DNA of 64,000 bases from an uncultured Actinomycetota bacterium (GTDB taxonomy: Bacteria; Actinomycetota; Actinomycetes; JACCUZ01), in assembly GCA_963794995.1 (NCBI GenBank), contig CAWCFV010000002.1:1332215-1396214 (forward strand). Direction: 5' to 3'. A model generated the notes under the pieces. The model searched no databases. It was not told where the DNA came from and was given only the letters and a program-made list of their open reading frames with translations. A program made the translations under genes and the position numbers. Below are positions 1 through 64,000 of this stretch, one piece after another (positions within the stretch are counted from its first letter, which is position 1; each line of letters opens with the position of its first letter).

Positions 1-5
1 GCGGC

Positions 6-1412
6 CTAGCCCCGCCAGACCTTGGTGTGCAGCTGGCGGGCCGCCTCGGCGACCGAGCCGCTGATCGAGGGGTAGACCGTGAACGAGTGCGCGAGCTGGT
101 CGACCGTGAGGCGGCCGTCCACCGCGAGCGCGACCGGGTAGATCAGCTCGCTCGCACGCGGGGCCACGATGACCCCGCCGACGACGGTGCCCGACCCGGT
201 GCGGGCGAACAGCTTGACGAAGCCTTCGTGGACGCCCTGCATCTTGGCCCGCGGGTTGGTCGCCAGCGGCAGCTTGAGCGTCACCGTGGAGGTCGAGCCC
301 GCCTCCATGTCCTTCTCCAGCCAGCCGACGGTGGCGATCTCGGGGTCGGTGAAGACGTTCGACGAGACCGCCCGGATGTTCAGCGGGCTCACCGCGTCGC
401 CGAGCAGGTGGGCCATCGCGATCCGGCCCTGCATCGCGGCCACCGACGCGAGCATCAGGACGCCGGTGCAGTCCCCCGCGGCGTAGACGCCGGTCGCCGA
501 GGTGCGCGACACCCGGTCGACCTCGACGAAACCGGCGTCGGAGAGCCGGACGCCCGCCTCCTCCAGCCCGAGACCGTCGGTGTTCGGGATCGAGCCCACG
601 GCCATCAGGCAGTGGCTGCCCTCGACCGCGCTGCCGTCGGTGAGGGTCACGACCACCCCGTCGGCGGAGCGCGTCACCGCCTGGGCCCGGGACCGGCCGA
701 GCACGGTCATGCCACGGCGCCGGAACACGTCCTCGATCACGGTCGCCGCGTCGGCGTCCTCGCCGGGCAGCACCCGCTCGCGGCTGGACACCAGGGTCAC
801 CTGGCTGCCCAGCGCGGTGTACGCCGAGGCGAACTCGGCCCCGGTGACGCCCGAGCCCACGACGACCAGGTGCTCGGGGAGGCAGTCGATGTCGTAGACC
901 TGCTCCCAGGTGAGGATCCGCTCGCCGTCCGGGGCGGCCTCCGGCAGCACCCGGGGGTGCGCGCCGGTCGCGACCAGCACCGCGTCGACGTCCAGCGACT
1001 CCGCGGAGCCGTCCGGCAGGGTCGCGAGCAGCCGGCGCGGCCCGTCGAGCCGGCCGCGGCCCTGGACGACCCGCACCCCCTCGCGCCCCATCCGGGCCGC
1101 GATGTCGTCGGACTGCGCGTGGGCCAGCGCCTTGACCCGCTCGTTGACCCGGGCCATGTCGACGCCGACCTGCTCGCGCGTCCCGGGGTCGCCCCGGTCC
1201 CCGAGCCGGACCCCGAGCTCCCCCGACTCGGCGGCGTCGGTCATGACCTCGGCGGTCGCGATCAATGTCTTGGACGGGACCACGTCGGTGAGGACCGCGG
1301 ACCCGCCGAGCCCGTCGCTGTCGATGACGGTCACCTCGGCGCCGAGCTGGGCCGCGACCAGCGCCGCCTCGTAGCCGCCCGGTCCGCCGCCGATGATCCC
1401 CACGCGTGTCAC
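6..1412 (-). CDS. Flavoprotein pyridine-nucleotide-disulfide oxidoreductase (LpdA-like NAD(P)H-quinone/dihydrolipoamide dehydrogenase family)
   Basis: N-terminus (M)TRVGIIGGGPGGYEAALVAA is a Rossmann FAD GxGxxG motif and aligns with the start of mycobacterial LpdA (Rv3303c). Full-length ORF with high GC3. First ATG is at 1421, but GTG at 1412 has a GGGAGA box 8 nt upstream and matches homolog length. Confidence 0.85.
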   Translation of the reverse strand: MTRVGIIGGGPGGYEAALVAAQLGAEVTVIDSDGLGGSAVLTDVVPSKTLIATAEVMTDAAESGELGVRLGDRGDPGTREQVGVDMARVNERVKALAHAQSDDIAARMGREGVRVVQGRGRLDGPRRLLATLPDGSAESLDVDAVLVATGAHPRVLPEAAPDGERILTWEQVYDIDCLPEHLVVVGSGVTGAEFASAYTALGSQVTLVSSRERVLPGEDADAATVIEDVFRRRGMTVLGRSRAQAVTRSADGVVVTLTDGSAVEGSHCLMAVGSIPNTDGLGLEEAGVRLSDAGFVEVDRVSRTSATGVYAAGDCTGVLMLASVAAMQGRIAMAHLLGDAVSPLNIRAVSSNVFTDPEIATVGWLEKDMEAGSTSTVTLKLPLATNPRAKMQGVHEGFVKLFARTGSGTVVGGVIVAPRASELIYPVALAVDGRLTVDQLAHSFTVYPSISGSVAEAARQLHTKVWRG

Positions 1413-1475
1413 GGGGCGCATTCTCCCGCACGCCCTCCTCGGTCCCGCACGCCGCGCCCCCTACGCTGGGCGGCC

Positions 1476-1928
1476 ATGGCTCTCTACGCCGCCTACGGCA
1501 GCAACCTGGCCCCCGGCCAGATGCTCCTCCGGGCGCCGCACTCGCCCCTGCGCGGCACCGGCTGGCTCGAGGGCTGGCGGCTGACCTTCGGCGGCGAGGA
1601 CCAGGGCTGGGAGGGCCCGCTGGCCACCGTCGTGGAGGCGCCGGGGCAGCACGTGTTCGTCGCGCTGTACGACGTCACCGACGCCGACGCCCTGAACATG
1701 GACCGGTGGGAGGCGGCGGACCTGGCCCTGTTCACCAAGGTGCGGGTCCGGGTGCACACGCTGGACGGCGAGGTCCTCGCCTGGATGTACGTCCTGGCCG
1801 ACTACGAGGGCGGGGTGCCCTCCGCCCGCTACCTCGGGCTCATCGCGGACGCCGCGGAGGCCGCCGGCGCCCCCGACGACTACGTCGCCGAGCTGCGGGC
1901 CCGTCCCTGCCGCTCCGTCGGGCCCTGA
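1476..1928 (+). CDS. Gamma-glutamylcyclotransferase (AIG2/GGCT-like) family protein
   Basis: N-terminus MALYAAYGSNLAPGQM… carries the YGSN motif typical of GGCT/AIG2-like proteins. About 150 aa with high GC3, in the tail of a longer high-GC ORF. Confidence 0.7.
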   Translation: MALYAAYGSNLAPGQMLLRAPHSPLRGTGWLEGWRLTFGGEDQGWEGPLATVVEAPGQHVFVALYDVTDADALNMDRWEAADLALFTKVRVRVHTLDGEVLAWMYVLADYEGGVPSARYLGLIADAAEAAGAPDDYVAELRARPCRSVGP

Positions 1929-1953
1929 CACCCACCCCCGACCCCGCGCCGAG

Positions 1954-1977
1954 GTTGATCACGTCCACGTGATCAAC
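1954..1977. promoter_or_regulatory. Perfect 11-bp inverted repeat GTTGATCACGT-cc-ACGTGATCAAC (putative operator or bidirectional hairpin)
   Basis: Read directly from the sequence between the GGCT-like gene (stop 1928) and the 2085 ORF. Exact dyad symmetry with a 2-nt spacer and no downstream T-tract. A second 6-bp inverted repeat CCTGAC…GTCAGG (2062–2082) abuts the 2085 start. Confidence 0.45.
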
Positions 1978-2084
1978 CGCCGCCGGACGCGGCGTACTCA
2001 CCACAGCCGGGTCAGGTACGCCGCGTTCGGCGACCGACACCCGGAGTTCTCCAGTCCGAAACCTGACCTGCCGATAGTCAGGGC

Positions 2085-2402
2085 ATGTGGTTGCTGCGCG
2101 ACACCCGCCACCCCGGGGAGGACACCGTCCTCGCCGCGCTGCGCGCGTGCCCCCCGTCCCAGCTCGTCAGCCTGGTCCTGTCCGCGTCGAGCAGCCGCGG
2201 CCGGCCGTCGATCCTGGACGTCCTGCGTGCTGAAGCGGGCGCCCAGCACTGCCGCATCGCCCTCGCCGAGACCCGCGGGGTCGTCGTGCGCTGGGTCGAC
2301 GGCATCGTCAGCGGCTCGGTCGAGGACGTCCTCGCCTTCCTCGACGCCAGCCGCCCCGTGCTCGACCGCTGCCACGGCCGCGCCGAGCTCGCCGCCGCCT
2401 GA
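2085..2402 (+). CDS. Hypothetical protein (105 aa)
   Basis: ATG-initiated ORF with strongly G/C-biased third positions (coding-like). No recognisable motif. Confidence 0.5.
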   Translation: MWLLRDTRHPGEDTVLAALRACPPSQLVSLVLSASSSRGRPSILDVLRAEAGAQHCRIALAETRGVVVRWVDGIVSGSVEDVLAFLDASRPVLDRCHGRAELAAA

Positions 2403-2459
2403 GGGAGACCTCCCTGCCGGCCAGCGGTCCTGTCGGAGGGCGTCGCTAGCGTCGTCGCC

Positions 2460-3266
2460 ATGGCCGACTTCCACCAGCAGGACCTTGCCGGCTCCCGCTT
2501 CGAGCAGGTCCACCTGCAGCGTGCGACGTTCCACCAGGTCCACCTGAACGACTCCCGCTTCGACGACGTCGACCTCACCGGCGCGCAGCTGCGTGACGTC
2601 TTCTTCAAGGACGTGGTCATGCGCGGCGTCGCGTTCGCCGGCGTGCGGATCGACGGTGAGGTCGAGGACCTCACGATCAACGGCGTGGACGTCGGCCCGC
2701 TGGTCCAGGCCGAGCTGGAGCGTCGCGAGCCCGACCTGGCGAGGATGCGGCCCACCGACCCGGACGGGTTCCGCGAGGCGTGGCGCACCCTCGAGCGCCT
2801 GTGGGCCACCGCCGTCGAGCGCGCGCGGCAGCTCCCCGAGGCCGCGCTGCACGAGTCCGTCGACGGCGAGTGGTCGTTCGTCGAGACGCTGCGGCACCTC
2901 GCGTTCGCGACCGAGTGCTGGCTGCACCGGGCGATCCTCGGCGACCCGAGCCCGTGGGCGCCGCTGTCGCTGCCGTGGGACCAGATGCCCGACACCGAGG
3001 GCGTGCCGCGCGACCGCTCGGCGCGGCCGTCGCTCGACGAGGCCCTCGCGCTGCGGCTCGACCGGCAGGCGGCGGTCCGGACCTACCTCGACTCGCTCGA
3101 CGAGCAGACCCTCGCCTCCGACACCGTCGCGGTCGAGGCCCCGGGCTGGCCGGAGCCCCGCAGCTACCCGGTCCGCCGGTGCCTGCTCACGCTGCTCAAC
3201 GAGGAGTGGTGGCACCGCCAGTTCGCGCTGCGTGACCTGGCGGTGCTGGAGGCCCGGCACGCCTGA
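2460..3266 (+). CDS. Pentapeptide-repeat / DinB_2 (DinB/YfiT-like, mycothiol-dependent-isomerase-N-terminal-like) fusion protein
   Basis: The N-terminal ~70 aa consist of A(D/N)LxX-type pentapeptide repeats ([40 protein letters not shown]). The C-terminal part has a DinB_2-like helical bundle signature ([15 protein letters not shown]…W…H). Confidence 0.65.
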
Positions 3267-3333
3267 GGCGCGAGGCGTCGAGCGGGTACGGCTCGCGGCC
3301 CGACCCCGTCGGCCCCGCGCTAGGGTCGCGGCC

Positions 3334-4140
3334 GTGACAGACGCGACGACGGACCCGTACGCCCTCGCCCGCGAGGCGGCCGACCGGCTGCGCGAGGTCA
3401 CCGGTGCCGACACCCACGAGGTGGCCCTGGTGATGGGCTCCGGCTGGGTCCCGGCGGCCGAGATGCTGGGCGAGACCGCCACCGAGGCGCCGGTGACCGA
3501 GCTGCCCGGCTTCCACGCCGCCGCGGTCGCCGGGCACGCGGGGACGTTCCGCTCGGTGGTCGTGGGCGAGAAGCGCGCCCTGGTCCTGCTCGGCCGCACC
3601 CATCTCTACGAGGGCCGCGGCGTGGCCTCGGTCGTCCATGGCGTGCGCACCGCCGTGGCCGCGGGCGCCCGCGTCGTCGTGCTGACCAACGGCTGCGGCG
3701 GGCTGCGGCCGACGTACTCCCCCGGCCAGCCGGTCCTGATCAGCGACCACCTCAACCTCACGGCGACCTCGCCGATCGTCGGGGCGCACTTCGTGGACCT
3801 CACCGACCTCTACTCCCCGCGGCTGCGTCAGCTCTGCCGGGCGGTGGACCCCTCGCTGGAGGAGGGCGTCTACGTCCAGCTGCCCGGGCCGCACTACGAG
3901 ACGCCTGCCGAGATCGGCATGGTCCGCGCCCTCGGCGGCGACCTCGTCGGGATGTCGACCACGCTCGAGGCGATCGCCGTCCGCGAGGCCGGCGCCGAGG
4001 TGCTCGGCCTCTCGCTGGTCACCAACCTCGCGGCCGGCATGACCGGCGAGCCGCTGAACCACGAGGAGGTCCTCGAGGCCGGGCGCGCGGCTGCCACCCG
4101 GATGGGCGGGCTGCTCTCGCAGGTGGTCTCCCAGCTGTGA
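3334..4140 (+). CDS. punA: Purine nucleoside phosphorylase (PNP, trimeric PunA/DeoD-type)
   Basis: GTG start; 268 aa. Family motifs include [19 protein letters not shown] and [15 protein letters not shown]. Translationally coupled (GTGA) to the downstream mutase. Confidence 0.9.
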
Positions 4141-5828
4141 GCCGGACCGACGGCAAGGGCCAGGGCCACGAGCACCGCAGGAGCGCCGAGACCGTCGGCG
4201 CCGTCAGCGTGGCGCAGGCCTGGCTCGCCGAGGACCCCGACCCCGAGACCCGCGCCGAGCTGCAGCAGGTGCTCGAGGCCGGCGACATGGCGGGGCTCGC
4301 CGACCGCTTCGGCGCCCGCCTGGAGTTCGGTACGGCCGGGCTGCGCGGCGCCCTGGGCGCAGGCCCCAACCGGATGAACCGGGTCGTCGTCATCCGCGCC
4401 GCCGCCGGGCTCGCGGCCCACTCGCGGGGGCACGGCGGGACCTCGGTCGTCGTCGGCTACGACGCCCGGCACAAGTCCGACGTCTTCGCCCGCGACACCG
4501 CGCAGGTCATGGCCGGGGCCGGGCTGCGCGCCTCGGTGCTGCCTCGCCCGCTGCCCACGCCGGTGCTCGCCTACGCCATCCGGCACCTGGGCGCCGACGC
4601 CGGCGTGATGGTCACTGCGTCGCACAACCCGCCGCAGGACAACGGCTACAAGGTCTACCTGGGCGACGGGTCGCAGATCGTCCCGCCGGCGGACGCCGAG
4701 ATCTCGGCCGCGATCGAGGCCGTCGGCCCGCTCGCCGGCATCCCACGCAGCGACGACTGGGACGTCCTCGGCGAGGAGGTGCTGGACGCCTACCTCGCGC
4801 GGGTGGTCTCGCTGGTCGCCCCCGACTCGTCGCGGGACCTGCGCATCGTCTACACGCCGCTGCACGGTGTCGGCCGCGACGTCGTGCTCGCCGCGTTCGA
4901 GCGCGCCGGCTTCCCGGCGCCGACGGTGGTGCGCGAGCAGGGCGACCCCGACCCCGAGTTCCGGACCGTGGCGTTCCCCAACCCCGAGGAGCCGGGAGCG
5001 ATCGACCTGGCCGTGGCCGCGGCGGTCGCGCACGGCGCCGACCTGGTCCTGGCCAACGACCCCGACGCCGACCGGTGCGCGGTCGCGGTGCCCGACCCGT
5101 CCGCCGACGGCGGCTGGCGGATGCTGCGCGGCGACGAGGTGGGCGCCCTGCTCGGCGCGCACCTGGTGGCCCGGGACCCGTCGATCACCGGGACCTTCGC
5201 CGCGTCCATCGTGTCGTCGTCGCTGCTCGGCCGGATCGCGGCGGCCCACGGCCTGGACTACCGGGAGACGCTCACCGGCTTCAAGTGGATCTCCCGGGTC
5301 GACGGCCTGCGCTACGGCTACGAGGAGGCGCTGGGCTACTGCGTGGACCCGGACGGGGTGCGCGACAAGGACGGCGTCTCGGCAGCGCTGCTCGTCGCCG
5401 AGCTGGCGGCCACGCTCAAGGTCGAGGGCCGCAGCCTGCTCGACCTGCTCGACGACCTCGCCGTCGAGCACGGGCTGCACGCGACCGACCAGCTCGCGGT
5501 CCGGGTCGAGGACGTGTCGCTGATCGAGGACGCGATGGCCCGGCTGCGCACGACGCCCCCGACGACCCTCGGCGGTCGCGACGTCGAGCGCGCGGACGAC
5601 CTCGCCGAGGGCTCCGAGGCGCTGCCGCCCACCGACGGGCTGCGCTACGTCCTCGCCGACGGCGGACGCGTGGTCGTGCGGCCCTCGGGCACCGAGCCCA
5701 AGCTCAAGGCCTACCTGGAGGTCGTGGTCCCCGTCGGCGGCGGCGACGTCGCTGCCGCCCGACGCACGGCCACGGACGCACTCGCGGGCATCAAGGCGGA
5801 CGTGGGCACGGCGCTCGGCCTGGGCTGA
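4137..5828 (+). CDS. Phosphosugar mutase (alpha-D-phosphohexomutase family; PmmB-like, likely phosphopentomutase role in nucleoside catabolism)
   Basis: Active-site loop [15 protein letters not shown] (phosphoserine loop) plus sugar-binding loops. Same position as Rv3308 pmmB next to the PNP gene. Confidence 0.85.
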
Positions 5829-5849
5829 GACCCGGCGCCGGGCTCAGCC
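5823..5849. terminator. Bidirectional GC hairpin between convergent genes (pmm-like mutase vs cyclase-STAND gene)
   Basis: GGCTGAG(A)CCCGGC|GCCGGGCTCAGCC is a near-perfect dyad. Each arm contains the stop codon of one of the convergent genes (TGA at 5826–5828 and TCA at 5844–5846). Confidence 0.5.
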
Positions 5850-8800
5850 GCCCGACACCAGCTCGGCGGCCGACTCGGGGCGGCGGCCGGCCGGCAGCGA
5901 GATGTGGCGGGCGGGGAGCGGCACCTCGGGGACCGACCGGACGCCGAGCCCCCCCAGGAGGGTGCCGGCCGAGAGCTCCAGGGCGGCCGCGGTGCCGCTG
6001 CCTGCTGTCCGCTCGACCCGGGCCCACTCGTGCAGGGTGACCGCGAGCTCGAAGTCGGCGCTGGCTGCGGTGGCCCGGCCACGGCTGGACAGCAGCATCG
6101 CCAGCCCGGCATCGCGGTCGCCGACCTGGACCAGGGCCAGCCCGTGCAGCCGGTCGAGCATCGCCAGGACGACCGGTATCCCGCCGAGGGCCTCGGCGCG
6201 GGCGGTCGCCTCCCGGACCACGGGCAGGGCCGCCTCACCGTCGCCGCGGAAGACCAGCTTCTCGGCCTCCCGGCCGTCCAGCTCGACGAGGAAGGCGTCG
6301 GCGCCGATCCGCGCGAAGTGGCGCCGCGCCTCGGCGTAGAGCTCGTTCGCGTCTGCGAAGCGACCGGCCCGGGAGGCGACCCGGCCGAGGTTGCTCAGGC
6401 ACAGCGCGAGCCCCACCGGGAAGCGCACCGACCGCCACAGGGCCAGCGCCTCGCGGAAGACCGCCTCGGCCTCGTCCAGCCGGCCCTGGTCGGAGAGGAT
6501 CTCGCCGATGTTGTTCAGCGCGGTGCCGTCCATGGTCACGTTGCCGGAGCGGCGGCAGACCTCGCGGCTGCGCTCGAGGTAGGACCGGGCCAGGTCCCAG
6601 CGCCCCTCGTAGTAGGCGTCGATCCCCAGGTTGTTCAGGACCGTCGCCTGCCCGACGAGGTCCTCCAGCCGCTCGTAGATCGGCAGCGCCTTCTCGCGGT
6701 ACTCGGTGGCCTCGGGGCGGCCGAGGTCGGTGAGCGCCCAGTCGAGCAGGTAGTAGGCGTGGGCGAGGGTCGGCTCGTCCCGCAGCCGCTCGGCCTCGGC
6801 GGCCGCCCGGTGCAGGTAGGGCAGGCTCGCGGCGTACTTGCCCTGCCGGGCCCGGGCCGCGCCGTAGGACATGGTGAGCTGGGCGTGCAGGGCGGCCGCC
6901 GCGGTGGCCTCGTCCCCCCCGGCCGCGGCCTCGTCGAGCACCTTCAGGGCGCGGGTGTACCAGGACAGCGCGCTGCTGTAGCGGCCGGACCGCTCCCGCA
7001 GCCACCCCTCCTTCTTCAGCAGGCCCACCCGCCGCAGCCGGTCGTGCCCGACCGCGCGGCGGGCGGCGGCGAACGCCCGGCCGGCGTCGTCGTAGCGGCC
7101 GTCCAGCTCGAGCACGTCGCCGAGGGCCTCGCCCAGGTCGGCACGGTCCTCCGGGGGGACGTCGGGCAGGTGCCCGGCCGCGTCCAGGGCCCACCGGTAG
7201 AACCGGGCCGCCTCGACCGGAGCAGCGCTGCGCCGGGCCCGCTCACCGGCCACCCGGGCGTGCTGCCAGGCCTCGGCGTGCCGCTCGGCGAAGCGGTAGT
7301 GCAGGGCCAGCAGGTCGACCAGCGACTCGTGGTCGGCCAGCTGCGCGGCGAGCGCGTCGCCGGCCCGGCCGTGCAGGCTGCGGCGGCGCCGGAAGGGCAG
7401 GCCCTCGTACGCGACGTCGCGGACCAGCCCGTGGAGGAAGCGCATGCTGCCCGGGCCGTCCGGGGCGAGGAACCGGCCGATCCCGACGAGCCGCCGCGAG
7501 ACCTCCGCCTCCGGCTGGTCGAGCATCGCGCTCAGCGTGTCCACCTCGAAGCGCGCGCCGAGGACCGCGGCGACCCGCAGCAGCTCACGGTCGGCGCGCT
7601 CGAGCTGGTCGACGGTGGCGCCGATGACCTCCTCGAGCGTGTCCGGGAGGACGCCGAGGTCGGTGCCGTCGCTGCCGGTCGCGACGGCGTCGAGCAGCTC
7701 GCGCAGGAACAGCGGGTTACCGGCCGCCCGCGCCGCGAGCACCGAGCGGGCGCTGGGCACCAGCGGCCGCTCGTCGGCCACCGCGCGCAGCAGCCGGGCG
7801 CTCTCCTCGTCGGAGAGCGGCTCGAGCGCGAGCTCGACCGGCTCGAGGCTCTCGTCCGGGCGCCACCCCCCGTCGCCGGGACGCCGGGAGACGCAGACCA
7901 GCCACGGCCGCCCGGCCGCCAGGGCCGAGACGTGGCCGAGCAGGTCGCCGGTGGCGTCGTCCAGCCAGTGGGCGTCGTCGACGAGCAGCACGGTCGGGCC
8001 GGTCAGCACCCGGCCCAGGAGACGCGCCGCCTGCTGGTGGCGCACCGTGGCCCGGAACTCGGCCCCGAGAGCGGCCACCTCCGGTGTGTCCGGCAGGTCC
8101 ACGCCCAGGATCGTCCCGAGCAGCGGCAGCCACGGCAGGACGTCGGGCTCCACCCGCTCGACGGCCGCGCGCAGCCGGGCGGCCACGGTGGCGTCGTCGT
8201 CGCCCGGGGTGGCGCCCACCAGAGCGCGCAGCGGGGCGCGGACGGCGAAGTACGGCGTCGCCGCGGCGTAGCGCCCGCCCTCGACCTCGAGGACCTCGAC
8301 CCCCTCGGCCGCCCGCAGCAGCTCGCCGACCAGCCGCGACTTGCCGATGCCCGCCTCGCCGGAGAGCACGACCACGCTGCCGCGGCCGTCCCGGGCGCCG
8401 GCCAGCGCTGAGTCGAGCACGGCCCGCTCGCGGTCGCGGCCGACGAACGGCAGGTCGTGGGCGTCGAGGTCCCGTCGACCGGTCGGCCGCCCGACGGCCC
8501 CGGCGACCACCGGGAGCGACTTGCCCTTGACGTGGAAGGGGTCCCGCAGCGCGACCTCGAACCGGCCGCCGACATGGTCGAGCAGGGCCTTGGTCGCGAG
8601 CACCTGGCCGACCTCGGCCTTGCCCATCACCCGGGCGGAGAGGTTGGTCGCGTCGCCCATGACGGCGTACGTGCGGCGCTCGTCGGTGCCCACGTCGACG
8701 GCGAAGGCCCGGCCGCGGCTGGCGCCGGCGCGGACCGCGAGCAGGTCGTGGCCCTCGACGGCGGCACGCAGGGTCAGGAGCATCCGCTCCTCGTCGCCCT

Positions 8801-9749
8801 CGCCCACCCGGGGAGCACCGGCGACGAACAGGATCTTGCCGCCGTCGACGTCGACGTCGGTGGCGAGGAAGGTGACGTCGTGCGCGACGCAGGCGCGCTG
8901 CGCGGCGACGACGACCTTCTCCATCTCGGTGGCGACGGCGTCCAGACCGGCGGCGGCCAGCAGCCGGTCGGTGCCGCGCACCTGGAGGAAGGCCAGGCTG
9001 GCCACCCGGTGCTCGCCGTCCTCGCGACCGGCACTGAGGTGCCGTCGCAGCATCGGCGGGACGCCGTCGGGCGCGCACTGCTGAGGCACCGCGGCCGGCG
9101 TGAGCGGGGGGACCTGCGGCGCCCGCACGAGCAGCCGGGCCCCGTCGTCGTCCGGGCCCAGCAGGCCGGCAGGAAGGGCCGCGGCGGCCGTGGGGCCGAC
9201 CAGGACCTGGCCGCCCACCGCCCGGTTCTCCAGGCCGACGGTGGCCGAGACGACCGGCCCCACGGCGAACAGCTCGCGGTGCGTCTCCCCCAGCAGCAGC
9301 AGGTGCACGGGGCCGGACTCGACCCCGATCGACATCGTCAGGCTGACCCAGCCACCACCGGTGCGGAATCGCCGGAACGGGCGGAGGGCGTCGAGCAGCC
9401 CGGCCGCACCGGCCGCGGCCCGCTGCTCGTGACCCTGGCCGGTGAACAGCAGGAGCAGCGCGTCGCCGCCGAACTTCACCAGGTCGCCGCCGTGGGCGAA
9501 GGCGACCCGGAGCAGCCGGCCGAACACGTCGTTGAGGACGTCGGTGAGCTCCTCGGCCCCGACCTTGCCCTGGCGAGCCAGCTTCTCGGTGAGCGGCGTG
9601 AACCCGGAGACGTCGGCGAAGACGATCGTCGCGTCGAGGGTGCGGCTGCGGGCCTGCGGCTCCGAGGCCAGCCACTCCAGGGCGACACGCGCGACGTAGG
9701 GCGCCAGGGGGTCCACGGACTCCGGACCCGCCACCTGCACCTGTCTCAC
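5844..9749 (-). CDS. Signal-transduction protein with tandem class-III adenylate/guanylate cyclase (CHD) domains, STAND/AAA ATPase and C-terminal TPR repeats; no HTH
   Basis: 1301-aa uninterrupted ORF. The first CHD has metal-binding motifs (FADVSGFT…FGGDALL). The second CHD is degenerate (FLQVRG…). Walker A is VVVLSGEAGIGKSRLV and Walker B is LLVDDAHWLD. The C-terminal ~450 aa are TPR-like helical repeats (YYLLDWALTDLGRPEEA…). Related to mycobacterial cyclase-ATPase regulators (Rv0386 type) but lacks a LuxR HTH. Confidence 0.85.
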   Translation of the reverse strand: MRQVQVAGPESVDPLAPYVARVALEWLASEPQARSRTLDATIVFADVSGFTPLTEKLARQGKVGAEELTDVLNDVFGRLLRVAFAHGGDLVKFGGDALLLLFTGQGHEQRAAAGAAGLLDALRPFRRFRTGGGWVSLTMSIGVESGPVHLLLLGETHRELFAVGPVVSATVGLENRAVGGQVLVGPTAAAALPAGLLGPDDDGARLLVRAPQVPPLTPAAVPQQCAPDGVPPMLRRHLSAGREDGEHRVASLAFLQVRGTDRLLAAAGLDAVATEMEKVVVAAQRACVAHDVTFLATDVDVDGGKILFVAGAPRVGEGDEERMLLTLRAAVEGHDLLAVRAGASRGRAFAVDVGTDERRTYAVMGDATNLSARVMGKAEVGQVLATKALLDHVGGRFEVALRDPFHVKGKSLPVVAGAVGRPTGRRDLDAHDLPFVGRDRERAVLDSALAGARDGRGSVVVLSGEAGIGKSRLVGELLRAAEGVEVLEVEGGRYAAATPYFAVRAPLRALVGATPGDDDATVAARLRAAVERVEPDVLPWLPLLGTILGVDLPDTPEVAALGAEFRATVRHQQAARLLGRVLTGPTVLLVDDAHWLDDATGDLLGHVSALAAGRPWLVCVSRRPGDGGWRPDESLEPVELALEPLSDEESARLLRAVADERPLVPSARSVLAARAAGNPLFLRELLDAVATGSDGTDLGVLPDTLEEVIGATVDQLERADRELLRVAAVLGARFEVDTLSAMLDQPEAEVSRRLVGIGRFLAPDGPGSMRFLHGLVRDVAYEGLPFRRRRSLHGRAGDALAAQLADHESLVDLLALHYRFAERHAEAWQHARVAGERARRSAAPVEAARFYRWALDAAGHLPDVPPEDRADLGEALGDVLELDGRYDDAGRAFAAARRAVGHDRLRRVGLLKKEGWLRERSGRYSSALSWYTRALKVLDEAAAGGDEATAAAALHAQLTMSYGAARARQGKYAASLPYLHRAAAEAERLRDEPTLAHAYYLLDWALTDLGRPEATEYREKALPIYERLEDLVGQATVLNNLGIDAYYEGRWDLARSYLERSREVCRRSGNVTMDGTALNNIGEILSDQGRLDEAEAVFREALALWRSVRFPVGLALCLSNLGRVASRAGRFADANELYAEARRHFARIGADAFLVELDGREAEKLVFRGDGEAALPVVREATARAEALGGIPVVLAMLDRLHGLALVQVGDRDAGLAMLLSSRGRATAASADFELAVTLHEWARVERTAGSGTAAALELSAGTLLGGLGVRSVPEVPLPARHISLPAGRRPESAAELVSGG

Positions 9750-9969
9750 CGGCCACGTCCCCTCGTGCGGGAACCCAGTGTGGCCGCTCGGTCCGGCCCG
9801 CGTCGACCACTTCGGCCCAGGTGGGGCGGATATGCCCCGATGAGGGCAGTCAGATCACCGTCCGGGCGGAGACATATGGCCCGAACGGGTGGTGGCGGAT
9901 AGACCGGGACGGGAGGACGCTCGACGCCGGACGGACCTTGGGGGTCGGGGTCTACAAAGGGGACGACGG

Positions 9970-20773: not shown

Positions 20774-20899
20774 TCACCACGATGGTCCGGTCAGCGGCTC
20801 CCCGGCGGCGGCGGCCGGCGCGGCGACGACCACCCCACCGCCGAGCAGGGCCGCGACGACGGAGAGGACGAGACGTGGCGCGTGGACGCGACCGAGCAT
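20774..20899 (-). CDS. Putative small secreted/membrane peptide (41 aa; may continue to 20715 after a frameshift)
   Basis: ATG ORF MLGRVHAPRLVLSVVAALLGGGVVVAAPAAAAGEPLTGPSW has high GC3. The adjacent frame continues coding-like (TIVVKVLTAGKTVQVDGLLTARG*) to TAG at 20715. Confidence 0.25.
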   Translation of the reverse strand: MLGRVHAPRLVLSVVAALLGGGVVVAAPAAAAGEPLTGPSW

Positions 20900-21088
20900 G
20901 GGTGGCTCCCGTGGAGGACCTCGCGCCAGGGGATCCCCGGTGGCGCGAGCGCAGTCAAGCGGGTCAAGCGGCCAGGAATGCGGACACAACCACCGATCAC
21001 CCGAAAGATGATCACGAAGGACTACCGGTCCGGCCGAACGGCTGCACCCGTCCTGACGCAGCGTGCTGGCACGGGGACGCCGCGTGCG

Positions 21089-21961
21089 CTAGGACCAGCC
21101 CCGGCTGAGGTCGGCGCACACCTCGGCTGCCAGCTCGACCAGCCGGGTCGCCGCCGGCGAGAGCTGCCGGTCGGCGTGCCAGACCATGGCCAGGTTGCGG
21201 GGCGGCAGCCCGGTGACCGACGGGACGACGGACACCTCCGGGTCGTCCTCGTCGACGGTCAGCCGGGGCATCAGGGCGTAGCCCAGACCGGCCGCCACGA
21301 AGCCCTGGATCGTCGGGTTGTCGTTGGAGCGGAACACGAAGGACGGGTCGACGCCGGTCCGGCGCAGGTGGTGCAGCAGGTCCTCGAACTCCTGCGGGTC
21401 GGTGTAGCCGATCAGCGGCAGCCGGGCGGCCGCGCGGAGGGTGACCGAGTCGCTGCCCGCCTCCGGTGCGTCGGCGGGGGCGAGCAGGACGTACGGGTCG
21501 TCCAGCACCCGGCGCACCGCGAACGGCCCCTCGGGCAGCGGCAGCGGCGCGAAGGACAGGTCGAACCGGCCGTCCTCGACCGCGGCGGCCAGCTCGGGCA
21601 GGTCCCAGGTCTCCTGCGGGACCAGCTCGATGCCGGGGTGCTCCTCGCGGTAGCGGCGCAGCAGGCGCGGGAGGATCTTGGTCCCGACGCTCTGCATCGT
21701 GCCGACCCGCAGCCGCCCCTTGTCGCCGGCACGGACCGCGGCGAGGTCGGCAGCGGCCGCGTGCAGGCGCGCGACGATCGCCCGGGCGTGCCCGACCAGG
21801 ACCTCGCCGAGGGGGGTCAGCCGGACGTGGTGCGGGCCGCCGGGCCGGTCGAACAGCCGCTCCCCCACGGCGCGCTCCAGGCCGGCCACCTGCTGGCTGA
21901 CGGCCGACTGGGTGTAGCCCAGCTCGGAGGCGGCGGCGCTGAAGGTGCCGGTGTCGACCAC
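21089..21961 (-). CDS. LysR-family transcriptional regulator (N-terminus appears truncated; true start probably near 22005–22024)
   Basis: HTH region is TFSAAASELGYTQSAVSQQVAGLERAVGERLFDR, followed by a LysR substrate-binding domain. The in-frame upstream sequence …YASALDTRQLLALLAV is LysR helix-1-like but has no ATG/GTG/TTG before the in-frame TAA at 22046–22048. An out-of-frame ATG lies at 22005..22003. Confidence 0.8.
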   Translation of the reverse strand: MVDTGTFSAAASELGYTQSAVSQQVAGLERAVGERLFDRPGGPHHVRLTPLGEVLVGHARAIVARLHAAAADLAAVRAGDKGRLRVGTMQSVGTKILPRLLRRYREEHPGIELVPQETWDLPELAAAVEDGRFDLSFAPLPLPEGPFAVRRVLDDPYVLLAPADAPEAGSDSVTLRAAARLPLIGYTDPQEFEDLLHHLRRTGVDPSFVFRSNDNPTIQGFVAAGLGYALMPRLTVDEDDPEVSVVPSVTGLPPRNLAMVWHADRQLSPAATRLVELAAEVCADLSRGWS

Positions 21962-22075
21962 CGCGAGCAGGGCGAGCAGCTGGCGGGTGTCGAGGGCGGA
22001 GGCATAAGGACTACTAATGGGTATCTCCAGGGACAGTGGTTGGACTTATGGTGCCAGAGTGCCGACCATGGAGTC

Positions 22076-22291
22076 ATGTTCCTCACCGACTGCTTCGAGT
22101 GCGGCCTGCGCGAGCTGCGCGGCGCGCGCTCCATCGAGACCCTCGTCAGCACCGACCACGGCACCGACCGGCCCAGCGGGGGAATGGCCCTGGCCTACCG
22201 CTGCACGCGCTGCGCGACGCTCAACCTGCTGCACGCCGGCACCTCGCCGGCGACGGCACCGGCGCCCGCCGTCCACCCCGTCGCTGCCTGA
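22076..22291 (+). CDS. Small 4-Cys zinc-ribbon-like protein (71 aa)
   Basis: Sequence is MFLTDCFECGLRELRGARSIETLVSTDHGTDRPSGGMALAYRCTRCATLNLLHAGTSPATAPAPAVHPVAA. It has CxxC…CxxC pairs and very high GC3. It is divergent from the LysR gene across an AT-rich intergenic island. An alternative TTG start at 22040 has an AGGGA box. Confidence 0.55.
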   Translation: MFLTDCFECGLRELRGARSIETLVSTDHGTDRPSGGMALAYRCTRCATLNLLHAGTSPATAPAPAVHPVAA

Positions 22292-22321
22292 CCTCCGTGA
22301 CCTCCCGCGGTCGCGCGGGCC

Positions 22322-23413
22322 TCAGCCGGCGGCCATGGCTGCGTAGCGGGGCTTGATGACGTCCTCGATGAGCGCGAGCCGCTCGTCGAAGGGGATGAAG
22401 GCCGACTTCATCGCGTTCACCGTGAACCAGCGGAAGTCGTCCAGCCCGTAGCCGAACGCGTCGGCGAGCTGCCTGAACTCGTGGGTCATCGACGTCCCGC
22501 TCATCAGCCGGTTGTCGGTGTTGATGGTCACCCGGAAGTGCAGCCGGCGCAGCAGCCCGATGGGATGCTCCTCGATCGAGGCGGCCGCCCCGGTCATCAC
22601 GTTGGACGTGGGTGCCATCTCCAGCGGGATCCGCTTGTCGCGGACGTACGAGGCGAGCAGGCCCAGCGTGGCGTGGCCGGACTCGTCGACGGTGATGTCG
22701 TCGATGATCCGCACCCCGTGCCCCAGCCGGTCGGCACCGCACCACTGGATCGCCTGCCAGATGGACGGCAGCCCGAACGCCTCCCCCGCGTGGATGGTGA
22801 AGTGGGCGTTCTCGCGCTGCAGGTACTCGAAGGCGTCGAGGTGCCTCGTCGGCGGGTTGCCCGCCTCGGCCCCGGCGATGTCGAAGCCCACGACACCGGC
22901 GTCGCGGTAGCGCACGGACAGCTCGGCGATCTCCTGCGAACGCGCCGCGTGCCGCATCGCGGTCAGCAGCGCCCCCACCCGGATCGGGTTCCCCGCCTCC
23001 CGGGCCCGGCGCTCGCCCTCGCGGAAGCCGGCGTTGACGGCCTCGACCACGGCGGCGAGGTCCAGGTCACGCTCGACGTGCAGCTCGGGGGCGTAGCGGA
23101 CCTCGGCGTAGACCACCCCGTCGGCCGCGAGGTCCTCGGCACACTCCGCAGCCACCCGGGTGAGGGCCTCGGCGGTCTGCATGACCCCCACGGTGTGGGC
23201 GAACGTCTCGAGGTAGCGCTCCAGGGACCCGGAGTTCGCGGCCGCCACGAACCACTCCGACAGGGCGTCCACGTCGCTGGTCGGGAGGTCGGCGTAGCCG
23301 GTCTCGGCGGCCAGCTCGACCACCGTCCGTGGCCGGACCCCTCCGTCGAGGTGGTCGTGCAGCAGGACCTTGGGCATCCGACGAAGGTCATCTGTGGTCA
23401 AAGAGTTGGTCAC
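22322..23413 (-). CDS. add: Adenosine deaminase
   Basis: Metal-binding motifs [17 protein letters not shown] and TINTDN. 363 aa. Confidence 0.9.
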
Positions 23414-23476
23414 AGACCGACGCTACCGTCTGCGACACTCTCAACTCGGAGTCCGACCAGCACGAGGAAAGAGGCT

Positions 23477-23905
23477 ATGACGGTGGGTGCACGTGAGGAC
23501 GTCCGGATCATCCGTCCGGCCGCCATCCTGGACGAGCGTGCAGCCGCGCAGGTCCTGCAGCAGCTCCGGCGCCTGGATGTGGCCGCCGGTGGCGTCTGGA
23601 ACGCCACCTCCTCCCTGTGGCAGCGCTACGACGCCCCCTGGGACGGCGTCGGCGGCACCCGGGGCGAGGCCCAGCTGGTCGGCTCGATCGCGGTCATGTA
23701 CGACAGCCCGCACCGCCACGAGATCACCATCTACAAGGTGACCGTCAGCGAGAACGGGCTGGACCAGGGCTGGACCGTCGAGGCCCTGTGCGACGACGCG
23801 CTCATCTGGGCCGGCCTGACCATCGCCACCTGCCCGCGGGCCGAGCTCGCCTCCCCGCCCGGCTCGGACCCCTTCAAGCGCCCCGAGGACCAGCGCGACA
23901 CCTGA
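23477..23905 (+). CDS. Hypothetical protein (142 aa)
   Basis: ATG with a GGAAAGAGG box upstream. High-GC3 ORF with no recognisable motif. Divergent from add. Confidence 0.5.
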   Translation: MTVGAREDVRIIRPAAILDERAAAQVLQQLRRLDVAAGGVWNATSSLWQRYDAPWDGVGGTRGEAQLVGSIAVMYDSPHRHEITIYKVTVSENGLDQGWTVEALCDDALIWAGLTIATCPRAELASPPGSDPFKRPEDQRDT

Positions 23906-23914
23906 GCCCGGCGC

Positions 23915-24277
23915 TCAGCCCTCCGGGTCGCGGTGCGCCAGGTCCGGGTCGAAGGCCGGCAGGCAGACCGCGACGTACTCCGCGCCCTCCTCGCCCACCA
24001 GGTAGCGCACCCGCTCGCCGGACCGGGTGAGCACCGCCTGCCCGGCCGGCACCTCCAGCCGGCCGCCGTCGTGCTCGACGACGACCGAGCCGCGAAGCAC
24101 GAGCGTCACCTCGTCGAAGTCCGGCGTCTGCGCCGGCTCGGACCAGCCCGGCGGCGCCTTCATGTGGGCCACCGAGACGGCGCTCGTCCCCGAGGTCACC
24201 CGCCCCACGTACTCGTCGATGACCTTGCCTCCCGGTACGGGGATGCGGGTCGGCGCGGGGACCAGCTGCGGCGCCAT
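23915..24277 (-). CDS. Cupin-domain protein (121 aa), translationally coupled to deoA
   Basis: Small beta-barrel-like sequence (…EVTLVLRGSVVVEHDGGRLEVPAGQAVL…). Its ATG overlaps the deoA stop (ATGA at 24275–24278). Confidence 0.6.
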   Translation of the reverse strand: MAPQLVPAPTRIPVPGGKVIDEYVGRVTSGTSAVSVAHMKAPPGWSEPAQTPDFDEVTLVLRGSVVVEHDGGRLEVPAGQAVLTRSGERVRYLVGEEGAEYVAVCLPAFDPDLAHRDPEG

Positions 24278-25572
24278 CAGCCCACCCGGTCCAGGACGAG
24301 GGGCACCACGTCGGGCCGCGAGCCCTCGGGGGCGATCACGACGGCGTCGGCCAGCGCGGCCTCGGCGTCGGCGAAGCGGGCCGGCTCGTCCGTGTGCAGG
24401 GTGAACAGCGGCTCGCCGCCCCGGACCTCGGCCCCCGGCTTGGCATGCATCTCCACCCCGGCGCCGGCCTGGACGGGGTCCTCCTTGCGGGCCCGCCCCG
24501 CGCCCAGCCGCCAGGCGGCCACGCCGACCGCGTAGGCGTCCAGGCCGACCAGGACGCCGTCGGCCGGCGCGGTGACCACGTGGGTCTCGCGCGCCGTCGG
24601 CAGCGGGGCGTCGGGATCGCCGCCCTGGGCGCGGATCATGCGCGCCCAGACGTCCATGGCGCTGCCGTCGGCCAGCCGGTCGGCGGGGTCGACGCCGTCC
24701 AGGCCGGCGGCCTCGAGCATCTCCCGGGCCAGCGTGAGCGTGAGCTCGACGACGTCCGGCGGTCCCCCGCCGGCCAGCACCTCGACCGACTCCCGCACCT
24801 CCAGCCCGTTGCCGGCGGTCAGCCCGAGGGGGGTGCTCATGTCGGTGAGCAGGGCGACCGTGCGCACGTCGTGGTCGGTCCCCAGCGCCACCATGGTCTC
24901 GGCGAGCTCGCGGGCCGCGTCGACGTCCTTCATGAAGGCGCCGGAACCCACCTTGACGTCGAGGACGAGCGCTCCGGTCCCCTCGGCGATCTTCTTGCTC
25001 ATGATCGAGCTGGCGATCAGCGGGATCGCCTCCACGGTGCCGGTGACGTCCCGCAGGGCGTAGAGCTTCTTGTCCGCCGGGGCGAGGTCCTCGCTCGCGG
25101 CGCAGACGACCGCGCCGACGTCGGCGAGCTGGGCGAGCATCTCCTCCCGCGACAGGTGCGCACGCCAGCCGGGGATCGCCTCGAGCTTGTCCAGCGTGCC
25201 GCCGGTGTGGCCGAGGCCGCGGCCGGACAGCTGGGGCACCGCCGCGCCGCACGCCGCGACCAGCGGGGCAAGGGGCAAGGTGATCTTGTCACCGACTCCG
25301 CCGGTGGAGTGCTTGTCGGTCGTGCGGCGCCCGCCGAGGTCCTCGGCCGGGAAGGACATCCGGATGCCCGAGGCGATCATCGCGTCGGTCCAGCGGGAGA
25401 TCTCCCGGCGGTCCATGCCGTTGAGCAGGATCGCCATGGCGAGGGCGGACATCTGCTCGTCGGCGACCTCGCCGCGGGTGTACGCCGCGATCACCCAGTC
25501 GATCTGCTCGTCGGTGAGGCCGTGCCCGTCGCGCTTGGCGCGGATGACGTCGACCGCGGCGATGCCGCTCAC
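24277..25572 (-). CDS. deoA: Thymidine (pyrimidine-nucleoside) phosphorylase
   Basis: Motifs DKHSTGGVGDK and LGHTGGTLDKLE. GTG start at 25572 gives 432 aa. The long upstream extension in the ORF track is low-complexity R-rich out-of-family sequence. Confidence 0.88.
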   Translation of the reverse strand: MSGIAAVDVIRAKRDGHGLTDEQIDWVIAAYTRGEVADEQMSALAMAILLNGMDRREISRWTDAMIASGIRMSFPAEDLGGRRTTDKHSTGGVGDKITLPLAPLVAACGAAVPQLSGRGLGHTGGTLDKLEAIPGWRAHLSREEMLAQLADVGAVVCAASEDLAPADKKLYALRDVTGTVEAIPLIASSIMSKKIAEGTGALVLDVKVGSGAFMKDVDAARELAETMVALGTDHDVRTVALLTDMSTPLGLTAGNGLEVRESVEVLAGGGPPDVVELTLTLAREMLEAAGLDGVDPADRLADGSAMDVWARMIRAQGGDPDAPLPTARETHVVTAPADGVLVGLDAYAVGVAAWRLGAGRARKEDPVQAGAGVEMHAKPGAEVRGGEPLFTLHTDEPARFADAEAALADAVVIAPEGSRPDVVPLVLDRVG

Positions 25573-25976
25573 GCCCTGGTCTCCAGGTCCTCGGGCCCGA
25601 ACGCGTCGGGCAGCACCTCGCGCATCGGGCGGACCCCGCTCACGGTCTCGAGCAGCAGCTCGGGACCGCCGTTCTCCCACAGCAGCTGGCGGCAACGGCC
25701 GCACGGCATCAACGTGCTGCCGTGCCCGTCGACGCACACCACGGCGACCAGCCGGCCACCCCCACCCGCGTGCAGGGCCGAGACCAGGCCGCACTCGGCG
25801 CACAGGGCCACGCCGTAGGCGGCGTTCTCGACGTTGCAGCCCACCACCACCCGGCCGTCGTCGACCAGCCCGGCCACCCCGACCTTGAACCGCGAGTACG
25901 GGGCGTAGGCGCGCTCCATGACGGCGGTCGCCTCGTCGCGCAGCCGGGCCCAGTCGGCGTCGGTGACCTCAGCCAC
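25569..25976 (-). CDS. cdd: Cytidine deaminase
   Basis: Zinc-binding motifs CAEC and PCGRCRQ. 135 aa with GTG start. Overlaps the deoA start (GTGA) and the upstream permease stop. Confidence 0.88.
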   Translation of the reverse strand: MAEVTDADWARLRDEATAVMERAYAPYSRFKVGVAGLVDDGRVVVGCNVENAAYGVALCAECGLVSALHAGGGGRLVAVVCVDGHGSTLMPCGRCRQLLWENGGPELLLETVSGVRPMREVLPDAFGPEDLETRA

Positions 25977-27231
25977 CTTGTCCCCGTCTGTACGGGAGGC
26001 CGTCCGCGGCGGGCATCCTGAGCCGTTGCGACGCCAACGCCAGCACGAGCAACGTGGTGACGTACGGCGTCATCGTGGTGAAGTCCCCGGGCACCTCGTC
26101 GGTCTGCACGTACCAGACCAGCACGGCAGCTCCGACGACGACGCTGAGGACGGCCGGCACCAGCCGGCGCCGCGTCACCAGCCAGATCGCGAGGCCGATC
26201 AGGACGACGCCGATGAGCAGCAGCAGGCCGTGCACGGACTCGCCCCCGCGGCGCAGCTGCAGCGCGTCGGTGAACCCGAACAGCCCGGCGCCCGCGACCA
26301 GGCCGCCCGGGCGCCAGTTCCCGAAGATCATCGCGGCCAGGCCGATGAACCCGCGGCCACCGGTCTGGCCCTCGCGGTAGCCGTTGCCGGCGACGATCGC
26401 CAGGAAGGCGCCGCCCAGCCCGGCGAACGCCCCGGAGGCGAACATCGCGGCGTACTTCATCAGGTAGACGTTGACGCCGAGCGACTCGGCAGCGGTCGGG
26501 TTCTCGCCGCAGGAGCGCAGCCGCAGGCCGAACGCGGTGCGCCACAGCACCACGTAGGAGGCCACGACCAGGGCCACCGCCAGCACCGTCAGCAGCGAGA
26601 CCCCGGTCAACAGGCCGCGGGCGACCCCGGCGAAGTCGGACACCAGGAACCACTCCTGGCGCTGGAGGTCGAGCAGCGGTTCGGACAACCCGGGTATCGA
26701 CACCTCCCGGATGTTGGCGATGGGCGGCGACTGCGACTCGCCGCCACCGGGCACACCCTCGAAGGCGGTCACGGAGAGGAACTGCGTCACGCCCAGGCCG
26801 AGGATGTTGATGGCCACACCGGACACGATGTGGTCGACGCCGAAGGTCACCGTCGCGAGCGCGTGGAGCAGCCCGCCGACGGCACCGAACAGGGTGCCGA
26901 CCAGCACGCCCGTCCACGGCCCCCACTGGTAGCCGGCCCAGCCCGCGCCCCACGTGCCGAGGATGAGCATCCCCTCGAGCCCGATGTTGACCACACCGGC
27001 GCGCTCCGCCCAGAGACCGCCGAGCCCGGCCATCCCGATGGGAACGGCCAGGGCGAGCGCGGCGCCGATCGTGCCGCTCGAGGTGAGGTCGTTGGCGCCG
27101 GTGACGACCCGGACCACGCTGAGGAGCAGGACGAGCATGGCCAGGGCCAGCAGGGCCAGGGTCACGCCTCCGGTCGGGAGGCGGCGCCTGCCCCGCGCGG
27201 TGTCCCCCACCGGGGTCCCGAGGACGGTCAT
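25969..27231 (-). CDS. ABC transporter permease (BMP/nucleoside uptake system)
   Basis: Polytopic membrane protein of the branched-chain/sugar permease fold. Part of a four-gene minus-strand operon. Confidence 0.8.
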   Translation of the reverse strand: MTVLGTPVGDTARGRRRLPTGGVTLALLALAMLVLLLSVVRVVTGANDLTSSGTIGAALALAVPIGMAGLGGLWAERAGVVNIGLEGMLILGTWGAGWAGYQWGPWTGVLVGTLFGAVGGLLHALATVTFGVDHIVSGVAINILGLGVTQFLSVTAFEGVPGGGESQSPPIANIREVSIPGLSEPLLDLQRQEWFLVSDFAGVARGLLTGVSLLTVLAVALVVASYVVLWRTAFGLRLRSCGENPTAAESLGVNVYLMKYAAMFASGAFAGLGGAFLAIVAGNGYREGQTGGRGFIGLAAMIFGNWRPGGLVAGAGLFGFTDALQLRRGGESVHGLLLLIGVVLIGLAIWLVTRRRLVPAVLSVVVGAAVLVWYVQTDEVPGDFTTMTPYVTTLLVLALASQRLRMPAADGLPYRRGQGG

Positions 27232-28336
27232 GCGGTCACCCCCGTCGGCTCGCCGGGTCGCTGCTCGTCCAGCTCACGGCTGACTCGGCGTTGCTCGGCG
27301 ACGATCCCGTACCGACGGACCAGCTCGTAGACGACCACCACCGAGAGCACGATGGTGCCCTGCATGATGAGCACGATCTCCTTGGAGATGTCGTTGATGT
27401 CCAGAACGATCGACGACGAGTCGAGGAACGAGAACAGCAGGGCCGACAGGGCCATGCCCACGGCGTTGTTGCGACCCAGCAGCGCGATCGCGATACCCGT
27501 GAAGCCCAGTCCGGCCGGGAAGTTCAGGCTGTAGTTGCGGGTGTTGCCGCCGAGCAGCTCGGGCATGCCGACCAGCCCGGCCACGGCGCCGGAGATCAGC
27601 ATCGCGATGACGACCATGCGCTTGACGTCGACCCCGCTCGCGATCGCGGCGGACTGCGAGCGCCCGGTGGCGCGCAGGTCGAACCCGAACCTGGTCCGGC
27701 CGAGGATCACCACGTAGGCGACCCCGGCGAGGATCGCCACCAGGACGAAGCCGTAGACGTCCTGGGTGCTGCCCGGGATGAGCGGGATCCCCGGGAACCT
27801 CCCCGACTCCCCGATCGGCTCGGTGCCGACGTTGTTGCTGCCGGCGACGTCGACCGCGGCCTTGCGCAGCAGGTAGGCGATCAGTGCCGTGGCGATCGCG
27901 TTGAGCATGATCGTCGAGATGACCTCGCTGACGCCGCGGGTCGCCTTGAGCACGGCCGCGATGCCGGCCCACATGGCACCCACGAGCATCGCGGTCAGGA
28001 TGATGACCAGGATGTGCAACGGCTTCGGCAGGCTCACCCAGCTGCCGACGACCGCGGCGCAGAACGCGGCGAGGCGGTACTGGCCGTCGACACCGATGTT
28101 GAACAGGTTCATACGGAAGCCGACCGCGACTGCCAGCGCCGACAGGTAGTAGATCGTGCCCTGGTTGACGACCTGGGACATGACGCGGGTCTGCGTCCCG
28201 TAGTCCCAGACCTGCTTGGCCGTCTCGAGCACCGGGTCACCGGTCGCGACCAGGACGAGCGCGGTGACCAGCAGCGCGAACGCGAGCGCTCCCGTGGGGG
28301 CGGCGACGGCGAGCCCGATGCGGCGCCAGTCCAGAC

Positions 28337-28340
<4 letters not shown>
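27228..28340 (-). CDS. ABC transporter permease (BMP/nucleoside uptake system)
   Basis: Polytopic permease. 4-bp overlaps with both neighbouring genes. Confidence 0.8.
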
Positions 28341-29878
<1,538 letters not shown>

Positions 29879-30064
29879 CGGCGGGATGGCACTCGTCGTG
29901 GTGATGAGGACACCTTCCTCGGACCGGGCGCCTGCGCGCCGCTCGGCGACCGGGTGGACCGCTCGCCGTAGGGGTGCACGCTAGCGCGACAGACGCCGAC
30001 ATGACGACCGGGTCCGGGATGACGTCGCCGTCTCCCCGGACCCGGCCCTTGGGTCACTGCACGG

Positions 30065-30097
30065 CCGGGTGGGCGCGCCGCAGCGCGCCCCACCCGG
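30065..30097 (-). terminator. GC-rich hairpin 6 nt downstream of the BMP lipoprotein stop (intrinsic terminator/attenuator within the transporter operon)
   Basis: CCGGGTGGGGCGCG-ctgcgg-CGCGCCCACCCGG on the minus strand. No U-tract, which is common in high-GC actinobacteria. Sits in a 225-bp gap before the ATPase gene. Confidence 0.5.
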
Positions 30098-30103
30098 CAC
30101 CGC

Positions 30104-31156
30104 TCACTCGGTCGGGACGGTGATCTCGCCCGAGATGATCTTCGCCTTGTAGTCGTCCAGCTCACCGGTGATGTCGTCGACCTGACCGCCGCTGGTGGAG
30201 TAGCCCACGCCGTCCTTCTCGAGGTCGTAGCGGACCGTGCCGGCGGTGAAGTTGTCGTCCACGGCGTTCTTGATGAAGTCGTAGACGGCGACGTCGACCT
30301 TCTTGAGCATCGACGTCATGATGACGTCCTGCACGCTCGGGTCGGCGGTCTGGTACTGGTCGGAGTCGACACCGATGGCGAGAGCGCCCGCGGCCTTGGC
30401 AGCCTCGAACACGCCGCCACCGGAGCCACCGGCAGCCTGGTAGACGATGTCGGCGCCGGCGTCGAACATGCCGGCCGCGGCCGTCTTGCCCTTGGCCGGG
30501 TCACCGAAGCCCGAGAAGTCCGGCGGCTGGGTGAGGTACTTGACCTGCACCTCGATGTCCTTGTTGACCGCCTGCGCACCGGCGGTGTAGCCCGCCTCGA
30601 ACTTGGCGATCAGCGGGACCTCGACGCCACCGACGAAGCCGATGTTGCCCGTCTTCGACTTCAGGGCGGCAGCAGCACCGACCAGGAAGGAACCCTGCTC
30701 CTCGGCGAAGACCAGGTTGGCGATGTTGTCGCCCACCGCGGCCTCGTCGTCGATGATGGCGAAGGTCGTGTCGGGGAGCTCCTTGGCGACCGTCGCGAGC
30801 GGACCGGAGTAGGCGAACCCGACGGCGATCACCGGGTTGAAGCCGGCCTGCGCGAGGACGCGCAGTCGCTCCTCCTTGGCGGAGTCGGGCTCGCCGTTGC
30901 TGGCCTCGGCCTCCTTGATCTCGACGCCGAACTCCGCGGCGGCCTTGTCGAGGCCGGCAGCAGCTGCGTCGTTGAAGGACTGGTCGCCGCGACCGCCGAT
31001 GTCGTAGGCAAGGCCGACCTTGAGGTCGCTGGCGGGAGCGCTGGAGCTACCCGTCTCCTCCGGGGTGGCAGTGGTGTCGTCATCGCTACCGCCGCAGGCG
31101 GTCAGGACGAGGGCTCCGGCGAGCAAAGCCGAGGCAAGTGTGGTCACCCGTCGCAA
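30104..31156 (-). CDS. BMP-family (PnrA-like) nucleoside-binding ABC substrate-binding lipoprotein
   Basis: TTG start preceded by GAAGGAGA at 7-nt spacing. Lipoprotein signal MRRVTTLASALLAGALVLTAC with lipobox. Mature domain is BMP-like. Confidence 0.8.
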   Translation of the reverse strand: MRRVTTLASALLAGALVLTACGGSDDDTTATPEETGSSSAPASDLKVGLAYDIGGRGDQSFNDAAAAGLDKAAAEFGVEIKEAEASNGEPDSAKEERLRVLAQAGFNPVIAVGFAYSGPLATVAKELPDTTFAIIDDEAAVGDNIANLVFAEEQGSFLVGAAAALKSKTGNIGFVGGVEVPLIAKFEAGYTAGAQAVNKDIEVQVKYLTQPPDFSGFGDPAKGKTAAAGMFDAGADIVYQAAGGSGGGVFEAAKAAGALAIGVDSDQYQTADPSVQDVIMTSMLKKVDVAVYDFIKNAVDDNFTAGTVRYDLEKDGVGYSTSGGQVDDITGELDDYKAKIISGEITVPTE

Positions 31157-31300
31157 AGGGTGTCTCCTTCCATGAGGCCGAGCAGGGGCCTCTTGGTGCG
31201 GACCCGCGCCCGTACAGGCCGTCGTTCGGCCGGGCGTGCGCACTCTAGCGGGCTCCGACAGCCGATCCGGCGAGTCTGCGAGAAGTCGAGCAACCCGTTA

Positions 31301-32524
31301 TCAGACCGAGAGGAAAGCGGCGAAGGTCGCGGCCACGAGCACCCGCGCACCGACCGAGATGGCCCTTTCGTCCGCATCGAAGCGACCCTGGTGCAGGTCC
31401 ATCCGGTCCTCCACCGGCACCCCGGAGGGGCTGGTCCCGAGCCGGGCGAGCGCCCCCGGGACCCCGCGGAGGTACCAGGCGAAGTCCTCGCCCCCGAGAC
31501 TCTGCTCGGTGCCGACCAGCGCCTCCGGGCCCTCGGTCTCGCGGACCGCGGCGGCGAGGAGGTCGACGCTGGTGGCCTCGTTCTCGACCGGCGGCACGTT
31601 GCGGGTGTAGCCGACCTCCACCTGCACGCCGTAGGGCGCGACGATCTCGCGCACGAGCTGCTCGACGAGCTCCGGCGCCCCCTGCCAGGCGCTGGCGTCC
31701 AGGCAGCGGACGGTCCCCTCGGCCTCGCCCGTCGTCGGGATGGCGTTCGCGGCCCGGCCGGCGGCGATCCGGCCCCAGACCACGCTCAGGGCCGCGCGCG
31801 GGTCGACCCGCCGCGACAGCGCTGCGGGAAGGTCGGTGACCACCTTGCCCAGCGCGTAGACGACGTCTGCCGTGAGGTGCGGTCGCGCCGTGTGCCCGCC
31901 GGGGCCGTGCAGGCGGACCACGAGCTGGTCGGCGGAGCCGGTGATGGCGCCCACCCGGAGCCCGACCGTGCCGATCTCGAGGCGCGGCGCGCAGTGCAGG
32001 GCGAAGACCCGCTCCATCCCCGCGGTCTCGCCGGCCTCGACGACGGACAGCCCGCCGCTGCGGGCGGACTCCTCGGCCGGCTGGAAGACAAGTCGGACCC
32101 GCCCCGGCAGGAGCCCCTCGTCGGCGTACTCGGCCAGGACCAGACCGGCGCCCAGCACCGCCGCGGTGTGCAGGTCGTGTCCGCAGGCGTGGCAGACGCC
32201 GGGGACGGTGGATGCGTACGGCACGTCCTTGAGGTCGGCGATCGGCAGCGCGTCGAGGTCGGCCCGCAGCCCGACGACCCGGTCGCCGGCGCCGACGTCG
32301 CAGACCAGACCGGTGCCCCCGGCCAGGACCCGGGGCTCGAGGCCGGCGGCGCGCAGCCGCTCGCGCAGCAGGCGGGTGGTGCGGACCTCGCCCCAGGACA
32401 GCTCGGGGTGGGCGTGCAGGTCGCGGCGCAGGGCGACCAGCTCGTCGTGGAGGGCCTTCACCCGGGGCGCGATGTCGGTCGGTGCCACCGTGCGGTGGTG
32501 CGAGTGGGCCGACGGTGTGGTCAC
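31301..32524 (-). CDS. M20-family amidohydrolase (N-acyl-amino-acid amidohydrolase / hippurate-hydrolase-like)
   Basis: Metal-binding motifs HACGHDLH, QPAEE, HCAP. 407 aa. Confidence 0.8.
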   Translation of the reverse strand: MTTPSAHSHHRTVAPTDIAPRVKALHDELVALRRDLHAHPELSWGEVRTTRLLRERLRAAGLEPRVLAGGTGLVCDVGAGDRVVGLRADLDALPIADLKDVPYASTVPGVCHACGHDLHTAAVLGAGLVLAEYADEGLLPGRVRLVFQPAEESARSGGLSVVEAGETAGMERVFALHCAPRLEIGTVGLRVGAITGSADQLVVRLHGPGGHTARPHLTADVVYALGKVVTDLPAALSRRVDPRAALSVVWGRIAAGRAANAIPTTGEAEGTVRCLDASAWQGAPELVEQLVREIVAPYGVQVEVGYTRNVPPVENEATSVDLLAAAVRETEGPEALVGTEQSLGGEDFAWYLRGVPGALARLGTSPSGVPVEDRMDLHQGRFDADERAISVGARVLVAATFAAFLSV

Positions 32525-32572
32525 ACCGCGCGACCTTACCCGCGGGCGCGGGCGCGCCCGGCCGGCCTCCGG

Positions 32573-34153
<1,581 letters not shown>

Positions 34154-34219
34154 GCCCGCGATGCTAACCAGCCCCGGCTCCCCAGCCGATAACCTGCCTC
34201 CGATGGACGAGAGCGCGCA

Positions 34220-35557
34220 GTGACGGCCGTCGGCCGCTTGCTCGCCGGCGGGGTCGCGTCCCTGCTCACCCTCGGCGTGCTGGCCCCTGCCGCCTCGCAG
34301 GCCGCGTCGGGGACACCCGTCGGTGGTCCGGCCCTCGGCACGACCGGGCTCGCGGTCGACGCGCCCGGTGCCGAGCCGCTGCCGGAGGTGGCCGCCTCGG
34401 CGTACCTGCTCGCCGACCTCGGCACCGGCGAGGTGCTCGCGGCCAAGGACCCCCACGGACGCTGGCGTCCCGCCAGCACGCTGAAGATGCTCACCGCCCT
34501 GACCCTGCTGCCCCGGCTCGACCCCACGACCGTCTACACCGCCCAGTGGGAGGACGCCAACGTCGAGGGCAGCCGGGCCGGGATCGTCCCGGACGCCACG
34601 TACACCGTCGACCAGCTCTTCCAGGCGCTGTTCCTGGTCTCCGGCAACGACGCGGCCAACGCCCTGGCGAACGCGGCCGGCGGGGTGCCGCAGACCGTGG
34701 CGGCGATGTCGCGCACGGCGCGCGACCTCGGCGCGCTCGACACCACGGTGCGCAACCCCAGCGGGCTCGACGCACCCGCCCAGGTGACCTCGGCCTACGA
34801 CCTCGCCGTCATCGCCCGGGCGGCGCTGGCCCGCGAGGACTTCCGCGCCCTCGCGGCGACGGTCAAGGTGCAGTTCCCCGGCAAGATGCCGCGCGCCGGC
34901 AAGGTGCGCAAGACGTTCGAGATCTACACCCAGGACCGCCTGCTGCTGAACTACCGCGGCGCCATCGGCGTCAAGACGGGCTGGACCACCAAGGCGCGTG
35001 GCACCTTCGTCGGGGCGGCGACCCGCAAGGGCCGCACGCTGGTCGCGACGGTCCTGCACAGCAACCAGGACTCGTGGCGCGACTCCGCGGCGCTGCTCAG
35101 CTGGGGGTTCCGCAACGCCGCGCTGGCGAACCCCGTCGGGACGCTCGACGCGGTCGGGAAGCCGGCGGCGGGCACCGAGGTCACCGAGCCGCGGTCCGGC
35201 ACGGACGCAGTGGCCGCGGCGTCGCCCGCGGCCACTGCCGGGAGCCCGGCCGGGCTCGGGCTGCCCTGGTGGCTCGACGTCGTGCTGCTGCTCGCGCTCG
35301 TGGTCGGGCTGCTGCGCAGCCGGGTGCTGCTGCGCCGACGGCTGCGGCAGCGCCGGCCGGCCGCTGGACCGGCAGGTTCAGGAGGATCGGCAGGTCCGGC
35401 GCGGTCGGGGGTCGGGCTGCCTCAGTCGCGCGACCGGCGCCGGGTGAGGACCCCGGCCAGTCCGGCACCGGCCGCGGCACCGAGCAGCACCCCCCGGACC
35501 GTCACGGTCCTGCGTGACGAGCCACCGCCGGCTGCCCGCAGCGGCACCGCGTCGTAG
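34220..35557 (+). CDS. D-alanyl-D-alanine carboxypeptidase (S11 family, DacB-like) with C-terminal TM anchor
   Basis: Signal peptide present. The SxxK motif is in ASTLKM, with SGN and KTG motifs. C-terminal TM is [16 protein letters not shown]. The 3' end overlaps the convergent yihY gene by ~136 bp. Confidence 0.8.
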
Positions 35558-36522
35558 TCGGCGGGCGCGACGGCCGCCACCGGGTCGGTGGCGGCCGCGA
35601 TCGGCGTGCTGCGCCCCGCCCCCGGCTCGCCGATCTCCCCCGGCTCGAGCGAGTACGGCTGGGTGGCCGTCCAGGCGGCCACGTAGACGAGCAGGCGTGA
35701 CACGAAGTTGATCCACACCAGCAGCCCGACCACGACACCGACCGTGGCGTAGAGCGGGTTGTCGGTCGTACGCCCCACCAGGAAGGTGCCCAGCAGCTTC
35801 AGCGCCTCGAACCCGACGGCGCCGAGGACCGCGCCGGAGCGGATCTGCCGCCACGGCAGGCCGGCACCGGACAGGCGTGAGAGCAGGATCGCGAAGATGG
35901 CCGTGTTCACCAGCAGGGCCAGCACGACGGCGAGGACCTTGAGCAGCAGGATCGCGACCGTCGAGTCGTCGAGGTCGACCAGCCCGAGGACGTACTCGGT
36001 GGCCGCGGTCGCCAGGCTGCTCACCACGACCGAGCCCATCAGGGCCGTCCCCAGGAGCAGCAGGACGAACAGGTCGACCAGCTTCTTGGTGAGGAAGGAC
36101 AGCGGGACGTCGAGGGTCCCGAACACCCGGCGGAGGGCGTTGCGCAGCGCGTCGACCCAGCCGAGGCCGGCGTAGAGCAGGCCGAGGAGGCCCACGAGGC
36201 CGGCCCCCGACCGGCTGTCCGCGATGTCGCTCACGTTGATCTGGCCCGGACCCGTCCCGACGAGGCTGGGGAACGTGCCCTCGATCGCCGCCGTGATGCC
36301 GTCGCGCGCACCCGGGTAGACGACGCTCACGTAGCCCACGACGGAGAACGCCAGCGCGAGCAGGGGGAAGAACGACAGGAAGCCGAAGTAGGTGATGGCG
36401 GCGGCCACCTGCCCGCCCAGCACCTCGCTGTGCCGGTCGTAGGCGCGGACCGCGTGGTCGACCCAGGGTCGGCGGTCCCGCGCCCGCCGGACGGTCGCGC
36501 GCACCCGGTCCATGACTCCCAT
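35422..36522 (-). CDS. YihY/BrkB (ribonuclease-BN-like) family membrane protein
   Basis: Six TM segments (ITYFGFLSFFPLLALAF…). 366 aa from the ATG at 36522. Confidence 0.75.
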   Translation of the reverse strand: MGVMDRVRATVRRARDRRPWVDHAVRAYDRHSEVLGGQVAAAITYFGFLSFFPLLALAFSVVGYVSVVYPGARDGITAAIEGTFPSLVGTGPGQINVSDIADSRSGAGLVGLLGLLYAGLGWVDALRNALRRVFGTLDVPLSFLTKKLVDLFVLLLLGTALMGSVVVSSLATAATEYVLGLVDLDDSTVAILLLKVLAVVLALLVNTAIFAILLSRLSGAGLPWRQIRSGAVLGAVGFEALKLLGTFLVGRTTDNPLYATVGVVVGLLVWINFVSRLLVYVAAWTATQPYSLEPGEIGEPGAGRSTPIAAATDPVAAVAPADYDAVPLRAAGGGSSRRTVTVRGVLLGAAAGAGLAGVLTRRRSRD

Positions 36523-36551
36523 CAGAGGCCGTTTCCCGGCCGCGCGGCCAC

Positions 36552-39636
<3,085 letters not shown>

Positions 39637-39889
39637 GGCGTACCGGCGGGGTGCGGGTACGCCGGACTACTCCAGCCGTCCATACCGACCAGCGTAGACG
39701 CACGGCACCGTCGCCCCGCACCCGCGGCACCCCTCGGCGCAGCGCAGTGGACATCACGACAACAACCAACAGATCCCTACAGCACCTCCCGGGAAAGCGG
39801 ACCGACTGCGGGCGTGGATGACCCCCGGGACCACGGCGACGCCGAGGGTTCTTGTTGACTTCTGCGGATACAGCCGCCAGGCTCGCGCC

Positions 39890-40714
39890 ATGCCCGCCGC
39901 CCGTCCGCTGATGCTCGCCCGGGAGAGGCAGTCCTACATCCTGGAGCGGGTGCGCGAGCGCGGGGCCGTGAAGGTCAGCGACCTCACGCGGGAGCTCTCG
40001 GTCTCGGACATGACCGTCCGCCGGGACCTCGACCTGCTGGCCCGGCAGGGGGTGCTCGACAAGGTCCACGGCGGCGCGACCTCACCGGCGCTCACGAGCA
40101 CCGACGAGCCGGGCTTCGAGACGAAGTCCTCGCGCGAGCGGGCCGAGAAGGACGCCATCGCCCGTGCCGCGGTGGCCATGGTGCGCCCCGGCAGCGCCGT
40201 GGGGCTCTCGGCCGGCACCACGACGTGGACCATCGCGCACCGTCTGCGCGACGTCCCGGGCATCACGGTCGTCACGAACTCGGTGCAGATCGCCACCGTG
40301 TTCTGGTCGGCTCCGGACCCGGCCCGGACCGTCGTCCTCACCGGGGGGGTGCGCACCCCGTCCGACGCCCTGGTGGGCCCGATCGCGGTGGCCGCGCTGC
40401 GCAGCCTCAACCTCGACATCGTGTTCCTCGGCGTCCACGGCATGGACCAGCGGACCGGCTTCACCAGCCCCAACCTTCTCGAGGCGGAGACCAGCCGAGC
40501 TCTCGCCAGGTCGGCGCGCCGGCTCGCCGTGGTGGCCGACCACACCAAGTGGAACGTCATCGGCATCAGCACCATCGCCGCCCTGCCCGAGGCCGACGTC
40601 GTCATCACCGACTCCGGGCTGGCTGCCGAGGACCTGGCCGTGCTGCGGGACGAGGTGGGCGACGTGACGGTCGCTGCGGTGGCCGACGGACTGTCGGGGA
40701 CGGAGGACGCGTGA
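39890..40714 (+). CDS. DeoR/GlpR-family transcriptional regulator (gal operon)
   Basis: HTH is ERQSYILERVRERGAVKVSDLTRELSVSDMTVRRDL, followed by a DeoR C-terminal sugar-phosphate-binding domain. The start is taken at the ATG at 39890. Confidence 0.8.
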   Translation: MPAARPLMLARERQSYILERVRERGAVKVSDLTRELSVSDMTVRRDLDLLARQGVLDKVHGGATSPALTSTDEPGFETKSSRERAEKDAIARAAVAMVRPGSAVGLSAGTTTWTIAHRLRDVPGITVVTNSVQIATVFWSAPDPARTVVLTGGVRTPSDALVGPIAVAALRSLNLDIVFLGVHGMDQRTGFTSPNLLEAETSRALARSARRLAVVADHTKWNVIGISTIAALPEADVVITDSGLAAEDLAVLRDEVGDVTVAAVADGLSGTEDA

Positions 40715-41814
40715 GGAAGTCCTCGGTCCACCTCGCCGACGGGCGAGAGCTGTTCTTCTTCGACGACGACGCCACCGCCAGGACGGTGGACCGGGCCGGC
40801 GTCGAGGACCGACGCCCCCTCGAGACCACCACGACGGCCTCCGAGATCCGCTACGACGCCCTGCTCGACGAGTGGGTCGCGGTGGCCTCCCACCGGCAGA
40901 GCCGCACCCACCTCCCGCCGGCGGACGAGTGCCCCCTGTGCCCGTCGCGCGACGGGCGGCAGACGGAGGTCCCGGCCGACGACTACGACGTCGTCGTCTT
41001 CGAGAACCGGTTCCCGTCCTTCGCCGCCGACCACGCCCACGACGTCGACCCCGGGTCGGGCACGTCCACGTCCGGGGACCGCCGGCCCGGCCTGGGACGC
41101 TGCGAGGTGGTCTGCTTCACCAGCGACCACGACCTGCCGGTCAGCGGGCTCTCGCCCGAGCGGGTGCGCCTGGTGCTCGAGGCCTGGGCCGACCGCAGCG
41201 CGGCTCTCGCCGCGCTGCCGTTCGTGGAGCAGGTCTACTGCTTCGAGAACCGGGGCGAGGAGATCGGGGTGACCCTGAGCCATCCCCACGGGCAGATCTA
41301 CGGCTACCCGTTCGTCACCCCGCGCACCCGGACCATGCTCGACGCGGCGCGGCGGCACCGCGAGCGCACCGGCCGCGACCTGTTCGCCGACCGCGTGGAG
41401 CAGGAGGTCTCCGACGGGTCCCGCGTCGTCGTCGACAGCGAGCACTGGGTCGCCTTCGTCCCGTTCGCCGCCCGGTGGCCGGTGGAGGTGCACCTCTACC
41501 CGCGCCGCGGCGTGCCCGACCTCCCGGCGCTGGACGCGGCCGCCCGGGACGACTTCCCCGGGATCTACCTCCAGCTGCTCGGCGCGCTCGACGGCCTCTA
41601 CGACGCCCCGCTGCCCTACATCTCCGGCTGGCACCAGGCTCCGGTCCGGGTCGACCGTGACCTGGCGTCGCTGCACCTCGAGCTCTTCTCGGTCAAGCGC
41701 GCGGCGAACAAGCTGAAGTTCCTCGCGGGCTCCGAGTCCGGCATGGGCGCGTTCGTCAACGACATCGCACCCGAGCGGTCCGCGGCGATGCTGCGCGACG
41801 CCCTGCCGCGGTGA
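40711..41814 (+). CDS. galT: Galactose-1-phosphate uridylyltransferase
   Basis: CPLCP zinc motif and HPHGQ active-site motif. The GTG start overlaps the deoR stop (GTGA). Confidence 0.88.
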   Translation: MRKSSVHLADGRELFFFDDDATARTVDRAGVEDRRPLETTTTASEIRYDALLDEWVAVASHRQSRTHLPPADECPLCPSRDGRQTEVPADDYDVVVFENRFPSFAADHAHDVDPGSGTSTSGDRRPGLGRCEVVCFTSDHDLPVSGLSPERVRLVLEAWADRSAALAALPFVEQVYCFENRGEEIGVTLSHPHGQIYGYPFVTPRTRTMLDAARRHRERTGRDLFADRVEQEVSDGSRVVVDSEHWVAFVPFAARWPVEVHLYPRRGVPDLPALDAAARDDFPGIYLQLLGALDGLYDAPLPYISGWHQAPVRVDRDLASLHLELFSVKRAANKLKFLAGSESGMGAFVNDIAPERSAAMLRDALPR

Positions 41815-42977
41815 GCGACCTCGTCGGTGACCACGCCACGGTCAAGGCCGCCTTCGACGAGCTGACCGGCGCCGAGCCCGAGGGCGTCTGGTCCTCGCCC
41901 GGGCGGGTCAACCTGATCGGCGAGCACACCGACTACAACGGCGGCTTCGCGATGCCCTTCGCCATCGCGGCCCGGGCCTACGTGGCAGCACGGCGTCGCG
42001 ACGACGGCGTGCTGCGGATGCGCTCCGTGCAGCTGCCCGACGGCGACACCACGGTCCGGGTGGACGACCTGGCACCGGGCACGCCGCGCGGCTGGGCGGC
42101 GTACGTCGCCGGCGTCGTCTGGGCTGCCCGGCAGGCGGGACACGACGTCGGTGGGATGGACGTCGTCGTCGACGGCCGGGTGCCGCTCGGGAGCGGCCTG
42201 TCGTCGTCGCACGCCCTCGAGTGCGCGGTCGCGGCGGCCACCGCCGCGCTGCACGGCACCGCGAGCTCGCTGGACGACCTGGCCCGGCTCTCGCTGGTCG
42301 CGGAGAACGACTTCGTCGGCGCACCGACCGGCATGCTCGACCAGCTCGCGTCCCTGCACTGCACCGCCGGCCACGCGATCGTGCTCGACAACCGCTCGCT
42401 GGCGGTCGAGCAGGTGCCGCTGGACGTGGCCGCCGCGGGCCTGCGGCTCCTCGTCGTGGACACCCGGGTGCACCACGACCACGCCGAGGGCGGCTACGGG
42501 CAGCGGCGGGCGTCCTGTGAGCGCGCCGCCGCCCTGCTGGGCGTCGACGCGCTGCGCGACGTGGCCGAGGACGGCCTGGCGGGCGCGCTGGCCCGGCTGC
42601 CCGACGACGAGCTGCGCCGCCGGGTCCGGCACGTGGTCACCGAGAACGCCCGGGTGGAGGCCGCGGCGGCCGCCCTCCGCGGCGGCGACTGGAGGTCGCT
42701 GGGCAGGCTCATGGACGCCTCTCACGAGTCGCTGCGCGTCGACTACGAGGTGAGCTGCGACGAGCTGGACGTGGCGGTGACGGCGCTGCGCGGGGCGGGC
42801 GCCCTGGGTGCCCGGATGACCGGCGGCGGCTTCGGCGGCTCGGCGATCGCCCTGCTGCCCGCCAGGGCGGTGGACACCGCCCGTGAGGCGGTGCGCCACG
42901 CGTTCGACCGACGCGGCTGGAGCGCCCCCGAGGCCTTCGAGGTGCAGCCTTCGCCGGGGATGCGCCGCGACGACTGA
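41811..42977 (+). CDS. galK: Galactokinase
   Basis: Motifs PGRVNLIGEHTDYNGG and GGGFGGSAIAL. The GTG start overlaps the galT stop. Confidence 0.9.
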   Translation: MSDLVGDHATVKAAFDELTGAEPEGVWSSPGRVNLIGEHTDYNGGFAMPFAIAARAYVAARRRDDGVLRMRSVQLPDGDTTVRVDDLAPGTPRGWAAYVAGVVWAARQAGHDVGGMDVVVDGRVPLGSGLSSSHALECAVAAATAALHGTASSLDDLARLSLVAENDFVGAPTGMLDQLASLHCTAGHAIVLDNRSLAVEQVPLDVAAAGLRLLVVDTRVHHDHAEGGYGQRRASCERAAALLGVDALRDVAEDGLAGALARLPDDELRRRVRHVVTENARVEAAAAALRGGDWRSLGRLMDASHESLRVDYEVSCDELDVAVTALRGAGALGARMTGGGFGGSAIALLPARAVDTAREAVRHAFDRRGWSAPEAFEVQPSPGMRRDD

Positions 42978-43048
42978 GCCGGCCGGTGGGGCAGCGCCGT
43001 TGCCTGGGCGATTTGTCCCGGTTCTCCGGTCCCTGGTAGGACCGTGGG

Positions 43049-43723
43049 GTGACTCCCCTGCCCCCGGGTGGCCGCCGCCCCCTGCCCCGGCGCCCGCACC
43101 CCGAGCGGTCCGCGTCCCACCCGGCCGGACCGGGCTCGCCCGCGGAGCGGGCCCTTCAGCGCCGACTCGGCACCACCGCGCGCGCCGACCGGTTCTACGA
43201 CGACCAGGTTCTCGACCACCTCAACCCGGACATGCGCGACTTCGTCTGCCGGCAGCGGATGTTCTTCCTGGCGACCGCGGACGCCGCGGGCGCCTGCGAC
43301 AACACCCTGCGCGCCGGGCCGCCCGGTCTCGTCGAGGTGCTCGACGAGCGGACGCTGGCCTGGCCGGAGTACAAGGGCAACGGCGTGCTGGCCAGCCTCG
43401 CGAACATCATGGAGAACCCGCAGGTCGGCATGCTGATGGTCGACTTCGTGCACGACGGCGTCGGCCTGCACGTCAACGGCACGGCACGGCTGGTCGAGCC
43501 GGCGGCCGCTGCGCTGGCCGGGCTCGAGGCGGATGCTCCCGCGGGCCGCACCGCCTCCGCGTGGGTGGTGGTCCGGGTGACGGAGGCCTACATCCACTGC
43601 TCCAAGCACATCCCGCGCCTCGCCGAGGTGCCCGCGGCCGAGGCCACGAGTGCCCGACGGGTCCGGACCGCTGACTACTTCGGGACCGTCGCGGCCCGTC
43701 GGAGGGACGACGCCGCCTCCTAG
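43049..43723 (+). CDS. Pyridoxamine 5'-phosphate oxidase-like FMN-binding split-barrel protein
   Basis: Core motif FFLATADAAG…GMLMVDF…GLHVNG. The start is uncertain (GTG at 43049). Confidence 0.6.
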   Translation: MTPLPPGGRRPLPRRPHPERSASHPAGPGSPAERALQRRLGTTARADRFYDDQVLDHLNPDMRDFVCRQRMFFLATADAAGACDNTLRAGPPGLVEVLDERTLAWPEYKGNGVLASLANIMENPQVGMLMVDFVHDGVGLHVNGTARLVEPAAAALAGLEADAPAGRTASAWVVVRVTEAYIHCSKHIPRLAEVPAAEATSARRVRTADYFGTVAARRRDDAAS

Positions 43724-43730
43724 CGGCAGT

Positions 43731-44949
43731 TCAGGCGAGGGCGGCGGCGAGGTTCTCGTCGAGCGCGGCGAGGAACTCCTCGGTCGTGAGGAACGCCTGG
43801 TCCTTGGACACCAGCAGGGCGAGGTCCTTGGTCATCTGGCCGCTCTCGACCGTCTCGACGCAGACCCGCTCGAGGGTCTCTGCGAAGCCGGTCACCTCGG
43901 GCGTGCCGTCGAGCTTGCCGCGGTGCTTGAGACCCCCGGTCCACGCGAAGATCGACGCGATCGGGTTGGTCGAGGTCGGCTTGCCCGCCTGGTGCTGGCG
44001 GAAGTGCCGGGTCACCGTGCCGTGCGCGGCCTCGGCCTCGACGGTCCGGCCGTCCGGGGTCATCAGCACCGAGGTCATCAGGCCCAGCGAGCCGAAGCCC
44101 TGCGCGACCGTGTCGGACTGCACGTCACCGTCGTAGTTCTTGCAGGCCCAGACGTAGCCGCCCTCCCACTTCATGGCGGCGGCGACCATGTCGTCGATCA
44201 GCCGGTGCTCGTAGGTCAGGCCCTTGGCCTCGAAGTCGGCCTTGAACTCCTTCTCGAACACCTCGGCGAAGATGTCCTTGAAGGCACCGTCGTACGCCTT
44301 GAGGATCGTGTTCTTCGTCGACATGTACACGGGGTACTCGCGCTGCAGCCCGTAGGCGAACGAGGCCCGCGCGAAGTCCTCGATCGACTTGTTGAAGTTG
44401 TACATGCCCATCGCGACGCCGCCGTCGTCGCCGAAGTTCGCGACGACGTGCTGGATCGGCTCGGAGCCGTCGGCCGGCGTGAAGGTGATGGTCAGCTCGC
44501 CGGCGCCGGGCACCTTGAAGTTGGTGGCCTTGTACTGGTCGCCGTGCGCGTGACGGCCGATGATGATCGGCTTGGTCCAGCCCGGCACCAGGCGCGGGAT
44601 GTTGCTGATGATGATCGGCTCGCGGAAGACGACGCCGCCGAGGATGTTGCGGATCGTGCCGTTCGGGCGAGACCCACATCTTCTTCAGCCCGAACTCCTC
44701 GACCCGGGCCTCGTCCGGCGTGATGGTCGCGCACTTCACCCCGACGCCGTGCTTCTTGATGGCGTTCGCGGCGTCGACGGTGATCTGGTCGTCGGTCGCG
44801 TCGCGGCTCTCGATGCCGAGGTCGTAGTAGTGCAGGTCGACGTCGAGGTAGGGGTGGACCAGGCGGTCCTTGATGAACTGCCAGATGATCCGGGTCATCT
44901 CGTCGCCGTCGAGCTCGACGACCGGGTTCTGCACCTTGATCTTGGCCAC
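43731..44949 (-). CDS. icd: NADP-dependent isocitrate dehydrogenase (eukaryotic-type), interrupted by a +1 frameshift near 44664
   Basis: N-terminal frame reads [23 protein letters not shown]…EEFGLKKMW and then goes out of frame. The conserved …[20 protein letters not shown]…[17 protein letters not shown]… sequence continues in the adjacent frame down to 43731. The observed cccGaacggcacg differs from the expected cccaacggcacg by one extra base. Total length is 406 codons plus 1 nt. Confidence 0.85.
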
Positions 44950-44971
44950 GGGACTGCTCCTCGGAGTTCGG

Positions 44972-45034
44972 GTCGGTCGTTGAGTTCGTTGAGGTCGTTG
45001 AGTTCGTTGAAGTCGTTGAGTTCGTTGAGGTCGT
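44972..45034. repeat. 9-bp tandem repeat array (GTCGTTGAG/TTCGTTGAG alternating, ~6.5 units) in the mdh–icd intergenic region
   Basis: Read directly from the sequence: gtcgttgag ttcgttgag gtcgttgag ttcgttgaa gtcgttgag ttcgttgag gtcgt. Visibly lower GC than its surroundings. About 25 nt upstream of the icd GAGGAG RBS and GTG start (44949). Confidence 0.85.
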
Positions 45035-45055
45035 ACGCGTGCGGTGGCGCGCCGG

Positions 45056-46171
<1,116 letters not shown>

Positions 46172-46492
46172 TCAGCGCGAGGGCGGGACGATGATCGCGA
46201 AGACCACCAGGGCCGTACCCATGCTGGCGAGCACCAGCACGTCGAAGGCTCGGCTGCGCACCACCAGCAGCCCGACCCGCCGGACCGGCAGCACCAGCCG
46301 CGCGAAGCCCGCGAGCAGGACCGAGACCCCCAGCAGCAGGCAGCCGCTGCGGAAGTGGCCGAACGCGACGGCCCCCAGACCGACGACCCCGAGGCCCAGG
46401 ACCGAGAGCAGCGGCCACTGCCGACCGACCCAGCCGCCGCGGATCGGCGGCCGGTCGTCGTGGGGGCGCCCGGCGCCGTCGGAGGTGCTCAC
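46172..46492 (-). CDS. DUF3017-like small two-TM membrane protein (106 aa), coupled to folD
   Basis: Its GTG overlaps the folD stop (GTGA). Hydrophobic segments are [19 protein letters not shown] and [18 protein letters not shown]. Such small membrane genes are commonly found downstream of folD in actinobacteria. Confidence 0.6.
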
Positions 46493-47340
46493 CCCGCCGA
46501 GCGCTCCGCGCTCTCGACGACGTTGAGCAGCAGCATCGCCCGCGTCATCGGCCCGGCTCCGCCGGGCACGGGAGCGAGATGGCCGGCCACCCCGGCGACG
46601 TCCGGCGCGACGTCGCCGACCAGCCCGTTCTCGGTCCGGGTGATCCCCACGTCGACGACCGTCGCACCGGGCTTGACCATGTCGGCGGTGACGAGGCCGG
46701 GCACCCCGGCGGCCGCCACGACGACGTCGGCGCGGCGCAGGTGGCCGGCCAGGTCGCGGGTCCGGGTGTGGCACAGCGTCACGGTCGCGTTCTCGCTGCG
46801 CCGGGTCAGCAGCAGGCCCAGCGGACGGCCGACGGTGACCCCCCGGCCCACGACGGCGACGTCGAGTCCGGCCGGGTCGATGCCGTACTCCCGGAGCAGG
46901 TGCACGATCCCCCGCGGCGTGCACGGCAGCGGACCCGGCTCGCCGAGCACCAGCCGGCCGAGGTTCGTGGGGTGCAGCCCGTCGGCGTCCTTGCCGGGGT
47001 CCATCCGGAGCAGGGCGGAGCCCGCGTCGAGCCCGCCGGGCAGGGGCAGCTGGACGATGTAGCCGGTGCACGCCGGGTCGGCGTTGAGCTCGTCGACCAC
47101 CGCCTCGACCTCTGCCTGGGTCGCGGTCGCCGGTAGCTCGCGCTGCAGCGAGGTGATCCCTACCTGTGCGCAGTCGCGGTGCTTGCCCGCGACGTAGGAC
47201 CGGCTGCCGGGGTCGTCACCGACGAGGACGGTGCCCAGGCCCGGGACCACGCCGCGCTCGCGAAGGCGGGCGACGCGCTCGGTGAGGTCGGCGCGGATGC
47301 CCGCCGCGGTGGCCTTGCCGTCGAGGATCGTTGCGCTCAC
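46489..47340 (-). CDS. folD: Bifunctional methylenetetrahydrofolate dehydrogenase / methenyltetrahydrofolate cyclohydrolase
   Basis: Motifs [26 protein letters not shown] and [11 protein letters not shown]. 283 aa. Confidence 0.9.
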
Positions 47341-47354
47341 GGGCGTGGAGTCTG

Positions 47355-49883
47355 TCAGGTGCGCGCGACCGCCACGACCGGCGGCTGCCCGCTGATCTCG
47401 TAGCGGCCGCGACCCCGAGCCTTGGCCCGGTACATCGCGGCGTCCGCCTCACGCAGCAGGGAGCGGGCGTCGGCGTCCGGGCCGGCGACCGCCAGCCCGA
47501 TGCTCGCGCCCAGCCGCAGCTCGGTGCCGGCGACGAGCATCGGCTGGTCCAGCACGGCCTGGACGCGGTCGGCAAGGGTGCGCTCGGCCTCGGCCCCCGG
47601 CGTCTGCTCGGCGACCACGACGAACTCGTCGCCCCCCAGCCGCGCCACGGTGTCGCCGGGGCGGACAGCAGCCCGCAGCCGGTCCGCGACCATGACGAGG
47701 ACGAGGTCGCCGGTCTCGTGGCCGTGCGAGTCGTTGACCGTCTTGAAGTGGTCGAGGTCGCAGAACATCACCAGGGTGCGGGTACCCGTCCGCGCCGATC
47801 GGGCGAGGGCGTGCGAGAGCCGGTCCATGAGCAGGTCCCGGTTGGCGAGACCGGTCAGGTGGTCGTGGAGGGCCTGGTGCTCGAGCTTCTGCTGCGCGGC
47901 CCGGGCCGCCGTGATGTCCTGCACCTGTGCGACGTAGTACGCCGGCGCGTCCTCCACGTCACGCGCCATGGACACCGCGAGGAGGACCCACAGCACCTCG
48001 CCGTCCCTGCGGACGAACCGCTTCTCCACGGTGTAGTGGTCGAGGGCTCCGCCGGTCAGCAGCGTGAGCTTGTCGAGGTCGGACTCGACGTCGTCCGGGT
48101 GGGTGATCTTGCCGAAGGTCTCCCCGAGCAGCGCGTCCTCGTCGTAGCCGACCAGCCGGCAGAGCGCGTGGTTGACCTCCATGAACCCGCCGTCCAGCGC
48201 GACCAGCGCCATGCCCACCGGGGCGTGCTCCATCGCGGAACGGAACTGCTCCTCGCTGCGCGCGAGGGCCCGGGAAGCCGCACGGGCCTGGGTGACGTCG
48301 GCGAAGGTCGTGACCGCGCCGGTGACGACGGGCAGCCCGGTCGGCCCGGTGTCGACCAGCGGTTCGGCGTTGACCTCGAGCCAGGTGAGTGTGCCGCTCG
48401 CACCCCGGATGCCCACCGTGGTCCCGCGCACCGGCTGCCCCGTGGCCAGAGCACGCTGACCAGGCAGGTCCGTCTCGCCCAGCACCCGGCCGTCCTCCCC
48501 CACGATGTCGCCGACGGGGGCCAACCCGCGCGACCCGACGAGTGCCTCGCTTCCGACACCGAGCACCCGCTCGGCCGCCTGGTTCACCGTGCGCACCACG
48601 CCCTCGGCGTCCTGCAGCATGACCCCTTCGGCCATGCTCGCGACCACCGACCGGTAGTGCCGTTCGGAGGTCCGCAGCCGGCTGGCTGCCTCGACCTGCT
48701 CGGTCACGTCCGTCACGCTGCCCAGCCAACGGCTGGCACGGCCGTCGCTGGTCCGCAGCGCCGTCGTGGTCGTGTCGACCCAGCGCACCGTCCCGTCGTC
48801 GCGCAGGTAGCGGTACCGGCCCGAGTACGGCTCGTCCCGCTCGACCGCGGCGGCCCACTCCGCCGCCACCCGGTCGCGGTCGTCGGGGTGGAGGACGGCC
48901 TGCCAGTCGGCGCCGGCGACCTCCTCGGCGCCGGTCAGCTCGCGCCAGCGTCGGTTGACGTAGGTGCGTCGGCCGTCGGCGTCGGTCTCGAAGATGCCGA
49001 CCGGGGTGCTCTCGAGCAGGTGCTGCAGGCGCTCACGGTCGGCGACGGTCGCCCGGTGCCGGTCGGTGCGCTGCGCGACCCGTGCCCCGAAGACGACGGC
49101 ACCGACCGCTCCGGCCGTGAGCACCAGGACCATCAGGCTCTGGCCGTACGCCCGGTCGAACAACCCGGCCTTCTCGCCACGGACGACCAGCAGGCCGACG
49201 GCCATCGGGACGACCAGGGCCCACAGCAGGCTGCCGCGGAGCAGCGCGCCCCCGGCGCCGCCCACCCGGACGGCACGTGAGGCCGGCAGCTCCGGCCGCT
49301 CCAGCAGGACGGCTACCGAGCAGGCGAGGGCGGCGAGCACCGTCGGAACCGTCATCTCGACGGCCGTCTGCAGCGTGGAGAGCGCCTCGGCGCCGTAGAG
49401 GTGACCGACGAGGCTGGTGAAGGCCAGCGCGAAGGCCACCACCCCGAGGACGGACGCGACCCCTGGCCGGAACCGTCCCAGGTACGAGGCCGCGACGAGC
49501 GCGAGCACCGCGATCGAGGACGAGATGGCCATCTGACCTGTGGAGGCGTAGCGCTCCCAGTCCGACCGGAACAGCACGTCGGCCGAGAGCAGGGGGTGCC
49601 CGGAGGTCGAGGACACCAGGCCCTCGAGCCCGATCAGGCCGGCGCCGGCGAGCAGCGCCGAGCGGGCCCACGGCCGGACCCGGAAGCCCAGTGAGGCGCC
49701 CAGCAGGAGGAACGCCGCGGCCGTGGTCGGCTTGGTGGGCGACGCCCCCACGGCCAGCCCGGGCAGTGCCCCCGGCGCCACGAGCCACAGCCCGAGCACG
49801 ATCGTCTCGGCGACCACGAGCAGGCGGCCGAGCACCACGGAGAGGCGGCTGAACCGGTCGATGCTCACGCCACCCTCCTCCAC
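47355..49883 (-). CDS. Membrane sensor diguanylate cyclase (multi-TM N-domain, three PAS/PAC domains, GGDEF)
   Basis: N-terminal ~300-aa hydrophobic domain, then PAS repeats ([23 protein letters not shown]… and others). C-terminal GGDEF has [10 protein letters not shown] with a plausible I-site RxxD. 842 aa. Confidence 0.85.
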
Positions 49884-49993
49884 GGCTCGCCGACGACCTC
49901 CCTGGTCGTGTCGGCAGCGCCGGCCCGAGGGAGCAGGGTCACCCGGACGCCTTGACCCAGTCTTTGCCCGGCGACCGGACCAGTGGTGGGGCC

Positions 49994-51577
49994 TCAGTGG
50001 GCGAAGTGCCGGACCCCGGTGAGGTAGAGGGCCGCGCCGGCCGCCGCGGCGGCCGCGACGACCTCGTCGTCGCGCACCGAGCCACCCGGCTGCACCACCG
50101 CCCGCACCCCGGCGTCGAGCAGCACCTGCAACCCGTCGGCGAAGGGGAAGAAGGCGTCCGACGCCGCCACCGCGCCGACCGACCGCTCGCCGGCCCGGGC
50201 CACGGCCAGCCGCGCCGAGTCGACCCGGTTGACCTGTCCCATGCCCACGCCGACGGTCGCGCCGCCGCTCGCCAGCAGGATCGCGTTGGACCTGACCGCC
50301 CGGCAGGCCCGCCAGGCGAACGACAGGTCCGCCAGCGTCTCGTCGTCCACCGGCTCACCGGTCGCGAGCGTCCAGGCCTTCGGGTCGTCACCGTCGGCGT
50401 CGACCTGGTCGCGGGTCTGCACGAGCACCCCGCCGGACACCTGACGCAGCTCGAGGTCGTCACGCCGGTAGCCGTCGGGCAGCTCGACGAGGCGCACGTT
50501 CTTCTTGCGGCTGAGCAGGGCGAACGCGTCGCCGTCGAACGCCGGGGCCACCACGACCTCGGTGAAGACCTCGGCGACCTGCTCTGCCATGGCCAGGGTG
50601 ACGGGCCGGTTGGTCGCGATGACACCGCCGAAGGCGGACACCGGGTCGCAGGCGTGCGCCCGCCGGTGCGCCTCGGCGACGTCGGCACCCACGGCGATGC
50701 CGCAGGGGTTGGCGTGCTTGATGATGGCCACTGCCGGCGCGGCGAAGTCGAAGGCGGTGCGCAGGGCGGCGTCGGCGTCGACGTAGTTGTTGTAGGACAT
50801 GGCCTTGCCGTGCAGCACGGTGCCCTGGGCGATGCCGGGGGCCGCCTCGAGGTCGACGTAGAGCGCGCCCCGCTGGTGGGGGTTCTCGCCGTACCGCAGG
50901 ACGTCGGCGCGCTCCAGGGCGAGCCCGGCGTACGCCGGCCACCACGCGTCGTCGGCCGCGAGCTCGCGCGCGCACCACTGCGCGACGGCCGTGTCGTAGG
51001 CAGCCGTGTGCGCGAACGCGCGCGCCGCGAGCCGACGCCGGGCGGCCAGGTCGAAGCCACCCGCCCGGACCGCGTCGAGGACGTCGCCGTACACCGAGGG
51101 GTCGACGACGACCGCGACGCTGGGGTGGTTCTTCGCCGCGGCGCGCACCATCGACGGCCCGCCGATGTCGATCTGCTCGACGACGTCGTCGCTGCCGGCG
51201 CCGGAGGCGACGGTCTCCCGGAACGGGTAGAGGTTGCACACCACGAGGTCGAACGCCTCGATGCCGAGGTCGTCGAGCTGGCGGACGTGCTCGGGCAGCC
51301 GCCGGTCGGCCAGGATGCCCGCGTGCACCGTGGGGTGCAGGGTCTTGACCCGCCCGTCCAGGCACTCGGGAAATCCGGTGACGTCCTCGACCGGGGTCAC
51401 CGGCACCCCGACGGCCGCGATGCGGGCGGCGGTGGAGCCGGTCGACACCAGCACGACGCCGGCCTCGTGCAGGCCGCGGGCGAGGTCCTCGAGACCGTCC
51501 TTGTCGTAGACGCTGAGCAGTGCCCGGCGTACCTGGACGACGTCGCCCACCGTCCGGCTCGTCTCGGGGTCCCTCAC
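49994..51577 (-). CDS. purH: Bifunctional AICAR transformylase / IMP cyclohydrolase
   Basis: N-terminus [13 protein letters not shown] matches the MGS-like IMPCH domain. The C-terminal AICARFT domain is present. 527 aa. Confidence 0.9.
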
Positions 51578-52194
51578 GGCACGGTGACCTTTCTCCCGGT
51601 GACCGTCCAGCCCTCACGGGCCATCCGGCCGACGACGTCGACGAGCATGAGCCGCTCCTCGACCTTGATCCGCTCGTGCAACGACTGCTCGTCGTCGTCG
51701 TCGTGGACGGGCACGGCCCGCTGGGCGACGATCGCCCCGGAGTCGATGCCGGAGTCGACCACGAACAGCGTCGCGCCCGACACCTTCACGCCGTACGCCA
51801 GCGCGTCGCGCGGGCCGTGCATGCCGGGGAAGGACGGCAGCAGCGCGGGGTGGCTGTTGACGACGCGGCCCGCGAACCGGGCGAGGAACACCGGACCGAG
51901 CAGCCGCATGAACCCGGCCGACACCACGAGGTCGGGCTGGTGGGCGGCGACGACCTCGGTGAGCGCGGCGTCCCACCCGGCGCGGTCGGGGTGGTCCGGC
52001 ACCGCGCAGACGAACGTCGCGACCCCCGCCGCCGACGCACGGGCGAGCGCGCCGGCGTCGGCCCGGTCGGTCCCCACGGCGACGACGTGCGCGCCGTACG
52101 CCGGGTCGGAGGCGGCGTCGAGCAGCGGCTGCAGCGTCGAGCCCGCCCCGGAGGCCAGCACGACGACGCGCGGTCCGGGAGCGTGGCGTGGCAC
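51574..52194 (-). CDS. purN: Phosphoribosylglycinamide formyltransferase
   Basis: Motifs [10 protein letters not shown] and [10 protein letters not shown]. 4-bp overlap with purH. Confidence 0.88.
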
Positions 52195-52215
52195 GCGCCG
52201 ACCCTAGCGAGGGCG

Positions 52216-53493
52216 TCAGGCCGGCTGGACCGGGTCTCCCGTGCGGCGGGGGCGGTGGGCCAGCACCAGCAGCGTTGCCGCCATGACGAGGCCCACCTCG
52301 GCCCCGGCGAGCGGCGCCACCGCCCACCAGTCCGGCCCGGTCTCGGCCAGCCGTCCCGGCCCTGCCGGGCCGGAGGCGAACAGCGCCAGCACCGCGACGG
52401 CGACGGCGACCAGACCGGCCGCCACCGCGCAGACGAGGGCGACGGGCCGCCATCCCGCTCCGGCCGCGGAGCGGACGGCCGGCTGGGACCGGCGCGCCAG
52501 CAGGCCCGCCAGCAGGCCCGCAGCGACCGGGACGGCGAGCATCAGCGGAGCCCAGCCGGGTCCCGGCTCCTGCGGCAGTGCGGCCAGGAGGGGCAGGGCA
52601 GGGACCGCGCCGAGGTCCACGCCGAACGGCGTCACCGAGGTCCCGGCACCGACGGCGAAGCCCATCCCCACGACGTAGGCCGTGCCCCAGACGACGGCCG
52701 TGGGCACGTAGAGCAGGCAGACCAGCCCGAGCAGGACACCGCCGGCGATCCCGCCGTCGAGCCCGTCGACGAGCAGCACCGCCTGGTCGCGGTGCAGGGC
52801 GAGCGAGGCGCCGGTGAGCAGGGCGCCGCCCGCCAGCAGGGTGGCGACCGCCCCGGTGGCGGCCGGGAGCGCGGCCCGGACCAGTGGTGGCATCCGCCGG
52901 GTCAGGCCGGACCAGGTGCCGGTGGCGCGGATCGCTCCGCTGCCCGAGCCGAGCGCCGCGACCCCGGCGGCTCCGACGAAGGCGCTGACGGGGAGAGCCT
53001 GGACCTCGTCGGTGCGCGCGAGCAGCGCGACGAAGGTGGCGAGCACGGCGTACGTGGCGGTCGCGGAGGAGGCCAGCGCGACGACCGCGGTGCGCCCCCG
53101 GACCCCCGCCGCCCGGCCGGCCCGCACCGTGGCGGCGTGCAGCAGCCCGACGGGCAGCGCGGTGAGACCCAGGGGCACCAGGGCGAACTGGCCGCCGGGC
53201 ACCGACAGGTGCGCCTGGTGACCGACCAGCCAGGCCATCAGCGCGGTCGCGGCGGCGTCGGCCGCGTCCGCGCCGCTGTCGGCGGCCGTCGCCCAGGCGA
53301 CCAGCACGACCACCATCACGGCGAGCACGCCGAGCGCGGCGGCCCGCAGCGCGGCGAGGACGCCGGCGGCGGTGACCGAGCGGGTGGTCGGCGGCGGTTG
53401 CGCCGCCGCACGCCGGACCCGCGCTCCCGCGACCGGCCCGGACGGGCGGGGCGGGCGGGACGGGCGGGACAGGAGCGCGGTCATCACCCCCAT
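52216..53493 (-). CDS. PerM-like polytopic integral membrane protein (DUF6350; homolog position of Mtb Rv0955)
   Basis: About 10 predicted TM helices rich in A/L/V/G. Located immediately upstream of purN–purH as in mycobacteria. The start is ambiguous (ATG 53493 or ATG 53484). Confidence 0.65.
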   Translation of the reverse strand: MGVMTALLSRPSRPPRPSGPVAGARVRRAAAQPPPTTRSVTAAGVLAALRAAALGVLAVMVVVLVAWATAADSGADAADAAATALMAWLVGHQAHLSVPGGQFALVPLGLTALPVGLLHAATVRAGRAAGVRGRTAVVALASSATATYAVLATFVALLARTDEVQALPVSAFVGAAGVAALGSGSGAIRATGTWSGLTRRMPPLVRAALPAATGAVATLLAGGALLTGASLALHRDQAVLLVDGLDGGIAGGVLLGLVCLLYVPTAVVWGTAYVVGMGFAVGAGTSVTPFGVDLGAVPALPLLAALPQEPGPGWAPLMLAVPVAAGLLAGLLARRSQPAVRSAAGAGWRPVALVCAVAAGLVAVAVAVLALFASGPAGPGRLAETGPDWWAVAPLAGAEVGLVMAATLLVLAHRPRRTGDPVQPA

Positions 53494-53658
53494 CGTCGCC
53501 GCTGGCGCCGGTCCGGCCCCGGACCTCCGCCACCCTCGGCGGGTCGCCCCGAGGAGAAACCCGCGGCCCGCGTGCAACCTGCCACAGTGGACGCGGGTGA
53601 TCTCTTCTGACAGCGCGCCGGGAGCCGGCGGGCTCCGTGAGGCGGAGGGAGTGACGCC

Positions 53659-54162
53659 ATGAGGGACTCGACCGGGTTCGACGCCTTCTACGCGGCCACC
53701 CACCGGCGCGTGACGCACCAGATGTATGCGATGACGAGCAACCTCGCCGACGCGCAGGAGCTCACCCAGGAGGCGTACGCCCGGGCCTGGCAGCGCTGGT
53801 CGACCGTCGAGACCTACGACGACCCCGAGGCGTGGGTGCGCACCGTCGCCTGGCGGCTGGCCGCCAGCCGCTGGCGCAAGACGAAGAACGGCGTGGCCGC
53901 GATGCTGCGCCACGGGCCGCCCGAGCACACACCCGAGCCGAGCATCGACAACGTCGCCCTCGTCGCCGCCCTCCGCCAGATCCCCGAGGCCCAGCGACGG
54001 GCCATCGTCCTGCACCACCTGGCCGGCCTCTCGGTCGCCGAGGTGGCCCACGAGACGGGAAGTCCCGAGGGCACGGTCAAGGCGCGCCTCTCGCGCGGCC
54101 GGGCCGCCCTCGCCGACCTGCTCGCCGACAACTCGCTCACGGAGGTGAGCCCCCATGCCTGA
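53659..54162 (+). CDS. ECF (group IV) RNA polymerase sigma factor
   Basis: Region 2 (DAQELTQEAYARAWQRW) and region 4 HTH (LSVAEVAHETGSPEGTVKARLSRGR). A GGAGGGAG box lies upstream of the ATG. Confidence 0.85.
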   Translation: MRDSTGFDAFYAATHRRVTHQMYAMTSNLADAQELTQEAYARAWQRWSTVETYDDPEAWVRTVAWRLAASRWRKTKNGVAAMLRHGPPEHTPEPSIDNVALVAALRQIPEAQRRAIVLHHLAGLSVAEVAHETGSPEGTVKARLSRGRAALADLLADNSLTEVSPHA

Positions 54163-54955
54163 CCAGGACTCCCGCGACAGGCTGACCCTGACCCTGGACG
54201 CGCTGCGCTCGGACGTCGAGCGCACCCCGCTGGCCGACTCGCTGACGGTGCGCCGCCGCGGCGACCAGCGGACCCGCCGGCAGGCGGTCGGCGGCGCGCT
54301 CGCCGCGGTCGCCGTGGTGGCCGGCGCCGCCGGCATCATCGGCAGCACCGGCAGCATCGACCGGGCCGACGCCCCTCCGGCGACCACCGGCCCCACGGCC
54401 ACCACGCAGGTCGAGCAGCCGTTGGCGCTGGCCGCCGAGCCGCTGCTCACGCCGGACGACCTCGGCGCCGTCGGCCCGTACGACGGCTGGCAGGTGAACC
54501 CCGACCCGGTGTCCTCCGAGGGGCTGCCCTCACGCTGCGTGCCCGAGCTGGGAACGCTCGGCGCCGCCGAGACGCAGTCCCGCCTCCTGTACGGCGAGCT
54601 CGATGCCGGCGCCGTCGAGCACGTGCTGCGCTTCGCGAGCGCGTCGGCGGCGGCCTCGGCGGTCGAGACGCTGACCGGCGCGTTCGCCGCCTGCGACCCG
54701 GGTGACCCGTCGGTCGAGACCGTGGTCGACCGCGGCCCGGTCCCCGTGCCAGGCACCTCCGCGGACGAGGCGACCCACGCGTCCCGGACCGGCACGCCGG
54801 TGCTGGCGTCGGAGGTCAGCTTCTACGAGCTCGGGGTCGCCCGCGAGGTCAACGTGGTGGTCGTCCTGCAGTGGCGGTCCAGCCCGCTGGCCGAGGTCGA
54901 CTGGGTATGGGACGAGGCCCGGCTGCAGGCCGCGCTCGACCGCGCGGTCGGCTGA
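54155..54955 (+). CDS. Putative anti-sigma factor (single-pass membrane protein) coupled to the ECF sigma
   Basis: Overlaps the sigma factor stop by 8 nt. Cytoplasmic N-terminus, single TM segment (AVGGALAAVAVVAGAAGIIG), then an extracytoplasmic domain. Confidence 0.6.
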   Translation: MPDQDSRDRLTLTLDALRSDVERTPLADSLTVRRRGDQRTRRQAVGGALAAVAVVAGAAGIIGSTGSIDRADAPPATTGPTATTQVEQPLALAAEPLLTPDDLGAVGPYDGWQVNPDPVSSEGLPSRCVPELGTLGAAETQSRLLYGELDAGAVEHVLRFASASAAASAVETLTGAFAACDPGDPSVETVVDRGPVPVPGTSADEATHASRTGTPVLASEVSFYELGVAREVNVVVVLQWRSSPLAEVDWVWDEARLQAALDRAVG

Positions 54956-55051
54956 CCCATCACCCCGCACCCCGCACCCGACCCCGCAACCCCGCAACTT
55001 GTCAGCCCCTGGCGCCGCTATCGCGGCGCCAGGGGCTGACACGTGCGGGGG

Positions 55052-55936
55052 CTAGCGGGAGGTCATCAGCTCGCGCATGAGGCGCGCGGTCTCCGACGGC
55101 GTCCGGCCGACCTTGACCCCGACGGCCTCGAGGGCGTCCTGCTTGGCCTGGGCGGTGCCCGACGAGCCGGACACGATCGCGCCGGCGTGGCCCATCGTCT
55201 TGCCCTCGGGGGCGGTGAAGCCCGCCACGTAGCCGACGACCGGCTTGGTGACGTGGTCCTTGATGTACGCGGCCGCGCGCTCCTCGGCGTCGCCGCCGAT
55301 CTCACCGATCATGACGATCGCGTCGGTCTCGGGGTCGGCCTCGAAGGCCTCGAGGCAGTCGATGTGCGTCGTGCCGATGACGGGGTCGCCGCCGATGCCG
55401 ACGCAGGTCGAGAAGCCGATGTCGCGCAGCTCGTACATCATCTGGTAGGTCAGCGTGCCGGACTTCGACACCAGCCCGATGCGGCCGGCCTGGGTGATGT
55501 CGGCCGGGATGATGCCGGCGTTCGACTTGCCGGGGCTGATCAGGCCGGGGCAGTTCGGGCCGACGATCCGGGTCGTGCCCGCGTTGACGGCGTGCTGGTG
55601 GAACGCCGCCGAGTCGTGCACCGGGATGCCCTCGGTGATGACGACGCAGAGCGGGATCGAGGCGTCGACGGCCTCGATGACGGCGTCCTTGGCGAACGCG
55701 GGCGGGACGAAGACCACCGACACGTCGGCGTCGGTCTCCTTCATGGCCTCCGACACCGTCGCGAAGACCGGCACGGACGTGCCGTCGACGTCGACCGTGG
55801 TGCCGGCCTTGCGCGGGTTCACGCCGCCGACGACCTGGGCGCCCGAGGCGACCATCCGCCGGGTGTGCTTGGTGCCCTCGGACCCGGTGATGCCCTGGAC
55901 GATGATCTTCGAGTTCTCGGTCAGCCAGATGGCCAT
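55052..55936 (-). CDS. sucD: Succinate--CoA ligase [ADP-forming] subunit alpha
   Basis: Motifs [10 protein letters not shown] and SGTLTYQ, with the phosphohistidine loop. 294 aa. Confidence 0.9.
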
Positions 55937-55967
55937 GTCAGCTCAGTCCCTGTCTCGTCCGTCGCGC

Positions 55968-57153
55968 TTACTTGGCGGCCAGCTCGGCCGCGCGGGCGGC
56001 GGCGCCGTCCATCGTGTCGGCCTGCTCGAGCAGCGGCAGCTTCGCCTCGGTGAGGATGCGGCGGCCCTCCTCGGCGTTGTTGCCGTCGAGCCGTACGACC
56101 AGCGGGTGGGTGATCTCGTCGCCCCGTTCCTCGAGCAGCGCGAACGCCTGCACGATCCCGTTGGCGACCGCGTCGCACGCGGTGATGCCGCCGAAGACGT
56201 TGACGAACACCGACTTCACGTCCGGGTCGCCGAGGATGATCTCGAGGCCGTCGGCCATCACCTCGGCCGAGGCGCCGCCACCGATGTCGAGGAAGTTCGC
56301 CGGCTTCACGCCGCCGTGCTCCTCGCCGGCGTACGCCACGACGTCCAACGTCGACATGACCAGCCCGGCCCCGTTGCCGATGATGCCGACCGCGCCGTCG
56401 AGCTTGACGTAGTTGAGGTCCTTGGCCTTCGCCTTGGCCTCCAGCGGGTCGGCGGAGAACTCGTCCTCCAGCCCGGGGTGGTCGGTCTGGCGGAAGTCGG
56501 CGTTGCCGTCGAGCGTCACCTTGCCGTCCAGGGCGACGACCCGGCCGTCCCCGGTCTTCACCAGCGGGTTGACCTCGACCAGCGTCGCGTCCTCGGCCAC
56601 GAAGACGCCCCAGAGCTTGACGATCGCGGCGGCGACCTCGTCGAGGATCTCCGCCGGGAAGCCGCCCTGCTCGGCGATGTCACGGGCCTTCACGTCGTCG
56701 ATGCCCTCGAGGGCGTCGACCGCGACCCGGGCCAGCGCCTCGGGCTTCTCGACCGCGAGCTGCTCGATCTCGACGCCGCCCTCGCGGGACGCCATCGCGA
56801 GGTAGGTGCGGTTCGCGCGGTCCAGCAGGACCGAGAAGTAGTACTCCTCGGCGATCTCGGCGGCGGGCGCGATCATCACCCGGTGCACGGTGTGGCCCTT
56901 GATGTCCATGCCGAGGATCTGGGCGGCGACCTGCTCGGCCTCGTCGGCGGAGGAGGCGAGCTTGACGCCGCCGGCCTTCCCGCGGCCACCGACCTTGACC
57001 TGGGCCTTGACGACGACCTTGCCGCCGCCCTCGGGCAGCAGCCGCTCGGCCGCGGCCCGCGCCTCCTCCGGGGTCTCGGCGACGGCGCCGCCCAGCACGG
57101 GGACACCGTGCTTCTCGAAGAGGTCGCGCGCCTGGTACTCGAAGAGGTCCACG
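55968..57153 (-). CDS. sucC: Succinate--CoA ligase [ADP-forming] subunit beta
   Basis: GTG start gives (M)[16 protein letters not shown], with an ATP-grasp domain. GAGGA box 8 nt upstream. The longer ORF in the track is an out-of-family extension. Confidence 0.88.
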
Positions 57154-57354
57154 GGGTCAGTCCTCGCTCTGGCTGCCGGGCAGGGGTGGTCTTTCGCAGT
57201 TCGCTGCGCGCCGCCGACGGGGGCGGGGCGCGACACGCGAGCGTAACCGGAGGGCCCGCGACGCGTTGAACCGGGAGAACCCCGCCCGGTGTCCTGCCGG
57301 GCTCGTTTGTGCGCGTGGGCCAGGGGTAGCCCGTGCTCGGTCGAGGAGGCCCCC

Positions 57355-59457
57355 GTGCGTAGATCGCTACCTGCTGCCGTCACCGCAGCCACCGTCCTGC
57401 TGGCGGGGGCGGGCGCCCTGGCCGGGGCCGTCCCGGCGGCGGCCGCCGGGCCCGGCGTGACCAGGACCCCGGTCCAGCTCACCGTGCTGGTCGGCCCGGC
57501 CGGCACGACGTCCTGCCTGGTCGACGCCGACCTCTGGGTCCCTGACGGGGCCACGGCCGCGTCGCCGGCGCCCGCCGTCCTGACGACCAACGGCTTCGGC
57601 GGCTCGAAGGACGACCAGGCCGGCGCCGCGAGGGCGCTGGCACGTGAGGGCTACCTGACCCTCTCCTACACCGGCCTCGGCTTCCCCGACAGCGGCTGCA
57701 AGATCGCGCTGGACGACCCCGACCAGGACGGCAGGGCGGCGTCGCAGCTGGTCGACTACCTGGCCGGCACCAAGGCGGACAACTCCGGCCGGGTCCTCGA
57801 CATGGTGGCGAAGAACGCCCCGGGTGACCCCCGGGTCGGCATGATCGGCGGCTCGTACGGCGGCCAGGTGCAGTTCGCGGCGGCATCGCTCGACCCGCGC
57901 ATCGACGCCCTGATCCCGATCATCACCTGGAACGACCTCGCCTACTCGCTGGCACCCAACAACACGAGCATCGGCGACACCGTCAGCTACCGGACTCCGG
58001 GCGTGCACAAGAAGGAGTGGACGTCGCTGTTCTTCTCGATCGGGATCGCCGACGGCATCCAGGGGGCCGGCGTGGACCCGACCCGGCTCGCCGGGTGCCC
58101 CAACTTCGTCGACGAGGCCTGCGTCGCCAAGGCCCAGCTCGAGGCCCTCGGGTACCCGACCGCCTCGACCACGAGCTTCGCCCGGCACGCGTCGGTGTCG
58201 TCGTACCTGTCGACGGTGAAGGCGCCCACCCTGCTCGTCCAGGGGCAGAAGGACACCCTGTTCAACCTGCAGGAGTCAGCAGCCACCTACCGCGGGCTGC
58301 AGGCCCAGGGCACTCCGGTGCAGCTGGTCTGGCAGTCCTGGGGCCACAGCCTGGGCGGCGAGCCCGCTCCGGGCGAGCTCGACCTGTCGGGCACGAGCGA
58401 CCTGCGCTCGACCTACCTCGGCGGCCGGTTCCTCGACTGGTTCGACCGCTACGTCAAGGGCGACACCACGGTGGCGACCGGGCCGGAGTTCTCCTACTTC
58501 CGCGACTGGGTGCGGTACCCGGGCATCGCGACCCCGGCCTACGCCGGCTCGTCGACCTTCCCCGTCGGGCGTCCCCAGAAGCTCTACCTGTCGGGGGGCA
58601 AGGACCTCGTGCGCCGGGCCCGGGACGTCCGGGCCGGCTCGCAGAGCTGGGCCAACGCTCCCGGCGGTGCCCCGACGAGCTACTCCGAGACGTCGTCGCA
58701 GGGCGGCAAGGACACCGACCCGCTGCCCCCCTCCGACACCCCGGGGACGTTCGGGTCGTGGACCTCGGCGCCGGTCAGCACGGCCACCGTCCTCGTCGGC
58801 TCCCCGACGCTGGACGTGACCCTCACGTCCCCCGCCGCGGCGGCGTCCCAGGCCACCGGCCCCGGCGGACAGCTGGTCGTCTTCGCCAAGATCTACGACG
58901 TGGCGCCCGACGGCACGCAGACGCTGCACCACCGCCTCGTGTCTCCGGTCCGGGTCGCCGACGTGACCAGGCGGGTCCACGTCGTTCTGCCCGGCGTGGT
59001 GCAGCGCATCGCCGCCGGCCACCGCCTGCGACTGGTTCTCGCGGCCAGCGACGCGGCCTACGCCGGCAACACGGCCGTCCTGCCGGTCACCGTCGCCGCC
59101 GACCCCGCCTCCCCGGACGTGCTGACCCTGCCGCTGGTGTCCGGCTCCGGCCCGGCCACGACCGCGACGACGTCGCCGGGTGCGACCAGCAAGCCGACGA
59201 AGGGCGGCACCGGCGGGTCCGGCGGCACCGGCAGCACCGGCGGGGCGGACGGCGGGGACGGCGCCGTCCCGTCGGGTGGCGCCGGCCGGGGCGCTCCGGC
59301 TGATGACGCCGCGGTGCTCGCCTCGACGCTGCCGCGCACCGGCGCCGGCTCCGGTGCCTCCCCGGCGACCGCGCTGCTGGCGCTGGGGCTGCTCGGTCTC
59401 GGCGCCGTCCTGCTGCGGCTGGGCCGCGCGCGCCGGGGCCCGGCGCACCCCGGCTAG
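57355..59457 (+). CDS. S15-family X-Pro dipeptidyl-peptidase-like hydrolase (CocE/NonD alpha/beta-hydrolase) with C-terminal LPXTG sortase sorting signal
   Basis: GTG start with GGAGG at 6-nt spacing. Signal peptide [31 protein letters not shown]. Nucleophile elbow is GGSYGG. A G/S/T-rich linker leads to LPRTG, a hydrophobic stretch, then RLGRARRG. Confidence 0.8.

Positions 59458-64000: not shown

Follow-up and report, generated by a model that had tools for sequence, protein, structure and literature searches.

The gene at 5844..9749 on the minus strand of the window, the whole 64-kb stretch of DNA analysed, encodes an sAC-type cyclase-STAND-TPR protein of 1301 amino acids. Among known proteins, its nearest relative is human soluble adenylyl cyclase (sAC, ADCY10) rather than the mycobacterial cyclase-ATPase-LuxR regulators. 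Together with a giant protease gene it makes up a strongly conserved two-gene module, mostly in divergent orientation. The module appears to be undescribed, as no description of the pairing was found. We consider it fairly likely that the protein is a cytoplasmic ADCY10-type class III cyclase switched by its STAND-TPR part, which serves as the regulator in a module with a C25-like protease zymogen.

The open reading frame, with a GTG start and its stop included, was delimited from the ORF list, GC3, Pfam and homologues. Its GC content is 0.96 at the third codon position versus 0.52 at the second, and such a third-position value in a genome of about 74% GC marks a real gene. More than 120 full-length homologues of 41-87% identity were found. 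A Pfam search gave two stretches of Guanylate_cyc (best at residues 39-192, E 5e-15), AAA_16 at 434-611 (E 1.6e-22) and four TPR_12 matches (E 2e-30), in addition to TPR_10 and TPR_MalT (weak). The search bears out the order of CHD, degenerate CHD, NB-ARC/AAA and TPR proposed in the sequence-only reading, and all motifs quoted there were found in the translation: FADVSGFT at 44-51, FLQVRG at 254-259, GEAGIGKS at 464-471 and DDAHWLDD at 591-598. The AF2 model has a pLDDT of 91.9 and a pTM of 0.84, and no stretch of the protein reaches the hydrophobicity of a membrane helix.

Four parts and a tail were delimited, all on the minus strand. The C1-like CHD1 (residues ~35-207; 9129..9647), with its Pfam match at 39-192, aligns to sAC C1 39-192, and the C2-like CHD2 (residues ~245-425; 8475..9017), the second Pfam stretch, aligns to sAC C2 341-420 in 4oya chain numbering. 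The STAND NOD (residues ~434-800; 7350..8450) contains AAA_16 with Walker A (GEAGIGKS) and Walker B (DDAHWLDD), followed by helical and winged-helix parts; G467, G469, K470, D592 and D597 are invariant in the homologue alignments. The TPR sensor region (residues ~810-1250; 6000..7322) carries the TPR_12 matches and consists of helical hairpins throughout, according to AF2 secondary structure at pLDDT >90. In the C-terminal tail, homologue alignment also revealed a conserved motif, (G)LGV...P.VPLP (residues 1267-1279; 5913..5951), where L1268 and V1270 do not vary and G1269 hardly does. An HTH had been reported missing from the sequence alone, and the profile search agrees, since no HTH or other DNA-binding family was found in the protein by Pfam at E<0.1; a direct DNA-binding transcription factor is refuted by this search. 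It is thus extremely improbable that the protein is a regulator of the Rv0386/Rv1358/Rv2488c type that binds the divergent promoter directly: the AAA_16 plus TPR module is in common and a divergent arrangement is typical for local regulators, but the C-terminus is made of TPR hairpins and a short conserved tail, two CHDs are present instead of one, and a precomputed HTH family occurs in none among the 120 homologues listed.

The catalytic residues are split between the two CHDs, which were compared with each other by hhalign. CHD1 carries the metal-binding Asp46 (FADVSGFT) and Asp96 (KFGGDAL), plus Lys92, without the Asn/Arg pair (GPVVSATVGLEN); CHD2 has lost both metal Asp (FLQVRG; DGGKILF) and retains Asn369 and Arg373 (GDATNLSARVM). 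D46 and D96 do not vary among 58 aligned homologues or among 64 further ones from fetched loci (64/64); in the latter, R373 is likewise found in 64/64 and N369 in 58/64. In the homologue alignments R373 is also invariant, and N369 is present in at least 90%. The reciprocal positions (Asn/Arg in CHD1, Asp in CHD2) are lost family-wide, and the entire C1-C2 core of sAC can be superposed with the AF2 model. Because the split pattern of D46, D96 and R373 holds in 64 of 64, one active site within an intramolecular CHD1-CHD2 pseudo-heterodimer, as earlier suggested from the degenerate second domain, is well supported by complementary residues and by the superposition on sAC. The substrate-specifying positions are non-canonical: the position of sAC Thr405 is occupied by Ala362, with Ser or Thr in most relatives, and the purine-binding Lys had no confident placement in the alignment. 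Human sAC binds bicarbonate through Arg176, a residue that is not conserved and has Val171 at the aligned position, so that sAC-like bicarbonate regulation, judged from sequence, is doubtful.

These non-canonical residues would also suit CHDs that are catalytically dead or nucleotide-binding, like the P. aeruginosa class III cyclase-like ATP-binding protein, with the STAND-TPR part serving as a scaffold via protein-protein contacts. In line with such a role, a cyclase-like ATP-binding protein (6yii, E 2.7e-10) is among the structural matches, and no cNMP-binding protein that might act as a receptor is encoded within the 64-kb window or in the locus of the 87%-identical relative (L001). We hold this to be unlikely, because more than 120 diverged sequences show little or no variation in the two metal Asp, the Asn and the Arg, the residue pattern is exactly complementary as one working site requires, and sAC matches far better than 6yii. 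Furthermore, cNMP-binding neighbours recur in relatives. Of 161 loci, 26 have them inside the fetched flanks, and L163 adds a Crp-type factor; these proteins include a Crp-type transcription factor, CNB-patatin, CNB-PP2C, CNB-MFS, CNB-C39-ABC and stand-alone CNB proteins; in one homologue (P0031) a cNMP-binding domain is fused to the cyclase itself. For a working core we infer a cyclase activity, a product that may be cAMP, cGMP or another cNMP, and a ligand.

The partner gene begins at ATG 9970, exactly 220 bp start to start from the cyclase gene as previously read, across a divergent intergenic region common to both genes (9750..9969). Alignment of this region to the L001 ortholog showed conserved blocks; no convincing CRP-type site or palindrome was found in the 220 bp by sequence and by this alignment. 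The partner (9970..16660, plus strand), defined by tblastn, Pfam, NCBIfam and a GC3 plot, would encode ~2230 amino acids if read through, with a signal-peptide-like N-terminus, delta-60/DUF5122 beta-propeller repeats, a gingipain-like core, Ig-like domains and a C-terminal PxKF domain. The gingipain-type core (Peptidase C25, clan CD; 13400..15997, plus strand) comprises a pro-domain-like part, a catalytic domain and beta-sandwich domains, with the catalytic His in VNAHYDAY (14528-14530, plus strand) and the catalytic Cys in FTIGCHAGLN (14648-14650, plus strand). By a crude hydrophobicity test, 71 of 106 full-length protease relatives have a signal peptide. In the window the frame is broken by 1 nt near 11718-11722, an apparent +1-nt frameshift (11715..11725, plus strand; gcc ggg ccg gta..., where the ortholog reads ...PGRYY...), and the GC3 frame plot switches at ~11700. 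The L001 ortholog, the tblastn reference, is an intact single gene of 2212 amino acids, and the protease gene of the 70% relative is frameshifted twice. The frameshift in the window is either real and pseudogenising or an artefact of assembly; taken together with those in the 70% relative, it may reflect assembly errors but could also mean decay.

Linkage of the two genes, which the sequence-only reading had put forward for checking by co-occurrence, was found across phyla and gene arrangements. Divergent pairing is retained in relatives of 87, 70, 50 and 45% identity. In metagenome loci retrieved with the protease core as seed, not all of which are independent and some of which are near-duplicates, the cyclase is present in 39 of 80 cases, in 31 of 39 with at least 12 kb and in 16 of 18 with at least 15 kb. 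The 53 loci with both genes, from Actinomycetota, Chloroflexota and Proteobacteria, fall into four arrangements (30 divergent, 14 and 7 tandem, 2 convergent). An adjacency without functional meaning, merely inherited as synteny among close relatives, would be compatible with two observations: most cyclases of the wider family have no protease neighbour (a minority of 10-19 of 80 loci do), and the window and its two closest relatives (L001, L162) share the same flanks of housekeeping nucleoside-catabolism genes. Such an inheritance without function is very unlikely, however, as the pair persists in L163 and L164 despite different flanking genes, which differ at 50 and 45% identity, occurs in four relative arrangements, is retained at 33-57% protein identity in three phyla, and is present in ~80-90% of the loci that were seeded with the protease and have enough flank.

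Based on these observations, a mechanism is proposed by analogy with other STAND proteins. CHD1 and CHD2 would fold together as a C1-C2 pseudo-heterodimer with one catalytic site, to which CHD1 would give the metal-binding D46 and D96 and CHD2 the transition-state Asn369 and Arg373; the second, symmetric site would be degenerate and probably regulatory. A putative ligand would bind the TPR/arm region and promote ADP-to-ATP exchange with opening or oligomerisation of the NOD. This would free the cyclase core from inhibition, and the level of cAMP, the presumed product, would rise. With no DNA-binding domain present, the output of the protein would be the cyclic nucleotide, probably read by cNMP-binding proteins encoded elsewhere in the genome; in relatives, the genes for such proteins often adjoin the cyclase gene directly. 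Most likely the cyclase would be a dedicated cytoplasmic sensor or regulator for production or use of the protease; for example, it may detect products of proteolysis that have been imported, or the precursor of the protease, and act through cAMP and a Crp-type factor. With an extracytoplasmic protease and a cytoplasmic cyclase, any physical coupling would be indirect. We infer both the control of the protease by the cyclase and the direction of that control.

A defence role would instead have the TPR region recognise a phage protein, the STAND part oligomerise and the cyclase make a Pycsar-like alarm that leads to abortive infection, perhaps with the protease as effector. The layout of effector, STAND and repeat sensor, for which an Avs/NLR likeness had been claimed earlier, agrees with it, as do an Avs3 structure (8dgc, E 4e-11) among the Foldseek STAND matches, weak PADLOC PycC matches (E 2e-12), patatin or other effector-like domains on the cNMP-binding neighbours of some relatives, and an integrase and an AbiTii-domain gene adjoining the pair in L164. 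This likeness did not extend beyond the generic STAND layout: PADLOC assigned generic PycC/CHD and TPR matches to the cyclase, with no Avs or other defence-system model, and no model at all to the protease, while the sole NCBIfam Avs match (Avs1b) reached 15.5 bits against a cutoff of 1500. Moreover, the flanks in the window, L001 and L162 are housekeeping genes, the giant partner, a surface-type protein secreted via Sec, is ill-suited to kill its own cell, and cyclases are nowhere mentioned in a recent systematic survey of defence STANDs (PMC13581612). An anti-phage sensor is therefore very improbable.

Among known systems, sAC is the best match. A single-protein search of PDB sequences gave human ADCY10 first, collinear across both CHDs; the family profile matched sAC at E 8.7e-33 in two collinear stretches (C1-C2); and the top 24 Foldseek PDB matches of the AF2 model were all sAC, over the whole 460-aa core at TM 0.71-0.75. 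Like the cyclase, sAC is soluble without a membrane segment and carries on a single chain a C1 followed by a heterologous C2, two CHDs that form one active site, with the metal Asp in C1 and the Asn/Arg in C2, and Lys92 corresponding to sAC Lys95. The full-length isoform, sACfl, is described as having a P-loop-containing predicted STAND domain after C1-C2 (PMC12802110), an extension that the C-terminal P-loop STAND module of the cyclase resembles, the C-terminal halves being compared by description only. Bacterial 'sAC-like' cyclases are noted in Chloroflexus (Kobayashi et al. 2004, as cited in PMC11006738). The cyclase differs from sAC in the Arg176 to Val171 and Thr405 to Ala replacements and in its length (1301 versus ~1610 aa); no equivalent of the sAC haem domain or autoinhibitory motif was identified in it, and its gingipain-like gene partner has no counterpart in descriptions of animal sAC.

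The mycobacterial comparators favoured by the sequence-only reading fit less well. Rv0386/Rv1358/Rv2488c of Mycobacterium tuberculosis, cyclase-ATPase-TPR-LuxR proteins with a single CHD that must homodimerise and a C-terminal LuxR-type HTH, are likewise actinobacterial with an N-terminal class III CHD, an AAA_16-type STAND NTPase and TPR, whereas this cyclase combines two complementary CHDs and lacks an HTH; a better match is offered by ADCY10 and the bacterial proteins related to it. With MalT/PH0952-type STAND-TPR ATPases it has the NOD, arm and TPR sensor in common (Foldseek match to PH0952, 6mfv, E 1e-15 over 748 columns), but its effector is an enzyme, a nucleotide cyclase, and not a DNA-binding domain; STAND proteins in general are presumed to work by an inducer-dependent ADP/ATP switch (PMC6468293). 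NCBIfam TIGR03903 (TOMM system kinase/cyclase fusion protein) gave a partial match at residues 332-854 (E 1.5e-48), with the same order of cyclase, STAND and TPR, that spans CHD2, the NOD and onward; its 165 bits lie far under the cutoff of 706, the cyclase has no kinase domain and two CHDs versus one, and no TOMM genes were found nearby. Finally, the giant protein resembles the gingipains RgpB and Kgp in the conserved His/Cys dyad, in being secreted and in the Ig-like domains that follow, but sequence identity is merely 10-14%, its hosts are Actinomycetota, Chloroflexota and Proteobacteria instead of Bacteroidota, and its core sits inside a protein of ~2200 amino acids that also has beta-propeller repeats and, at the C-terminus, a PxKF domain, encoded by a gene that is paired with a cyclase gene.

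The gene at 5844-9749 (-) was found to encode a cytoplasmic cyclase of the soluble adenylyl cyclase (sAC, ADCY10) type, which combines one composite active site with an intact STAND switch and a TPR sensor and is genetically tied to a giant protease. The G+C content of the window is ~74%, and the open reading frame of 1301 aa, with a GTG start, shows a GC of 0.96 at the third codon position versus 0.52 at the second, a pattern that marks it as a real gene and not a high-GC shadow ORF. In Pfam searches, Guanylate_cyc matched two stretches of the protein, the best at residues 39-192, followed by AAA_16 at residues 434-611 (E 1.6e-22) and four copies of TPR_12 at residues ~910-1150. No DNA-binding or HTH family was detected in Pfam or NCBIfam at E<0.1, a TOMM kinase/cyclase fusion model in NCBIfam gave a sub-threshold and partial match, and no hydrophobic segment is long enough for a membrane helix. 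This domain search bears out the order proposed in the sequence-only reading, namely a cyclase homology domain (CHD1), a degenerate second one (CHD2), an AAA/STAND ATPase and TPRs without an HTH. Every one of the four motifs named there was found: FADVSGFT at residues 44-51 in CHD1, FLQVRG at residues 254-259 in CHD2, GEAGIGKS at residues 464-471 as Walker A, and DDAHWLDD at residues 591-598 as Walker B. After the TPRs, a tail motif, (G)LGV...P.VPLP, lies at residues 1267-1279 (window 5913-5951, (-)); it is kept family-wide with L1268 and V1270 invariant, and may serve as an autoinhibitory or docking peptide. Taken as a protein, the cyclase is unremarkable: the large family to which it belongs already carries the annotation 'class 3 adenylate cyclase/TPR repeat protein'.

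The two CHDs were compared by profile-profile alignment (hhalign), in which the metal ligands D46 and D96 of CHD1 pair with Q256 and K305 of CHD2, while the transition-state residues N369 and R373 of CHD2 pair with S168 and G172 of CHD1. In alignments of 27 and 58 members, D46, D96 and R373 never vary, and at least 90% of the sequences have N369. Furthermore, 64 additional homologues taken from the fetched loci all carry D46, D96 and R373 (64/64 each), and 58 of the 64 carry N369, with the lost reciprocal positions varying among them. The same division of labour between C1 and C2 is known from sAC and the membrane cyclases. The complementary catalytic residues, retained throughout the family, thus support the earlier suggestion of an intramolecular pseudo-heterodimer with a single active site. 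The product is presumably cAMP; no position could be assigned from sequence alone to the purine-specifying Lys of CHD2.

In the ATPase half, G467, G469 and K470 of Walker A and D592 and D597 of Walker B are invariant in the family alignment, and a Foldseek search with the predicted structure matched the STAND-TPR protein PH0952 (6mfv) over 748 columns at E 1.2e-15. With a P-loop NOD that has both Walker motifs, then an arm and a repeat sensor, the protein belongs among the STAND NTPases of the AAA_16 or MalT-PH0952-like kind. In the STAND cycle, the closed form is ADP-bound, and an inducer acting at the arm or sensor opens it, resulting in ATP exchange, multimerisation and activation of the effector (PMC6468293). 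By analogy, the same cycle would operate here with a cyclase as the effector.

The layout had also been compared with Avs/NLR-type sensors, a likeness that gained no support, with neither an Avs model match nor a defence-island context. In NCBIfam, Avs1b was the sole Avs model to appear, with a score of 15.5 bits where the cutoff is 1500, and PADLOC returned generic PycC and TPR matches only. A recent survey of defence STANDs makes no mention of cyclases (PMC13581612). Pycsar, in which a single-CHD PycC adjoins a cNMP-binding effector, was considered and rejected: the PycC matches are weak and confined to CHD1, and no ORF in the window encodes a cNMP-binding protein. In the relative with 45% cyclase identity (L164), a phage-type integrase and an AbiTii-domain gene (14301-15233 and 22374-23315) neighbour the pair; nothing else that was seen hints at a mobile or defence setting.

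The giant gene next to the cyclase begins with an ATG at 9970 (+), encodes a typical signal peptide and lies 220 bp from the cyclase start, as the sequence-only reading had described. A GC3 frame plot showed one coding frame at ~9970-11700 and another at 11700-16660. Comparison with the ortholog in L001, the 87%-identical relative, where a single gene encodes 2212 aa, located a frameshift of 1 nt at 11718-11722, within the stretch 11715-11725 (+) (gcc ggg ccg gta; ortholog PGRYY). Two frame changes, near 7612-7630 and 6444-6458, were seen in the giant gene of the 70% relative (L162), and the giant genes of L001 and of the 50% relative (L163) are intact; the frameshifts in the window and L162 may be assembly errors. 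The giant protein consists of the signal peptide, delta-60/DUF5122 beta-propeller repeats as its N-terminal part, a conserved core of ~870 aa and a C-terminal PxKF domain (NCBIfam NF038114; 16292-16654, (+)). The clan CD fold and the His/Cys catalytic dyad of Peptidase C25 (gingipain) are present, and the neighbour is a giant secreted zymogen of the gingipain type. The core family comprises 2784 cluster representatives (50% identity) at E<=1e-3 and 1458 at E<=1e-30, mostly 1800-4266 aa in length, with a Sec signal peptide in 71 of 106 members by a crude test. In the literature searched, no description was found of giant proteins with PxKF or delta-60/DUF5122 domains or of a giant C25 family.

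Conserved linkage in relatives was the point on which the proposed pairing of cyclase and protease depended, and it held across phyla and gene arrangements. On long contigs, found by a separate search for contigs encoding cyclase homologues, relatives at 87, 70, 50 and 45% cyclase identity all retain the divergent pair, and the surrounding genes are entirely different in the 50% and 45% relatives (L163 and L164). In the window, the pair is flanked by purine nucleoside phosphorylase and phosphopentomutase-like genes (2593-5828) on one side and by DeoC and aldehyde dehydrogenase genes (16717-19155) on the other. This nucleoside-catabolism set also occurs in L001 and L162 and is absent at L163 and L164, so that the pair looks as if inserted as one unit into the cluster.

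Linkage was counted by domain-specific tblastn; single-linkage clustering of ORFs had merged the cyclase and giant families. Among the matches listed for the cyclase-seeded genome set (80 loci from many phyla, with identity of at most 43%), the giant gene is adjacent in 10-19. With the protease as seed, a near full-length cyclase homologue was found in 39 of 80 metagenome loci, and the share was 31/39 on contigs of at least 12 kb, 16/18 at 15 kb or more and 6/7 at 20 kb or more; roughly 80-90% of the assessable protease loci therefore have an adjoining cyclase, although near-duplicate metagenome loci cause the counts to overstate independence somewhat. The protease is nearly always accompanied by the cyclase, and the cyclase family is the wider of the two. 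The 53 loci with both genes are divergent in 30 cases, tandem with the protease first in 14, tandem with the cyclase first in 7 and convergent in 2. Since the adjacency survives rearrangement, change of context and divergence in Actinomycetota, Chloroflexota and Proteobacteria, it indicates a functional link between the cyclase and the giant protease. At one metagenome locus (L127), two cyclase homologues (1621-5157 and 15153-18446) stand on either side of a lone giant protease gene.

Next in frequency among the neighbours come cNMP-binding proteins, found at 26 of 161 loci together with a Crp-type factor in L163. These include stand-alone cyclic-nucleotide-binding (CNB) domains directly beside the cyclase, Crp-type regulators, CNB-patatin, CNB-SpoIIE phosphatase, CNB-MFS and a 2xCNB-C39 peptidase-ABC exporter, and such genes lie next to cyclase homologues in L011, L029, L042, L079, L087, L093, L100, L109, L114, L122, L161, L163 and others. 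A homologue of 1612 aa with 47% identity (P0031) carries a cNMP-binding domain fused to cyclase-STAND-TPR, which suggests feedback by the product. The recurring neighbours, together with this fusion, support a cyclic-nucleotide output for the cyclase family, and the neighbours lend indirect support to the presumed synthesis of cAMP from ATP. An HMM derived from the neighbours at other loci detected no cNMP-binding domain in either the 64-kb window or L001, and no convincing CRP-type site (TGTGA-N6-TCACA) was recognized by eye in the 220-bp intergenic region. Conserved blocks are shared by this region and that of L001, a two-sequence footprint too shallow for interpretation.

Based on these findings, it is tentatively proposed that the cyclase and the giant protease may form an undescribed, widespread two-component signalling module, in which the STAND/TPR half would sense a protease-tied cue, such as the precursor, the pro-domain or peptide products, and relay it as a cyclic-nucleotide signal. 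A ligand at the TPR or arm would cause nucleotide exchange and open the NOD, cAMP synthesis would thereby be activated, and CNB proteins would read the cAMP signal. The dominance of the divergent arrangement suggests that the cyclase could act as a dedicated sensor or regulator of the giant protease, with imported proteolysis products or the protease precursor as candidate cues; control between the two may also run in the reverse direction. With the cyclase placed as the putative sensor, the linkage to the protease and to the cNMP-binding readers leads to concrete, testable hypotheses on both the input and the output of cyclases of this class. Neither the cyclase-protease module nor the giant C25 family is described in the literature searched, in which no paper was found on a cyclase plus C25 module or on bacterial tandem sAC-like cyclases.

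The closest known kind is the sAC/ADCY10-type tandem (C1-C2) class III cyclase, because sequence, profile and model matches agree with the described C1-C2/STAND architecture. In a single-sequence search of all solved structures, human ADCY10 ranked first (phmmer E 1.8e-13), with CHD1 pairing with sAC C1 and CHD2 with C2 in unchanged order. A profile of 27 family members matched sAC at E 8.7e-33 in two collinear stretches, and single-domain bacterial cyclases scored well behind. An AlphaFold2 model of residues 1-1200, made with 58 homologues as input (pLDDT 91.9, pTM 0.84), contains two CHD folds at residues 35-207 and 245-425, which in the model pack as in the sAC core. The top 24 Foldseek PDB matches to this model are human sAC, with 460-477 columns and TM(target) of 0.71-0.75, spanning the whole 460-residue catalytic core; PH0952 comes next in the ranking, then the soluble domains of the membrane cyclase AC9, then Avs3. 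The mycobacterial cyclase-ATPase-LuxR proteins of the Rv0386 type, to which the protein had first been likened, carry one CHD that works as a homodimer and a C-terminal LuxR-type HTH; with two complementary CHDs and no HTH, the window protein is matched more poorly by them than by sAC.

Full-length sAC is described as C1-C2 followed by regulatory regions, among them a P-loop-containing STAND domain that is itself a prediction (PMC12802110). In the window protein the STAND NOD was recognized through AAA_16, and the structural matches included no solved structure of the sAC C-terminus. Work published in 2025 turned up no regulator that acts on the full-length isoform alone. At the bicarbonate site, Lys95 of human sAC has a conserved equivalent in the cyclase family, Lys92, whereas Arg176 is replaced by Val171, with no Arg conserved at this position in the 27-member profile; Thr405 is Ala in the window cyclase and Ser/Thr in 46 of 64 relatives. 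Bicarbonate residues are also missing in non-mammalian sACs (PMC12867704), and the site defines the regulation of mammalian sAC, not its fold. sAC-like cyclases of bacteria have been known since work on Chloroflexus, as cited in PMC11006738. In conclusion, the architecture is that of full-length sAC, and the value of the finding lies in the gene's setting rather than in the protein itself. The finding also draws attention to a large group of giant C25-type proteases carried by Actinomycetota, Chloroflexota and Proteobacteria of soils and sediments. To our knowledge, the STAND and TPR portion of animal sAC has been assigned neither a ligand nor a function. If the proposed module is real, bacteria would offer a genetically tractable system for elucidating what the C-terminal STAND part of full-length sAC senses.
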